NCBI GenBank assembly: GCA_048938105.1
Contig: JBHLMN010000002.1
Span: forward strand, 192,001 to 256,000
DNA length: 64,000 nucleotides
From: Promethearchaeota archaeon
GTDB taxonomy: Archaea > Asgardarchaeota > Heimdallarchaeia > Hodarchaeales > Hodarchaeaceae
Reading direction: 5' to 3'
The notes under the pieces are model-generated. The model was not told the DNA's origin and searched no databases. It saw nothing but the letters and a program-made list of their open reading frames with translations. Below, piece after piece: positions 1-64,000 of the stretch. Both the position numbers and the translations under genes were made by a program. Every line of letters begins with the position of its first letter. Position 1 is the stretch's first letter.

Positions 1-316
1 GGGAAGAGAATGAGGAAAGAATTGACAAGTCTTAATTCGCTGCTTAACGCTTTACAGGATACCATATACTTTGAACGAGGTATCTTATAATATTAAGCCA
101 AATGAAAAATTTAAACACAATTTAACGGCGGTCAGTGTAAAATTAGGAATTCCTTTAATTGAAATTTTGACTAAAATTTCAGTGAGTACTAGTTTTGACG
201 CTGTTTTTAAGTCGATAACAGAATTAATTATTGATGAGATTCCTTTTATTTCAAAGGTTTTCTTTTATCTTGTAGATCATGAAATTGAAATTATTCAGTG
301 TATAGGGGATATATAA
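1..316 (+). pseudogene. Truncated, diverged copy of the upstream region and 5' end of the histidine kinase gene at 1559
   Basis: 1-309 aligns without gaps to 1501-1809 (about 40 mismatches, about 87% identity). The ATG at 1559 corresponds to ATA at 59, and the frame stops at 314-316 just after the similarity ends. Confidence 0.8.
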
Positions 317-440
317 TCTGATTAAAACGAAATTATATTCTTTATAGTAAAATAAACTTTGGATATTAAGGATTTGACTGGATTCTATCCTTAATTTCTC
401 AAGCATACTTAATTAAATTCTCACCATTTATCTTCAATAA

Positions 441-1016
441 TTATGACTCAATTGGTTTATAAAACTTATTTAGCCAATTTGCACTTATTAAACAGATAAT
501 CCCGATGAACATTATTACCAAGAGGTATATATTGAGGACAGGCGGATACCAAGTACTTGCAAAAAAGGTTCCAACTATCCATGGTTCTTGAATCATTATT
601 ACGATCATGAGTAACCATTCCATAACAATTGAAATAATGGTTAACATGGATAACCACCAAAGGATGGAAAAATTCTCTTTCTTCAAGAACTCAACTATCG
701 CAAGAATTAGTACTAGAATTCCTAGCAGAACCATACTCCAACCTGGGATTGCGAGATAATCAATTTGGTCTTTAATATGAAAATTCTCAAAATAATATCT
801 TATATATCCAGATTCATGAATGTAGTACGAGTCAAAGAAATAAGAAAATTTGAGAGTATATGAATAATCCCCCCCTCCCCAATGCCATTCACTCCGTTCG
901 AAAAAAGGAATTATTTTAGCTGCAGGGATTATCACACATGTGATAAAAAATCCGATAAATAGTAAGAAGCGAAATAGAGGCCCTGTTTTTTGGTCCAGAG
1001 TCAGTTGAAAAAACAT
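441..1016 (-). CDS. Hypothetical integral membrane protein (about 4 TM helices)
   Basis: 191-aa ORF with four hydrophobic segments and an aromatic-rich loop. Confidence 0.65.
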   Translation of the reverse strand: MFFQLTLDQKTGPLFRFLLFIGFFITCVIIPAAKIIPFFERSEWHWGGGDYSYTLKFSYFFDSYYIHESGYIRYYFENFHIKDQIDYLAIPGWSMVLLGILVLILAIVEFLKKENFSILWWLSMLTIISIVMEWLLMIVIMIQEPWIVGTFFASTWYPPVLNIYLLVIMFIGIICLISANWLNKFYKPIES

Positions 1017-1280
1017 TGGATTTCTCCCTAACCATCACTTACTGTATGTGAATTCATCTTATATGTAGTTATTAAATTTTATACTGAAGACCCTAATAAG
1101 TTTTACGTATATCTTTCTGTTCACGAATCCAGTTTTCTGATCAGATAATCAGATACAGTCCTGATTTAGAAACTATCTATAATTCTCATGGAATTTAGTT
1201 AAAATTCTCTATTTTTTAGTTTATATTCTGGAGATATTTCTCCAATTAGTTAAAGTGACAAGGTTTCATTGTAATAAAAG

Positions 1281-1433
1281 TATGAAATCATAAATGTGGA
1301 TGTGAATGGGGCGTATAACATTCTGAAAAAAGCATTCCTGAACGCTGTTAATGCTGACAGGATAGAGGCTGTTGTTACATCCTACACGATGGAGGTTAGC
1401 TGCGGCAACGGGCTAGTTGATGACCTCGCGTGA
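1281..1433 (+). mobile_element. tnpB: IS200/IS605-family tnpB 3' remnant, including the likely omegaRNA region
   Basis: Reads IINVDVNGAYNILKKAFLNAVNADRIEAV and then, after a frameshift, LHPTRWR. This matches the TnpB C-terminal RuvC-III motif (NADVNGAYNI..KA.P...DRIE..GLHP). A GCAA-tetraloop hairpin follows at 1394-1418. Confidence 0.75.
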
Positions 1434-1558
1434 ATAAAATTAAATAATATATTTTCATCAATTTTGATAACTTGATGTGTTTGAATTAATATGTTTAAAT
1501 GGGAAGAGAGTTAGTGAAGAATTGACATGTCATATTCCGCTGCTTAACACTTTACAGG

Positions 1559-3763
1559 ATGCCGTACACTTTGGATGAGGTATCTCACAGTATAAAACCA
1601 AGTGGAAAATTTAAGCGTAATTTATCAGCGGTCAGTGTCAAATTAGGAATTCCCTTAATTAAAATTTTGACCAAAATATCAGTGAGTACTAGTTTTGATG
1701 CTGTTTTTAAATCGATAACAGAATTAATTATTGGTGAGATTCCTTTTGTTTCAAAGGTATACTTTTACCTTGTGGATCATGAAATTGAGATTATTCAGTG
1801 TATAGGGGAAGTGGATACCAATTTAAAATTCATATCTGGCAATGAAAATAGATCTGGGATCGAAATTATTCAAGATTTTCATCGAGGTATCTTGGGAAAG
1901 ACTGTACAAACAAAAAAACTTACATCCTCATATTCAGCCACTTCAAGTCAATCCCAAATAGATAATCTTGACAAAAACGAAATTTGTATCCCTATAAAGT
2001 TCGAGAATGAAATCATTGGCATATTACACATAAAAAGGCAGAATATGCAAAGATTCACTGATGAGGATCAAGAAAAATTAATTTTTATCTCTAACGCGCT
2101 TGGAGGTTTTATTAAGTCGAAGCTTTTAACCTATCAGCTTCAACGATCTAAAAATAATATTCTGAAAGCAAAAATTGACTTAGAAGAATTAAATGAATTT
2201 CAGGAAGAAATTTTTAGATCAATAGATGAGGGTTTGATTCTAGAAGATGAGAATTTTCGAATCCTCTACCTGAATCCTAAGGCTGAAGATGAATTAGGAT
2301 ATACTACTGAAGAGTTGAAAAATAAAAGTTATGCGACAATAGTTAGTGATAATGCAATCTTTAAAGTGCACACTGAAACCAAGAAACAAAAAATGGGGAT
2401 CCGTAGTTCATATCGAGCAGAATTACTTAAGAAAGATGAGACAACACTTCCAGTTTTAATTCAAGCTGCACCGTTTTATAGGGAAGGGCATTTTAAAGGA
2501 GTAATGCTTGCATTTACAAATCTGAGTCCTATTATAAAAATAGAAGAAGAAATCTTGGAATTAAAAGAGTATCATCAAGCAATTTTGAATAACTTACCAA
2601 TTGGTATAATTGGTATTAATATAGATAAACGAATTGGGTATATCAATAATTATCTACAACAATTGATTGGGGTAATAGTGCTAGGAGATCATATGAATGA
2701 TATTTTTTTAAAGCATTTCAAAGGTCTTGCTTCAACATCAATATTACACCTCATGGAGGAGAGTTTCGACGAAAGAAGTAGTTTTCATTCAAATGAAATC
2801 CCATTAACTATAAAAAAGAAAAAGATCATAGTAAATATCTCATTTACACCTTTATTTGGCTATTCAGATGAATTTATTGGAGCAGCGTTAGTGATTGAAG
2901 ATGATACTGCGATTTATACTCTTATTGATAGATTAAAAGAAACAACCAAAGCATTAGAAGACAGACAAGACCGACTTATACGTGAGACTCAACAAAAGAC
3001 TGAGTTTCAACATAAACTCATCAAGCGAACTAAGGCATTAAGACAAAAACATATTGAAATGGAAAGTTTTGTATACTCTATTAGTCATGACTTGAAGGCT
3101 CCTATTGTTTCCATCCAAGGATATATCCAAGCTCTCTTGGAGGATCTCGGAAATTCCCTAAATTCAGAGATAAATTTCTATATTGATAGAATCAAGAAGA
3201 ATACTGACTATGCTAAACGGTTAATTCTAGATATTTTAGAATACAGTAGACTGGGTCAGGATACAATTGCCATTCAAGAAGTTTTATCCTTAGAAATCAT
3301 CCATAGTGCAGTTAATGCAATAAAATCCAAAGTAGGGTTCGAGAATTTCGAAATTAACATTAACCCAGCAATTTATCCTAAAATTAAGTGTCAACCTGAA
3401 AGAATTCATCAAGTGTTTGTAAATCTGATAGATAATGCCCTAAAATACAAAGATAATACAAAAGAGAAATCTCATCTAGATATATTCCTTGAAGAAGAGG
3501 AAGGTTTTTATATTTTCGTATTTCAAGATAATGGAATAGGAATTCCAGATAATCAACGTGATAGAATCTTTATTATGTTCGAACGAGGTCATGAGTACTC
3601 ATCAGACATAATTGAAGGAAGTGGAATTGGATTAGCATTCTCTAAAAAAATAATTGAGATCCATAATGGTCGTATTACTGTTGATAGCCAAGTCGGAATT
3701 GGATCTACTTTTCGAGTTTGGCTTCCAAAACGACCTAGTTTCCAAAAAGATAGGTTATTTTAA
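1559..3763 (+). CDS. GAF-PAS-PAS sensor histidine kinase
   Basis: GAF (EICIPIKFENEIIGILHI), two PAS domains, H-box SISHDLKAP, N-box NLIDNALKY, G1 DNGIGI, G2 GSGIGLA. Confidence 0.93.
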   Translation: MPYTLDEVSHSIKPSGKFKRNLSAVSVKLGIPLIKILTKISVSTSFDAVFKSITELIIGEIPFVSKVYFYLVDHEIEIIQCIGEVDTNLKFISGNENRSGIEIIQDFHRGILGKTVQTKKLTSSYSATSSQSQIDNLDKNEICIPIKFENEIIGILHIKRQNMQRFTDEDQEKLIFISNALGGFIKSKLLTYQLQRSKNNILKAKIDLEELNEFQEEIFRSIDEGLILEDENFRILYLNPKAEDELGYTTEELKNKSYATIVSDNAIFKVHTETKKQKMGIRSSYRAELLKKDETTLPVLIQAAPFYREGHFKGVMLAFTNLSPIIKIEEEILELKEYHQAILNNLPIGIIGINIDKRIGYINNYLQQLIGVIVLGDHMNDIFLKHFKGLASTSILHLMEESFDERSSFHSNEIPLTIKKKKIIVNISFTPLFGYSDEFIGAALVIEDDTAIYTLIDRLKETTKALEDRQDRLIRETQQKTEFQHKLIKRTKALRQKHIEMESFVYSISHDLKAPIVSIQGYIQALLEDLGNSLNSEINFYIDRIKKNTDYAKRLILDILEYSRLGQDTIAIQEVLSLEIIHSAVNAIKSKVGFENFEININPAIYPKIKCQPERIHQVFVNLIDNALKYKDNTKEKSHLDIFLEEEEGFYIFVFQDNGIGIPDNQRDRIFIMFERGHEYSSDIIEGSGIGLAFSKKIIEIHNGRITVDSQVGIGSTFRVWLPKRPSFQKDRLF

Positions 3764-3840
3764 CATTTTTTATAATTTATTTACGATTATAAATTAAATA
3801 GCTCTGGAATAATAAAGTATATAAGAAAATAATACGTAGA

Positions 3841-5277
3841 TTGGTATGTTCTTACAGAAATGAGGGCCTTATTGTGGAAAATGAGTTGAATTTTTCAGTC
3901 TTTGTTCAGGAGCATCTTAAAGGCAGGTCGTCAACTGAACGCGAAGCACTCGCGTTAGCTATAGGGTTTAATCCTCAGTTAGAGAGAAAATTTAAGCTAA
4001 AACAGTTGAAAGACGCTGGAAAGAGCCAGGACTTGATAATAAAACGGGCTGCTCTAACTGGACTAGCATTTTCATCAGTCCAAGATTCTAAAGGAGGAAA
4101 AGAGCAGAAAAAAACGTTAAAAGACTCTCTAAATGATCCCTTAACAACAATAAAGATGACTGCAGCAATAGCTATAGGAATAAATAGTTTCTTCTCTAAC
4201 AATAAAAAAATCCAAAAAAAAAGCTATAATGAATTTAAGAAAAAGATCAAAAAAGCTGATCATTTTGTAAAGCAAGGATATGCAGTTGGTTTAGGCCTTC
4301 TGGCGAAATTTCAAGATACGCAGAAAGATAGTCTTAAAGCAATTTTAGAAGCTTACAATCCAGGAGAAATGGGGAGTCCAGACAATTATTTAGTGGGACT
4401 CACACTGGCAGCTATCAACGCTGAAAGAGCAGAAGAGGGGTTTGACTTTATTTCTGAATCAATCATTCCCAACTTATCAAACAAGGAGAGTCGCAGAATT
4501 GCAATGATGTGTGCTGCTTTCTTGCTTCCGTTGATCTCTGATCCAGGAATTAGAGTGGGAAAACTTGAAAAAATAATAAAAAGAGGTATAGAGTTCCATT
4601 CGAAGTTCGGAACAGATTCAGCACTAATTCTAACCTATTTATCACTTCTTAATGATGAGAAACAGAAAGAAAATTTCCACATTCGCTTATTAGGACTTAA
4701 GGATCTAGATCCTGATTATGAACAGATTTTCAACATTCTCAAGGAGAATAAAACAATCACAGATGTTTTAAAGGCGTTATTACAGTGTAATACTTTAGAT
4801 ATTAAAGCAGCAGGGATTACTGCGAGTTATTTTCTGGAAACTGAAAAGTCTCTTGCTGATTTAGGGGCATTCATTGAAGAAGGACTTCAACAACGGGGTT
4901 CTGGTTACTTTGATCGGTTTCTTGTGTTGTTAAGAGCATTCTCCTTCATTCTCATGCGTAGAGAGTATAATCGGGCAAAAGAGTTTGAAGCTTTTTTCTA
5001 TTCAAACGATCAACGGATAAAACGCTTTGCTGGCCTTTCTTATGCTTGTCTTCAAGCTTTGCAAGAAAACTTTCAAGATGTCTATACTAGATTAGAAAAT
5101 GAGATAGATGAACATGTCCGTTGGGGATTACTTGTTGGTATTTCTATCTATGAAAGTATTGGTAGAGATATATTAGAGGACGAATTGATTATTGGACTCT
5201 TATTGTTGTGTCTTGGTTTTATTGATGTGAGCACAATATTATTGCTTTCTCAAGCTATGATTTCAAAATTTTATTAA
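3841..5277 (+). CDS. Alpha-solenoid HEAT/PC (proteasome-cyclosome)-repeat-like protein; GTG at 3874 is an alternative start
   Basis: Recurrent small-residue helices: EREALALAIG, IKRAALTGLA, IKMTAAIAIG, HFVKQGYAVGLG, RIKRFAGLSYA, EHVRWGLLVGIS. Confidence 0.6.
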   Translation: MVCSYRNEGLIVENELNFSVFVQEHLKGRSSTEREALALAIGFNPQLERKFKLKQLKDAGKSQDLIIKRAALTGLAFSSVQDSKGGKEQKKTLKDSLNDPLTTIKMTAAIAIGINSFFSNNKKIQKKSYNEFKKKIKKADHFVKQGYAVGLGLLAKFQDTQKDSLKAILEAYNPGEMGSPDNYLVGLTLAAINAERAEEGFDFISESIIPNLSNKESRRIAMMCAAFLLPLISDPGIRVGKLEKIIKRGIEFHSKFGTDSALILTYLSLLNDEKQKENFHIRLLGLKDLDPDYEQIFNILKENKTITDVLKALLQCNTLDIKAAGITASYFLETEKSLADLGAFIEEGLQQRGSGYFDRFLVLLRAFSFILMRREYNRAKEFEAFFYSNDQRIKRFAGLSYACLQALQENFQDVYTRLENEIDEHVRWGLLVGISIYESIGRDILEDELIIGLLLLCLGFIDVSTILLLSQAMISKFY

Positions 5278-5287
5278 TAAATTATAG

Positions 5288-6772
5288 CTATAACCTAAGT
5301 CGCCAACGGTAATAATTAACCATATAACGAAAAGCTTGAACCATTCTAGCGGGGCTAGGGAAGATAGGATAGTCTTGTGACTCAAGAAATTGTATTGATG
5401 GCGAATTATGAGCTGTCAATAAAGTCGTTATCAGAATAGGTTTATTGTAACTTCGCGAGAGCTTGATAACTTCTTTAAAAAGATCTACTTCTAAATCAGA
5501 GATAAGATCAAGTTGATCTTTGTTCTCATCAAGAATGAAAGGGGATTTTTTCGCTAGATTTGCTAAATAAGCTATTCCTCCAACTCCCAAGAGAAATATA
5601 GCTTCAACCATAGGCATTTCATCAAAGATAATTTGGATAATTTCTTTAACATCGTTTAAGTTTAGTGAAGCAACGGTATCAATCGGATTTCCTTTCGACC
5701 AATATGGTGGGAGTAGCTGATCAATTTTCTTGTACGCATTTTCATTTAATGGAACTAGATTTATTCCCTGTCTTGAGCATTCGTCCGCTGCCATTACCCC
5801 CCAACCACCACCCCTTGTTAAAATAACAACTTTACCTCGTGGAAACTTCATTTCGGCCCATAGAGAAAAAACTAACACAAGGTCAAACATTTCGTCAAGG
5901 GAATCAACAAGTATCGCTCCTGCATTTTCTAGAATATTTCGAAAGACTTGGTCATCGCCAGTAATTGCTCCCGTATGCGAAAGGGCAGCACGACTACCAG
6001 CTGTTGTTCCTCCTGCTTTTAATATAATGACTGGCTTGTTCTTTGATATTTCTTTCACTAATTTCACAAATCGCCTCGGATTTTGTACCCCTTCGACATA
6101 AAAGCCAATAACTTTGGTTTGCGAGTCATATCTACCAAAATATTCTAAGTAATCAGCCATTGTTAGATCGGCCATATTACCAGCAGAGACATAGACATTA
6201 AGGCCGATTCCTCTTCTTGAAGCTACAGTTAATCCAATGGTACCAATATTTCCTGATTGGGATACAAAGGCCATTCCCCCTTGTTTCAAGCCCGTAACTG
6301 GCCACATAACAGCTGTTAAATTCACACGAGTTGAAACTACACCCATTCCATTAGGACCAATAATTCGAATGCTGTTCTGTTGAGCGTATGCAACTATTTT
6401 CTCCTCTAATTTACGCCCCTCTTCTCCTGATTCTCTAAAACCAGCAGAAATGATAACTACATGATGTACATTTCTCTGTTTTGCCTGTTCAAGAATCGAT
6501 AGGACAGATTTTGCGGGGATAATTATAATAACAAGGTCAAGTTGTACTTCTTTTGGAATGTCAAGAATTGATGGATAGGATTTATATCCTAGGATCTCTT
6601 CTCTCTTAGGATTAACAGGAAAAAATTGCCCAGTATAGTTATTCTGGACGATATTATGTGCAACAATAAACCCCCAACTTGAAATCTTGTCGCTAGCACC
6701 AACTAGGGCGATCGCTTGAGGTTCAAAGATTGGATTCAAATTCAGATCCTTGTCTAGATCCATATACATCAT
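5288..6772 (-). CDS. ADP-forming acyl-CoA synthetase alpha subunit (CoA-binding and ligase domains)
   Basis: IALVGAS, IISAGFRESG, RIIGPNGMG, SQSG, phospho-His motif AALSHTGA, GNPIDT. Confidence 0.9.
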   Translation of the reverse strand: MMYMDLDKDLNLNPIFEPQAIALVGASDKISSWGFIVAHNIVQNNYTGQFFPVNPKREEILGYKSYPSILDIPKEVQLDLVIIIIPAKSVLSILEQAKQRNVHHVVIISAGFRESGEEGRKLEEKIVAYAQQNSIRIIGPNGMGVVSTRVNLTAVMWPVTGLKQGGMAFVSQSGNIGTIGLTVASRRGIGLNVYVSAGNMADLTMADYLEYFGRYDSQTKVIGFYVEGVQNPRRFVKLVKEISKNKPVIILKAGGTTAGSRAALSHTGAITGDDQVFRNILENAGAILVDSLDEMFDLVLVFSLWAEMKFPRGKVVILTRGGGWGVMAADECSRQGINLVPLNENAYKKIDQLLPPYWSKGNPIDTVASLNLNDVKEIIQIIFDEMPMVEAIFLLGVGGIAYLANLAKKSPFILDENKDQLDLISDLEVDLFKEVIKLSRSYNKPILITTLLTAHNSPSIQFLESQDYPIFPSPARMVQAFRYMVNYYRWRLRL

Positions 6773-6901
6773 CCAACTGCTGGTTCATCATGGAAAAAGG
6801 CAGGTTTAAGGAAAAAATTCTGAAATAATAAAGATTCTTTTAAGATTCAGGGGAAGGCTTTTATGGTTATGAAATACTCACTTTTCAACAGGTGGACTTA
6901 A

Positions 6902-7357
6902 GTGCGGTTCTTGAAAACTGAAGAGCTAGAAGAAAGTTGGAAATCCCTCATCTATCCTCCTAAGCAATTAGGAGACGTGACTCTTGATCTAACAGTAAAA
7001 AAAATCCTTAGATTTAAAAATCAAGGAGTTCTAGATTTTGGGGGTAGTGAATATCATCCTGCAGACCTAGAACCACTATTACCAAAAATCGAAGATGATC
7101 CAAAGTATGGTTGGTGGAATCTCTCCAAAGGAGGTTATTTTGTAGAGTATAATGAGACTCTTCCCAAAACTAACAATTTAGTGTTGATTTATCCTCATCA
7201 GCGTCTTCTTATGACAGGATGTTTTCAAATACCTTTTATCTTCAGATACTCTGATGATTCTAAAGCGATTCAGGGATTATTGGTTGTTAATAAAGAGGGG
7301 GTTCGAATTAAAGAGAATGCTCGGATATCTACAGCAATCACAATCTTAATAGATTAA
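6902..7357 (+). CDS. dCTP deaminase/dUTPase-superfamily protein
   Basis: LDLTV...LDFGGSE...WWNLSKGGYFVEYNE...GVRIKENARIS pattern of short archaeal dCTP-deaminase-like proteins. Confidence 0.7.
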   Translation: MRFLKTEELEESWKSLIYPPKQLGDVTLDLTVKKILRFKNQGVLDFGGSEYHPADLEPLLPKIEDDPKYGWWNLSKGGYFVEYNETLPKTNNLVLIYPHQRLLMTGCFQIPFIFRYSDDSKAIQGLLVVNKEGVRIKENARISTAITILID

Positions 7358-7427
7358 AAGAACCTCCTAATCTCGGTAAGACCTCCTCTACTAAAGTAGC
7401 AATAGTACTGGAAGAGAAAAAAGGTCA

Positions 7428-8021
7428 CTATTCGTTAAATTCATCAATTTCTGGAATTTTCGTTCGAGCAATGCGGTCAAAAAACTCTAACTCATTGAAA
7501 TAACGGGTTGGCATAATTTGACCTCTCTTAAGCTTGAAGTAAATTTTCTGGCCTTGAAAGAAGTCATCACTTAGAACAATCAAGCCAGATTCCTTATTAT
7601 GAGACGAATTAAAGTCAGTTAAGTGTGTTGGAGACCACATTAGGGGTTTCGAATTAAGAATAATGTAACCTTTTGAGGGTATAATCTCGAAACCTAATAG
7701 CAAATCTTTCATAATCCATAATGGTATGGCAAACTGCTTATTTTCGAAAGATCCGAGGAGAGCAAGCTCAACTCTATCGGAATTAGAATCATTTGGATCA
7801 TATTTTCGAAGAATGAAACTAATTTCGCCATCTTGAAGAAAAACCTTTAGAAAGTTCCAGAAACAATTTTTACTCTGGATTCGATATATTTTTGCTGGAA
7901 GTTCAAAAAGATTGGCAAATGATGCCCCAAAATCGCCAATCTCGAACTCCACAATCCATTCTCGTTGTTCTAAATCCAGATAATCATTAATTGATTGTTG
8001 TTTCAGCTTTTTCTTCATCAT
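7428..8021 (-). CDS. Hypothetical protein
   Basis: 197-aa ORF with no motif I can firmly recognise. Confidence 0.6.
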   Translation of the reverse strand: MMKKKLKQQSINDYLDLEQREWIVEFEIGDFGASFANLFELPAKIYRIQSKNCFWNFLKVFLQDGEISFILRKYDPNDSNSDRVELALLGSFENKQFAIPLWIMKDLLLGFEIIPSKGYIILNSKPLMWSPTHLTDFNSSHNKESGLIVLSDDFFQGQKIYFKLKRGQIMPTRYFNELEFFDRIARTKIPEIDEFNE

Positions 8022-8129
8022 ATTTTCTCACTTTCACTATTCACTCTCAGAGTCCCTTTATATACACCCTAAAATTTTTGGAGGAAATTCTGAAAAGTAC
8101 ATTAAACTAATTAAATTGAGGATTAAAAA

Positions 8130-8918
8130 ATGGACTTTGAGCTTTATGAAAAAGTTGCGCTAGTAGCTGCTTCCAGTACAGGACTAGGAAAAGCAGTTGC
8201 CATAGGATTGGCAGAAGAGGGTGCTAATGTTATTATCTGTTCAAGAGATCCAAATAAACTAAAATTGGTACAACAAGAAATTCAAGAAAAGGAGAGAAGA
8301 TGTCTTGCTATTCCTACAGATCTAACTAATTATTCCCAGGTGCGAGACCTAGTGACTAAGAGTATAGAATATTTTGGGAAGATTGACATTTTGGTTACTA
8401 ACTGTGGCGGTCCTCCCTCTGGGGGTTTTTTGGATTTTCAAATAGAAGATTGGAACTTGGCAATTGATTTAAACCTTATGTCTACGATTTATTTATGCAA
8501 AGAAGTTATTCCATACATGATAAACCAAAATCGTGGACGAATCATTATGATAACTAGTGTTTCTGTAAAGCAACCTATACAAGGGCTTATTCTTTCAAAT
8601 GTTGCCCGAGCGGGAGTTGCTGGATTAGCAAAGAGTTTAAGTAATGAATTTGGAAGAAATAATATACTTGTGAATATAGTTTGTCCAGGATACACGCAAA
8701 CACAACGCGTTAATCAACTTGCTATAGATTTATCTGTTGAACAGGGATTGAAACCAGAAGAAATGATCCAAAAATGGGCAAAACTGAATGCTTTAGGACG
8801 GATAGCAACCCCCGAAGAATTTGCGAATGTAGTTGTATTTCTCGCGTCTGAAAGAGCCAGTCACTTAACAGGAACAGCTATTCAGATCGATGGAGGACTT
8901 GTAAAATCCCTCTTATGA
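8130..8918 (+). CDS. Short-chain dehydrogenase/reductase (3-oxoacyl reductase-like)
   Basis: AASSTGLG, NCGGP, SNVARAG (atypical SDR subfamily lacking YxxxK), VCPG, IQIDGG. Confidence 0.9.
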   Translation: MDFELYEKVALVAASSTGLGKAVAIGLAEEGANVIICSRDPNKLKLVQQEIQEKERRCLAIPTDLTNYSQVRDLVTKSIEYFGKIDILVTNCGGPPSGGFLDFQIEDWNLAIDLNLMSTIYLCKEVIPYMINQNRGRIIMITSVSVKQPIQGLILSNVARAGVAGLAKSLSNEFGRNNILVNIVCPGYTQTQRVNQLAIDLSVEQGLKPEEMIQKWAKLNALGRIATPEEFANVVVFLASERASHLTGTAIQIDGGLVKSLL

Positions 8919-8930
8919 AAGAAAATGGGG

Positions 8931-9698
8931 CTATTTAAATTTGGCTTTTCTTTTCTCCAAAAATGCAGAGACTCCTTCTTCCATATCCTCGTGAGAGAAA
9001 CAAAGTGAGAAAATATTTGCTTCCATTTGTATAGCATCAAGTAAAGCCATTTCTGCTCCACGATCGATAGCTTCCTTTGCTTGTGATAAGGCAAAACTTG
9101 GACCGCGAGCTAGTTTTTGAGCTAATTCAGCCACTGTTGAATCTAGGTCTTCTGGGCTAACTACTTTATTTACAAGGCCAATGGCGAAAGCTCTATCAGA
9201 GTCAATGTTGTTTCCAAGGAAAATCATTTCTTTAGCCACGGTCTTACCAACTAATCGAGGAAGGCGTTGTGTTCCACCAGCACCAGGAATAATACCCAAT
9301 TTTATCTCTGGTTGACCAAATAATGCTTTAGATGAAGCAATTCTTAAGTCACATGCCATGGCTAATTCACAACCCCCTCCTAAGCAAAAGCCATTAATGG
9401 CTGCGATCACAGGAATCTCAAGAAGTTCAATATTGTTTAAAGCTCGTTGCAATCTTAATGAAAATGATTTAATTTGAGCAGCTGTTTTTCCTCGAAATTC
9501 ATTTATGTCAGCACCAGCAATAAAAGCTCTTCCTGATCCTTTAAAAACTAGAACTCGAACCTTTTCAGTCTTTACCTTTTCAATAGCTTGATTTATTTCT
9601 TCTATAGTCTCTGTGTTGAGAGCATTAAGGGCTTTCTCTCGAATAAAGGTAACAGTAGCGATTCCTTCAGTCACTTCATAAGTTAGATTTTTATACAT
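8931..9698 (-). CDS. Enoyl-CoA hydratase (crotonase)
   Basis: ALNALN, AFIAGADI, GGGCELAMACD, GQPEIKLGIIPGAGGTQRL. Confidence 0.93.
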   Translation of the reverse strand: MYKNLTYEVTEGIATVTFIREKALNALNTETIEEINQAIEKVKTEKVRVLVFKGSGRAFIAGADINEFRGKTAAQIKSFSLRLQRALNNIELLEIPVIAAINGFCLGGGCELAMACDLRIASSKALFGQPEIKLGIIPGAGGTQRLPRLVGKTVAKEMIFLGNNIDSDRAFAIGLVNKVVSPEDLDSTVAELAQKLARGPSFALSQAKEAIDRGAEMALLDAIQMEANIFSLCFSHEDMEEGVSAFLEKRKAKFK

Positions 9699-9852
9699 GA
9701 TTTTTCCCTATAACTGATTTTGAGTGGTACCAAGCGCTTAAACATAAATGTTCAAATATTTTTGCATAAATAATCAGGATTCAGCAAACATTTAGTTATA
9801 TTCTAATCATTATTAAGAAACTGATAAAATCTACCTAAATTGAGTGGAAAAA

Positions 9853-10412
9853 ATGACTTTATATGAATTCGAAGGAAAACAGCCGAGAATTGCAAGAACT
9901 GCGTTTATTTTTCCATCGGCAGACATTAACTAGATAGTATCTGTTAACTGTAAATTATAGGAAAAGTAACTATAGGGGAAAATTGTTTCATTGGCCCCAA
10001 CGCTGTTCTACGCGGAGATTGGGGATACATTGAAATTGGAAACGGTTCCAATATACAGGATACCTGTGTTATTCACTCAATCCCAGACGAAGGGACTATT
10101 TTAGGTGAAGACTGTCATATTGGGCACGGTGCTGTTGTTCATCAAGCGGAATTAGGAAAACATGTATTAGTAGGTAAAAATGCTGTAATAATGAACCGAG
10201 CGAAGATTGGAGACGATTGTATAATCGGTAGCGGTTGTGTTGTCCCCCAAAACAAAATAGTTGAAGCTAATAGTCTTGTACTTGGTGTTCCAGGCAAAGT
10301 TATAGGAAAAGTTTCAGAAAATCAGAAGAATTATAGCTTAAACGCAACTAAACTTTATCAAACGTTACCTAAACGCTATCACGCAAGCTTAAAGCTCCTT
10401 AAAAATCATTGA
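9853..10412 (+). CDS. Gamma-carbonic anhydrase/PaaY/CaiE-family hexapeptide protein, 176 aa after joining exon 1 (9853-9924) and exon 2 (9954-10412)
   Basis: Exon 1 MTLYEFEGKQPRIARTAFIFPSAD plus exon 2 IIGKVTIGENCFIGPNAVLRGDWGYIEIGNGSNIQDTCVIH...IGHGAVVH. The three metal-ligand His residues are intact. The ORF track only caught 10191-10412. Confidence 0.88.
9925..9953 (+). other. Putative 29-nt archaeal BHB-type intron in an mRNA
   Basis: Central 4-bp helix GCAG(9919-22)/CUGU(9948-51), 3-nt bulges ACA(9923-25) and AAA(9952-54), a 9-bp intron stem and a long exon-exon stem. Cutting after bulge nucleotide 2 on both strands restores the frame. Confidence 0.78.
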
Positions 10413-10648
10413 TAAGGAGAAAAACTAAAATTGCGTTAACGGACGATAAACTGAAAATTATTAAGATAATTCATAAGCCATAACAAATCAAGAAGAAAAA
10501 AAAGAAAAATACCATATATAAAACTTAGTTCGTTTATAGCGCGTTAGAAAGACTTAATTTGTAAGTGCGTGCTAAATTATGGGGTTTGAAATTTATTCAG
10601 GAAGTGTCTCCTTTCTTGAAATTTATTTAGGAAGCGAAAATCAAGAGG

Positions 10649-12109
10649 TTGATAAGAATGATCACAAAAACGAAGATAGTTTGCACAATTGGCCCAGCAT
10701 CAGAGAAACCAGATGTTTTTAAGAAATTATTTGAAGCAGGAATGGACGTTTGTCGTCTTAATTTCAGTCATGGGTCTTATTCAGATCATCGAGCTCGTTT
10801 TGAACTTATTAAAGATATTAGTGACGATCTTGCGGTTTTAGTTGATTTGTGTGGACCAAAAATTCGAACTGGAGAAGTGAAAGAAGGAACTGTAATTAAA
10901 ACAGGACAAGAATTCAAGATTTCTGCAGACATCAATGTAGAAGGCAATTCAAAGATCTGTACAACTAATTATCCACCTCTTATAGAGGATGCACAGGTAG
11001 GACATCATCTGGCGATCGATGATGGGTTACTACTACTGAAAGTTACAAAAAAGACAAAAACTGAGCTAGTTTGCACAGTATTGAACGGTGGCCCTTTGAA
11101 ATCGAGAAAGGGAATTAATGCTCCAGATGTACCATTATCATTGTATTTCCCTCTAGAAAAGGACTTGCAAGATATCCGTTATGTTATACGAAAATTAGAT
11201 GTTGATTTCTTCGCAGCATCTTTTGTACGAAGAAAAGAAGACATTCTGAAAATAAGAGAAATATTAGATGAGGTACATTCCCCTATCGGTATTATTAGTA
11301 AAATTGAGCATCGTGATGCAATAGACAATTTTGATGAAATACTTGAAGTATCAGATGGAATTATGGTGGCTAGAGGGGATTTAGGGATAGAGATTCCTAC
11401 AGAACAGGTGCCTATTGTACAAAAGGATCTGATTTCTAAATGTAATCGCATTGGTAAGCCCGTTATTGTAGCCACTCAGATGTTAGAATCAATGATTAAC
11501 AATCCACGTCCAACACGAGCTGAAGCATCAGATGTAAGTAATGCAATTTTAGATGGCGCTGACGCGGTCATGTTATCTGGAGAAACTGCTGTAGGGAAAT
11601 TTCCAGTTGAAGCAGTTCAATATATGGAGCGAATAGCTAAAGCTGCAGAAGATCATGGATTTAGCCGTCCAATTGGTTATGGTATCAAACAGCCCTCTAT
11701 AACCGAAGTATTTGGACGGGGAGTCTATATAATAAGTAAGGAAGACCATTTGAATATCAAAGCTATTCTTACAAATACAAGAAGAGGTTCAACAGCAAGA
11801 CTTGTAGCAAAATATAGGCCAAAAACTCCTATCATAGCAGGCACTCCCTATCCATCAACCAAGCGTCAATTAAATCTTGTTTGGGGAGTATATCCAATAC
11901 AAGTTGAAGTAACGAATTCATCGAATAAACTAAAATACTTATTAGCCAAAGAAGCGCACGAGAGAGGCATCTTGAACCCTGAAGATCAGGTACTTATCAT
12001 TGGTGGCAGTCTCTTAGGTTTTCCAGCAGCAACAAACCTAATTCAAACGATGAAAGTGGACGATATTCTCCTTTTCGGACAACAACTCAGACAACCATTG
12101 ATGGGATAA
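10649..12109 (+). CDS. pyk: Pyruvate kinase
   Basis: TKIVCTIGPAS, RLNFSHG, GPKIRTG, MVARGDLG, ATQMLESM, PTRAEASDV, MLSGETA. Confidence 0.97.
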   Translation: MIRMITKTKIVCTIGPASEKPDVFKKLFEAGMDVCRLNFSHGSYSDHRARFELIKDISDDLAVLVDLCGPKIRTGEVKEGTVIKTGQEFKISADINVEGNSKICTTNYPPLIEDAQVGHHLAIDDGLLLLKVTKKTKTELVCTVLNGGPLKSRKGINAPDVPLSLYFPLEKDLQDIRYVIRKLDVDFFAASFVRRKEDILKIREILDEVHSPIGIISKIEHRDAIDNFDEILEVSDGIMVARGDLGIEIPTEQVPIVQKDLISKCNRIGKPVIVATQMLESMINNPRPTRAEASDVSNAILDGADAVMLSGETAVGKFPVEAVQYMERIAKAAEDHGFSRPIGYGIKQPSITEVFGRGVYIISKEDHLNIKAILTNTRRGSTARLVAKYRPKTPIIAGTPYPSTKRQLNLVWGVYPIQVEVTNSSNKLKYLLAKEAHERGILNPEDQVLIIGGSLLGFPAATNLIQTMKVDDILLFGQQLRQPLMG

Positions 12110-12131
12110 GCAAAAGGATCGGAAGATTCAA

Positions 12132-13358
12132 TTGAGTAAACGAAATATCATTCATGCTGCAAAAGAACTAAGGAATGTCGCTACTGAATACTACCAGAAA
12201 TTAGATTATGCAGCGAAAGATCCTTCAAAAAAAGTTGCTTGGTGTTCGAGTGTTGGGCCAGCAGAGCTCTTATTGGCCTTTGATTTTAGAGTCTATTATC
12301 CTGAAAACCATACAGCAATGCTTGGCGCTAGCCGAACTGCAAATGAGTACATACCTACTGCTGTCGCGCTGGGGTATTCACCAGAAATATGTTCATACCT
12401 CACAAGCGACATTGGTGCATTCCTAATGAAAAAGACGGCGTTAACTAAGGCATATGGCGTTGAAGAAGTCCCAAAACCAGACGTACTCGTATATAATACC
12501 AATCAATGTAGAGATATTCAAGAATGGTTTGCGTTTTATGCTCGTTATTATAAGGTACCGTTGTTAGGGATTCACTCTCCAAAAAATATTGAGGAAGTCG
12601 ATCAGAGCCAGTTTATTTACGTAAAAGAACAATTGAAACAAATGAGCGAATCACTTGAAAAAATATCGGGAAATAGCTTTGAAAAGAAGAAATTAGAAAC
12701 CTCAGTTAGACTATCGCTTGAAACATCTGTTTTATGGACAGAAATTCTAGAAACAGCGGCAAATATTCCGTCTCCTCTTACATTCTTCGATGGATGTATT
12801 CATATGCTTCCAGCTGTTGTCCTACGAGGTGAGCAAATATCCATCGATTATTATAAGCTATTATTACGAGAACTTGAAGAACGAGTTAGTAATAAAATTG
12901 CAGCAGTCGAAGACGAAAAATATCGATTATATTGGGAAGGAATGCCAATTTGGGGGAAGTTGAGAGCCTTATCAGAGCAATTCATGGAATTAAAAGCATG
13001 TGTTGTTGCTTCTACATATTGCAACAGCTGGATATTCAATGATTTCAATCCTCAAGAACCCTTTGCAAGTATGGCTAAAGCTTATACGTCCTTATTTATC
13101 AATCGATCAGAAGAAATCAAAGAAAGATATTTACATGAAATGGTTAAAAAATACCAAATCGATGGTGTAATTTTTCATAACGCTCGAACGTGTCCTCATA
13201 ACTCTAATACTAGTTATGGTTTACCAAAACGGATTGAAGAACAAACCAAGGTACCAAACTTAGTGATTGATGCAGATCTCAATGACTTAAATGTTTATAG
13301 CGAAGAACAGACGAAGACAAATATTGAAGCCTTCATTGAACAGTTAGCTGGTATATAA
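12132..13358 (+). CDS. 2-hydroxyacyl-CoA dehydratase subunit (HGD-D family)
   Basis: YPENH, YSPEICSY, NTNQC, IDGVIFHNARTC, IDADLND...TNIEAFIE. Confidence 0.88.
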   Translation: MSKRNIIHAAKELRNVATEYYQKLDYAAKDPSKKVAWCSSVGPAELLLAFDFRVYYPENHTAMLGASRTANEYIPTAVALGYSPEICSYLTSDIGAFLMKKTALTKAYGVEEVPKPDVLVYNTNQCRDIQEWFAFYARYYKVPLLGIHSPKNIEEVDQSQFIYVKEQLKQMSESLEKISGNSFEKKKLETSVRLSLETSVLWTEILETAANIPSPLTFFDGCIHMLPAVVLRGEQISIDYYKLLLRELEERVSNKIAAVEDEKYRLYWEGMPIWGKLRALSEQFMELKACVVASTYCNSWIFNDFNPQEPFASMAKAYTSLFINRSEEIKERYLHEMVKKYQIDGVIFHNARTCPHNSNTSYGLPKRIEEQTKVPNLVIDADLNDLNVYSEEQTKTNIEAFIEQLAGI

Positions 13359-13433
13359 CAGGGTAATTATCAATATGTAGGTATTAGCAATTATTGAATC
13401 TAATAAATTATGGTAATCTGGGAGATAAACTGC

Positions 13434-16400
13434 CTAAATATATTTTCGTTTAAACTTTCTTATTAGAACTAGAATTGATAATAATATCAACGCCTCAATT
13501 ATCCAATACCCAGATGCTGGTTTCTTAGTTTCTGTTGTAATTTCCTCACTTACAATTGAAATTTCTACTGTATCACTCGCAACATTGCCAGAAGTGTCAA
13601 AAATTTGAACTTCTATGATGAAGATACCCTCCGACCAGCCAGTTACTGTCAAACTTATCTCATGACTACTACTCGTCCATTCATCTGCTCTTATTTTTTC
13701 ACCATCTAATTTTATTATAATGCTTTCTGGATGCAGATCATAGATCTGCCAAGTTATCACAGCATTTGGATCACCTTTAGCAAATCCACAGTCAGCTATA
13801 TGCTGTATTATTGGTGTTGTAATATCAACTACTGTTACAACAGTTGAGCTGCTGTGAGAAAGTCCAAACTCATCATTTACAGTTAATATATAGCTGTAAG
13901 CTCCCAATTCTAATCCATCTATTGAAATTGTTACATTTCCCACATCATACGAACCACTTTCTAACAATGTATTGTTTCGATATATTGAATATATTGAGGG
14001 ATTAGCCTCTAAAATTTCCCAAGTAAGATAATTTCCTGTTGAACCCTCAGAATAAACGATATTTGGTGGTGATCTAATGTATGGAGGAGTAAAATCGGTC
14101 ACTTCTACTGGTACTGTATAATCATCAGTATTTCCAGTCTCATCACTGACAACCAACTTATAATTAACCGTACCTGGTGTATAAATATCAATCTGTACAA
14201 ATACAATTAGATAGTCATTTGTTAATGAACCAGTTTCTATTAATGTGTTATCTTGATAGAGATAATATGTATCTGGATAGGTCTCTGTGATAATAAATTC
14301 AAACCAATCTGCTGTGTATAGGGGTTCGTATTGAATTGCTTCTATTGGCCAGATATAAGGTGATAATATATCATTGATAGTAACATCAACAGATGATTCT
14401 GCGAAATTTCCGCTGAAATCAAAGAAAAACCCAGTAAAAGTATAAGTTCCTGGAGATAATCCCAAAATTGGCACATCAATTGTATTATTTCCTTGTAACC
14501 AACTCCCTTTATCTACTATTTCACCATCCTGATAGATTTCAAAATAACCAGGTTGAGGGTCGTTATCCTGAATTTCCCAAAATGGTGCTTGTAATTGTGA
14601 TATATTATGTTCATATAAACTGGAATCCTTAGCCATTCTGATAATATTGGGAATATCTAGATCATAGAGTGTAAGGATTGTATTAGTTTCAAGAGAATGG
14701 TTTGATAGGTCATAAACAATTATTGAGATGTTATTTTCACCAATTTTTAAATTTAAGTCATCCACATTGAACTGAATCAGCTCATTTGATGCCCAACTAC
14801 CTTCTTGTATAATGTCGGAATCCAACCACAGTTCATATCTATCGGGAAAAGCATCTGAAGAATTTATTGAAATAAATTCGCCCTGAGAATGAATCGCTGA
14901 AGATTGAAAGCCTTGATGTAATACTGGACTGGAAAGATCGTCAGGACTAACATTAACAATGATAGTTGAAGAAGCACTATTGGATCCCATATCTTGGACA
15001 AAAAGTGTGAAGTTATGGACTCCCACACCAAGTTTTTCAGGTTCGATAATACATTTGGTTCGGAAGGTTTCAGATTCATCAATTTCTTGTTCTATAAAGT
15101 ATTCTTTTAATGGAATTTTTGTTCCATTATGAAAAATACTAGCATTCAGTAAATATTCTTCCGAACAATTCCACGTGATTAGCTGTTGCTGTACATAATT
15201 CCTTGGCAGATTCAAAGTATCGATGAGTGGAGTGAGAGTAGGGTCACTAGTGTCTGGTGTTGTTATAGTCACCCATGCTTGTACACCTGAAATTTTTCCC
15301 GTAGTGTCATTGAAAGTAATGGTTACATTATAGAATCCTTCAGCTGTTATTAATGAGTTTGAACCCGTTACAGGAACCTGAATGGGTACCCCTTTGTACC
15401 ATTTATCTGAAAATTTCAGGCTTTCATTTATATAGATCTCATATGAATCATGAAAATCATCAAAAGCCACCCAAGAAGGTCCTAAACTCAATGGAGAGTA
15501 CGGATAAATCAATTCATCTGAGGAATAAAATGGTCTGACGTATTGAACACTTGGGGGGGTCTCATCGGGATCTAGGATAGTTAGAGTAACGTCCCCTACA
15601 TGGAACACTTCAGTACCACCACTTTCTTCAGATATTGCTTTAATCCGAAACATATATTCTCGAGGATCAACAATACTAGGATCAGGAATACTCAAGGTAA
15701 CGGTAATTATTTCGTAGTCTAAAGATTCCAGATGTGTAACTCTGTCTGGAAATGTTAAGTATCCATCCCAACCTTCTGAAACTAATGTGAAGTTATCTCT
15801 AGCATTGCCTGTATTATTCAGGATCATGGTGAAATTATAGGCGTAGTTAGCATGAAGTGTTTCTTCGATTGGTGTTATAGATGATTTCAGGTCATATACA
15901 GTTGTAAAATTTAAAAATAGGACATATTTCTGAATTATTGTAGGATCTCGTAAGCTCCTAGCTTGTATGTGTAAAGAATAAATTCCTGGAGATGGAAACA
16001 CATCGCCAAGTAAGAAATTAAATCCATATTGACCATTAAAATATTGACCTGAACCTGATGCATACGGGTCAAGAATGTAAACACTATCCCATGTCTTATT
16101 AATAGTATCAGTGTATAAAGTAGCATTTATGAAGAATGTATCGTTCATATTTCCTGCATTACTACCAAAATAATTGATGGGAATAAAATCTCCGTCTTGC
16201 ACAAGTATAACCTCAGAAAGATTATGATCGAGATTAAAGAACATGTCAGTGTATTCTGGAACTGTAACTGTAACTTCTTCTGTTGTTGAGGGATTTGGTA
16301 AATCTAAATACGTTTTCGCGTTGCTAGTTGCGGTAATAGTAAAATTTTGATCTCCTGGAGGCACCTCAAAATATTTAGGAGCTTGTACAATCAATGTAGC

Positions 16401-18068
16401 ATTAGTTGGTGTGGAACCAATTTCATATCTAGGATTTCTGCGCAGGAAGAAGGCAGAATAACCTTTAGGTAATCCAGAAATTTCCAGTTCGACAGTATCA
16501 GACCTTCCTCCATTTTGTAGCCTTATTTCATATATCTGATCATATTCATTAAGAGTTGTAAGAGTTCCCTGTCCTTGATCGGGAAATATGTTTGTAATAC
16601 TCATATTAAAGTCATAGGCATCACTAGATGTGTATGAAAAATCAGAAGTAGAGTAAGAAAATTGTGTTGGAATGTTTATACTACCTAAGCTCAATGGTAG
16701 AAGATCTATCTCAAATTCACCAAAAATGTCCTCTAGAGGGAGCTTAAATCCCTTAAATTCAAGATTTTTCAGACCGATAAAAAAGGTTGGTGTTAGAATC
16801 ACTTTACTAGCGTGATATTTCAATTTTGATACCACTAATTTTAGAAACAGTTCTTCTGTATCAGGAACTCTGAATTTCATTGATTTAGTTTCGCCAGTAG
16901 ACGTCCAAGCTGTTTCTTTAGTAAATTCAGTGTCACCAGTGGATGCTGTTAATTTTCCCTGAACTTTATCACCTTTAACTGTAAGACTGCCAAGACCAAT
17001 GCCTGCTCTTAAGAATTTAGCCATTTCTTTCATTATAATATTTTTTGATATATTTAACAGATTAATCTTGCCTGGGAGACTCATTGTAACGGTTTCTCCA
17101 GATAATGGAGTTTTGTAACTTTCATGTTCATTAATATCAACTCCTACTCCCTGACCATAAATTCCTACCCACTTCCAATCCAATTCGGGAACTGTTATTC
17201 TAAATTTTATCCCAAAGATTTTGACTGTTTTCCTTTTCCATCTAAGCACTGGAATGTTTATTTGTACTTCAAAACCAAATCCTATTTGAATAGTACATTG
17301 AAATTCATCATAACCAGATAGATTTATAGGATCTACTGTACACTTGAGATCGTATTGTGCACCTTTTATTACTTCTTTTGGATGTTCTATTGTCACGTTT
17401 ATTGGAAAGCTAAAATGAAATTTAACATTAAAAATCGCATACGCATAAAATCGAATTAGTCCAAGACTAATTATAATTTCCTTTCTAAAACCAGGTAATT
17501 CAAAGTTAAGACCAATATTAACCGTTTCAGAACGAGTATAAACACTTGGTACAAAATCTTCGGTTTTGGATCTAATTGGCACAATTATATCATTAGTTTC
17601 TGATAATTCTGCTTCTACCAGTTCCACACGAGGTTTTCCTGTAAATCTTGTTTCTTCAATTATTTCACGTCCATCTTCATATGTTTTTTTGCAAAATTCA
17701 TAATTTGAACCACTTTGTCTATACACTTCATTATTGCCTATCCATTTTCCATTAGAACTAGGATAGACTGCTGAATTAACCCAATCTTCAAAGTACGAAG
17801 ACTTGAAGGCGTCAGTTATGTTCGTTAAATCATCTGAAGGAAGGTGTAATGAAAAATTCTTAGGATTCCAGGTTTCTGATAAATAATTATAAGTATCATT
17901 AGAGATGTGTTCTTCATCAAAATATTCTTGGAGTATAGATTTTTCTTTTGAATAACTTTTTCTCACAGGATTTTCAATAATATTATTTGAAAAGGAAAGA
18001 AGGATTGTTAAAATTAAAATACAACCGAAAATTCTTGTTTTATAGTAGCAAATTTGATTAAATCTCAT
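13434..18068 (-). CDS. Giant cell-surface protein: signal peptide, beta-rich N-terminal region, tandem Ig-like repeats, C-terminal membrane anchor
   Basis: N-terminal hydrophobic signal; repeats of type D.TPP.I..P...Y.EG..G..L.W...G.Y.Y...V.D..G; C-terminal TM helix with a basic tail. Confidence 0.85.
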   Translation of the reverse strand: MRFNQICYYKTRIFGCILILTILLSFSNNIIENPVRKSYSKEKSILQEYFDEEHISNDTYNYLSETWNPKNFSLHLPSDDLTNITDAFKSSYFEDWVNSAVYPSSNGKWIGNNEVYRQSGSNYEFCKKTYEDGREIIEETRFTGKPRVELVEAELSETNDIIVPIRSKTEDFVPSVYTRSETVNIGLNFELPGFRKEIIISLGLIRFYAYAIFNVKFHFSFPINVTIEHPKEVIKGAQYDLKCTVDPINLSGYDEFQCTIQIGFGFEVQINIPVLRWKRKTVKIFGIKFRITVPELDWKWVGIYGQGVGVDINEHESYKTPLSGETVTMSLPGKINLLNISKNIIMKEMAKFLRAGIGLGSLTVKGDKVQGKLTASTGDTEFTKETAWTSTGETKSMKFRVPDTEELFLKLVVSKLKYHASKVILTPTFFIGLKNLEFKGFKLPLEDIFGEFEIDLLPLSLGSINIPTQFSYSTSDFSYTSSDAYDFNMSITNIFPDQGQGTLTTLNEYDQIYEIRLQNGGRSDTVELEISGLPKGYSAFFLRRNPRYEIGSTPTNATLIVQAPKYFEVPPGDQNFTITATSNAKTYLDLPNPSTTEEVTVTVPEYTDMFFNLDHNLSEVILVQDGDFIPINYFGSNAGNMNDTFFINATLYTDTINKTWDSVYILDPYASGSGQYFNGQYGFNFLLGDVFPSPGIYSLHIQARSLRDPTIIQKYVLFLNFTTVYDLKSSITPIEETLHANYAYNFTMILNNTGNARDNFTLVSEGWDGYLTFPDRVTHLESLDYEIITVTLSIPDPSIVDPREYMFRIKAISEESGGTEVFHVGDVTLTILDPDETPPSVQYVRPFYSSDELIYPYSPLSLGPSWVAFDDFHDSYEIYINESLKFSDKWYKGVPIQVPVTGSNSLITAEGFYNVTITFNDTTGKISGVQAWVTITTPDTSDPTLTPLIDTLNLPRNYVQQQLITWNCSEEYLLNASIFHNGTKIPLKEYFIEQEIDESETFRTKCIIEPEKLGVGVHNFTLFVQDMGSNSASSTIIVNVSPDDLSSPVLHQGFQSSAIHSQGEFISINSSDAFPDRYELWLDSDIIQEGSWASNELIQFNVDDLNLKIGENNISIIVYDLSNHSLETNTILTLYDLDIPNIIRMAKDSSLYEHNISQLQAPFWEIQDNDPQPGYFEIYQDGEIVDKGSWLQGNNTIDVPILGLSPGTYTFTGFFFDFSGNFAESSVDVTINDILSPYIWPIEAIQYEPLYTADWFEFIITETYPDTYYLYQDNTLIETGSLTNDYLIVFVQIDIYTPGTVNYKLVVSDETGNTDDYTVPVEVTDFTPPYIRSPPNIVYSEGSTGNYLTWEILEANPSIYSIYRNNTLLESGSYDVGNVTISIDGLELGAYSYILTVNDEFGLSHSSSTVVTVVDITTPIIQHIADCGFAKGDPNAVITWQIYDLHPESIIIKLDGEKIRADEWTSSSHEISLTVTGWSEGIFIIEVQIFDTSGNVASDTVEISIVSEEITTETKKPASGYWIIEALILLSILVLIRKFKRKYI

Positions 18069-21000
18069 TTTATAAACCTCCTTCTGGCTTTAGCAGTACG
18101 AATCACTGAAAAATAGACCAGTAACAAAATAACAACACTAAAAATATCAAACCCTGGAGAAGATCGGCTTTCAGTAATAGTGATCGTGATATCATCGAAG
18201 GCTAAGTTTCCAAATGTATCGTACACAATACATCGAAAATCATACGAACCTACTGTGAGGTTTGAGAAAATAAATGTGATTGATTGTCCATCCCAAATTT
18301 CATTAGCGATTTCTTCACCATTAATGATTAATATTATCACAAAATGGGAAGGATTAGGATCAGATGCTTCCCATATTATTTCTATATCCTCTCCTTCGGA
18401 AATTGAAACATCAGGTGGATTATCAATTGTGGGTGGTGTAATATCACCAATTACTGTCACAGTAACAGTTTTTGAAGCAGTATTTGCATAAAGATCCCAT
18501 GCAGTAAGGTTTACAGTGTATAATCCTACTGATAATTCATCAAGTGAGATATTAACTTGCTGATTTGGCTTTTTCCATTGAGTTTTCAAGATCTGATGGT
18601 TGTTTAGAAGAATTTTATAATAAGAGGGATGTTCATCATATAAATGAAACTGTAGGGAATTCCCAGTGGAACCCAAATTGAATTCTTGGTCTGGAGGTTG
18701 TGATATTTCAGGAGCAGTCATATCTAATTCGCTCATAGGGACAACCATTACTATAGCAATACTAGAAGCACTATTTCCTGATAAGTCCCACAATGTTAAA
18801 TTAAATAGCCAAATACCTACTGATAATGAATCAAAAGAGTACCGTATCAACCCTGATTCCCAGTAACTAGATTGGAAAATTACAGTTCCATTTTTAAGAA
18901 TCAAATAATACCCCGGGTGTTCATCACTTACTTCCCAAATGATTATGCCTCTAGCCCCCTCTCCAATATTTTGTTTCGCAGGTTGATTAACTATCGGTGA
19001 TTTTTCATCAGGTAATGGGGGAATTACTGTAAGAAGTACAATTGTTGAATTGTTGTTCCCTTTAAGATCCCAAACCGTTAAATTAATATACCAGAGGCCG
19101 ATAGTGAGACCATCCACACAAACAGTAATATTACCTCCATGCCAAGGAGCATACACTACTTCTTTATCGTTAAAAAGTATTTTATAGGCATAAGGATGAT
19201 CATCGTGACAGATCCATGTCAAATAATGTCCTTCAGTTCCTTCTTCATATTCTAAGAGTTCAGGAGTAACAATAAATGGTGGTTCAGAATCAGGTACTCG
19301 GGGGTACACTGTGATATTAACGATATCGAATATTGAGTTACCTGTCTCATCGAAGAGCGTACATTTGTATTCTGTTATTCCTACAGGAAGACCATCAAGA
19401 GAGATAATAATTTCATTCCCAAACCATGCTTGATCATATATTATCGTTTCATTTTGTGTAACAATGGCCCACCATGGAGATCGATTATCTGATCCTGACC
19501 ACATAATTGAATAACCAATACTTCCCTTCTCAAGAATAAGATCTTCTGGATGGGATATTGTAGGAGGGTCTACATCTGGAGTTGGAGGGTAAACGGTCAC
19601 CCATACTTCACTTGAAGCTGTTAAACCAGATCCATCCGTCACAACACAAGTGAAATTATGTAATCCAGGATCCAACCAATCTAACCAGATAAAAACGGTA
19701 TTTGTCCATTCTCCTTCTTTATATATAGTACCATTTCGATACACAGTATAACTGGAGGGATAAGCATCAGAACCAGTCCATAACAACGATTCCCCAGTAT
19801 CCCCATAAAATATTGATTGATTAGAGGGGGGATTTATCACAGGGGGAATAACATCAAGAACAGATACCTTTACTGAATCATTATCTTCATTCCAATCGAG
19901 ATCATAGACAAAACAATTGAAGGTATAAGTCCCCCATTTTAATCCATCAACATTAATTTCAATGGGATTGCCATCCCAGCCACCACCAACATAGAATTCA
20001 TTACCTAAGGTGACATTAAAATAGTTAGGATTATAATCACTGGCAATCCATATGATAGTATTGCCTGTAGAGGATTCTTCATAATCGACATCATTAGGAT
20101 TATCAATGATGGGAGAAGTTGTATCATTTACAGTTACTATGACGGTATCGCTAGAATGAGTATAAAAGTAATCATAGACATTACAAACATAGGTATAACT
20201 ACCCCGAGCTAATCCATTAATATCAATAAAAATCTCGGCACCGTCCCAAGTATCACCTACCACCAATTCTCCATTTCTCGTGATATTATAATAAGTTGGA
20301 GTGATATCAGAGGGAGACCAAGTGATATTATTGGCTGTTGAACCCTGTTCATAAGAAATATCATTCGGGTGGTCTATATTGGGGGGAGAAGTGTCAATTA
20401 ATAGAGAATTGGGGGAAGTAAATAATCCTAAATCTCCAGTAGAATCAATAGCTGCAATTCTCCAATACCATATACCATCACTCAAAGATATGGAAGGCAT
20501 ATAACTGGGTACACTGGTGGTTTCATTTATGAGGACAGGAGGGAGAAATGAAGAATCTGAATCTAATTGAAAAATATAATCTGTGGCATCTGCATAACTT
20601 TCCCACTCAAAAAAGGGTAAATTATAATTTATCGTTGTTTCATCCACAGGAGATAATGAAATGGGAGGATTAAATACAAATTTATAACTGAATGAAATTA
20701 AAGACATTGTTGGTCCTTTAAATGGATCAGATGTTGTAAAAATCGCTCTCCATCTAAGTTTAGAACCAAGATAAAGAAATGTATGAGGAATACCTACCGT
20801 TACTTCCTCCCAATGTGTACCAGCATCAGCAGAGAGGAAAAATGAAATAGAAGTACCAATGGGAATGATTGCTTCATCTCCCATAGGTTCGATAGTACAT
20901 TCTACAAAAGTTGCATTATCTGGAGAATAAATGGTGGTAGATTGACAAGTACCAGTAGGTAGGTATTGACGATGTTTATTTTTCTTAACTTCAATTATCT

Positions 21001-22987
21001 GCATATTATTTTGATCAGCAATAAAAGCAAAATCACCATCTATTGCTATTTCAAATGCATACCCAGGAGTATCATAAGCCTCCACAAGGGTTGGACTATA
21101 AGGATTGGTAATATTTATAATAAACATACCACTATCGTAATTTCCAATGTAGGCATAATCACCATCAACTGTGACTTGTTGAGCACCATCTGGGGTGTTA
21201 TATGATCCTATATACACGGGGTCATTAGCTGGATCTTGAACACGAAAGACTTGTAATCCAGTATACCAATCAGCTACATACGCATAATCACCAACCACTC
21301 TAATATCCCGAATCGCGCTAGATGTTAATAACGAGCCAATCAATTCTGGATTAGTTGGATCCGTTATGTTTACCACTCTAATTCCAACAATGTCATCTAC
21401 AACATACGCATAATTCCCTGCAATATCTAAGCTAAATGCATAATCAATATCAGTATAAGAACCCACTAAAACAGGATTGTTAAGATCTGTGATATTTATT
21501 ACTTGCAATCCTCCTTCATAATCCGCTAGATACGCATAATTTCCAGAAACTACAACATCTTGAGCGATGTTTGCCGTTAGACATGAACTCCTTAAAATAG
21601 GATTGGTAGGATCTGAAATGTCGATAATTTGTAACCCTTCTTGCCTGCTTGCGGCAAGTAAGTGGTTTCCATGTTTTGTTAATTTCATGGGGCTACTTGA
21701 CGTATCACAAGATCCAATAACTATAGGATTCACTGGATTTTCAATATTTAACACCTTAATGCTAGTAGAAGAATCACTACAGACATAGGCATAATCACCA
21801 TCTACTACAATTGATTTAAAGAGTCCTGATGTACCCCCATCAGTTCCAATAAAAGAGGGTGGAACAGGATCACTAATTTTTACAATTTGTAATCCAAGAT
21901 CTGTATCAGTAATGTAAGCGCAATTACCTTCTATTGCTAAATCAGTTACAGGTGTCCATACATCAGAATACATATCAACTACTATTGGATTTACTGGATC
22001 TGAAATTTCTACAACTGACATTCCAGATGACGCTATAGTAGTATATGCATAATTACCTTTAATTTCTACAGCCCAAGCAGTTCCTATATCACAAGATCCA
22101 ACCAGTATTGGATTGGAAGGGTTAGAGATATCCGCCACTTGTAATTTATCATCATCTGCTATAAAAGCATAATCACCAGCTACTGCGACATCTCTAGCTG
22201 AAGAAGTACTACATGTACCAGCTAATATTGGATTTCTAGGATTGGCAATATTTATTATTTGTAAACCAACGTTGAGTTTAACTAGATAAGCATAATCACC
22301 AGCAACTTCAATCCCTCCAGAATTTCCAGCGGTGTTATATGCACTAATCAAAGACGGATTTGCAGCATCAGTAATATTTATTATCTGGATTCCACCTCCA
22401 TCATAACCTGTAACAAATACTATATTTCCATCAACGAAGACATCATAAGCAGTACCAGGGGTGTCATAAGTGCTGATAATTGTTGGAGAAGCAACAATAT
22501 CAACAATTTGTAGCCCCTGATCTCCATCTGCAATGAATGCATGGTGACCAGATACTGCTACATTTTGAGCAAATCCAGATGTATTGCATGTCCAAGTTAG
22601 AACTGGAGTTGACGGATCTGTAATATTAAGAATTTGAAGTCCCTGATTTCCATCAGCGATATAGGCATAATTTCCATCTATAGCCACACCATTCGTATCT
22701 CCAGGAAGGTTATATTGAGCTATTAATTCAGGATGCCTTGGAGGAAGCTTTATCACACCTGATGGAGACCCCCATCCTACTGTACTGGTGTTTGCTGAAT
22801 CTTCATATATAGTTGTAGTGAAATTCTCTGTAAACGTACCTGAATACCCTTTTACGGGTTTTATTCTTAATGGGGATGTAAATGGTATTAAAACTAATGT
22901 CATAAATAATATACCAAGTAAAACTCTACCCCTCAAATATACTTTCATTTTCTTATCAGAATTTAAGTCCTTATTCAAATTTCTCAA
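18065..22987 (-). CDS. Giant cell-surface protein with LVIVD beta-propeller repeats, Ig-like repeats and a PGF-like C-terminal sorting signal
   Basis: About 14 repeats of V.GDYAYVAD...GLQIIDISDP.NP, about 8 Ig-like repeats, and SSPGF-TM-KARRR at the C-terminus. Confidence 0.88.
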   Translation of the reverse strand: MRNLNKDLNSDKKMKVYLRGRVLLGILFMTLVLIPFTSPLRIKPVKGYSGTFTENFTTTIYEDSANTSTVGWGSPSGVIKLPPRHPELIAQYNLPGDTNGVAIDGNYAYIADGNQGLQILNITDPSTPVLTWTCNTSGFAQNVAVSGHHAFIADGDQGLQIVDIVASPTIISTYDTPGTAYDVFVDGNIVFVTGYDGGGIQIINITDAANPSLISAYNTAGNSGGIEVAGDYAYLVKLNVGLQIINIANPRNPILAGTCSTSSARDVAVAGDYAFIADDDKLQVADISNPSNPILVGSCDIGTAWAVEIKGNYAYTTIASSGMSVVEISDPVNPIVVDMYSDVWTPVTDLAIEGNCAYITDTDLGLQIVKISDPVPPSFIGTDGGTSGLFKSIVVDGDYAYVCSDSSTSIKVLNIENPVNPIVIGSCDTSSSPMKLTKHGNHLLAASRQEGLQIIDISDPTNPILRSSCLTANIAQDVVVSGNYAYLADYEGGLQVINITDLNNPVLVGSYTDIDYAFSLDIAGNYAYVVDDIVGIRVVNITDPTNPELIGSLLTSSAIRDIRVVGDYAYVADWYTGLQVFRVQDPANDPVYIGSYNTPDGAQQVTVDGDYAYIGNYDSGMFIINITNPYSPTLVEAYDTPGYAFEIAIDGDFAFIADQNNMQIIEVKKNKHRQYLPTGTCQSTTIYSPDNATFVECTIEPMGDEAIIPIGTSISFFLSADAGTHWEEVTVGIPHTFLYLGSKLRWRAIFTTSDPFKGPTMSLISFSYKFVFNPPISLSPVDETTINYNLPFFEWESYADATDYIFQLDSDSSFLPPVLINETTSVPSYMPSISLSDGIWYWRIAAIDSTGDLGLFTSPNSLLIDTSPPNIDHPNDISYEQGSTANNITWSPSDITPTYYNITRNGELVVGDTWDGAEIFIDINGLARGSYTYVCNVYDYFYTHSSDTVIVTVNDTTSPIIDNPNDVDYEESSTGNTIIWIASDYNPNYFNVTLGNEFYVGGGWDGNPIEINVDGLKWGTYTFNCFVYDLDWNEDNDSVKVSVLDVIPPVINPPSNQSIFYGDTGESLLWTGSDAYPSSYTVYRNGTIYKEGEWTNTVFIWLDWLDPGLHNFTCVVTDGSGLTASSEVWVTVYPPTPDVDPPTISHPEDLILEKGSIGYSIMWSGSDNRSPWWAIVTQNETIIYDQAWFGNEIIISLDGLPVGITEYKCTLFDETGNSIFDIVNITVYPRVPDSEPPFIVTPELLEYEEGTEGHYLTWICHDDHPYAYKILFNDKEVVYAPWHGGNITVCVDGLTIGLWYINLTVWDLKGNNNSTIVLLTVIPPLPDEKSPIVNQPAKQNIGEGARGIIIWEVSDEHPGYYLILKNGTVIFQSSYWESGLIRYSFDSLSVGIWLFNLTLWDLSGNSASSIAIVMVVPMSELDMTAPEISQPPDQEFNLGSTGNSLQFHLYDEHPSYYKILLNNHQILKTQWKKPNQQVNISLDELSVGLYTVNLTAWDLYANTASKTVTVTVIGDITPPTIDNPPDVSISEGEDIEIIWEASDPNPSHFVIILIINGEEIANEIWDGQSITFIFSNLTVGSYDFRCIVYDTFGNLAFDDITITITESRSSPGFDIFSVVILLLVYFSVIRTAKARRRFIK

Positions 22988-23674
22988 CCAATAATCTCAT
23001 TTTAAGAAAAATCCGATTTTTCCTCTTTATTCAATTACAACACTCAAAAATTTTTCTCATATTTATGATTTTGCATTGTAAAACGCATCTACTGTGTAAA
23101 AAAACGGTTTTTTTCAAAATCATTCAAACAAAAATAATATTACAGGCGTTAATTCTTGTTTATTGATTCTAAAGATTAAAACTTCCAATTATACGAGATA
23201 ACCAAACTTTAAATGGCAGGAATTCATCTATTTTCTGAGATCTGTTAAGAACTTAGAGAAATGATCAATCAAAAGCATGACTTTAGAGAAAGTAGAAAGT
23301 TAAGTAAATTCACTATTGTCTATGAAAATATATAAGGGAGAATGGCTTCTAAAAAAAGAGGAAATCTTCCAAAAAAGAAAGAAACTTGGTACAAACCAAG
23401 ACTTCAGGGAAGTTTTTTCTCCATTTATTCATCCATATCTCTGACTTCTATGGGGATTGAGGGATCGACAATCCCTAAGAAGAATATTATTAAAATACCA
23501 GCACTACAACTCGCCTCAATGTTTTCTGGATCAACCTCATAAGGTGAATTCCTGAATCTTGCTTTTTTATCATAGAAAATTGTAGAAATCACTCCTAATT
23601 GTTTAAGTATCAAAAATTCCTTATCTGTTATCAAGTGGTACTCATTTGAAATTGAAAGAAATGGAGAAAAGAAC

Positions 23675-24469
23675 TTGTCTCACATGCCTCTGTTTGCTGG
23701 AATAGATGTTGGTTCATCATTCACAAAAGTGGTGGTAATCGATCAATCAAAAAATATTTATGGAACAGATATTCGTTTTTCTGGAACAAATTTGCGTAAT
23801 ACTGCTGAACAAAGTCTGTATACAGCTCTACAAAATAACAATCTAGAATCTAGGATCAAGGGAATAGTAGCGACTGGATACGGAAGAAGAAATGTTCAAA
23901 TTGATGAACAAACTATTTCTACAATCACTGAGATCAGTTGTAATGCCAAGGCTGCCCAGTTTTATTATCCAAATAAAGAATTATCAATTATTGATATTGG
24001 TGGACAAGATACAAAGATCATCAAAACAAAAGATGGAAAGCGAACAAATTTTAAAATGAACCGAAAATGTGCTGCTGGTACTGGGATGTTCTTAGAAGAA
24101 CTCGCGCTGAAATTGAGGATTCAACCAAACGATCTTAATATTTTAGCAAGTGAATCTTCAAATCCAACATCAATCAGCAGTTACTGTACAGTGTTTGCAG
24201 CGACTGAGATTCTCAGTCGAATCAGAGAAGGCGAGACTATGGAAGATTTGGTTCGAGGCGCTTTTCATTCTGTTGTCAAACGTGTCATGGAAATTGATGT
24301 CCTTGAAAATGAGGTTGTTTTAACTGGAGGGGTGATAGCTCACAATTCTATCATTGTTGATATTTTTGAAGAAGAGCTAGGTAGATCTGTATCTGTACCC
24401 CCTTCCCCTCAGCTATTTGTCGCCGTAGGTGCTGCATTATATGCTTTGGAAGAAGGTACATCTGTTTAG
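23675..24469 (+). CDS. CoA-substrate-specific enzyme activase (HgdC/BcrAD family ASKHA ATPase)
   Basis: GIDVGSS, ATGYGR, TEISC, DIGGQDTK, MNRKCAAGTG, CTVFA, TGGV. Confidence 0.92.
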   Translation: MSHMPLFAGIDVGSSFTKVVVIDQSKNIYGTDIRFSGTNLRNTAEQSLYTALQNNNLESRIKGIVATGYGRRNVQIDEQTISTITEISCNAKAAQFYYPNKELSIIDIGGQDTKIIKTKDGKRTNFKMNRKCAAGTGMFLEELALKLRIQPNDLNILASESSNPTSISSYCTVFAATEILSRIREGETMEDLVRGAFHSVVKRVMEIDVLENEVVLTGGVIAHNSIIVDIFEEELGRSVSVPPSPQLFVAVGAALYALEEGTSV

Positions 24470-24474
24470 AGGTT

Positions 24475-24656
24475 GGATTATTGTTAACTACAGTTATCGA
24501 TGAACAAAAAAGATCTCTGAAGAGCTTGATATGTACAAAGATCAGATTAAAAGTAATACTCCAATCCAAGAAAGACTTCAAGCATTAAAATTAGAAGTAT
24601 ATTTAAAGGAAGCAAAAAAAATAGTTGATATATCCAGGGAAGGAAAATTCACTTAA
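24475..24656 (+). pseudogene. Frameshifted 3' gene remnant resembling the C-terminal tail of Asgard TPR proteins
   Basis: GLLLTTVIDEQKR, then a frameshift, then EELDMYKDQIKSNTPIQERLQALKLEVYLKEAKKIVDISREGKFT*. Resemblance is from memory and was not searched. Confidence 0.4.
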
Positions 24657-24797
24657 TTGCCTAGATAATAATTGAGGATTTCGGAACTTAATTCTGAAGT
24701 CTTAAATATTCCGTAAAGGGTAGACATATAAAAATATTAATTCATTTTTCTCTCTGCATACATTTTTCATATATTAGAAGTAAGGTGAAAGAAAAAT

Positions 24798-25169
24798 ATG
24801 GCCTATAAAATGGATAGAGAACGAATTGATCCGACTCACGTAATGGTATCAACCACTGATGGAGTTCCAGGCTTTGAAATTGTCCAATATCTTGGAATCG
24901 CATTTGGAATCACAGTTAGAGCAAGAGGCCTTGGTGGTCGATGTATTGGAGGATGTGAAGCTTGTTTCGGTGGAGAAGTCACAGCGTATACACAAAGTGC
25001 TGTAGAAGCTCGGAATGACGCTATATTTCGATTATGTACAGATGTAGCGGAGCGGGGGGGGAATGGCGTTATTGGAGTGAAGTTTGATTCATCAAGATCA
25101 GGGCAAGATGCCTCAATGACAGACATAGTTGCTTATGGCACTGCAGTTCGTGTACGGCCAAAAGGATAA
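24798..25169 (+). CDS. YbjQ/UPF0145 family protein
   Basis: STTDGVPGFEIVQYLGIAFGITVRAR...GGEVTAY...GGNGVIGVKFD...AYGTAV. Confidence 0.9.
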   Translation: MAYKMDRERIDPTHVMVSTTDGVPGFEIVQYLGIAFGITVRARGLGGRCIGGCEACFGGEVTAYTQSAVEARNDAIFRLCTDVAERGGNGVIGVKFDSSRSGQDASMTDIVAYGTAVRVRPKG

Positions 25170-25180
25170 GGATCTGTAGG

Positions 25181-25876
25181 TTGATACTATCAAATAACGC
25201 GTTTATAAAGATGTTACCAAAGAATAATCGTTTCTATCTCTATAAACGTTATCTGCAGATTTTACTCCCTTTTCATTTTGCACATCATCCTTTATGCTCT
25301 GATTATCGTCAAGAAGTATTTCATATCGGTAGTTGGTTCATCTGTAGAGGATGTATATGGACATATAGTTCAGCGTTGATTACACTATTAGTGACTTCAC
25401 TGATAGATCCATTTAGTAACTTTTCGTTATTTGAAGTCTTCTTGATTGTTTTAGGAGTTATTAGTCCCGCTTGGATTGGATTAGTTCATTCCTTTCATAG
25501 TCGTATGATCAAAGATGTTATTAGAATCTCTCTGGGTGTTGGGTGGGGAATAGCATTGGCTGAACTTTGGTTAGTCAAGCTTTGGATTGATAAGATCATA
25601 ATATTTCTGTTTATAATTATGTTTTTAGTAGTTTTTCAAAGAATGAAGCGTTTACAATCAAGTAAAAACGAGATGAAGCTGTGTAAAGATTGTTCAGAAT
25701 TGACTGAAAATGCTTGTTTAGATTTCAAAAAACAGTTTGAGGCAGAACGTCTCTACAGTCGTGAAATTAGCGATTTGTTGCAACAGAAATTAAACTGGGA
25801 TGACATCAAGAATGCATTACCACAACCCACAAGTCCTCAGAGTGAAAGTAAAAATTCCTATCTGGATATAGAATGA
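25181..25876 (+). CDS. Membrane protein, DUF2085-like, with Cys/His motifs
   Basis: HHPLC...FHIG..ICRGC, four TM helices, C-terminal CKDC...C. Confidence 0.6.
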   Translation: MILSNNAFIKMLPKNNRFYLYKRYLQILLPFHFAHHPLCSDYRQEVFHIGSWFICRGCIWTYSSALITLLVTSLIDPFSNFSLFEVFLIVLGVISPAWIGLVHSFHSRMIKDVIRISLGVGWGIALAELWLVKLWIDKIIIFLFIIMFLVVFQRMKRLQSSKNEMKLCKDCSELTENACLDFKKQFEAERLYSREISDLLQQKLNWDDIKNALPQPTSPQSESKNSYLDIE

Positions 25877-26057
25877 AACAATCACAATTACGTAAGCCTT
25901 GGGGGAATATATCTCTTTTTTGATTATAATTAGAGTTAGTGTCAAAAACTTATTATTAATAAATAGAAAATAATCCTCTGTTCTTGTTAAATGAATTTTC
26001 ATTCCACAACGTTAAAATGATTCTTATATAACGGATGAAAAGCTTGAGGGTTACATT

Positions 26058-26999
26058 TTGACAGATAAAGATTATAAAGTTGCTATAATAGGAGCAGGTC
26101 CATCAGGTGGTATTCTTGGTTCTTTTCTCGCGAAAAAGGGCATTGATGTGACATTAGTAGACATTTGGAAGGCGCACGTGGAAGCAATCAGAGATTATGG
26201 GCTCCAAATTATTGGGGCTGCTACAATCACTGCTCAATTTGATTCTGATCACTTAAAACTATCTGTTTCTGAATTAAAAGATACTGATGTGAATCTTGTT
26301 ATTATCTCAGTAAAAACCCCCTATTTAGAACGAGTAGTTCAAGATCTTAAGCTGGTTATTTCTGATGATACCGATGTGGTTAGTCACCAAAATGGATTTG
26401 GAACAGAAAAGGTACTCGCGGACGCATTTGGTGAAGAACGAGCGTTTCGGGATGTGATTAATTATGCTGGGAATGTGTTAAGACCTGGTATTATTGATAT
26501 GACTTTTTTTAATCCTCCAAACTATGTTGGAGCATTTTCACCTAGAAACCAGGACAAAGCTCGTGTAATAGCAGAATTAATATCCTCACCTGACTTTGCA
26601 ACAGAAGCTGTAGAGGATATTCAGCCTGAAGTGTGGAAGAAGGTTATCTTAAATGCAGCTCTTGCACCAGTGTGCGCAATCACTGGTCAAACAATGAGAG
26701 AGGCAATGGAATTCGAAGACACGAATAATGTGGCCAGCCAAATTATCAAAGAGGGAATTGCTGTAACTGAAGCTCTGGGAATTTCTTTTGGAGCCAATTT
26801 CCATGATATTTGCATGGGTTATCTCTCTAAAGGCGGCCATCATAAGCCAAGTATGTTGATAGACATTGAGAATCGAAGCCCAACTGAAATAGCATTCATA
26901 AATGGTAAAATTGTTGAGCTTGGAAAACAATACAATATTCCTGTCCCCTATAATGAAGCTACTGTAACTTATATACGTGCTTTGGAGTCGAAATATTAA
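26058..26999 (+). CDS. panE: 2-dehydropantoate 2-reductase (ApbA/PanE)
   Basis: IIGAGPSGG, SHQNG, VWKKVILNA, HKPSMLID, TEIAFINGKIV. Confidence 0.85.
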   Translation: MTDKDYKVAIIGAGPSGGILGSFLAKKGIDVTLVDIWKAHVEAIRDYGLQIIGAATITAQFDSDHLKLSVSELKDTDVNLVIISVKTPYLERVVQDLKLVISDDTDVVSHQNGFGTEKVLADAFGEERAFRDVINYAGNVLRPGIIDMTFFNPPNYVGAFSPRNQDKARVIAELISSPDFATEAVEDIQPEVWKKVILNAALAPVCAITGQTMREAMEFEDTNNVASQIIKEGIAVTEALGISFGANFHDICMGYLSKGGHHKPSMLIDIENRSPTEIAFINGKIVELGKQYNIPVPYNEATVTYIRALESKY

Positions 27000-27181
27000 T
27001 TTCTTACGACCATTCTCCTCTATTTAGTGTTTACTTAACTTTTGAAAGTTAGAGTTGTAGATTGTCAACTTTGTCCTATTGATATTATTGTTTACAATTA
27101 ATACTTTCTATGATCTCCTATATGTTTATAGTTTAAAGATAACGAATAAAAGTAAGAAACAGATTATCAGAGGTAAGATGA

Positions 27182-27850
27182 ATGAAGCTTGGTGAATTCA
27201 CAGAAGAACAGATTATTGCACTAGCTCGAAAGGCATACGAGGAAGGAGATGCAGGTTTTGAAATAGTGGAAGAGAAATGTGCCCTTCTTGTAATTGATAT
27301 GGAAGATGAGTTTGTTAAACCTCATTGGACACCTTTTTGGGTTCCAGAAGCCACCCTCCAGGTGGAGAAAATAAAAACATTAATAACACATTGTAGGGAT
27401 AAAAATATTCCAGTTATTTTTACTGCTTCTGCATATACCCATTTTCGACTTGATCGTCCAGCTACTGGAGATTTGATGCCTAATAGGTATCCAGAATTGG
27501 GGGTAGAGGATCCTTCTATATTCAGAGATGGACGTATTGTACAAGAGTTGGCACCTCTAGCAGAGGAGATAGTAATTTACAAACCCTCCTATGGAGCTTT
27601 TTATGAAACTCCATTAGAAACAATTCTTCGAAACTTGAAGAAAGATACCATCATTATTTGTGGAACTCTTACAAATTATTGCTGTGGCATGACTGCACGA
27701 CAGGGGTACGAAAGGGGTTTTAAAGTCGTTGTAGGAAGTGATGTAACTTCAACTAATGATAAAACATTACACGAAGCAGAACTAAAAGTACTCAGAGCAG
27801 GATTTGCTCGAGTTCTCACTTCGGATGATATTATCAAAGTATTGAGTTAA
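27182..27850 (+). CDS. Isochorismatase-family cysteine hydrolase
   Basis: ALLVIDM, KPSYGAFYETPL, GTLTNYCC (Asp-Lys-Cys triad). Confidence 0.9.
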   Translation: MKLGEFTEEQIIALARKAYEEGDAGFEIVEEKCALLVIDMEDEFVKPHWTPFWVPEATLQVEKIKTLITHCRDKNIPVIFTASAYTHFRLDRPATGDLMPNRYPELGVEDPSIFRDGRIVQELAPLAEEIVIYKPSYGAFYETPLETILRNLKKDTIIICGTLTNYCCGMTARQGYERGFKVVVGSDVTSTNDKTLHEAELKVLRAGFARVLTSDDIIKVLS

Positions 27851-27930
27851 ATCAAGCCTTTCTTTTATATCTTAGAATAATACTTATATTTTCTAGTTGC
27901 ATTAAAAATACCTAGTGAGAGATAGTACGA

Positions 27931-28746
27931 ATGAAAGTCAGTTTTCGAGAAACCAAGAGTATTATCACAAAAAGTAATATCCCCTCGATTGATTATGTTA
28001 TTAATCCTTACATTGGATGTCAGCATGGGTGTGTTTATTGCTATGCTGAATTTATGATTAGATTTACTGGTCATAAAGGTGATAGATGGGGAGAATTTTT
28101 AGATGTAAAGGAGTTTAATATTGATAAGATAAAGCCTGAGAAATATCAAGGAAAGAGGATTTTACTCAGTTCTGTAACTGATCCTTATATACCTTTAGAG
28201 AAGAAGTATCAAAATACTCGCCAAATTCTAGAAAGACTTGTTGGGACTGATGCAGTAATCTCTATTCTTACAAAATCAAAATTGGTTGTTAGAGATATTG
28301 ATTTATTTAAAAAATTTAAAAATATTCAAGTTGGAATCTCAATAAGCACATTAGATGCAACTTTTGCGAGAAAAATTGAGCGGGGAGCATCGAAACCTTT
28401 GGATCGTTTAGAAGCCATCAGAACCGTCTCTGAAGCAGGGATAAGAACGTATACTTTCATTTCTCCATTTTTCCCAGAGATTACTGATTATAAATCGATA
28501 ATTGAAGAATCTGTAAAATATACTCATAATTATATGTTTGAGAATCTGAACTTCAGACCCCATAATGTCCCGCGGATTATGAATGTTATCAAAGATAATT
28601 ATCCCAAATTAATCCCTAAATACCAAGAAATTCGTAAAGATAGAACCTACTGGGATATTATAGAAACAGAGATCAGGGAATATTGTGAAAAAAGGGGTCT
28701 CGATTATTCAATTGAATTTCATCATGGGGGATTCTCCAAAAGTTAA
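27931..28746 (+). CDS. Radical SAM protein, SplB/Rv2578c-like
   Basis: INPYIGCQHGCVYCYA, SSVTDPY, ILTKS. Confidence 0.9.
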   Translation: MKVSFRETKSIITKSNIPSIDYVINPYIGCQHGCVYCYAEFMIRFTGHKGDRWGEFLDVKEFNIDKIKPEKYQGKRILLSSVTDPYIPLEKKYQNTRQILERLVGTDAVISILTKSKLVVRDIDLFKKFKNIQVGISISTLDATFARKIERGASKPLDRLEAIRTVSEAGIRTYTFISPFFPEITDYKSIIEESVKYTHNYMFENLNFRPHNVPRIMNVIKDNYPKLIPKYQEIRKDRTYWDIIETEIREYCEKRGLDYSIEFHHGGFSKS

Positions 28747-28764
28747 GCCTCGCCATCTAACAAT

Positions 28765-29394
28765 TCATAATTTCACTAGAAAGACTAAAAATCCAGATAA
28801 AATACAAGTGATTGCTAATAAGGTAGTTATATTATCAGGAAAGACTATACCAATTCCAAGCGATACAATAACAATCAATAAGACTAGAAATAGTGCACGA
28901 TTACGACCAGTTTGACGAAAAAGAAAGAAAACTAGTGGCAAACCAACCAGCGTTATCCCAATTGGAAGAATGAGATCGATATATTCAGGAACGAGCAATG
29001 CAGTTCCAAAAGTGAGAATAACGAGCGCTAGTGAAATGAAAAGGGAATAATCTTGTTCTGAAGCTCTGGAAATTAGATATACAATCAATAAACCAAGGAT
29101 CATGATCACGACTGGTAATATAATAGATGCTTCCTCAGGGGAAATCAAATCAGGGATTATTGCACTCACTCCTAAAAGAATGTAAAAGATACTAAAGACA
29201 ATAGGCAGGAGACGAATCAATCTAGATAATTTAGAACGCTTCACCTTGAAAGAGAAAACTTCATGATCTAGATCTTCCTTTGTCATATCATTTTTAGGTT
29301 GAATCCTTGATTTCACAGCGAAACTTTGAGTACAAGCTACACAAAAAACAGCCCCGTCTTCAATTTGTTTCCCACATTTCTCACAATTACCCAT
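28765..29394 (-). CDS. Membrane protein with an N-terminal zinc ribbon
   Basis: CEKCG...AVFCVAC followed by about 6 TM helices. Confidence 0.75.
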   Translation of the reverse strand: MGNCEKCGKQIEDGAVFCVACTQSFAVKSRIQPKNDMTKEDLDHEVFSFKVKRSKLSRLIRLLPIVFSIFYILLGVSAIIPDLISPEEASIILPVVIMILGLLIVYLISRASEQDYSLFISLALVILTFGTALLVPEYIDLILPIGITLVGLPLVFFLFRQTGRNRALFLVLLIVIVSLGIGIVFPDNITTLLAITCILSGFLVFLVKL

Positions 29395-29572
29395 TTGTTA
29401 GTCACCCTTTAACAAGGAAACGTATAAAAAGAATCAAATCCTTTAACCTTTATTCTCTTTCGGAAATAAGTAAATATATGAATAAATACCAGGATGGATA
29501 GCACAGACTGTAAGGAATAGAATTTGTTGTTGTCAATCGCAGCAAATCTCCTTCTAAAGGTGTGAAATTTCA

Positions 29573-30937
29573 ATGATAAATAAAAAATTAATGATTTTTC
29601 TCGTTAATGTCTCTCTAATTACATTAACTATCAATTTTATGCCATTTGATATTACTGAGTCGTCCGAGGCAGCTAATTCGGGAGAGAATTTAACGTATAG
29701 GCAAGAAGTACTGTGGAATAAGACCTATGGAGAAAAAAATAATGAAGAAGCATCTGCCGTCCTTCAAACAACTGACGGAGGTTATATCCTTGTAGGTAGA
29801 ACTGATGGTCTTGGTGTTGATTATCGGGGAATTGTTGTGAAAACTGACATAAATGGCCTAGAACAGTGGACTAAGAATTATCTGGGTTTTATTCGTGCTC
29901 TCATCCAGACCCCAGATGGAGGTTACGCGTTTGTAGGCGAAAAATGGTCTTTTGATTTTTTCTATTTCAGTAAAAATGATATGTGGCTCATCAAAACCGA
30001 TAGTAATGGAGCAGTAGAGTGGAATCAGAGTTATGGAGGGAATTTTAATGAGGCTGCGTATGGACTAATTCAAAGTGCAGATGGTGGGTATATCCTTGCT
30101 GGGTACACTGATTCATATGGCGCAGGAGAAAAAGATATGTGGTTGATCAAAACAGATGCCAATGGAACACTGCAGTGGGATCAAAGTTATGGAGGAAACA
30201 TGAACGAGGAAGCGTTCGGGCTCATCCAAACTGTAGATGGCGGATATGCCCTCGCTGGGTACACTGAGTCATACGGAAATGGGAAAAAAGATGTGTGGTT
30301 GATCAAAACAGATGTCAATGGAACTATACAATGGAATCAGACATATGGAGGAACTGAGAATGAAGAAGTTTACACACTCGTTCAGACTGTTGATGGAGAT
30401 TTTCTCCTTGCTGGTTATACTGAATCATATGGTGTTGGTGAAGAGGACATATGGTTGGTAAAAACGGATCAGAGTGGAGCTAGGCACTGGGATAAAACTT
30501 TTGGGTCCTATTGGAGTGATAAAGCTCAAGCTCTTATCCAAACTACAGATGGCAACTTTGCCCTTGCAGGTAGTATCTATTGGGATCCTAGATGTGAACA
30601 TCCATGTCACTTTAACATGTTTCTAGCAAAGATTGACATAACTGGGAACGAACAGTGGAATCAGAGTTATGGAGGAGTGAATGGTGATAAAGCATATGGA
30701 TTACTACAAACTTCTGATGAGAACTTCCTCCTTGCTGGGTACACTGAATCATATGGCGCGGGAGGATGGGATATGTGGTTAGTAAAGACAATAAAAAGAA
30801 GATATGAGGAAACAACAACTACAACTAGTTGGGATACAGCGGAGATTGGGATTTTTCCCTCATTAATTGCTTCGGTAATTCTAATCAAACTATATAAAAG
30901 GAGAAAACAAACCAAGAGAATCGTTGGTTACCATTGA
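29573..30937 (+). CDS. Membrane-anchored surface beta-propeller repeat protein
   Basis: Signal peptide; about 7 repeats of about 50 aa (W.Q.YGG...E.A..LIQT.DGGY.LAG.T.SYG.G..DMWLIKTD); Thr linker, TM helix and basic tail. Confidence 0.85.
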   Translation: MINKKLMIFLVNVSLITLTINFMPFDITESSEAANSGENLTYRQEVLWNKTYGEKNNEEASAVLQTTDGGYILVGRTDGLGVDYRGIVVKTDINGLEQWTKNYLGFIRALIQTPDGGYAFVGEKWSFDFFYFSKNDMWLIKTDSNGAVEWNQSYGGNFNEAAYGLIQSADGGYILAGYTDSYGAGEKDMWLIKTDANGTLQWDQSYGGNMNEEAFGLIQTVDGGYALAGYTESYGNGKKDVWLIKTDVNGTIQWNQTYGGTENEEVYTLVQTVDGDFLLAGYTESYGVGEEDIWLVKTDQSGARHWDKTFGSYWSDKAQALIQTTDGNFALAGSIYWDPRCEHPCHFNMFLAKIDITGNEQWNQSYGGVNGDKAYGLLQTSDENFLLAGYTESYGAGGWDMWLVKTIKRRYEETTTTTSWDTAEIGIFPSLIASVILIKLYKRRKQTKRIVGYH

Positions 30938-31413
30938 TCAATCCTTTGTTTCTAAAAGCTTTAAAGTTCTTTTATTATCAAATGAAATCTTCAAACATTA
31001 CATGGGCGGTAACTGGGAGTTTAAGTATGGCATTACAAGGGATTCCTGTTGTCCCTCACGACATTGACATTCAAACTGACGAAAAAGGAGCATATTCAAT
31101 TCAGAAACTTTTCAAAAAATATATAAAAAAACCAGTCACTTTCTGTGGGGATAAAACAATAAAATCACATTTTGGAAGCATTAAGCTTTTTGATATAGTA
31201 TTAGAGATCATGGGAGGAGTCCAAAAACAGCTTGTAAATGGATCTTGGGAACCACCAGTTGATATACAACCTCATCGTCGCTTTATCAAGCTAAAAGGCA
31301 TGAATTTACCAGTATTATCTTTGGAGTATGAGGAACAGGCATATAGAAAGCTAGGACGAATTGAAAGAGCAGATCTATTGAAAAAGTATTTAGAGAAAGA
31401 TTATCAGGAATAA
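30934..31413 (+). CDS. Small Pol-beta-superfamily nucleotidyltransferase
   Basis: WAVTGS...HDIDI motif. Confidence 0.8.
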   Translation: MINPLFLKALKFFYYQMKSSNITWAVTGSLSMALQGIPVVPHDIDIQTDEKGAYSIQKLFKKYIKKPVTFCGDKTIKSHFGSIKLFDIVLEIMGGVQKQLVNGSWEPPVDIQPHRRFIKLKGMNLPVLSLEYEEQAYRKLGRIERADLLKKYLEKDYQE

Positions 31414-31524
31414 TCATATCATTAAGAAATTTAAGTTTTGTTGGTTTCTATTAATACCAAGATAATCACTTCGTAACTCATCTCTCTCCTCTTTTTTAGT
31501 CTTATAAAGACATTTCTCTGTTTT

Positions 31525-31767
31525 TTACCTCTTCTTAGTCACTTCTATATCTCGTGTGTATATCACTCTGAATTTGTTACAATCAGCTTTAAAACATTCT
31601 GCACAGCCTTCCATTTCCCCTGGAACTACAGGTTCAACGCGTACTTCTTGATTCAATGATTTATACAATTCTACGTATTCGTTCACTCGATGTGTTTCGA
31701 TTGTAAACTTTCTCTCCCATCCCTCTTTCTCTAACCTTGATTGTTCTGTGTTTTTCTCGTTTTTCAA
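31525..31767 (-). CDS. Small hypothetical protein with CxxC, last gene of the bzd operon
   Basis: GWERKF...VELYKSL..EVRVE...CAECF...C..IYTR; co-oriented, 32 nt after the bzdV-like gene. Confidence 0.7.
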   Translation of the reverse strand: MKNEKNTEQSRLEKEGWERKFTIETHRVNEYVELYKSLNQEVRVEPVVPGEMEGCAECFKADCNKFRVIYTRDIEVTKKR

Positions 31768-31799
31768 GTTTATTCTCTTTTTCCTACAGATTTTTTTGG

Positions 31800-34328
31800 T
31801 TAAAATAGATCATCATCTAAGTCTTCATTACCTTCTGGCATTCTCCCAAATTCATGCATGAATTGTTGGAGTAATTCACTTTCTTTCTTTGTGTACATCG
31901 GATCCTCTTCATAACCAAAGTATTGTGCTTTTTCATTAGTGTTCAGCTGTTCTTCTAATGCTTGACGTAGATTGGGAGTTCCTTGGATGAATATAATTTG
32001 CTTACTTTCATCAAGCAGCTGAAAAGCACCTTCAATCTCTGGAATTTTATGAATATTCTCAAGAGTAAATTCTAGCCATTTTTCAGGGGGTAAGGTTACA
32101 GATGAGAGATGTAACCGTAAGTCACATCTAAGACATCGCTTTGCTTCTTCCATAGCCATTTTTTCATTCAAGCCTAGTTCTATTTCTTTAAAACTGGTTA
32201 TACGGTCTGTGAGGGGTACACGTGGCATTTGAACTCTGGATCTATCAGAGAAATCCTCTTCCCGACCAAGCCAAGGATTTGGAGTATCTGGCTCAATTAG
32301 TGCTTCATCGATATTACCATTACCACCCAAGTATCTATCTATGGAAATAGCCGCTTTTCGTCCCATTTCAATTGCTTCAACAACTGATAAGGGGCCCTTT
32401 ATTACTTCTCCTCCCGCAAAAATTCCTTTTACATTAGTAGAAAGGTCACTATCATTCGCACTGATTAGACCTGATGGAGAAATTTGAACTGACGTTTCTG
32501 CTTCTAAAAGAGATAAGTCAGGATTCTGGCCTATGGCCATTATTACCATGTCAGTTTCAATATTCTTCCGGGTTGCTTCATCAAATCTTGGATTAAACCT
32601 GCCATTCTCATCAAAAACATCTGTGCATCGAACTAATTCTATTTTTTCAACTTGATCTTTCGCGCCAACGATTTTCTTGGGACCCCATGAGCAGTGAAGA
32701 GTAATATTCTCATCAATTACCTCTTGGATCTCCCATTCATGAGCAGGCATTTCTTCTCGTGATTCAAGACATGCTATCTGGACTTCCTTAGCACCTATTC
32801 TAAGTGCAGTCAATGCAACATCCATTGCGACTCCACCACCTCCAATTACAAGAACTCTATTTTCTATTTGCACTTTTTTTCCTTGGGTTACATCGTTTAA
32901 GAATTCTAATCCCCAAAGAACTCCCCTAAGTTCCACTCCTTCAATTTTAAGTTTTTTAGCTTGTTGTGCCCCAATAGATATAAAAATTGCTTCATAATGT
33001 TGTTGTAAATCCTCAATAGTTAATTCTTTTCCTATTATGATGTTGGTCTTGAATTCAACTCCTGCATCTCTTATATATTTAAGGTCATTTTCAAATATTT
33101 CTCGTGGTAATCGATATTCTGGAATTCCCTGTCTTAACATGCCTCCTATCTCTGAGTTCTCTTCGAAAATAACAGTTGAATGGCCATTTCTGGCCAAGTA
33201 ATAAGCTGTTGTAAGCCCTGTGGGGCCAGAACCGATGATAGCTACTTTTTTTCCAGTAGTAGGAGAAGTAGTGACTTTCGACTCCCATACTTTTGTGTCT
33301 CGTTCAATAGCAAAACGTTTGAGCGCACATATGGCAATTGGATCATTAAGCTGACCTCGGCGGCATTCTGTTTCGCAAATATGAAAACATACCCTTCCAA
33401 GGACGGAGGGAAGAGGAGTTTTCTCACGAATGACTGCAGCAGCTTCACCAAATTTACCTTCCGCAATCAATCGAATATACCGTGGAACATCCGTCCCTAA
33501 AGGACAAGTATTACGACAAGGAACGAGCGAATTTTCACGTTCAGCCCAGAGAATCTCTTTGTCAGAGAGAGCTCCTGTGGGGCAAACTTCAACACATGCC
33601 CCACAAAATTTACATCCTGATTCCTTAAGTGTCGCTTTGACGCTTCCTACTATTGTTTCACCATTTGAAAAGATAAATCCAAGAGCATTCACCCCTCGGA
33701 CATCCTGACAAACTCTTACACATCGTGTACATCCTATACACAGTTCGTAATTTCGTATAAATAGAGGTTCATCATCAAGTATTTGAATTCCTTGAGGTTT
33801 ATAGCGTGGAGTGTCGTCTCTTATCCCAACATATTCTGCTACTTTTTGTAATTCACACCTTCCTAACTCTGGACAACATCGTTCTTCTACAGGAACATTT
33901 GTGGAACATGGTTCACGACTACAACCCTCTTGTTGAGCGCAAGTTAAACAAGCATGCGGATGTTTTGCGAGAATTTTCATCATTCGTTCTTGTCTGAAAT
34001 CGTGAATCTCTGGCAAATCAGTCCAAATTATCATATTTTCTTGTATTATTGTATTACATGCTGTTACAAATTCTTCAGTACCTTCTATTTTAACAACACA
34101 AAGTTGACAACCTTCGTGTGTTTGTAAAGTTGATGAAATATCGTTCTTATATTCTACATCGCCTCGATATATAGATTCAACCGGTTTTAAATTTTGTGAT
34201 GATGTTAAATTTGGATGTGAGCAGAGTCTTGGAATATAAATATCAGATACTTCAGCAGCCTCTAATACTGTTATTCCTTTCTTTACATTAATCTTAGTAC
34301 CATTGATGCTTATAGATATCGTTTCCAT
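31800..34328 (-). CDS. bzdV: BzdV-like NAD(P)H:ferredoxin oxidoreductase (2Fe-2S, 4Fe-4S and GltD-type FAD domains plus a C-terminal GIY-YIG-like domain)
   Basis: IPRLC..GCQLC, CIGCTRCVRVC, CKFCGACVEVCP, CRNTCP, LGRVCFHICE, IIGSGPTG, VIGGGGVA, EAKRCLRC; follows bzdM. Confidence 0.8.
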   Translation of the reverse strand: METISISINGTKINVKKGITVLEAAEVSDIYIPRLCSHPNLTSSQNLKPVESIYRGDVEYKNDISSTLQTHEGCQLCVVKIEGTEEFVTACNTIIQENMIIWTDLPEIHDFRQERMMKILAKHPHACLTCAQQEGCSREPCSTNVPVEERCCPELGRCELQKVAEYVGIRDDTPRYKPQGIQILDDEPLFIRNYELCIGCTRCVRVCQDVRGVNALGFIFSNGETIVGSVKATLKESGCKFCGACVEVCPTGALSDKEILWAERENSLVPCRNTCPLGTDVPRYIRLIAEGKFGEAAAVIREKTPLPSVLGRVCFHICETECRRGQLNDPIAICALKRFAIERDTKVWESKVTTSPTTGKKVAIIGSGPTGLTTAYYLARNGHSTVIFEENSEIGGMLRQGIPEYRLPREIFENDLKYIRDAGVEFKTNIIIGKELTIEDLQQHYEAIFISIGAQQAKKLKIEGVELRGVLWGLEFLNDVTQGKKVQIENRVLVIGGGGVAMDVALTALRIGAKEVQIACLESREEMPAHEWEIQEVIDENITLHCSWGPKKIVGAKDQVEKIELVRCTDVFDENGRFNPRFDEATRKNIETDMVIMAIGQNPDLSLLEAETSVQISPSGLISANDSDLSTNVKGIFAGGEVIKGPLSVVEAIEMGRKAAISIDRYLGGNGNIDEALIEPDTPNPWLGREEDFSDRSRVQMPRVPLTDRITSFKEIELGLNEKMAMEEAKRCLRCDLRLHLSSVTLPPEKWLEFTLENIHKIPEIEGAFQLLDESKQIIFIQGTPNLRQALEEQLNTNEKAQYFGYEEDPMYTKKESELLQQFMHEFGRMPEGNEDLDDDLF

Positions 34329-34436
34329 CCTTAAACTCTCCTAATAGATGAGTATCTGAAGAATCTATTCAGAATAAGTTGATAAAAAACACAAATTACC
34401 ATATTATGATAGTTGTCCTCATAGAATAAAATTAAC

Positions 34437-34724
34437 TCACCAAGAGTGGGTTAAAGCTCTAGGTTCACAAACTTGAACACATGGTAATTCTCTTGGTTCA
34501 CCAGTTGGTTTACATGGAGCGCACGAATATTTAATCTTTTTACGATGTTCTTCGGTGACTCTTGCAACAAGTTCTTCTGCTAAAGGATCTAATTCGTTTT
34601 CTATAACTTCGAGAACTCCCTCAGGGCAAGTCTCGACACATTTTCCACAGCCATCACACAGATCTGTATCTATCGTGATGAAATATTCTCCTGAACCATC
34701 TTTATATCCATAATTTGCTTTCAT
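34437..34724 (-). CDS. bzdM: Benzoyl-CoA reductase ferredoxin
   Basis: MKANYGYKDGSGEYFITID, CDGCGKCVETCP, KIKYSCAPCKP...PCVQVC, ending in HSW. Confidence 0.85.
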   Translation of the reverse strand: MKANYGYKDGSGEYFITIDTDLCDGCGKCVETCPEGVLEVIENELDPLAEELVARVTEEHRKKIKYSCAPCKPTGEPRELPCVQVCEPRALTHSW

Positions 34725-34766
34725 TTCTTATTCTTTCCATATTATGACCTTAAGTTGAATGAAATT

Positions 34767-35651
34767 CTAGCCTGCTTTCTTACGAGCCTTTTCTACCAAA
34801 GCCTTTCCAAATAAGGCGCCCCCAATCGCTCCTGCAAGTTGAGGATCAACATTGGGTTCAGGAGCAGTTATTTCTAATTCTTTTTCGATACGAGAAACCA
34901 CGCCAATATTTTTTGCAATACCACCAGTTATTGCAAAATCATTTTCTACTCCAAGCCGTTCTAAAAGAGTAACAACTCTATGAGCCATAGCTGCACAATA
35001 AGCCGCTAAAACTCTTTCTTTAGACCAACCCTTTCGAAGTAATCCAACAGCTTCAGATTTGGCAAAAACAACGCATGTACTACTTACTGGCTCTGGTTCA
35101 TCATCTACTAATGACATCTGCCCAACATCATTGATGTGAACTTGCAGAAGATCCGCAAAAACTTCCATCCCTCGCCCTGTTCCTGCTGCGCACTTATCAT
35201 TCATGAGAAAAGCGGTAACTTTTCCACGTTGATCGCAGCGAATCGCCTTACAGTCTTGGCCACCCATATCTAGGACAGTTCTGATCGTTGGCCCATACAT
35301 ATAATTCGCTCCACGTGCATGGCAAGCGATTTCCGTTATAGCCCGTTTTGCGAAAGGAACATTAACACGACCATAACCTGTGCCCACACTGTACTCAATT
35401 TTGTTTAAAGTGAGGCCTGTATCTTCAAGTGCCCAATTTATAGCTTTAACAGCACTATCTGGGCTATCACTTCCAGTTCTCATGTTTGAATAGCAATAGA
35501 GATTTCCATCAACCATAACTACTGCTTGAGTACTAACTGATCCAACATCTATACCAGCAGTTATAATATCGGCATCTTTCCAATTTAAATCTGGGTTTGT
35601 CCAACGTGATTCAGTCCATCTCCAATATTCTACACTATCCGTACTTGTCAT
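34767..35651 (-). CDS. bzdQ: Benzoyl-CoA reductase, Bzd-type, subunit Q (ATPase)
   Basis: EYWRW.E..W, ITAGIDVGSVSTQAV, GTGYGRVNVPFA, MNDKCAAGTGRGMEV. Confidence 0.92.
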   Translation of the reverse strand: MTSTDSVEYWRWTESRWTNPDLNWKDADIITAGIDVGSVSTQAVVMVDGNLYCYSNMRTGSDSPDSAVKAINWALEDTGLTLNKIEYSVGTGYGRVNVPFAKRAITEIACHARGANYMYGPTIRTVLDMGGQDCKAIRCDQRGKVTAFLMNDKCAAGTGRGMEVFADLLQVHINDVGQMSLVDDEPEPVSSTCVVFAKSEAVGLLRKGWSKERVLAAYCAAMAHRVVTLLERLGVENDFAITGGIAKNIGVVSRIEKELEITAPEPNVDPQLAGAIGGALFGKALVEKARKKAG

Positions 35652-35655
35652 TGTT

Positions 35656-36441
35656 TCATCCTCCTATTCGATCTTGTGCTGTAAGCGCTGCCCCATAGGC
35701 ACTCACGAACTCTGGTTTAATTGGATCTTCAGGTACTAGGATCTCACATTTAAGGTTCCGCTTCATTGAATCTACAAATCCGACATTATTTGCCACGCCT
35801 CCAATTAATGCTACATCTTGTTCAATACCTACCCTACGAGCCATGCTCGTGATCCTATCAGCAATTGCGTCGTGTACGGCACGTAAGATGTCTTCTTTAG
35901 GCGTTTTTTGATGTATTAATGATACAACCTCAGATTCTGCGAAAATTGTGCATTGAGCGTTCATTGGAACAGCTTTCGTTGATTTCAGAGAGAGTTCCCC
36001 CATCTTTTCGATATCTATTTCGAGTGCTCTTGCCATTGCTTCCGTGAATGCTCCTGCTCCTGCAGCACATTTTTCATTAATGCCAAAATCAACAACTTTT
36101 CCACTTTCATTAAGACGAATAGCTCTACCTTCTTCTGCACCTACGTCGATGACTGTACGAACAGAAGGGAAGATTGCGATTATTCCACGTGCATCAGCGC
36201 TGATCTCAGTGACCGTATCATTCGCGAAGGTCGTTGCCTCCATTCCTGCACCTGTAGCAGTGAAATGGTTAATTTCATTTTTAGTGATTCCAGCATTGTT
36301 TAACGCTTTGTTTAGTGCCTGTTCTTCGGAAGCTTTCTGGTCAAATCCACTCAAGACAGAGGAAACAGCTAAAATTTGGCCATTTTTTAGAATAACTGCT
36401 TTAGTATTTTTAGCTCCATAATCCATTCCAATAGCTACCAT
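35656..36441 (-). CDS. bzdP: Benzoyl-CoA reductase, Bzd-type, subunit P (ATPase); likely start is the ATG at 36441
   Basis: TATGAG, IDVGAEEGRA, NEKCAAGAGAFTEAMARALE, MNAQCTIFAESEVVSLIH; GGAGTGA upstream of ATG 36441. Confidence 0.9.
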   Translation of the reverse strand: MVAIGMDYGAKNTKAVILKNGQILAVSSVLSGFDQKASEEQALNKALNNAGITKNEINHFTATGAGMEATTFANDTVTEISADARGIIAIFPSVRTVIDVGAEEGRAIRLNESGKVVDFGINEKCAAGAGAFTEAMARALEIDIEKMGELSLKSTKAVPMNAQCTIFAESEVVSLIHQKTPKEDILRAVHDAIADRITSMARRVGIEQDVALIGGVANNVGFVDSMKRNLKCEILVPEDPIKPEFVSAYGAALTAQDRIGG

Positions 36442-36448
36442 AATTTCA

Positions 36449-37765
36449 TCACTCCGTAATTTTTTCAAATTCAAGAGACTCCATGAAGGCGTCTATCCGA
36501 GTCATTGTTTTAGTGAGATCAAATTCTCTCTCATCTCCCATATTTCCCTCAAATGGCATCACGGGAAAGCCTGCTTTCTGAATAGCTAAACGATTTTCTG
36601 CAATCCCTAGGCTTAATCCTTCACACCCTCTATTGAAGTGTAAAAGAACCCCATTTAGCTTCCATTCACGTGCAATGCGAATCATCATCTCCGACTTAAG
36701 TTTTGGATGGTAGAAATGTTGCCATTCTGGCTTACTTAAGTTCCATTCAGCAAGAGCTCTCAAAGCTTCGTCTCTATTAGTTATTTCAATGTCAGGAATA
36801 GCTCTTGGCCCCCAAGTTCCATCTTCTTGATCCTCCCAAAGTCCAATCAGCGAGAAAGTGTAAAGGCTTCCCACCGATACACAACCATATTTCTCTAGAT
36901 AGCGAAAGACTTTGAGGAATGCCCATGGAGGTTGTGTATCAGTCATCACACGACATTGCTCATTCCCAACAGCAGCTATTCCACGCTTTACACGATCTTT
37001 CACTTCTGGGTAGAGGTCTTTCTCATAAAAATCAGCTGTCCATTGAGCTGATTTTCTTAATGTACCTAAGACATAAAGAGAATACATTGACTTTTCATCT
37101 AGCGGTGCAGGGATTGTCTTATTAAGAGCACAAATGGCTGCCCAATAATGACAGCTACGAAATTCATTATGAACTGCCTTAATTAGGAGTTCATCATCAT
37201 ATTCTCGACCAGTCATCTTTTCAAGCCACTTAATTCCGTCGTGCATTTGTCCAACAATATAGTTGATTCTGCTATCAGTCAATTCTCCATACGGGCCAAC
37301 TGAGACGTCAATGCTATACATCGGAACACCGCCTTCTAGTGAAGAAGCTACTTGATACCATTTAGAATGGGAACAACAAATGTGATCTTGCCAGATAAAA
37401 TCAGCCTTTGGAAATTCCTCAGAAAATTGTGGCCAGGCGTATTTGTTTAGGAGAATCGATCCCCAATAATTGCGCATGTAAGAGCAGAGATCGCGTGCAT
37501 AACCCTTTGTTTCTATCGCTTCTTGGCATTCTGTAGCAAATTCTTTATTCCATGCAACAGTTGCTCCATAAGGTTCGCCAGTTAAAGCCCATACATCATC
37601 ACCCAAACCAGAAGGAATGGCGTCAAAAGACCATGCTCCACCTGCCCAACGAATTCCTCCTTTTTCATGAGCCTCCGCGAAACCTTTGTAATAATTTTCC
37701 CGAAGAGCTTTAGCTTTTCCCCAGCATTTCAATCGTTCTGTAGGATATTTTGTTGAACTCATCAT
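36449..37765 (-). CDS. bzdO: Benzoyl-CoA reductase, Bzd-type, subunit O
   Basis: [61 protein letters not shown]. Confidence 0.92.
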
Positions 37766-37773
37766 TATTCCTC

Positions 37774-38937
37774 CTAAAACAAATCCTCCTCTCTTATAAT
37801 TTCAAGAAAAGCCTCGACACGTGTCTTGAATTGGCCAATGGGCACTGTAACATCCAATTCGAGAAATAGGGTCGAAAGACCATTCTTTTCCAAGGTCTCT
37901 TTAATAATTGGAATATCCAATTCATGAGGGTCACAGAATTTCTGTTGGATTAAGATGGCTCCTTGGACATCATAATCTTTCGCCATCTGTACAATATGAT
38001 CGAGTCTCGTTCGTTCGGGCCAATCTTTACTAGGACATGGAACCCGTTTTATATATCGTTCAGCGATTGCTGTTAACGGATCACCTGTTGGATCTACTTC
38101 TTCTTGGAAATATCGTGTGCCTGTACAGTGATCATCAGTTACAAACGTCGCTCCTAGATCCTCAACCATTGCTATGAATTCAGTATCATCATCTTCAGAG
38201 CCCAAGATCATAAGCCGTTCACCAGGATTCCCCATATTTCTTGAGGGAAGTTGTTGTAGAAGTGATTCTAACGCCTTGTTGTGATCATGTTTATCAGTCG
38301 TTTGACTTGATACTACCATGTACATTGCTTCAAGCCCAGTCAATGGTGGATTAATACCCTTTCTTAGTTCATATACTTGTTTCATAAGACGCCTATTCAT
38401 ATTCATGAGTTCAATTCCGCGTTTAAGATCTTCATCCGTGATCGTTCGACCTATCCATTTCTCAATAGACGTTTTGAACTGAACTAGTTCTTCCCTTAAA
38501 TAGGGAATCGCATGAGGGCTTTGAACATGCATTGGATGAGGTAAATAGTAACTGTAATCTGTAGGGATATGAATATCCCAGCTTGTATATGCCTGTCTGA
38601 CGTGTAGACAGCTCTGGGCAATCATAATTCCATCAAGATAGTCAAAGCGTCCTTTAAGTCCCTGTGCCAAGCAATCTCGACAAAAAGGACAGAACATTGC
38701 AAAAATATGGGGTTCAGTGACATCTTGGGGTTCATGACTACCTAAAATGCGAACAGGAAGAATATTTGCTGCATATAGAATCTCCTCGGGAACGTAAGTG
38801 CAAAAAAAACCCATTACTTTATCCCCTGTACGTTCTTTCCAGGCTTTTGCATAATCATGTCGATTTTTGTACCAATCCTTGAATTGGTCAAACAATTCTT
38901 TCTCTTCTTTCTGTACTAGTTCCATCAAATTGAACAC
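37774..38937 (-). CDS. bzdN: Benzoyl-CoA reductase, Bzd-type, subunit N
   Basis: [51 protein letters not shown]. Confidence 0.92.
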
Positions 38938-38969
38938 CTTTTATTAATCCAATTGACCGCACTCATTCT

Positions 38970-39419
38970 TCATAACTCTTTCTTTAGTGTAATAAAATCA
39001 CTTTTAGTCATTTCCAGGGTTCTAAAAAACTCTAATAGATCACTAGAAGTCCACTTAACAGATGTATAAACAGTCTTGACTTTTTGTGATTTAAATTCTT
39101 CAAGTAACTGTTCTCCAAGTTTTTTTCCAACCCCTTTTGCTGTATGTGAGGGATCCACACCCAGGATTTCAATCCAACCCCCATTTTCAATACCAAATAA
39201 CCAGGGATGCACTGTTCCAATCATAAATCCTACAACCCGGCCTTGGATTTCTGCAACAAGACAAATACTGTTGTTTTTTAGATAATGTTGTATTTCAGAT
39301 TTCCACATTTTGGGTCTATTGAACCCAGATATTTCCTTATCAAGATCAGTGATTTCAGAAATGTCTTCTTCTCGCATTTCTCGGATATGGATTATTTCAT
39401 CAACACTCATCTTGAACAT
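38970..39419 (-). CDS. GNAT-family N-acetyltransferase in the bzd operon
   Basis: CLVAEIQGRVVGF, LGVDPSHTAKGVGKKL (acetyl-CoA-binding motif A). Confidence 0.85.
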   Translation of the reverse strand: MFKMSVDEIIHIREMREEDISEITDLDKEISGFNRPKMWKSEIQHYLKNNSICLVAEIQGRVVGFMIGTVHPWLFGIENGGWIEILGVDPSHTAKGVGKKLGEQLLEEFKSQKVKTVYTSVKWTSSDLLEFFRTLEMTKSDFITLKKEL

Positions 39420-39438
39420 CTCAAAATATCATATTAAG

Positions 39439-39666
39439 TTACTTTTTCTTTCTCAATCTTGAAACACGAATGATTTTTACTCGTTTTCCAATCCAACCCT
39501 TCGGTAAATATACACGGCCCGTATTGCCACTTTGTTTCACTTCTCGATCAAGCATTTCAAATCCAATAACTTTAAATTCTGAAGGTTGGTCTTCAACTGC
39601 TTCGATCACAATGTTTGCTGTATTTTTTCCAACTTCGAGCTTTTTAACAGGTGTCTCGGGGATTAT
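39439..39666 (-). CDS. DUF2080/AbrB-like small protein, first gene of the bzd operon; start is ATA at 39666 or GTG at 39609 (absent from the ORF track)
   Basis: Reads ...SEFKVIGFEMLDREVKQSGNTGRVYLPKGWIGKRVKIIRV; AGGAGG lies 5 nt before the ATA at 39666. Confidence 0.75.
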   Translation of the reverse strand: MIPETPVKKLEVGKNTANIVIEAVEDQPSEFKVIGFEMLDREVKQSGNTGRVYLPKGWIGKRVKIIRVSRLRKKK

Positions 39667-39699
39667 TAGAGCCTCCTAAATTCGAATGGTTGATGCAAG

Positions 39700-39777
39700 T
39701 TATAAATTATAAGTGTATTGTAAGTGCTAGGGCCCTACTAATTTCGAATGACTGATATGAGGAGTGTATTGTAAGTG
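39700..39777 (-). promoter_or_regulatory. Putative bzd-operon promoter with a 15-bp direct-repeat operator candidate
   Basis: AGTGTATTGTAAGTG at 39712-39726 and 39763-39777; TATA-like TTTATAA on the minus strand at 39700-39706. Confidence 0.55.
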
Positions 39778-39840
39778 TTTTTCACTTTTCAGTGTATAGT
39801 ATTAATAGAAAAACTAGGATCAAAATTACAAAACTCTTAA

Positions 39841-39862
39841 TCTTCGACATCATTGTCGAAGA
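39841..39862. repeat. Perfect 9-bp inverted repeat
   Basis: TCTTCGACA-TCAT-TGTCGAAGA. Confidence 0.7.
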
Positions 39863-40029
39863 CAACTATCAAAGTACTAAGAATGTAAATTGGCAATCAA
39901 ACGAGTATGAAGCCAGAAACACATGAAAAAAAGTCAAAACGAGAAGGAGATCTGAAAACCAACTGGCTAATAGTAGACCGAATGCGAGAAGAGACTTAGG
40001 AGGCCTGTTTTCTCAAATAATAAGTCTAG

Positions 40030-40404
40030 CTAGTCTGAAGAAGGCGGGGGCAGGACTTGGTTGAGTTGCCATAGCTTGTTGGTGAGCACCTTGCGGGTAT
40101 TAGGAGGGAGGCGTGGAAAAGGGAAGGAAGAGTAATTAGGGAGGGTGTCGCGCACCGCTCTAATGCAAATAGTACGGGCCCAAATTTCGGGTTTCTTAAT
40201 ACGGGAGGCTTTCTGGGTAGGGATAGAGGCCTTGGCAATGAGGAGGCAGGCCTGTTTGATGCGGAAGATCTGTTCCTTGGAACAGTTCGTGAGAACTAGC
40301 TCGTGATTCATGACTTGAACAACAGTGGAGAACAGGGCAGACTGATGAGTCTGGGCACGAATTTTGATCCATTGGTTACGAAGAGGGGGAAATTTGTTAA
40401 TCTT
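40030..40404 (-). pseudogene. GC-rich, apparently 5'-truncated coding fragment of unknown family
   Basis: Open frame from 40404 (KINKFPPLRNQW...) to the stop at 40030; about 50% GC against AT-rich flanks; first ATG is 31 codons in. Confidence 0.4.
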
Positions 40405-40770
40405 TTATAAGTCAGTTTCAAGAATCCTTTTTATTTTCTACTCTTTTTATTATCTCTCTGTAAAAGATTTATAAAGTGTAGGGAAGTAGTTTACCTAAGA
40501 AAAAAAATAGCTGGTGAACATAAAAATGCTAACAAAAAATGAAATAATTGGAATAATCTCTGTCCTAGCGTTTTTGATTGGAATAGCGTTCTATAAATCG
40601 TAAAGAATCCAGCAAGAATAGATATAATATGCGTAAGGTATGATGAACTTCCAGAGATTTTTTAAGAGAGTATTAATTTTCAATTAAATGTTCTAGCAGA
40701 ATATGAGAGAAATAAAATGAAATCAAATTATCGGAAAGGATCTATCAAGAGAATATACAATTGGTGATAT

Positions 40771-42066
40771 ATGCTGAAAAGAGAATATGAGGATCATTAT
40801 CTAAATTTGGACCTCCCTCTTTTAGAAAAAAAGTTTTTAGTTGAGAGTCGAATTCCTATTCACTGTTTGACTGTTGAGGATCGACACATCGTTGGAATTG
40901 AGTACTCTTCTCGTCTTAACACTCTCCCTGCTTCGATTGGAGGATTGAGTGAGTTAAAAATATTACGTTTATCTTCTAGTTCTTTAGGGGAACTCCCTGA
41001 GGAAATAGGCCGACTCACGAAATTGGAAACTTTGGTTCTGTCGGAAAACTTTTTGGTCACCCTTCCTGATACTATCGGAGACTTGGGTAGACTTCAGGAG
41101 TTAGTTCTCTCCCTGAATTATCTAAAGACTCTTCCTGATACAATTGGAAATTTGACGAATCTCCGTACCTTAGATCTAGGTGACCCATATGTAGGTTACG
41201 ATTTCTTTACAGAGGAACAAGACGAATCAGACCATGTCAATAGGTATTCTCCGATTGGTATTACTCTGTTTAAGGAGTTTTCTTCTAAGATTGGCGTTAC
41301 TCTTTTTGAGAGGGTTTCTTCCCAGTTTGGACAGATACCTTTGGGGGAATTGTATCGGTTACTTGATCCAGATAGTAATCATTTGATGTCCATTCCCAAT
41401 ACAGTGGGGAACTTATCCAATTTAGAGACATTACATCTTCAGGGGAATTGGTTGGCGACTCTCCCCGACACAATTGGGAATTTAACTAACCTCGTAGAAT
41501 TAAACTTACTAGGGAACCCCTTAGAGACCCTCCCAATTTCTATACGCAATCTTCCAAATCTCGAATTTCTTCGGATCTATAGTCCTATCAGTCTGGTCTC
41601 GGATTCAGAACGGTGTCCTAGTGAGGTAGTAGATCTTTTAGAGGATTTACGTCAGAAAGGATGTTGGGTTGAAAACTCTCTGACCTCGATGGAGGAGGGG
41701 ATGACACGTCCTCCAATTGATCTCTCCACGATCCCCCAACTGGATGACGTACAGCTCCCATCGTCTTTGAAACACACTTGGGATAAATGCTTAGATGGTT
41801 TTAAGACAGGTGGTTTTTATGCCTTTTTTGAGGAGCTTTACCGTATCATTATAAGCGTGTTACACGTTGGTTGGTATGAGTTTAAGGAAGAGTTGAATGC
41901 TAAAGTGTCCGAGTATAAACTATCTGAATTTATGCCTTTCTTTACACAGTTACTCTCTGTCAGGGAGTCTTTTGATTCTGATGTCCACTACTGGCCCTCG
42001 GAGGATGAAGCTCGTGAACTTCTGATCCAAGCATGTACTTTTCTCTCTTATAAACAGATACCATAA
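40771..42066 (+). CDS. Leucine-rich-repeat protein with a 64-aa insertion and a helical C-terminal domain
   Basis: LxxLxLxxNxLxxLPxxIGxL repeats; one repeat is split by the insert at about 41179-41370. Confidence 0.88.
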   Translation: MLKREYEDHYLNLDLPLLEKKFLVESRIPIHCLTVEDRHIVGIEYSSRLNTLPASIGGLSELKILRLSSSSLGELPEEIGRLTKLETLVLSENFLVTLPDTIGDLGRLQELVLSLNYLKTLPDTIGNLTNLRTLDLGDPYVGYDFFTEEQDESDHVNRYSPIGITLFKEFSSKIGVTLFERVSSQFGQIPLGELYRLLDPDSNHLMSIPNTVGNLSNLETLHLQGNWLATLPDTIGNLTNLVELNLLGNPLETLPISIRNLPNLEFLRIYSPISLVSDSERCPSEVVDLLEDLRQKGCWVENSLTSMEEGMTRPPIDLSTIPQLDDVQLPSSLKHTWDKCLDGFKTGGFYAFFEELYRIIISVLHVGWYEFKEELNAKVSEYKLSEFMPFFTQLLSVRESFDSDVHYWPSEDEARELLIQACTFLSYKQIP

Positions 42067-42154
42067 TGAATTTCTGTATTTCGATATAATGCAATTTCTA
42101 TGATTTTATCCGCAATATAGTAGATTGAAAGTATCTTTAAAATTGAGATGTGAA

Positions 42155-42436
42155 ATGACCGGACAAATTAGGATCATGTTCCACGCAACCTTTAGAGAGG
42201 TTACTGGGAAAAGAGAAATTGAAGAGAAGCTTGAAAAAAATCGTACAGTAAAATATTTTTTAGATAAACTAGCAAAAAAATATGGAAAAGAATTCAATGG
42301 AATAATTGATCCAAAAACAAACGAAATTTCTACTGAAGTTTTAATTATGATTAATGGAAGAGGTATCAGAACAACAGATATAATATTAAAAGATGAAGAT
42401 GTTTTAATAATATCACTTCCTCTTGGCGGTGGTTAA
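42155..42436 (+). CDS. MoaD/ThiS/SAMP ubiquitin-like sulfur carrier
   Basis: FHATFRE.TG, IMINGR, LKDEDVL, C-terminal GGG; ATG at 42155 is the likely start. Confidence 0.88.
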   Translation: MTGQIRIMFHATFREVTGKREIEEKLEKNRTVKYFLDKLAKKYGKEFNGIIDPKTNEISTEVLIMINGRGIRTTDIILKDEDVLIISLPLGGG

Positions 42437-42464
42437 GAGAGAAAATTGAGTATGTGATTATGAT

Positions 42465-42608
42465 ATGAATGAAGTAAGATGTTTAAACTGTTTGAAACGA
42501 TTTGAGGTTCAACTAAAGGCTGATGAAGCTGCTTGTCCAAATTGTGGAACCCGATATAGAATCTCTTGGCCAAGACCAGACCAACCTAAAATACGTGGGT
42601 CCGCATAA
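42465..42608 (+). CDS. 47-aa zinc-ribbon protein (absent from the ORF track)
   Basis: MNEVRCLNCLKRFEV...AACPNCGTRYRISWPRPDQPKIRGSA*; fills the gap between the MoaD-like and AOR genes. Confidence 0.75.
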   Translation: MNEVRCLNCLKRFEVQLKADEAACPNCGTRYRISWPRPDQPKIRGSA

Positions 42609-42629
42609 AAAGTACTTGAGGTAAAATTC

Positions 42630-44519
42630 ATGGTTTGGAAAAGGAACATCGCATATGTTGATTTATCTAAAGGAAAAGTCGAAAAAAATACGATACCAAA
42701 GTCACTTCGGAAACAATATTTAGGGGGTCGCGGGATCAATGCTTACTATTCATATAATCACATTTCACCTGGAATTGATCCTCTAGGCCCTAAAAATGCG
42801 TTACTTATTGGAACAGGATTACTCACTGGAGTTCCAGCTCTTGGTGCTGGTAGATGTGATATTGCAGCAAAGTCACCCTTAACAGGAGCAGTGGGAAACT
42901 CCAATATAGGAGGTTTCTTTGGTCTGGAGCTGAGATTGGCTGGTTTTGATAACTTAATTATTACTGGAAATGCCAAGAAACCTATTTACCTTTGGATAAA
43001 AGATGGAGAGATAGAAATCTTAGATGCAAGTCATCTTTGGGGAAATGACACCTTTGATACTCAAACTCAAATTCGTTCTGATCATAATGATGAGGAAATA
43101 AAGAGTATTGTCATAGGTGTTGCTGGAGAAAAACTTGTACGTTATGCCAATATTAGAACTGGGATGAAAAATTCTGCAGGACGAACAGGCATGGGATGTG
43201 TTATGGGTTCCAAGAATTTAAAGGCCATAGCTGTTCGTGGAACGAAAGATATTGAATTTACTTATCCAGAAGAATTATTGGAATATAGTTCACATATGAA
43301 CGATATGATTACTAGTACTCGTTGGGCACGGGCGCAATCAAAATGGGGTACGCTTATCATTTATAGTAACACCAATACCACAGGACTAATCCGAACTCGA
43401 AACTTCCAGAAAAATCTGTTAGAAGAAGGAGAAGACCTGGAGCCTGAAAATATGGACAAGTATACAATAGGTATGTCCAGTTGTTATGGTTGTAGTGTAC
43501 ACTGTCGTCATCGGTATGTATTGGAGGAAGGGCCTTATGCCCCTATTTTTGCAGAAGGACCTGAATATACCTCCCTTGGGGCTTTTGGAACAATGATCGA
43601 CTGTAAAAAAATGGAAACAGTATTAGTTGCTAATCACTTGGTAAATAAGTATGGTATAGACACACTAGAGGTTGGAGGACTATGCGCGTGGGCGATGGAA
43701 CTTTGGGAAAACGGAATCCTCACAAAAAAGATGACCGATGGATTAGAACTCGAATGGGGGGATGAGGAAGTTCTTTTCGAACTCATCCGCAAAATATCCT
43801 ATAGAGAAGGTTTTGGGGACCTACTCGCTGATGGTTTCAAGCCTGCAATAGCGAAAATTGGTAAAGGATCAGAATATTATGCGATGCAGATTAAAGGGAT
43901 GAGTAACTTACATTCAGACGAACGGCCGACTCCAAGCCTTGCCTTAGGAATAGCAACTGCGACAAGAGGAGCTGATCATCTAAGAAGTCGTCCCGCTATA
44001 GACCTTTATGGACTGCCTGAAAAACTCCTAGAGGAGATATATGGTGGCCCCGTTTCCTCAGACTATACTTCTTATGAGGGAAAAAGTCGTGAAGTTTGGT
44101 GGCAAGAACTTCTTTATGCAGTCACAGACTCAATTGGGGTATGTAAATTTCAGACTGTATTTTGTGCTGTGAATGCCCCAAAATGGGACGAATTCTCGAA
44201 GCTTATTTATCTAACTACAGGAATGGATTTGAAAAAGCCCCAACTAATGGAGATTGGAGAAAGAATTACAGCTATTGAACGGCTTTTCAATATTAGAGAG
44301 GGTTTTTCGAGAAAAGATGATATTTTACCTGAACGTTTTTTCAAAGAACCGACTCCCCTTGGATTTCCAATAGCAAAAGGTAAGAAAATTGATAGAGATA
44401 AATTCAAAGTGATGATAGACAAGTATTATTCTCTTCATAAATGGGATAACGCTGGAGTTCCCACCCCTGAAACCCTTCAAAGTCTCGGGTTAGACCTAGA
44501 ACAATCTCAAACAACTTGA
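42630..44519 (+). CDS. aor: Tungsten-containing aldehyde:ferredoxin oxidoreductase family enzyme
   Basis: YLGGRG, KSPLTG, AGRTGMGCVMGSKNLKAIAV, CYGCSVHC, EGPEY, GIDT, RGADH, DSIGVCKF, ERLFNIREG. Confidence 0.92.
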   Translation: MVWKRNIAYVDLSKGKVEKNTIPKSLRKQYLGGRGINAYYSYNHISPGIDPLGPKNALLIGTGLLTGVPALGAGRCDIAAKSPLTGAVGNSNIGGFFGLELRLAGFDNLIITGNAKKPIYLWIKDGEIEILDASHLWGNDTFDTQTQIRSDHNDEEIKSIVIGVAGEKLVRYANIRTGMKNSAGRTGMGCVMGSKNLKAIAVRGTKDIEFTYPEELLEYSSHMNDMITSTRWARAQSKWGTLIIYSNTNTTGLIRTRNFQKNLLEEGEDLEPENMDKYTIGMSSCYGCSVHCRHRYVLEEGPYAPIFAEGPEYTSLGAFGTMIDCKKMETVLVANHLVNKYGIDTLEVGGLCAWAMELWENGILTKKMTDGLELEWGDEEVLFELIRKISYREGFGDLLADGFKPAIAKIGKGSEYYAMQIKGMSNLHSDERPTPSLALGIATATRGADHLRSRPAIDLYGLPEKLLEEIYGGPVSSDYTSYEGKSREVWWQELLYAVTDSIGVCKFQTVFCAVNAPKWDEFSKLIYLTTGMDLKKPQLMEIGERITAIERLFNIREGFSRKDDILPERFFKEPTPLGFPIAKGKKIDRDKFKVMIDKYYSLHKWDNAGVPTPETLQSLGLDLEQSQTT

Positions 44520-44535
44520 AATGGAGAAATAAGCT

Positions 44536-45021
44536 ATGCAAAAAATTCTATTTGTTGATCCTGAAAAATGTACAGGCTGCAGGATATGTGAAACAGTATG
44601 TTCTCTCCATCAAGAGAAAGTTGTAAATCCAGCACGATCGAGAATTCAAATAATTAAATGGGATAATGCTGGTATATACATCCCCATGATTTGTCAACAA
44701 TGTGAGACTGCACCATGTGAAACTGTTTGTCCCATGCGAGCTATTCATAGAGATAAAAATACAGGAGCACTACTTATTGATTATGATTTATGTGTAGGAT
44801 GCAAATTATGCGTTACTTTCTGTCCATTCGGAGGAGCAGGAATCGATATTGAAGGAAAAATAATTAAATGTGATCTTTGTAAGGGGAATCCTCAATGTGT
44901 AAGGAACTGTGAACCAAAAGCGTTACAGTATCTTGAGGCAAGTGCTATCAACTTGAGAAAAAGAAGAGTGGCAGCTGAAAATCTTTCAGAATTAATGAAG
45001 AAGATATTAATTGTCACTTGA
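44536..45021 (+). CDS. 4Fe-4S dicluster electron-transfer subunit (DmsB/HycB-like)
   Basis: CTGCRICETVC, CQQCETAPCETVCP, CVGCKLCVTFCP, KCDLC...CVRNC. Confidence 0.92.
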   Translation: MQKILFVDPEKCTGCRICETVCSLHQEKVVNPARSRIQIIKWDNAGIYIPMICQQCETAPCETVCPMRAIHRDKNTGALLIDYDLCVGCKLCVTFCPFGGAGIDIEGKIIKCDLCKGNPQCVRNCEPKALQYLEASAINLRKRRVAAENLSELMKKILIVT

Positions 45022-45051
45022 ATAAAAATCGATAATAGAGAGAGGACTGAA

Positions 45052-45444
45052 GTGAATAGCCGATCAAAACCCCAAATTCGGATGAAAATTAATTCTGAAT
45101 ACTGGGATATCATCCTTATAGGCCCTAGTCCAAAAACAGGAAATAAAATTTTAAATCTTCTCCCAATAGAAAGTGATGTAAGAACTTGGGGAGAAGAAAT
45201 TTACTTTACTATACCTTTAAGTCTTCCTGAAGAAAATGCAAGGAGCGTTGTGGAATTAGGGGATGTTGCATATTGGCCAGAGGGGGAGTGCTTTTGTGTA
45301 TTCTTCGGAATGACCCCTCTAACATCGTCATTAGATGAAATCAAACCTGCCTCCCCTGTAAATGTTTTTGGGAAAGTCATTGGTGATCTGGAAAAACTTA
45401 AGTCCATTAAACCAGGTGTAAAAGCATTTCTAGAACAGATTTAG
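45052..45444 (+). CDS. Cyclophilin-like fold protein (DUF369/TM1367-like)
   Basis: [41 protein letters not shown]. Confidence 0.85.
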
Positions 45445-45675
45445 AATACAGGTTTTCATCTGAAAATAAATTAGCTTGTCTTTTTATATATAGATTTGAT
45501 TGGAAACCGTTACCTGATTCTGAATGGGACTAGTATCTTTAGATAAAAATCCCAAATAAATGTATTAGAAACTAGGATACAAATATACTTTTATACTTGT
45601 ATAATTCCTAACATGAGTAAGGAAAAAAGCTCAAAATTAAGAGTTTTCATGGTAATATTAGTTAAAGTGAGGTAA

Positions 45676-45939
45676 ATGACAACAGTACGATTAAATAAAG
45701 ATGATGAAGATCTTTTAGAAAGATTAAGGGCTCGATATATTTTAATGGGGAAAAAAATGACAAAAAAGGAGATCTTAGGACAGTTAATTAGACAAGAAGC
45801 AAAAAAATTTGAAGAAGAAGTAATTAATCATGATTTGCTAGAATTAGAAAAGGATATTGCTTGGAAATTACTCCAGAAACCATTAAAATGGGGTATTAAA
45901 GACACTTCTACAACAGTAGATGAATATCTCTATCAGTGA
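45676..45939 (+). CDS. Putative antitoxin (ribbon-helix-helix-like)
   Basis: MTTVRL..D..LL N-terminus and S..VDEYLY C-terminus; directly upstream of a PIN gene. Confidence 0.7.
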   Translation: MTTVRLNKDDEDLLERLRARYILMGKKMTKKEILGQLIRQEAKKFEEEVINHDLLELEKDIAWKLLQKPLKWGIKDTSTTVDEYLYQ

Positions 45940-45948
45940 GGGATTTTC

Positions 45949-46359
45949 ATGGTTGTTTTCTTAGATACTGGGTTCATTCTTGCTATACGTAATTTTGATG
46001 ATATAAATCATATTAAGGCAACCGAAATCATGAGAGAATGTTTATCAGGTAAATATGGCAGAATAATTGTTTCAAATTTCGTATTCGATGAAACTGTTAC
46101 CTTAACACTTGTGAGAACTCATAATAAACACCTTGTTAAAGATATTGGGGACTATATTCTTAATTCGCCGCGAATTATTTTACTTCATTTAAGTGAAACA
46201 GAATTTTTAGCTACATGGGAGCTATTCCTCAAATACTTCGAAAATGGACTTTCATTTACTGATTGCTCCCTTTTGGTTATGGGAAAGCTCTTCGAGAGTA
46301 ATGTTTACATTGCTACTTTTGATACACATTTTAAGGGACTCCTTACCATAATTGAATGA
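45949..46359 (+). CDS. vapC: PIN-domain VapC toxin
   Basis: VFLDTG, FDETVT, LSFTDC, IATFD.HF. Confidence 0.88.
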   Translation: MVVFLDTGFILAIRNFDDINHIKATEIMRECLSGKYGRIIVSNFVFDETVTLTLVRTHNKHLVKDIGDYILNSPRIILLHLSETEFLATWELFLKYFENGLSFTDCSLLVMGKLFESNVYIATFDTHFKGLLTIIE

Positions 46360-46564
46360 TTTTTATATAACAGATGTGCAATATTCAACGAAAGATGACA
46401 GAGATAGATTGTTTAACCATCCTCCAAGGATTCCATTCGGAAGTATGAGTTGTTTCATGTTTTTTAATACTCTCATTTTTTATTCATGTCATTGAATCTT
46501 AGTTAATAGACATAATCCATATCAATATCAGTATTTTGATCAATACAGATGTTTTAACCTCGAT

Positions 46565-47401
46565 TTAAGCTTCATGATCCCCAAAAACCCAGAAATATTC
46601 TTCTGATGTTCTTTCAAAGCCTATTTTCTCTGCAAGTTTGATACTACCTTGATTATCTTTATTACTATGCCATCCTACTGTGATGTTATTATTTTGACAA
46701 TAATCAACAAATGCTGCTACTGTGAGAGTAGCGAAGCCTTTCTTTTGGTGCGTTTCAACTGTTTGAACCCAAGCTTCACAGGAATGGTCATGTACAAAAG
46801 AAAGGCACCAACTTATAATTTCTAATTCACTAGATAACAAACAATAACCAAAGTTCCCTTTCCTTAGAAATTCTTCCGTAGATCCAGCAATATCCTCAAT
46901 TTCAATCATAAGAGAATTTAAATTCTTAAAGTTCTTATTTCTCAACAGTTGATTGTCAATAAATTTCATTTGAAAATAAGGAGGAATTTGCTGCTCCCAA
47001 TCACCACTCCGAAATGTTTTTAGAACGTAATAACAGCGTGGAATTGTACTTAGATGTGATTTTTCTGTTATAATTTCTTTTTCCATTATTACAGTTTTCC
47101 AGGTTTCTGAACATATCAGAAAATATTGCTTAATACCACGACTCAACGCATTTGGGGCAATTTCCTTAGTAAATAGTTTCCTGAGATCTATATTAAACTC
47201 ATAGTTATCTTCCCTTCCAGCAAGATAATATGAATAACGTATATCCCAAATTAATGCTGATTTCGGATCGTTTTCATTATCTACCCATATTCTTCCGGGA
47301 ATTGCAGCATCAATTATCGCATCAATAGCCAAATGGAATTTCAATGGATTTACAAGAGTTCTGACTCGCACATACTTATTCTTCTTGAGTTCTACTATCA
47401 T
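46565..47401 (-). CDS. Tandem-GNAT acetyltransferase
   Basis: GRIWVD..NDPKSA, GYCL...IISWC, QTVETHQKKGFAT, N.GSIKLAEKIGF. Confidence 0.85.
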   Translation of the reverse strand: MIVELKKNKYVRVRTLVNPLKFHLAIDAIIDAAIPGRIWVDNENDPKSALIWDIRYSYYLAGREDNYEFNIDLRKLFTKEIAPNALSRGIKQYFLICSETWKTVIMEKEIITEKSHLSTIPRCYYVLKTFRSGDWEQQIPPYFQMKFIDNQLLRNKNFKNLNSLMIEIEDIAGSTEEFLRKGNFGYCLLSSELEIISWCLSFVHDHSCEAWVQTVETHQKKGFATLTVAAFVDYCQNNNITVGWHSNKDNQGSIKLAEKIGFERTSEEYFWVFGDHEA

Positions 47402-48184
47402 TGTATTGCATCTCCTGAATGTTTTTCTAAGGAAACCTAGATGTAAAGGATGTCTATCATGACTAAAAGAAATCTATTTTCTTGTTAATACATTTACTTC
47501 AGAAAATGTTTTATATCTTATAAATTTATTTTTTGATGGGTAATTTGGTTTATTTTTTCGTTTATTGCGTCGTGCGATTTTTTTCATCATGGGTTTACTC
47601 CATTGCTTCGAATAATAATTAGGGCATTTTTTGGTCGGTTAACACGGGGAATCTAATGATGATTACATCTTAATCAAACAAGGCCGGATAATGAAAATGT
47701 TAATTGATTCATGGGTTTTTATCCCTCACACCATTATGATGAATATCTAAGAGGACACTAACATGAGTTATTTATAAAATTTCTGGTTCTACTGACCCCA
47801 TCATCAATTTACAAACTATTAATAATTGTATTCCGTTTTTACTCTTGATAGATTAAATTAACCACCAAAAGATTCGTTTCGGTAAAATAAACCTTTCGAA
47901 CATAGAAATATACAATTCATTGGTAAGAATTAGCGTTGTTGTGTAGTTCCTGTATATCTAAACGGCTTATTTTACTAATTTTTAAATTTAGAATGAAGTC
48001 ATTTTGAAGTCAATTTTGAGTATAACCAACGATAGACGCCATTGAAAATCATAATGTTACACAAAAAATTCATTACTCCATAACTGACCATTGAAGAAGA
48101 GGAGATTACACTTAGAGGGATTAGATTAGCTGTTTGACTTTAGGCTGCGAATAATCTTCTTTAAGAAAGAGAATTTCTATTGCA

Positions 48185-48748
48185 TTAAGCTTGTTCTGTG
48201 TCTTTGAGTTGTTTGAGCTGTTGATAAATCGTATCAGGATCTTTAATGTCACGTAGAATCATTCCTCCGAGACTTCCTCGCATCCCAATCATGGGAATCA
48301 TCATACCCTTTGTCGTTAAGAAAATAGATCCTAAATTATATCGCTTTTGTAAAACCCCTTTACGTAAATAGATCTCCGAGACATCCACAAATTTGATAGT
48401 TTTTTGTTCTACGGTAAAGAGCCCCTCAAAATACTCAATACGGTTAGGAAAAATACGATACTCGATATGACTAATCGTGGTATTTCGGTACCAAATGGAA
48501 AGAATTATCCCTAACAGAAAAAAGCCAATGGTACCCCCGATAAACATCATCGTTGTGGTAGAATCCGCAGTACCACCAATAGTTGGTTGACCACTCGCTA
48601 TCAAGGTCACCATCAACACACCTATTCCCCCAAATAAACCCAGAAAGATGGCGATAGGTATTGATTTTAATAATCCAATTAATTTTAGGAATTTGGGTTT
48701 TAAGATTACGAGTGGTTTTTCAGAATTGCCCTGAATTGAAGATTTCAT
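48185..48748 (-). CDS. Membrane protein with a bacterial PH (bPH_2) domain
   Basis: Two TM helices, then YRIFPNRI...G..T.EQKTI....V...KGVLQKRYNLGSI...LRDIKDP. Confidence 0.75.
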   Translation of the reverse strand: MKSSIQGNSEKPLVILKPKFLKLIGLLKSIPIAIFLGLFGGIGVLMVTLIASGQPTIGGTADSTTTMMFIGGTIGFFLLGIILSIWYRNTTISHIEYRIFPNRIEYFEGLFTVEQKTIKFVDVSEIYLRKGVLQKRYNLGSIFLTTKGMMIPMIGMRGSLGGMILRDIKDPDTIYQQLKQLKDTEQA

Positions 48749-48988
48749 ATAACAAACCTCTATTGATTAAATTACGATATTTTTAATCGTCCCACTTTAA
48801 AAAGATATGGAATTCAAACACAAGTCATATTCTTAACTTCAGAAATATGAGTCTAATTCAAAATTATGGGAGTATAAGGAGATTTATGGGCAAAACCAGC
48901 GTTTAAGGAGCGTGCTTTATTTCTTGTAAATATCCATTGAAAATTCAGAGTAAAATCACTTTAAATGCGAGAAATACTTTCTATGCTG

Positions 48989-49654
48989 TCAAATGCTATA
49001 TCGGATTTGAGTGTCACGGATGTAGATCGAAAGTTCGGCTGACAGTTTAGTTAAAAGCGTATGAGCTTGAGCAGATAACCCTAATCCAGTTATTATATTA
49101 AGAGAAAGACTATTTAATAGATCAACCACGAAGAAATCATTTAAAATAGTTTCTAACCAGTGTAAGAAGAAAAGCTGGAAAGGAGGTCTATTAGAAGTAA
49201 ACCATACGGCATTTCTGAGATCCATTTTATATAATTGTCGCATCATAAGTAATCGAAGCTGACGGTTTTTTCCAAAATGAGTGTGATAATCTTGGGCATG
49301 TTCCAGATGTCTTTGTTTAAGATCTGTAAGTTTAATATTCAATTCCCCTGTTATTCCCCTTATTACCTCAGATATCTTGAAACGAATTAAATAAGCTTGT
49401 TCGATAGAATCAAGTAGGCTTCGGAAAAGTCTTTTTAAGTCATGAATTGCTTCACTGGTTGAATTTGCATCATTTCGAAAAATACATCCCCCAAATAATA
49501 TAAGTGGTTCGCGATCAGGAAATTGATTTTGGTAATATAAATAAGTTCTTGGTTTTTCAATGATGCCCATCTTACTCAATTTTCTCTTCTTGGTTAAACT
49601 TTTGAAGCTATCTAAATAATTCATTAGCAAGTTGGTAGATATTTTCTGAGACAT
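48989..49654 (-). CDS. Hypothetical protein
   Basis: 221-aa ORF with no recognised motif. Confidence 0.55.
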   Translation of the reverse strand: MSQKISTNLLMNYLDSFKSLTKKRKLSKMGIIEKPRTYLYYQNQFPDREPLILFGGCIFRNDANSTSEAIHDLKRLFRSLLDSIEQAYLIRFKISEVIRGITGELNIKLTDLKQRHLEHAQDYHTHFGKNRQLRLLMMRQLYKMDLRNAVWFTSNRPPFQLFFLHWLETILNDFFVVDLLNSLSLNIITGLGLSAQAHTLLTKLSAELSIYIRDTQIRYSI

Positions 49655-49939
49655 TTTGAATAATTAATTCAATATTAAGAGTGAAAAAATAAGAAATGGA
49701 AATTATATCTTCAATCTGTTTTCTTAATAGATTAGAATATTACAAACATACATCATTATCATATGATAATGATGTGTATTATTAAATTATCTTTATAATT
49801 GAAAAATACCTCTTAATTAATGACACTTTTTGTCTATTTATTTCGCTTTTGAATATCTGAATATTATATCAAATAGTGCACAGGACAATATGGTCAGAAG
49901 AATTCGTCATTGAAATGAGTAAAGATGGAGTATTAATCT

Positions 49940-52900
49940 GTGGGTCATCTCAAAAAGATCGTTATGTGTCTTCTAATTCTTATTCCTATGACAAACTTAA
50001 CATTCCTCTTCTCCCCACTTTGTATAAAGACATTAGAATCTTTAAATGTCTATTCAGGTACCAATTATAATAACTCTATTTTGAATGACAATAAACAAGA
50101 AATGTTTCAATTTGTACCTGAATTGAGAAATAAATCGCTAATTTCGTCAGCTGAAAAGAGACCTAGCTATAATTTAGATAGTAACTTCAATCTAACCATA
50201 TTAAAACCTATTAATAATGGCACAAAATCAGAAATTCCATCTGAAAATCCTCTGGGAGTTATTCATTGGCAATTAGTCTCTGATGATAATGATAGTTCTT
50301 TTATTATTGAGAATTATTCTACAGCTACTTCTTATACAGATACATACCAATCCCAAAATATCACTGGTATCTCTGGTATTATCAACTCTGTATCATTAAA
50401 TATACGCGTTCGAACTAGTATGTCTTTTGCTAATGCTCGAGCTTGGACAGTATTACACACATATGATAAAGAATTCATTGGATCTTTGAATGAACCATCT
50501 ACTAGTTGGAATAATTATTCAACGAATTATCTGACTAATCCCAATACTTTATCAAAATGGACATGGGATGAAGTCAATACAATGGAGGTAGGAGTAAGGT
50601 TACGAGCGTTACCACAGCAAGATAGAGAATGTTGGTGTTCTGAAGTCTGGATTGAAGTTAATTATACCCAAATAAATGATGTAGATCCTCCATTAATTAT
50701 AGATCACGGAGTAGATGATTTGGGGAATGGTACAGGCATTTTTTGGGCTGATATTAGAGACGATTTATCTAGTGTGGATACAGCATATATCTCAATTAAT
50801 GGTACCGAACATTCAATGATAAATAACGGATCGTGTTGGTTATTTCAAACCTCAGTTTTGTTTAAGAAATATTATCAATTTCAAATTACGAATTCTTCAG
50901 ATTCCAATGGGAATTATATTGACTCTCCTTCAAACCCTAAGTATTATTCATTTGACAAGGACATCGTTACTCCTGTCATAGATACTCCAGTCTATTGTCC
51001 AACACTTGGGGATAATGGGACCTTCAAAGTAAATGTAAGCGACCCTTGGGGGGAATTAGATACTGTAATTATCAATGTTACTATTGCTGCAGGTGTACCA
51101 CAACAAAATTTATGGTGTGTAATGGAAAATACAGACTTTGGATATATGACTAATGCTTTGATAATTAACAAAGGTATTTTTCATTATTTTATAATTGCTA
51201 ATGACACAAAAGAGAATATAGGTATTTCTAATGAAATAATTTCAAATGTACCAAATCATTTCCCTGAAATTACAGATCTACAACTTTCAAGCGATAAAGA
51301 TCATTATAAGGATCTTATTCATAGTAATGATACTCTTTATGTTCAATATAATTTTTATGATCGTGACGGTGACAATGAAGGAGGGACTGAAATACACTGG
51401 TATAAAAACGGCGTTCTACAGCCCCTTCACAATGATTCTCGCCAAATTCCAGCCTCTTATTTGGTTAAAAATGATCAGTGGTTTGTTACAGTTAAACCAA
51501 GGGATGGATATAATTATGGGATTGAGCTAACTTCTAACACCACATTAATTCTTAATGTTCCTCCAAGGGTGTACAATTATTCATATGTTTTTAATTCAAA
51601 TTGCAGTAATATTTTTCCAGATTTAAGATCTACTTTATCAGGACAAGTTTTCTTTATCGAAGATGAGATTATTTCACTTCTATATGAGTTTGAGGATAGT
51701 GATCAACCTATAGATTCTGATCAATCAAGGATTCAATGGTTCTGCAGATTAGAAACTAGTGAATGGGAGGAAGTCTTAGATTATCAAAATAAAACATCTA
51801 TACCCCCCTCTGAAATATTAGTAGGGGAGTACTGGAAGTGTAAAATCACTCCTTATGATGGTATCGATCTTGGAAAAAGTGTCGATCTGAATGAAATTTT
51901 GATCGAAAGTCGTCCAGATATTTTGAGTCACAATGTACAACCTATAATAATTGATGACAAGGGTAATTTCCTTGATGAAGGAAATTTTAGATTTCAGGTA
52001 GTAACATCCAGTCTAAACCCAATTATTAGTGTAGAATTCTTAATTAATGATTCTTCAGGAGTTATTTATTATGCTCAAAGAAGTCCAAATAATGATTCAA
52101 TGTGGATTTTAGATTACAACTTACCCCTAAACGAATTTTGTGATAATTATCTAGCAAAAACTCTCATAACCAAAGTAAGAGTGTGTAGTTTTCTAGATTA
52201 TCAAGACCAAGAGTATATGATATATGCTGATTATACCTTTTCTTTTCAAGTTGAAGACAGATGCCCCCCTCGTGTTGTTGGGAATCCAAGTATTATCTTT
52301 AATGATAACATTAATCCTACCAATATAACATTTCTTTCAAATATAGTCGATTATGGATCTAAAATTGAATCTGTATGTCTTTACTACTATTTTAGAGAAA
52401 TTAATGAAAATGAAATAACATTAGCCGGTAGTGGTGCTTGTTTTCAACAAAATGACATTGTAGAATGGCAGGCTGTAAATATGTCACTCCTCTCAGTCAA
52501 TATGACCAATAATATTCATACATATTCTGTAACTGTCCCATTTGAGCATAATAATACATCTAAAGCAATAATTTTCTGTATTAAAACCACTGATAGCAGT
52601 GGTAACACTGGAATTCCTTTTAATATACTTAATGATACAGATAGGATCATAGAATTTCATTTTGAAAAAGAAACCATGCAATTTGATCCAATATTAATCG
52701 CAATAATTATTGGTTTCTCAATTATCTTAACAATTATTGGATCAATAATATACTTCAGAATCTTCAGGAAACCTGAATTGATTGGTTTGGATAAAGAATT
52801 AGTACTTAATCAAATCTCTGAAGTTAGTGAATCAGAAACACTGGAATTCCTTGATATTCATACAATCGGGATAGTAATAGCTTTTTTTGATCAGCAACGT

Positions 52901-53341
52901 GGCCCAATTCCAATAATTATAATCCCTGAGATATTAAAGGATAATTTTTCCAAATTGATCGAATTAGCTGACAGATCTTTTGGCGCTATAGGTGACATTC
53001 AAGACTTTGAGGGAGAAATAGCTTCAAATTTTGACTTTCTATTATCAAAAGACCTTCTTCTCAAGTCAATATGTTTTGGTTTTACTTTACAACGACCTCA
53101 AGCGAGGGGAGGCAAAGAGAATCTAACATTGAATGTTCTGATATATCAAGATGTATTTCCATTAATTGTTCAATTTCTTGACGAAATCCATGAGAAAGTA
53201 GAAGTTGTTCATAAGTTAATGGATAATGAAAATTCAGAGAAAAATTTGATTACAAGGAAGATTATTGCAGTCAGGAAGTTTATCTCAAAAATAATCTTAG
53301 CGTATGAGAACATTTATGGCACTAAGGATCTTCTGAAGTAA
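49940..53341 (+). CDS. Single-pass membrane protein with a large Ig-like ectodomain and a cytoplasmic longin/uDENN-like domain
   Basis: Signal peptide, Ig-like repeats (DRDGDNEGGTEIHWYKNG), TM helix PILIAIIIGFSIILTIIGSIIYF, then FFDQQRGPIP and RPQARGGKE. Confidence 0.75.
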   Translation: MGHLKKIVMCLLILIPMTNLTFLFSPLCIKTLESLNVYSGTNYNNSILNDNKQEMFQFVPELRNKSLISSAEKRPSYNLDSNFNLTILKPINNGTKSEIPSENPLGVIHWQLVSDDNDSSFIIENYSTATSYTDTYQSQNITGISGIINSVSLNIRVRTSMSFANARAWTVLHTYDKEFIGSLNEPSTSWNNYSTNYLTNPNTLSKWTWDEVNTMEVGVRLRALPQQDRECWCSEVWIEVNYTQINDVDPPLIIDHGVDDLGNGTGIFWADIRDDLSSVDTAYISINGTEHSMINNGSCWLFQTSVLFKKYYQFQITNSSDSNGNYIDSPSNPKYYSFDKDIVTPVIDTPVYCPTLGDNGTFKVNVSDPWGELDTVIINVTIAAGVPQQNLWCVMENTDFGYMTNALIINKGIFHYFIIANDTKENIGISNEIISNVPNHFPEITDLQLSSDKDHYKDLIHSNDTLYVQYNFYDRDGDNEGGTEIHWYKNGVLQPLHNDSRQIPASYLVKNDQWFVTVKPRDGYNYGIELTSNTTLILNVPPRVYNYSYVFNSNCSNIFPDLRSTLSGQVFFIEDEIISLLYEFEDSDQPIDSDQSRIQWFCRLETSEWEEVLDYQNKTSIPPSEILVGEYWKCKITPYDGIDLGKSVDLNEILIESRPDILSHNVQPIIIDDKGNFLDEGNFRFQVVTSSLNPIISVEFLINDSSGVIYYAQRSPNNDSMWILDYNLPLNEFCDNYLAKTLITKVRVCSFLDYQDQEYMIYADYTFSFQVEDRCPPRVVGNPSIIFNDNINPTNITFLSNIVDYGSKIESVCLYYYFREINENEITLAGSGACFQQNDIVEWQAVNMSLLSVNMTNNIHTYSVTVPFEHNNTSKAIIFCIKTTDSSGNTGIPFNILNDTDRIIEFHFEKETMQFDPILIAIIIGFSIILTIIGSIIYFRIFRKPELIGLDKELVLNQISEVSESETLEFLDIHTIGIVIAFFDQQRGPIPIIIIPEILKDNFSKLIELADRSFGAIGDIQDFEGEIASNFDFLLSKDLLLKSICFGFTLQRPQARGGKENLTLNVLIYQDVFPLIVQFLDEIHEKVEVVHKLMDNENSEKNLITRKIIAVRKFISKIILAYENIYGTKDLLK

Positions 53342-53603
53342 AAGAAGATGTGTAATCCTTAGACTAGGTTTAGAGTTTTAGCTGAGGAAGACTTCAAAAA
53401 ATCCAAAATTGGTTTACATTGTAAATAACTCATTAATACTAAGATCCTACCATATCTTCGGGATTATTCGGAAAAAAGATCAGAATACCTTAGTAGAAAA
53501 AGTAATCCCCACATTAAAATAAACACCAATAGTTTAAGTACTAAAATATCTGAGTACTAATCCCCAATGTTTGGGGATAGTTTCATACTAGGAGTTAGAT
53601 TAT

Positions 53604-55664
53604 TTGACTAGGTATGCAGAAGTTCAACTTGACATTGAAAGTTTAAAGTTCGGAGTCAGTGGGATAGTTTCCAAATTCTTTGAAAAGAGTTCTAGTAGAG
53701 AATCAACAGCGCTAATAGGCTCATTTATCAGTAATTATTATTCTGCTCTAGAAAAATATGAGGAAGAAGACACTAATGATTTTTTAAAGCTCCGACGGTT
53801 AATCACTGAATTTAAACCTGCTTTATCATCTGTGTTACAGCCCGGAGAAGAATTTGATGGCCTTTGTGAGTCGGTAATCCCTCTTTTCAATGTAATGTTG
53901 GATAGTGCTAAACAACAAATCATGGGAGAGTCTTCCCAATCCAAAACAAAGGGACCAATGATACCAGGGAGTGATCAATCAACCGATATTCGATATTATT
54001 GCACAGTATGTAAGCAAAAGTTTGATATTTCCCAAAAAGTGAAAATACAACTGCTAAACTCGGTTGAAAATGTGGAAATCCCCAAACATCACGGAAAGGA
54101 AATGAAGATCATGATTGTTCGGCTTGAGGATACTACCCCTCTTCAGGACGACAATATTTCAGTTGACACTAAGTTGGATGAATCCAAGTTTTCTGCTGCA
54201 GTTCTAATGGGTCATTTTCCCTCCCTTGAATCTAATGTTGAGTATCTGAAACTATTAAGTGTCGGAATCGATGTAGGGTCTTCCACTTCTCATCTTGTCT
54301 TTTCTAAGATTACATTAAAACGAGAACAAAGTTTTTTTAATCCCTCAAATCGTTTTTTTCCAATTAATCGTGAATTAATTTATGAAGGACGGATTATTTT
54401 TACTCCTCTCTCTAGTTCCAACACTATAGATATTGAATCGGTTGTAAACTTTATTCATGAGGAATATAAGAAAGCTAATATTAAACCCAATATGGTGGAT
54501 ACTGGTGCTGTGATTGTCACTGGAGAGGCAGCTAGAAAACAGAATGCTGCAGAGATCGTGAATCTAATATCTTCTGAAACGGGAAAATTCGTAAGTGCAA
54601 CTGCAGGGCCGAATTTTGAAGCTCTTCTTGGAGCTATAGGAAGTGGTATTGTTAAATACTCTCAAATAATTCTGCATACGATAATGAATGTAGATGTCGG
54701 GGGAGGTTCATGTAAGCTCTCAATTATATCAAACGGGTATATTCATAGTACTGCAGGCATAAGAGTAGGTGGTCGATTGCTGGGAATAGATAAGAAATTC
54801 AAGATCTGGAGGATAGATGAACCCAGTTATTTTCTAATGGAGGAGCTAAAAATGAATTACCAGCTGGGGGACATCATATCAGAAAAAGATGTGAGAATTA
54901 TTGCTAAAAAATATGCAGAAATATTACTTGAAGTAATGAGAGGGCCAGCGAAAAGTAACATCGCAAAGAAATTGATGTTAACCGATAATCTTGATTTTAC
55001 CATACCTATCGATGAATACTCATTTTCAGGTGGAGTTGCAGAGATGATTTATGGAAGTTTAAAGGAATATAATGACATTGGTAACTATCTTGCTCAAGAA
55101 ATACAGAATCTCATGAATAGTCTGAATTTGCCTATAGTAGAGCCTGATAATAAAATTAGAGCAACTGTTATTGGTGCTGGAGCATTTACTCTATCAATAT
55201 CTGGTTCAACCTGTTTTGTAGATGAAAATATCAAACTTCCAGTCTTTAATGTGCCAGTTATCCCTGTTAATGTCACATATGAGAATTTTAGCACACAAAA
55301 AGTTGAGGAAGAAGTAAGCCGATCTTTCAAGAATTTCGATTTTGAGGAAGGTGAAGATTTGGTTGCCTTGTATTTTACACGACCAATCTTATCCTCAAGT
55401 GAAAGGTTGCTAATATTTGCCAAAGCTCTAGAAACTGCACTTCCAAACTCTGCTGCAAATAAAAAGATGATAATCCTACTCTTCGGAATGGACATTGCTA
55501 GAATCCTTGCAACCATCATCCGTCGCGAAACTTCGATCAAGACAAATCTCATTTGTCTCGATGAGTTAGTCTTGAAGGTAGGTGACTGGATAGATATCGG
55601 AGCTCCCCTCCATAATGGTGAAGCTTATCCTGTTACTATCAAAAGTTTAATTTTTAAGAGATAA
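53604..55664 (+). CDS. eutA: EutA-family (ethanolamine ammonia-lyase reactivase-like) ASKHA ATPase with an N-terminal extension
   Basis: LSVGIDVGSSTSHLVFS, DTGAVIVTGEAA..QNA, ATAGPNFEA, DVGGG, FSGGVAE, IRATVIGAG, GDWIDIG..PVTIKSL. Confidence 0.8.
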   Translation: MTRYAEVQLDIESLKFGVSGIVSKFFEKSSSRESTALIGSFISNYYSALEKYEEEDTNDFLKLRRLITEFKPALSSVLQPGEEFDGLCESVIPLFNVMLDSAKQQIMGESSQSKTKGPMIPGSDQSTDIRYYCTVCKQKFDISQKVKIQLLNSVENVEIPKHHGKEMKIMIVRLEDTTPLQDDNISVDTKLDESKFSAAVLMGHFPSLESNVEYLKLLSVGIDVGSSTSHLVFSKITLKREQSFFNPSNRFFPINRELIYEGRIIFTPLSSSNTIDIESVVNFIHEEYKKANIKPNMVDTGAVIVTGEAARKQNAAEIVNLISSETGKFVSATAGPNFEALLGAIGSGIVKYSQIILHTIMNVDVGGGSCKLSIISNGYIHSTAGIRVGGRLLGIDKKFKIWRIDEPSYFLMEELKMNYQLGDIISEKDVRIIAKKYAEILLEVMRGPAKSNIAKKLMLTDNLDFTIPIDEYSFSGGVAEMIYGSLKEYNDIGNYLAQEIQNLMNSLNLPIVEPDNKIRATVIGAGAFTLSISGSTCFVDENIKLPVFNVPVIPVNVTYENFSTQKVEEEVSRSFKNFDFEEGEDLVALYFTRPILSSSERLLIFAKALETALPNSAANKKMIILLFGMDIARILATIIRRETSIKTNLICLDELVLKVGDWIDIGAPLHNGEAYPVTIKSLIFKR

Positions 55665-55847
55665 GATGCATTTGGATCGCGGTCTAGAGATATTTGTACA
55701 AATTGAGTGTTCTAAGAATTGATTTTAAAATTTCTATCACTCCTTTGATTTAGTGGTTTGGTTTAGATTACATTTTCCACAGTATTTTCTTTCCTTAATG
55801 GAAAAACATATATATTGAAATTATTGTATTATAGATAGTTATATAGA

Positions 55848-56213
55848 TTGTTAAAATATAGAGGGTTCATAATGATTAATATCGATCGTTGGGAAGCTGG
55901 CTATCGTAAGGGATTTGCGAAGCCAACTATACTTCAAATACTTCTTGATGAAGGAGAAAGCTATCCTTACAAGTTGACAAAGCAGATTCCTAAGCGAACA
56001 CAGGGGATGTTAACAATGGCTTCTTCTAACATTTATCCTATACTTAAAGACCTGAAAGATGAAGGATTGATTCAGGTAACAGGAGAGAAAGAACGCAAAG
56101 TCATGTACGGACTTACAAAAGAAGGCCAGACCTTTCTAACGGAATTACAAGAATCAATAACTGAGTTTCTTACCATTATGCTAGCAAATTTTAGTAAAGG
56201 AAAAAGAGGATGA
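55848..56213 (+). CDS. PadR-family transcriptional regulator
   Basis: RKG...ILQIL...ESYPY, IYPILKDL..EGLI, RKV.YGLTKEG. Confidence 0.9.
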   Translation: MLKYRGFIMINIDRWEAGYRKGFAKPTILQILLDEGESYPYKLTKQIPKRTQGMLTMASSNIYPILKDLKDEGLIQVTGEKERKVMYGLTKEGQTFLTELQESITEFLTIMLANFSKGKRG

Positions 56214-56219
56214 AAGGAA

Positions 56220-56924
56220 ATGAATGACAAATTACCTTCAATAGATTCTTATATACAAAAAATTGATTATTGGCTTCTTTATCCTAAAACAAAAAAGAAA
56301 ATAGTCTTGGATAGATTAAAGGCGGAAATTATAGAGGCCATTCAAGACACAGAGAAAAAAGATCCTGTAGAAGCATTTGGTAACCCCTATCAAGTTGCAA
56401 AAGATGTTAGTTTGGGTCAGGATTGGGATATAGAGCGATCAAGTTATTCTGATAGAATAGTGGCATTTATGATTGATACATTCATACAGATAATCGGAAT
56501 TTTGATGGGTGTCTTTATTTGGATGAGAGCTGTGCTATCTCCTAATTATTTTGCTACTGGACATATAGTAACATTTGCTTTGGTCACATTATTTTTCTTT
56601 CTAATTCCGTATGTACTAATCTTGGATGTAGGCTATTTTATTATCTTTGAGAAAATTACAAGTAAAACACCAGGTAAAGCCTTGTTAGGATTAACTGTTT
56701 GTGATGTATCCGGGGTTCGAATAACCTGGTCACAAGCAATTATACGTAATTTAACTAAGGTTGAGTCTACCATACTGTTATTTGAAGTTATAATCGGAAT
56801 TGCTCAAAAAACTGACTTTCAAAGACCATTGGATGTCTTGGCCAACACTATCGTAATTAGAAAGAGATTCAGAAATCCAGCTGGGGAACATAATGCAAAT
56901 CAACATTCCAATGATCAAATTTAA
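56220..56924 (+). CDS. HAAS-like plus RDD-domain membrane protein (PadR partner)
   Basis: AFGNPYQVAK (HAAS-like), RIVAFMID, TPGKALLGL.V, AIIRN, QRPLDVLANTIV. Confidence 0.85.
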   Translation: MNDKLPSIDSYIQKIDYWLLYPKTKKKIVLDRLKAEIIEAIQDTEKKDPVEAFGNPYQVAKDVSLGQDWDIERSSYSDRIVAFMIDTFIQIIGILMGVFIWMRAVLSPNYFATGHIVTFALVTLFFFLIPYVLILDVGYFIIFEKITSKTPGKALLGLTVCDVSGVRITWSQAIIRNLTKVESTILLFEVIIGIAQKTDFQRPLDVLANTIVIRKRFRNPAGEHNANQHSNDQI

Positions 56925-57005
56925 ATGATAATAAAAGAATTAAACCACTATTTCATTTTTATTCTCAAAGTTTAGAATAGAGGAATCACACCTCTGATTA
57001 GATTA

Positions 57006-57611
57006 TTATCTCCTTTTCCTGGTTAAATCCACCCCCTCTTTAAGAGCAACTTCAGTAAGGATAGTCTTGAGTATTTTTGCTTGAGTTTTAGCATCGTTTG
57101 ATTTGATATTCTTTATTTTTCGGGTTATATCCTCCAATGAGTTCTCCAAACTTGTTAAATCAAGTAATGCTGCCGCTTTACAATAAAAGCTTTTTGATCT
57201 TCCATCATTATATTTGTCTAACATAGTTTCAAGTAATCTAATTCGTTTTTCTTGTTGATCTATGAAAATCTTTACTCCATATTCTTTTATAAACTTTAAA
57301 TTTGACATAATTTTTCTATCTGGTGGATAAGAGGAAGATAGTTCCAATTGCAGGTATTCTTCATCACTTTTGAATTTCGAACATGGAAATTCAGGACATT
57401 CAGCACAAACTTCGAGTTTTTTTTTCTTGACACAACATGTTATGAAGGAACATGAAGGATGTTTGTTAAAGAAGTCAGGACCACAGCACCCAGGACATCT
57501 TGAAGGGCCTTCAGTATAGTATCTTGGACATAAGCCACAATCAAGACCACACACACCAATTGATGGATAGGTTTTTGTGAGTTTATTTCTCATATTGGAA
57601 CTCTTCAGCAT
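57006..57611 (-). CDS. DUF3795 Cys-rich protein
   Basis: GVCGLDCGLC...CPGC...C.FITCC...CAECPEFPC, DGRSKSFYC. Confidence 0.8.
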   Translation of the reverse strand: MLKSSNMRNKLTKTYPSIGVCGLDCGLCPRYYTEGPSRCPGCCGPDFFNKHPSCSFITCCVKKKKLEVCAECPEFPCSKFKSDEEYLQLELSSSYPPDRKIMSNLKFIKEYGVKIFIDQQEKRIRLLETMLDKYNDGRSKSFYCKAAALLDLTSLENSLEDITRKIKNIKSNDAKTQAKILKTILTEVALKEGVDLTRKRR

Positions 57612-57672
57612 CTTGTCTTATTATACTTAACAAATTATATTATTATTATAATTAATTATTAAGATTAGGATT

Positions 57673-58356
57673 TTACCATATCCTCGGGATTACTCGGTAA
57701 CGAACTTTTTGCATATAGTCTTTATAACCATCGAGTTCTTTAATCAAAGTCTTTTCTTCAAATAAGATTCTTGGAATAAAACAGATTAAGAATAATATTC
57801 CAGGTATTAAAGCTACAAGAGAACCAAGAGCAAAAGGTATACTCAATACAAAGAGGAGGTTGCCTAAGTACATTGGATGTCGGACATAAGAATAAGGCCC
57901 TGTAGATATAACTACTTGTTTTTCTTGGACCTCAATAACACGGGATAAGTAAGTATTTTCCTTTGTCACAAGCATAAAGAGAATTAATGAACATATTAAG
58001 GTTGAAAAACCAAGATATTTGAATAAAGATGGTACAAGTGTAGATGTCCATTGAAATCGACCAACATCAAGACCTATCAGAATGAACATCATAAAAAGGA
58101 ATATTCCAGCTAAAAAAAGGATGAGGGTATCAAAACCAAAAACTGGTTTGTAGTGCTGTCTAGACTTTAATGTTGTCAGATTATTTTTGAAAATTAAGAA
58201 GTGAAGAGCTATTCCATAGGTTAGAAGAACGATGATAAAAGCCCATGCTTCAGGCCAATCTAATGTGCCAGCTGGTATGAATAATAATAAAAAAAATAGA
58301 CTAAAACCAACGATCAATCTGATAAGCATATTTACGATGAAGTTAATTTGTACCAT
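57673..58356 (-). CDS. ICMT/PEMT-family membrane methyltransferase
   Basis: QVVISTGPYSYVRHPMYLG, RILFEEKTL..EL.GY.DY..KVRYRVIP. Confidence 0.88.
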   Translation of the reverse strand: MVQINFIVNMLIRLIVGFSLFFLLLFIPAGTLDWPEAWAFIIVLLTYGIALHFLIFKNNLTTLKSRQHYKPVFGFDTLILFLAGIFLFMMFILIGLDVGRFQWTSTLVPSLFKYLGFSTLICSLILFMLVTKENTYLSRVIEVQEKQVVISTGPYSYVRHPMYLGNLLFVLSIPFALGSLVALIPGILFLICFIPRILFEEKTLIKELDGYKDYMQKVRYRVIPRIW

Positions 58357-58509
58357 TGTGTTTGAACTGGTATTCTTTTACTATAAAATATCCTATCCAT
58401 ATTCTGATTTGAAAAGGTGGGGAATTTAATTACAAAAAGGCAATATAATCAAATCATTTCAGAACAGTAACTTGATTCAATAGATTGATAAGTATCTTAT
58501 TTCGTTGTA

Positions 58510-59322
58510 TTATTCCTTTCTTGCCTTGAGTGTGAACATTAAAGGAATTTTTTGAAATTTATCTGGTACATACCACCATTTATCTTCTTTTTCTTTAAGG
58601 AATGGGAACATTTTCCATGAGACAAATGGATACTCATGAATGAACTCAATCTTCAATCCAGCTTCGATTAAGCTATTTACAATATAACCCATATTATGAA
58701 CCCATCCATATTCTTTCTTGTTTTGTAATTTTACTTCCTCATTTGCATATGATCCATCATAATCAAATTCGAGAGGTTCTTTTTCATGAAAATAAGGATA
58801 CCTAACAATCAGATCATTCTCACATTCATCATCAAAAATGTTCCCTGTAGGATGTGAATCTGCGATATAAAAGACTCCATTTGGTTTCAAAAAGTAAGAA
58901 ATAATTTTAGCCCATTTTTGAAGATCAGGTAACCAATATATAGCCCCATGACTTGTGAATATAACATCATAGCTAGCGGGTTTTAAAACACTTTTCTCTA
59001 GGTTGTAAATGTCTGAATGGATGAAAGTTGCCTCAATACCTATTTCCTTACTCAATTCTTGGGCAAGCTTAATTGCACGACTGGAAAAATCAACTCCTGT
59101 AACTTTTGCTCCAAGTCTAGCCCAAGATAAAGTGTCTTTTCCGAAATGGCATTGTAAATGTAATAATTTCTTTCCTTTCACATCCTCTACCTCCTTGATT
59201 TCAAGCTCACTGATCGAAATCCCTCCTTTTTTGAATTCTTTAACATTATAGAATTCACTTTTATAATGAACGTCAGCTAGTTCATCCCAGCGTTTTCTAT
59301 TAGCTTCAATATATTCTTTCAA
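58510..59322 (-). CDS. Class I SAM-dependent methyltransferase
   Basis: LLHLQCHFG.DT, TGVDFS, YDVIFTS.G...WLPDL, LKPNG. Confidence 0.9.
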   Translation of the reverse strand: MKEYIEANRKRWDELADVHYKSEFYNVKEFKKGGISISELEIKEVEDVKGKKLLHLQCHFGKDTLSWARLGAKVTGVDFSSRAIKLAQELSKEIGIEATFIHSDIYNLEKSVLKPASYDVIFTSHGAIYWLPDLQKWAKIISYFLKPNGVFYIADSHPTGNIFDDECENDLIVRYPYFHEKEPLEFDYDGSYANEEVKLQNKKEYGWVHNMGYIVNSLIEAGLKIEFIHEYPFVSWKMFPFLKEKEDKWWYVPDKFQKIPLMFTLKARKE

Positions 59323-59461
59323 CGTTTATCCAAACCAAGATATTAGTTATTATCGATGAAGAGTCTAATCACCTGGAATCAAAGAAACAATTTACGAAAT
59401 AATCAAGATAATCTTGAAAAAAAGGATTATCTTTGTGTGGTAGAAGGAATTTGAAATTAGG

Positions 59462-60532
59462 TTATTTTACAGATTTGGATACGTGATAATAATATCTTTT
59501 TTGTAATTGATTATCGATCCGATAAATACAATTCTTTCCATCAGCAATTCGATCTTCACAAAGATCGAGATTCTTTTCCTTTTCAAACATTTCTCGTAAT
59601 TCATTCCCGAAAGAAATTTCTCGTTCCCATATATCCCTTGCATTTCGTGTAAAATCAACCACTGTAAAGGATAAATCATTGTTTTTCAAAGCTTGGGCTA
59701 TTTTGGTTTGATTAGGTTTCAAAATATGTTGATGTTCTTTAGATTCGATAATTTGTGCGAAAAATATACCCAATTGCCCATTTGGTTCTAAAATTTCTTT
59801 TAACTTAGCTATGGTTGTCTCCAAGTTATCTATATTGGGTGGATAAAGAGTATCTATGGCATAAATAGCAGTAAAGGATGAAGATGGAAAAGAAAGGTCA
59901 TTAATATTACCTACCTGAAACTCTAGAACATCTTCGTCTGCTTCTGTGTTTGTTTTAGCCCATTGAATAAGTTGTTCGGCAAAATCGATTCCAGTGATCT
60001 TTGCGCCTGTTTTCACCTGAATGTATTCTGTTACTTTTCCCAATCCACATCCTAAGTCTAAAACTGAATCATGTGAATTTAGATTTAATGTCGATATGAG
60101 TGTATCTAATTGATCCATATCAAGAACATTGAACTGATAAAGGTTCTTTCCAAATACTTTTTCACAGAACAGGCCATATGCTTTACTTTTAGCACATCTG
60201 AGGAGATTATCATTATACCAGTCACTTATTTGTTTAGAACGAATTCTTTTTCCTACTTTGAATCCTATCTTTGTAAGCTTAAGCTCAGATCCATCATTAA
60301 AAATTAGAGTTTTCGCTATCAATGAATTAATTGTAGAATCGGAATCCACTTTCTTCTTAGAGATCATTTTAAGCTTTTTGATTCCTTCTACTGTAAGAGT
60401 AATCTTTAAACTTTCAGAAATTGTTATTTCATTTGTTTTAGGATCCTTCTCTCTTGATTCGAGTTCACTAATGATCCCTAAAACTATTTCTTCATCTTTT
60501 GTTAAATTCCTATATTCATTAGTAATTTCCAT
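59462..60532 (-). CDS. Class I SAM-dependent methyltransferase with an N-terminal winged-helix-like extension
   Basis: VLDLGCGLG, ITGIDFA, FTAIYAIDTLY; N-terminal INSLIAKTLI...LKLTKIG. Confidence 0.8.
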   Translation of the reverse strand: MEITNEYRNLTKDEEIVLGIISELESREKDPKTNEITISESLKITLTVEGIKKLKMISKKKVDSDSTINSLIAKTLIFNDGSELKLTKIGFKVGKRIRSKQISDWYNDNLLRCAKSKAYGLFCEKVFGKNLYQFNVLDMDQLDTLISTLNLNSHDSVLDLGCGLGKVTEYIQVKTGAKITGIDFAEQLIQWAKTNTEADEDVLEFQVGNINDLSFPSSSFTAIYAIDTLYPPNIDNLETTIAKLKEILEPNGQLGIFFAQIIESKEHQHILKPNQTKIAQALKNNDLSFTVVDFTRNARDIWEREISFGNELREMFEKEKNLDLCEDRIADGKNCIYRIDNQLQKRYYYHVSKSVK

Positions 60533-60652
60533 AGTAATTTCACTTTGTTTAAATTAAGGTAATTAAGAAGTATCAGTTCTGTTTTCATTATATACTAATT
60601 GAATTATGCAAAAAAACAATGAAAAGAATTACCTCGAATCTCATTAGAATGA

Positions 60653-62188
60653 TCAGAGATACATTGCTAATTCTACTATTTCAGAGATATCCTTAATCTG
60701 TAGTGGGATGGATTTCCTTCGAGACGTAATATAGAAATTCATTTGACACTGTGGACAAGCAGTTGTTAATAAATTAACATTGATTGGAATTACGTCTTCT
60801 GTTAGTCTTGTATAAGTAGACTCCATACTCACATGATGATTAAATGACCAAAGACCACCTCCCCCTCCACAACATCGTGATTTGTCTTTGTTAAAAGGCA
60901 TTTCAACAAGTTTTAAGTCAGGTATAGATTTTAGAACCTTACGAGGAGCCTCATAAACATTACTGTGCCTCCCTAAAGAACAAGGATCATGATAAGTTAC
61001 CTTCTGGTCTACCTCCCTTAGTTCTATCTCTCCCGTCCTTATCTTATTTTCAAGGAATTGTGTTGAATGATATGTCTTACATGGTAAAGAAATATCAAGA
61101 ATCTCTGGGTATAATCTTGTAAATGTATAATAACATCCTGCACAAGATGTTACCACTGATTCAGCTTTTGTCTTTTTTATTTTTTTAATGAGTTCCTGTG
61201 CAACCTGTTTTGCTTCATCCCATAGACCTGAAACAAGTAAAACGTAACCACAACATCCCTCATCTTTTTTTAACATTGTAAAGTTTTCATTGGTATGATT
61301 TAAGATGTTAAAGAAGGCTTTAGCTGTGTTTGGTGTTCTATTTGCTACTACGCATCCAATAAAATAGAGTAGATCAGCTTCTTGTGGTAGTTTTTTGTGT
61401 TGTACATCCTTTATCCATGCAAGTCGTTGTTCAATTGGAACAGCACTAGGATCTCCATATTCTAAGATATTTTGAGCTGTTGAATTAAATACCTCTGGAA
61501 CCATATTATTTTCTGCAATATACCGTCTCATTCGAACAATCGCCTCATGAAGATCTACTTTTTGAAAACATTCTCCAAAACAACGTCCACACTTACTGCA
61601 ATTATATAAAACATCAATGATTTTATTTGTAAGATTTAATTCTCCCTTCATTACCCCCTTAATTAATAATCCTCTACCTCTTGCAGAATATGTTTCTACT
61701 CCGTTATAGGAAGGAGTAACAGTGCAGTAATCGCTACATATCGAAGATTGGAGACATGTATTTCCAAATTTTTGGATAAACAGTGTTTGTACAGCTAAAG
61801 CGAAATTTCGATAGGTTCCATGACCAATACGACGAAGTTCAGCCAAATATTTATTTATATCTGATTTTTGTATCTTATTCGTGACATCTTTATCGAGTGT
61901 CGGAATTTTTACATCGTCCAACAATATGATTGTATCAGAATTTGCGATAGTAGATGGGAGAGAATCTCCCCTTTGAATTAATGTTACATTCTTTTTTTCA
62001 ATTACTTCAAAGATTTTTTCTTTTTGATCTAATGAATATACTTTGACCACAATGTCAGGTAATGGATAAACCTGATCCATGAAGATTTTTTCAAATGAAT
62101 AAACATAACGGTCTTCCAAGTCAGTTAGGACATGAATTTTTGTAGAGGTCTGTTTTAGCTGTTCAACAAGTGTTTTTTGTGATACCAT
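60653..62188 (-). CDS. HdrD/GlcF-like Fe-S oxidoreductase (two CCG domains) with a vestigial FAD-oxidase N-terminus
   Basis: SARGR, CSKCGRCFGEC, YFIGC, EGCCG, TSCAGC, YHDPCSLGR, CCGGGGG, TACPQC. Confidence 0.85.
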   Translation of the reverse strand: MVSQKTLVEQLKQTSTKIHVLTDLEDRYVYSFEKIFMDQVYPLPDIVVKVYSLDQKEKIFEVIEKKNVTLIQRGDSLPSTIANSDTIILLDDVKIPTLDKDVTNKIQKSDINKYLAELRRIGHGTYRNFALAVQTLFIQKFGNTCLQSSICSDYCTVTPSYNGVETYSARGRGLLIKGVMKGELNLTNKIIDVLYNCSKCGRCFGECFQKVDLHEAIVRMRRYIAENNMVPEVFNSTAQNILEYGDPSAVPIEQRLAWIKDVQHKKLPQEADLLYFIGCVVANRTPNTAKAFFNILNHTNENFTMLKKDEGCCGYVLLVSGLWDEAKQVAQELIKKIKKTKAESVVTSCAGCYYTFTRLYPEILDISLPCKTYHSTQFLENKIRTGEIELREVDQKVTYHDPCSLGRHSNVYEAPRKVLKSIPDLKLVEMPFNKDKSRCCGGGGGLWSFNHHVSMESTYTRLTEDVIPINVNLLTTACPQCQMNFYITSRRKSIPLQIKDISEIVELAMYL

Positions 62189-62367
62189 GTTAGTAAAGCT
62201 TGAGAGTAGAAGGTTTTTATTAATTTCCTGAATTCATTATGAAAACCAGTGGATCTCTCTCGATTTATGAATAGGATCGAAATTCTCATTGAGTGGAAAT
62301 TTTGAGGGAATTTTATCCTATTTAACACTTGTAAAAGAATGAAACATAATGTACTGGTGATAATAAA

Positions 62368-63135
62368 TTGACTAATGATTTAATTCAAGTTGAGAAAAGT
62401 AATAACATTGGAAAAATAACATTTAACAATGGAGATTGGAATATTTTAAACATCGCAATGATGAAACAAATTAACGAAGCTCTTGAGAACTTTATAAACG
62501 ACCAATCTCTTAAAGCAGTCGTGATTGACCATAATGGACGATCTTTTTCTGCAGGAGTTGATGTAGGTGAGCATATGGGTGATCTGGCTCCAAAAATGTT
62601 GAAAGAATTTCATGGTATGTTTAAAAAACTAAATCGATTGAATTGTCCGACCATTGCTAGTGTTAAAGGAGCAGCTCTTGGTGGTGGATGTGAGGTAGCA
62701 GTATTTTGTGATATGGTTCTCGCTTCCGAGAAAGCGAAATTTGGACAACCCGAAATTAAAGTGGGCGTATTTCCCCCCGTATCCGTATTAATATTCCCCT
62801 ATCTAACAGGACACAAGAAAGCGTACGAACTTCTACTTCAAGGAGAAACAATCAGTGCTAATGAAGCACATCGCCTCGGTTTAGTTAATCATGTGTTTCC
62901 AATTGACTCGTACGAACAGGAATTTTCTAAATTTCTTGAAAGATTTAACAAACTAAGTACAGTTGTATTACAACATAGCAAGAAAGCGATTCGCCTGGGA
63001 TTTATGGATGATTTTGATTCTCAAATCGATAAAGTGGAAGAATATTACTTAAATGAACTTATGAAAACCCATGATGCGAATGAGGGATTGAAAGCCTTTG
63101 TAGAAAAACGTACTCCCGAATGGAAAAATCATTAG
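62368..63135 (+). CDS. Crotonase-family enzyme, probably cyclohexa-1,5-diene-1-carbonyl-CoA hydratase (Dch/BzdW-like)
   Basis: NILNIAMM, FSAGVDVGEH, MLKEFH, ALGGGCE, GQPEIKVGVFPP, E.YYLNELM.THDA.EG. Confidence 0.7.
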   Translation: MTNDLIQVEKSNNIGKITFNNGDWNILNIAMMKQINEALENFINDQSLKAVVIDHNGRSFSAGVDVGEHMGDLAPKMLKEFHGMFKKLNRLNCPTIASVKGAALGGGCEVAVFCDMVLASEKAKFGQPEIKVGVFPPVSVLIFPYLTGHKKAYELLLQGETISANEAHRLGLVNHVFPIDSYEQEFSKFLERFNKLSTVVLQHSKKAIRLGFMDDFDSQIDKVEEYYLNELMKTHDANEGLKAFVEKRTPEWKNH

Positions 63136-63163
63136 ACCTCACTCTCGACTCATAGTTTCCTTA

Positions 63164-63835
63164 ATGGTGAAGATTTTGTCACAGTCAGAAGTTACAATAA
63201 CATATCTAGGTCAATCTGGATTTCTTTTACAAGATGGAAATACAAATTTAGTGCTAGATCCAGGGAAAAAAATAGATCCTAGTATCCCAATAGACATTAT
63301 ATATGCCACCCATGACCATTTTGACCACGTGAATGGAATCAAACCTATATTGAAGACGAATCCAGGAGCGATACTTATAGGGAACAATCAGGTAATTAAA
63401 AAGTTCAAACATTTGACAGATAACCTTCAAATTGCGGAATCTGAAAAGAATATAAAGGTAAAATCTTGGCACCTATCGTTTTTTAAGTTTAGACATGGAA
63501 TATTCTCCAACGTAATGAATTTAGGTCTAATAGTTGAAAACCTTGAGTTTAAATTCGGACCTGTAGGAGATGCGGTAGAATTTAAGGCTTTTTATCAAAA
63601 AAACTTAGATATATTAGCACTTCCTATATCAGGATTCTTTGCTGCTTCTCCTACACGAGTTTTTCGCGAATTAAAAGAATTTAATTCAATTCCTAAAACG
63701 ATTATACCTATGCATTGGTTATTCAGACGACCAAGAAAATTCTGTAAGAAATTAATGAAAAAATTCCCAGACATAAGATGCATTATTCCAGAAAAAGGGG
63801 AAAAATTAGAATTTTGTAGAATGGAAGAATTATAA
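63164..63835 (+). CDS. Metallo-beta-lactamase-fold hydrolase (UlaG/UPF0173-like)
   Basis: YLGQSGF, THDHFDH, GDA, LPISG, IPMHW. Confidence 0.85.
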   Translation: MVKILSQSEVTITYLGQSGFLLQDGNTNLVLDPGKKIDPSIPIDIIYATHDHFDHVNGIKPILKTNPGAILIGNNQVIKKFKHLTDNLQIAESEKNIKVKSWHLSFFKFRHGIFSNVMNLGLIVENLEFKFGPVGDAVEFKAFYQKNLDILALPISGFFAASPTRVFRELKEFNSIPKTIIPMHWLFRRPRKFCKKLMKKFPDIRCIIPEKGEKLEFCRMEEL

Positions 63836-64000
63836 TCAGACTTAATTTCATCGATTTTGATATTCAAATTGATCAATTCGAAGAATATTGCTTGAATACT
63901 CTCATTAAAATTAAGGACACAAATAGATGGAGTAGTAGTATTTGTTGAAAAATGTTAGGATTTATTTTCTGTGTTCCTTTTCAGATTATTTAATTGAAAA

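What the first reader, a model, noticed from the sequence alone, without database searches (positions are those of the whole stretch)
9853..10412. Canonical bulge-helix-bulge intron in a protein-coding metabolic gene (gamma-CA/PaaY family) of a probable Asgard archaeon
Seen in the sequence: the gene opens MTLYEFEGKQPRIARTAFIFPSAD (9853-9924), meets a 29-nt insert ATTAACTAGATAGTATCTGTTAACTGTAA (9925-9953) carrying an in-frame TAG and a frameshift, then resumes IIGKVTIGENCFIGPNAVLRGD intact to the stop. The junctions fold into a BHB. The central 4-bp helix is GCAG(9919-22):CUGU(9948-51). A 3-nt bulge lies 3' of it on each strand (ACA 9923-25, AAA 9952-54). The intron stem is UUAAC[U]AGAU-agu-AUCU-GUUAA. 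The exon-exon stem includes 10 contiguous pairs, UUAUUUUUCC(9905-14):GGAAAAGUAA(9960-69), though the pairs next to the bulge are weak (G-U, then a C/U mismatch). Established knowledge: the archaeal splicing endonuclease EndA cuts after the second nucleotide of each bulge and RtcB ligates. Applying that rule (AC^A, AA^A) gives GCA GAC ATT ATA GGA = A-D-I-I-G, the family-typical sequence, and a 176-aa protein with all three metal His ligands. BHB introns are known mainly in tRNA and rRNA, with crenarchaeal cbf5 as the classic mRNA case. Inference: this organism splices mRNA with the tRNA machinery in an ordinary metabolic gene, a possible regulatory layer and relevant to intron origins near the eukaryotic root. 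Gene callers would label such loci pseudogenes, so more may be hidden genome-wide.
Basis: partly seen in the sequence, partly recalled or inferred. Interest (0 to 1): 0.96.

Follow-up and report, generated by a model that had tools for sequence, protein, structure and literature searches.

The report
tRNA-type intron in Asgard enzyme gene
A 29-base insert shaped like a tRNA intron breaks a carbonic-anhydrase-like gene of a Heimdall-group (Hodarchaeales) Asgard archaeon, and comparison with sister species shows the gene has stayed functional, so the insert is almost certainly cut out of the mRNA by the tRNA-splicing enzymes, which in print is documented for one archaeal protein gene (cbf5).

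Summary
Exon 1 is 9853-9924, the 29-nt insert (in-frame TAG plus frameshift) is 9925-9953, and exon 2 is 9954-10412. [quoted passage not shown]

- **Same intron in a sister species.** G007 (CP070665, 'Heimdallarchaeota bin76') has a 41-nt insert at the same site. The BHB core is identical; the interior carries a 12-nt duplication. The same cut rule restores the frame there too.
- **Absent elsewhere.** Fourteen other orthologues in the genus and eight metagenome contigs lack the insert.
- **Selection.** The two interrupted genes differ by dS 0.56 with dN/dS 0.08, so this is not a pseudogene. The insert itself is conserved (3 changes in 29).
- **Not an artefact or repeat.** The insert is unique in the genome and is present in an independent Logan assembly.
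- **Machinery.** EndA alpha and beta and RtcB are encoded.
- **Second case.** A 31-nt BHB intron in a GH38 mannosidase gene is shared by six species of the genus.

Earlier notes of this scan report similar introns in other Asgard genomes; I did not check those.

The parts
9842..9852 (+). Conserved upstream element GAGTGGAAAAA just before the ATG (possible ribosome-binding region)
   Evidence: Kept almost unchanged in G000, G007, G003 and G011 upstream regions. Function is inferred.
9853..9924 (+). Exon 1, 24 codons (MTLYEFEGKQPRIARTAFIFPSAD)
   Evidence: Aligns to the N-termini of 14 uninterrupted orthologues. Against G007 it has 5 synonymous and 2 conservative changes.
9905..9918 (+). 5' strand of the outer exon-exon helix (h)
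   Evidence: 10 contiguous pairs, 9905-14 with 9960-69, in the RNAfold MFE. The pairs next to the bulge are weak. The same complementarity (7-10 of 10) already exists in intron-less orthologues.
9919..9922 (+). Central 4-bp helix, exon strand (GCAG)
   Evidence: Pairs with CUGU 9948-51. Identical in G007.
9923..9925 (+). 5' bulge ACA; predicted cut between 9924 and 9925
   Evidence: Sequence. The cut rule gives the in-frame junction seen in orthologues.
9925..9953 (+). 29-nt BHB intron
   Evidence: Unique in the genome. Present in Logan contig SRR30758825_12067. Homologous 41-nt version in G007.
9926..9947 (+). Intron hairpin (h'): UUAAC-U-AGAU-agu-AUCU-GUUAA
   Evidence: In the RNAfold MFE. 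The UUAAC/GUUAA helix is identical in G007.
9948..9951 (+). Central 4-bp helix, intron strand (CUGU)
   Evidence: Identical in G007.
9952..9954 (+). 3' bulge AAA; predicted cut between 9953 and 9954
   Evidence: G007 has AUA, and the same rule is in frame there.
9954..10412 (+). Exon 2, 152 codons plus stop; hexapeptide-repeat/gamma-CA body
   Evidence: It starts at position 23-25 of the PaaY/CaiE/gamma-CA models, so it lacks the part that exon 1 encodes. No start codon before codon 80.
9955..9969 (+). 3' strand of the outer exon-exon helix (h)

Best explanation
The 29 nt at 9925-9953 are an archaeal bulge-helix-bulge (tRNA-type) intron inside the coding sequence of a gamma-carbonic-anhydrase-family gene of a Hodarchaeales (Heimdallarchaeia, Asgard) archaeon.

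**Proposed mechanism**
1. In the pre-mRNA, exon bases GCAG pair with intron bases CUGU to form the 4-bp central helix.
2. Each strand carries a 3-nt bulge 3' of that helix. The intron hairpin and an exon-exon helix flank the motif.
3. The heteromeric (alpha-beta) splicing endonuclease EndA cuts after the second base of each bulge (9924|9925 and 9953|9954).
4. RtcB joins the exons and probably circularises the 29-mer.
5. The product is an mRNA for a 176-aa protein reading ...FPSAD-IIGKV...

**Shown here**
- The anatomy of the motif.
- The exact in-frame junction.
- A homologous intron in a sister species.
- Purifying selection on the interrupted genes and on the intron.
- The presence of the enzymes.
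- A second intron of the same type in another gene of the genus.

**Inferred**
- Cleavage and ligation in vivo.
For: 1. **Anatomy.** It matches the BHB definition, and the standard cut rule restores the frame and the family-typical sequence.
2. **Orthologues.** Fourteen orthologues in the genus and eight metagenome contigs are uninterrupted and read ...PSAD|IIG... L004 has the exact predicted DNA junction.
3. **Sister species.** G007 carries a 41-nt insert at the same site with the identical GCAG/ACA/UUAAC...GUUAAC/UGU core. Its 12 extra nt are a tandem duplication that lengthens the hairpin. The same rule gives ...SAD|IIGE... Its MFE fold contains the BHB core, with z = -3.4 and 0 of 200 shuffles folding as well.
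4. **Selection on the gene.** The two interrupted genes have dS 0.556, dN 0.044 and dN/dS 0.079 (Fisher p about 3e-20 against neutrality) and no other lesion.
5. **Selection on the intron.** It has 3 changes in 29 aligned bases, against a synonymous p-distance of 0.39 (binomial p = 6e-4).
6. **No separate start.** Exon 2 has no start codon before codon 80 (G000) or 62 (G007), so it cannot be translated on its own as a full protein.
7. **Enzymes.** EndA alpha-like (188 aa) and beta-like (218 aa) genes and RtcB are present. Asgard EndA is reported as (alpha-beta)2 with the broad-specificity L1 loop (PMC5829648).
8. **tRNA genes.** The genome's tRNA genes are heavily interrupted. ARAGORN finds only 20, of which 14 have introns, mostly of 19-35 nt.
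9. **Second case.** A 31-nt BHB intron in a GH38 gene restores HTHWD|REWYLPF. It is shared by six species, with the central helix paired in 100% of cells through wobble-preserving changes.
10. **Not a repeat or artefact.** The insert is unique in the genome and is present in an independent Logan assembly.
Against:
- With only two intron-bearing species there is no compensatory double change in the helices.
- The outer helix next to the bulges is weak in G000 and weaker in G007 (a relaxed HBh'-like motif). The 10-bp exon-exon pairing is a by-product of the conserved coding sequence, since it is also present in intron-less orthologues.
- In G000 the MFE fold pairs ACA with UGU instead of forming the bulges, 0.7 kcal/mol better.
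- The G000/G007/G003 trio is unresolved, so either one gain, or one gain plus one loss, must be assumed.
Confidence: 0.85

Rival explanations
1. The gene is a pseudogene. A small palindromic insertion killed it, and nothing removes the insert.
For: The insert introduces a stop and a frameshift. It is an imperfect palindrome, ACA-TTAAC...GTTAAC-TGT. A gene caller sees only a 73-aa remnant.
Against: The homologous insert predates the G000/G007 split. Since then the gene has accumulated dS 0.56 with dN/dS 0.08 and no further lesion. Exon 1, the start codon and the upstream element are all preserved. The insert itself is conserved. G000 has no close paralogue to take over: the next hit is E = 8e-7.
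Confidence: 0.05
2. Translational bypassing (ribosome hopping, as in phage T4 gene 60). The ribosome takes off at ATT 9925-27, next to a hairpin and a nearby stop, and lands on ATT 9954-56, giving the same protein without RNA splicing.
For: In G000 an ATTA repeat flanks the insert. A hairpin starts at the take-off codon and a TAG follows two codons later.
Against: - In G007 the matching landing codon would delete one residue of the conserved x-[IV]-[IC]-G turn. The BHB rule is exact in both species.
- The GH38 intron has no matching take-off and landing codons, yet has the same BHB geometry in six species.
- From my own knowledge, hopping is extremely rare and unknown in archaea, whereas the BHB machinery is encoded here.
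Confidence: 0.04
3. Exon 1 and exon 2 are expressed as separate polypeptides or from a non-canonical start, so the insert is an intergenic spacer.
For: TAA sits immediately before exon 2.
Against: There is no ATG/GTG/TTG before codon 80 or 62. All 14 other orthologues are single uninterrupted genes. Exon 2 starts at model position 23-25 of the family profiles. No ribosome-binding motif lies inside the 29-mer.
Confidence: 0.02
4. Assembly or sequencing artefact, or a mobile-element (MITE/IS) end.
For: The genome is a metagenome-assembled draft of 65 contigs with 7% estimated contamination.
Against: The same insert is in a Logan contig built separately from run SRR30758825. A homologous insert is in a separately deposited genome record of another species (CP070665). 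There is no second copy of the 29-mer or its 22-nt core in 5.85 Mb at up to 4 mismatches. There is no Rfam match.
Confidence: 0.01

Closest known systems
BHB intron in the cbf5 (pseudouridine synthase) pre-mRNA of Crenarchaeota (Watanabe 2002; Yoshinari 2006; Yokobori 2009, PMC2738675)
   Same: A short intron inside a protein-coding sequence, with bulge-helix-bulge junctions. It occurs in organisms with a heteromeric (alpha-beta) EndA and has a patchy gain/loss pattern among related species.
   Different: A different phylum (Asgard/Hodarchaeales rather than Thermoproteota) and a different kind of gene (a metabolic gamma-CA-family enzyme rather than an RNA-modification enzyme). Splicing here is inferred from comparison, not shown by RT-PCR or cleavage assays. 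At least one more gene (GH38) in the same genus carries such an intron.
Non-canonical tRNA introns of Asgard archaea and Thermoproteales (Valentin-Alvarado 2024, PMC11291895; bioRxiv 10.64898/2026.10.13.758758)
   Same: The same motif, the same size class (about 20-35 nt), the same presumed enzymes, and a host genome whose tRNA genes are heavily interrupted.
   Different: [quoted passage not shown] I found no sequence similarity between this intron and any other locus in the genome.
Unconventional cytoplasmic splicing of HAC1/XBP1 mRNA in eukaryotes (Ire1 cleavage; RtcB ligation in metazoa). Comparison from my own knowledge.
   Same: Non-spliceosomal removal of a short, frame-changing intron from an mRNA by a protein endonuclease, followed by a tRNA ligase.
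   Different: A different endonuclease and recognition motif (paired stem-loops, not BHB), and a regulated stress switch. No evidence of regulation here.
BHB element in a Haloferax volcanii 5' UTR (Schwarz 2020, PMC7714728). I saw the abstract and an earlier scan note, not the paper's details.
   Same: EndA acting on an mRNA.
   Different: As described in the scan note, it is not inside a coding sequence.

Membership tests
Archaeal bulge-helix-bulge (BHB) intron | [quoted passage not shown] | tested here: met
   GCAG 9919-22 pairs with CUGU 9948-51. The bulges are ACA 9923-25 and AAA 9952-54. The constrained fold is 0.7 kcal/mol above the MFE. The core is identical in G007 and appears in that species' MFE fold.
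Archaeal bulge-helix-bulge (BHB) intron | Flanking helices h (exon-exon) and h' (intron) next to the bulges | tested here: inconclusive
   h' is good (5 bp, a 1-nt bulge, then 4 bp). h is weak next to the bulge (G-U, mismatch, U-A, A-U, bulged A) and is then 10 bp. In G007 the first two positions do not pair, giving a relaxed HBh'-like form. Such forms are substrates of (alpha-beta)2 EndA with the L1 loop, according to PMC5829648.
Archaeal bulge-helix-bulge (BHB) intron | Cutting after the second bulge base on each strand yields a functional product | tested here: met
   The junction GAC|ATT gives ...PSAD|IIGK..., matching 14 uninterrupted orthologues. The same rule works for the 41-nt G007 intron.
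Archaeal bulge-helix-bulge (BHB) intron | Splicing endonuclease EndA and ligase RtcB encoded by the organism | tested here: met
   PF01974 matches at C38:59769-60023 (92 bits) and C38:26778-27038 (62 bits). PF01139 matches at C6:308699-309976 (540 bits).
Archaeal bulge-helix-bulge (BHB) intron | Cleavage and ligation observed (spliced RNA, circular intron, in vitro cut) | not testable with these tools
Archaeal bulge-helix-bulge (BHB) intron | Motif kept in evolution while the host gene stays functional | tested here: met
   dN/dS is 0.079 between the two intron-bearing genes. The intron has 3 changes in 29 bases against 0.39 per synonymous site. With only two sequences there is no compensatory double change.
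Gamma-class carbonic anhydrase / PaaY / CaiE family (left-handed beta-helix) | Hexapeptide-repeat fold and sequence homology to solved gamma-CAs | tested here: met
   Pfam Hexapep, 9.9e-20. The orthologue matches PDB 8gpm, 8gpp and 1v3w at about 1e-39 over its full length, with the conserved vH and HIGHGAI.H segments aligned.
Gamma-class carbonic anhydrase / PaaY / CaiE family (left-handed beta-helix) | Membership of a specific equivalog (PaaY, CaiE or Gram-positive gamma-CA) | tested here: not met
   The best scores of 171, 159 and 133 bits are all far below the curated cut-offs of 320, 305 and 250. It is a family member of unassigned specific function.

The most novel reading that the evidence does not exclude
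In Hodarchaeales, the archaeal lineage usually placed closest to eukaryotes, endonuclease/ligase (EndA/RtcB) splicing of protein-coding messages is a standing part of gene expression. On this reading, 29-41-nt BHB mini-introns are gained, kept for long periods and lost in ordinary enzyme genes. The gamma-CA intron is in 2 of 16 orthologues examined in the genus, and the GH38 intron is in 6 of 11. Annotation pipelines would then systematically miscall these genes as broken.
Probability: 0.6. Interest if true: 0.85.

Novelty: new member of a known kind. Interest (0 to 1): 0.78.

Why it matters
In the papers I could search, splicing of an archaeal coding sequence by the tRNA machinery is documented for one gene family only, cbf5 in Crenarchaeota. 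Reviews as late as 2025 still cite only that case. Work on Asgard introns deals with tRNA genes.

Here an ordinary metabolic gene of a Heimdall-group Asgard archaeon carries such an intron, and a second gene in the genus carries another that has persisted across six species. If RNA data confirm it, three things follow:

1. mRNA splicing by EndA/RtcB is not a crenarchaeal oddity. It also occurs in the closest archaeal relatives of eukaryotes.
2. Gene callers mislabel such loci as pseudogenes or fragments. Here they call a 73-aa remnant, which biases metabolic reconstructions of Asgard genomes.
3. The gain and loss of these introns among close species gives a tractable system for asking how protein-spliced introns arise.

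It says nothing direct about spliceosomal intron origins.

Tried and rejected

2. **Genome-wide search for more mRNA introns.** A structural scan required a 4-bp central helix, 3-nt bulges, at least 4 bp of intron helix and at least 3 of 4 outer pairs, for lengths 14-150. It gave 154,088 hits.
   - I filtered for ORF restoration, coding potential, absence of an own start codon, ANA bulges, and paralogue support across the junction.
   - In every version the true cut rule gave no more hits than frame-shifting decoy rules.
   - The filters also lost the genuine GH38 case.
   - The scan is therefore uninformative. It shows only that such introns are not numerous enough to rise above a noise floor of about 80-1000.

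3. **More intron-bearing alleles.** All 21 genomes of the genus and the JGI metagenome contigs yielded none beyond G000 and G007.

4. **Repeat or MITE origin.** There is no second copy at up to 4 mismatches and no Rfam family.

5. **The '46-nt intron' candidate (a 1303-aa ORF joined to a 101-aa ORF, C35 minus strand, about 100312-100357).** In relatives, the downstream piece is the C-terminus of a contiguous protein of about 450 aa. The sequence upstream of it there (...FGKLLFQRRPLA) is unrelated to the G000 upstream ORF. The proposed fusion is not supported.

6. **The '29-nt intron in a PMDh copy' candidate.** The copy covers only residues 1-112 of about 393, so it is a truncated duplicate and cannot be judged as a functional spliced gene.

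7. **The outer exon-exon helix as evidence of selection.** Rejected, because 7-10 of its 10 pairs are already present in intron-less orthologues.

Full report
**What is in the sequence.** The window is G000:C6:192001-256000 of a 5.85-Mb, 35% GC draft genome.
- At 9853 an ATG opens a frame that reads MTLYEFEGKQPRIARTAFIFPSAD to 9924.
- The next 29 bases (9925-9953) contain an in-frame TAG, and their length is 3n+2.
- From 9954 a different frame reads IIGKVTIGENCFIGPNAVLRGD... for 152 codons to the stop at 10410-10412.
- That second frame has no ATG, GTG or TTG before codon 80.
- It matches the PaaY, CaiE and gamma-CA models of NCBIfam from model position 23-25 onward, so it lacks exactly the part that exon 1 would supply.

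**The RNA shape.**
- GCAG (9919-22) pairs with CUGU (9948-51).
- Each strand has three unpaired bases 3' of that helix: ACA 9923-25 and AAA 9952-54.
- The intron between them is a hairpin, UUAAC-U-AGAU-agu-AUCU-GUUAA.
- The exons pair over ten contiguous bases (9905-14 with 9960-69) after a weak stretch next to the bulge.
- RNAfold places the outer stem and the hairpin in the minimum free energy (MFE) fold. The full BHB is 0.7 kcal/mol above the MFE, because ACA can also pair with UGU.
- By my criteria, BHB-like geometry occurs at about 1e-4 of all position-length combinations in this genome. Here it coincides with insert boundaries that are fixed independently by orthologues.

**Who the organism is.** Same-genus relatives include records titled 'Candidatus Heimdallarchaeota archaeon bin76/bin6/bin272', 'Candidatus Hodarchaeota' and 'Heimdallarchaeota B3_Heim'. 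This is a Hodarchaeales-type Heimdallarchaeia genus with 21 species representatives.

**Comparative test of the insert.**
- Fourteen orthologues in the genus and eight metagenome contigs have an uninterrupted gene reading ...P[ST]A[DETIV]|[IV][IC]G... One of them (L004) has exactly GCAGAC|ATTATAGGA, the junction predicted by the cut rule.
- One other species, G007 (CP070665.1), has an insert at the same site, 41 nt long.
- Its ends are the same as in G000: ...GCAG ACA UUAAC ... GUUAAC UGU AU|A.
- The 12 extra bases are a tandem duplication that lengthens the hairpin.
- Cutting after the second bulge base again gives an in-frame ...SAD|IIGE....
- The G007 MFE fold contains the 5' bulge, the central helix and the intron helix (-19.9 kcal/mol, z = -3.4, 0 of 200 shuffles as good).
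- G000, G007 and the intron-less G003 form a supported but internally unresolved clade. The history is therefore one gain, or a gain followed by a loss.

**Is the interrupted gene alive?**
- Between the two intron-bearing genes, dS is 0.556, dN is 0.044 and dN/dS is 0.079. Neutrality is rejected at about 3e-20.
- Neither gene has any other lesion, and exon 1 alone shows 5 synonymous and 2 conservative changes.
- The upstream element and the start codon are kept.
- The insert itself has 3 differences in 29 aligned bases, where synonymous sites show 39% difference (p = 6e-4).
- All of the central helix, the 5' bulge and the first intron helix are unchanged.
- G000 has no close paralogue of the gene.
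- A gene under this much constraint must be making protein, so the 29 bases must be removed or skipped.

**Machinery and context.**
- The genome encodes an EndA catalytic-type protein (188 aa), a second EndA-fold protein (218 aa) and RtcB.
- This fits the (alpha-beta)2 enzyme with the broad-specificity L1 loop described for Asgard archaea (PMC5829648).
- ARAGORN recognises only 20 tRNA genes in a genome estimated to be 99% complete. Fourteen of them have an intron, mostly of 19-35 nt. This fits reports of heavily interrupted Asgard tRNA genes (PMC11291895; bioRxiv 10.64898/2026.10.13.758758).

**A second mRNA intron in the same genus.**
- The central helix is UGGG/CCCA, and both bulges are ACA.
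- The standard cuts restore ...PHTHWD|REWYLPF....
- The same-site 31-nt insert is present in G003, G011, G012, G014 and G020. It is absent from G009, G017, G001, G010 and G006.
- All the intron-bearing genes keep open frames of 923-962 codons.
- Across the six sequences the central helix is paired in every cell. Three one-sided changes (C to U, A to G) keep pairing as G-U.
- Overall, 85% of cells pair, against 37-55% when the partners are slid. There is no double compensatory change.
- This shows that the gamma-CA case is not a one-off in this lineage.

**Rivals.**
- *Dead gene.* Contradicted by the selection data.
- *Ribosome hopping from ATT to ATT.* It would give the same protein in G000. 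In G007 it would delete a conserved residue, and it has no counterpart in GH38.
- *Separate translation of exon 2.* Excluded by the lack of a start codon.
- *Artefact or mobile element.* Excluded by an independent Logan contig with the identical insert, by the homologous insert in a separately deposited genome, and by the absence of any other copy.

**Limits.**
- No RNA data could be consulted, so cleavage and ligation are inferred.
- The exon-exon helix is not evidence of selection, because intron-less orthologues already have 7-10 of its 10 pairs. It more likely explains why this site can host an intron.
- My genome-wide scan found no excess of frame-restoring BHB motifs over decoy cut rules, and it lost the true GH38 case. 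It says only that such introns are few.
- Two other candidates noted earlier in this genome did not hold up or cannot be judged.
- A regulatory role, or a link to spliceosomal intron origins, is speculation.

**Known or new.**
- The mechanism is that of the cbf5 pre-mRNA intron of Crenarchaeota (PMC2738675).
- In the library I could search, no paper reports a BHB intron inside an Asgard coding sequence. Subscription journals are largely missing from that library.
- Earlier notes of this scan describe similar introns in other Asgard genomes, some said to be backed by RNA reads. I did not check those notes, and they are not used as evidence here.
- I class this as a new member of a known kind. 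Confidence that it is a spliced BHB intron is 0.85.

Noticed in passing
G000:C35:96129-96159 (outside the window; L188:1470-1500): A 31-nt BHB intron in a GH38 alpha-mannosidase gene. Splicing restores HTHWD|REWYLPF. The same-site intron is in six species of the genus and absent from five.
   Followed up: yes
G000:C35 minus strand, about 100312-100357 (L204): A 46-nt BHB-like stretch between a 1309-codon frame and a 95-codon frame. In relatives the downstream piece is the C-terminus of an unrelated, contiguous protein of about 450 aa. It looks like a gene fragment next to another gene, not an intron.
   Followed up: partly
G000:C46:55653-56024 minus strand (L186): A truncated inverted duplicate of the AcnX/phosphomevalonate-dehydratase large-subunit gene. 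It covers residues 1-112 only (77% identity) and carries an insert of about 29 nt. The intact gene lies at C46:50911-52077.
   Followed up: partly
whole genome G000: ARAGORN finds only 20 tRNA genes in a genome estimated to be 99% complete, and 14 of them have introns. Most tRNA genes are presumably hidden by multiple or non-canonical introns.
   Followed up: no
G000:C38:22018-22119 minus strand (L023): A third, short match to the tRNA-intron-endonuclease domain (28 bits) with a TAA inside, a few kb from the beta-like EndA gene. It could be a fragment or another interrupted gene.
   Followed up: no
window 8931-9698 (-) and 10649-12109 (+): The neighbours of the interrupted gene are an enoyl-CoA hydratase (divergently oriented) and a pyruvate kinase. 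The same neighbours appear on the Logan contig.
   Followed up: partly
L105:1466-1489 (G007 intron interior): The 12 extra bases of the G007 intron are a near-perfect tandem repeat (CGATAATATCA / CGATAGTATCA) that extends the intron hairpin. This is an example of how such introns change length.
   Followed up: partly
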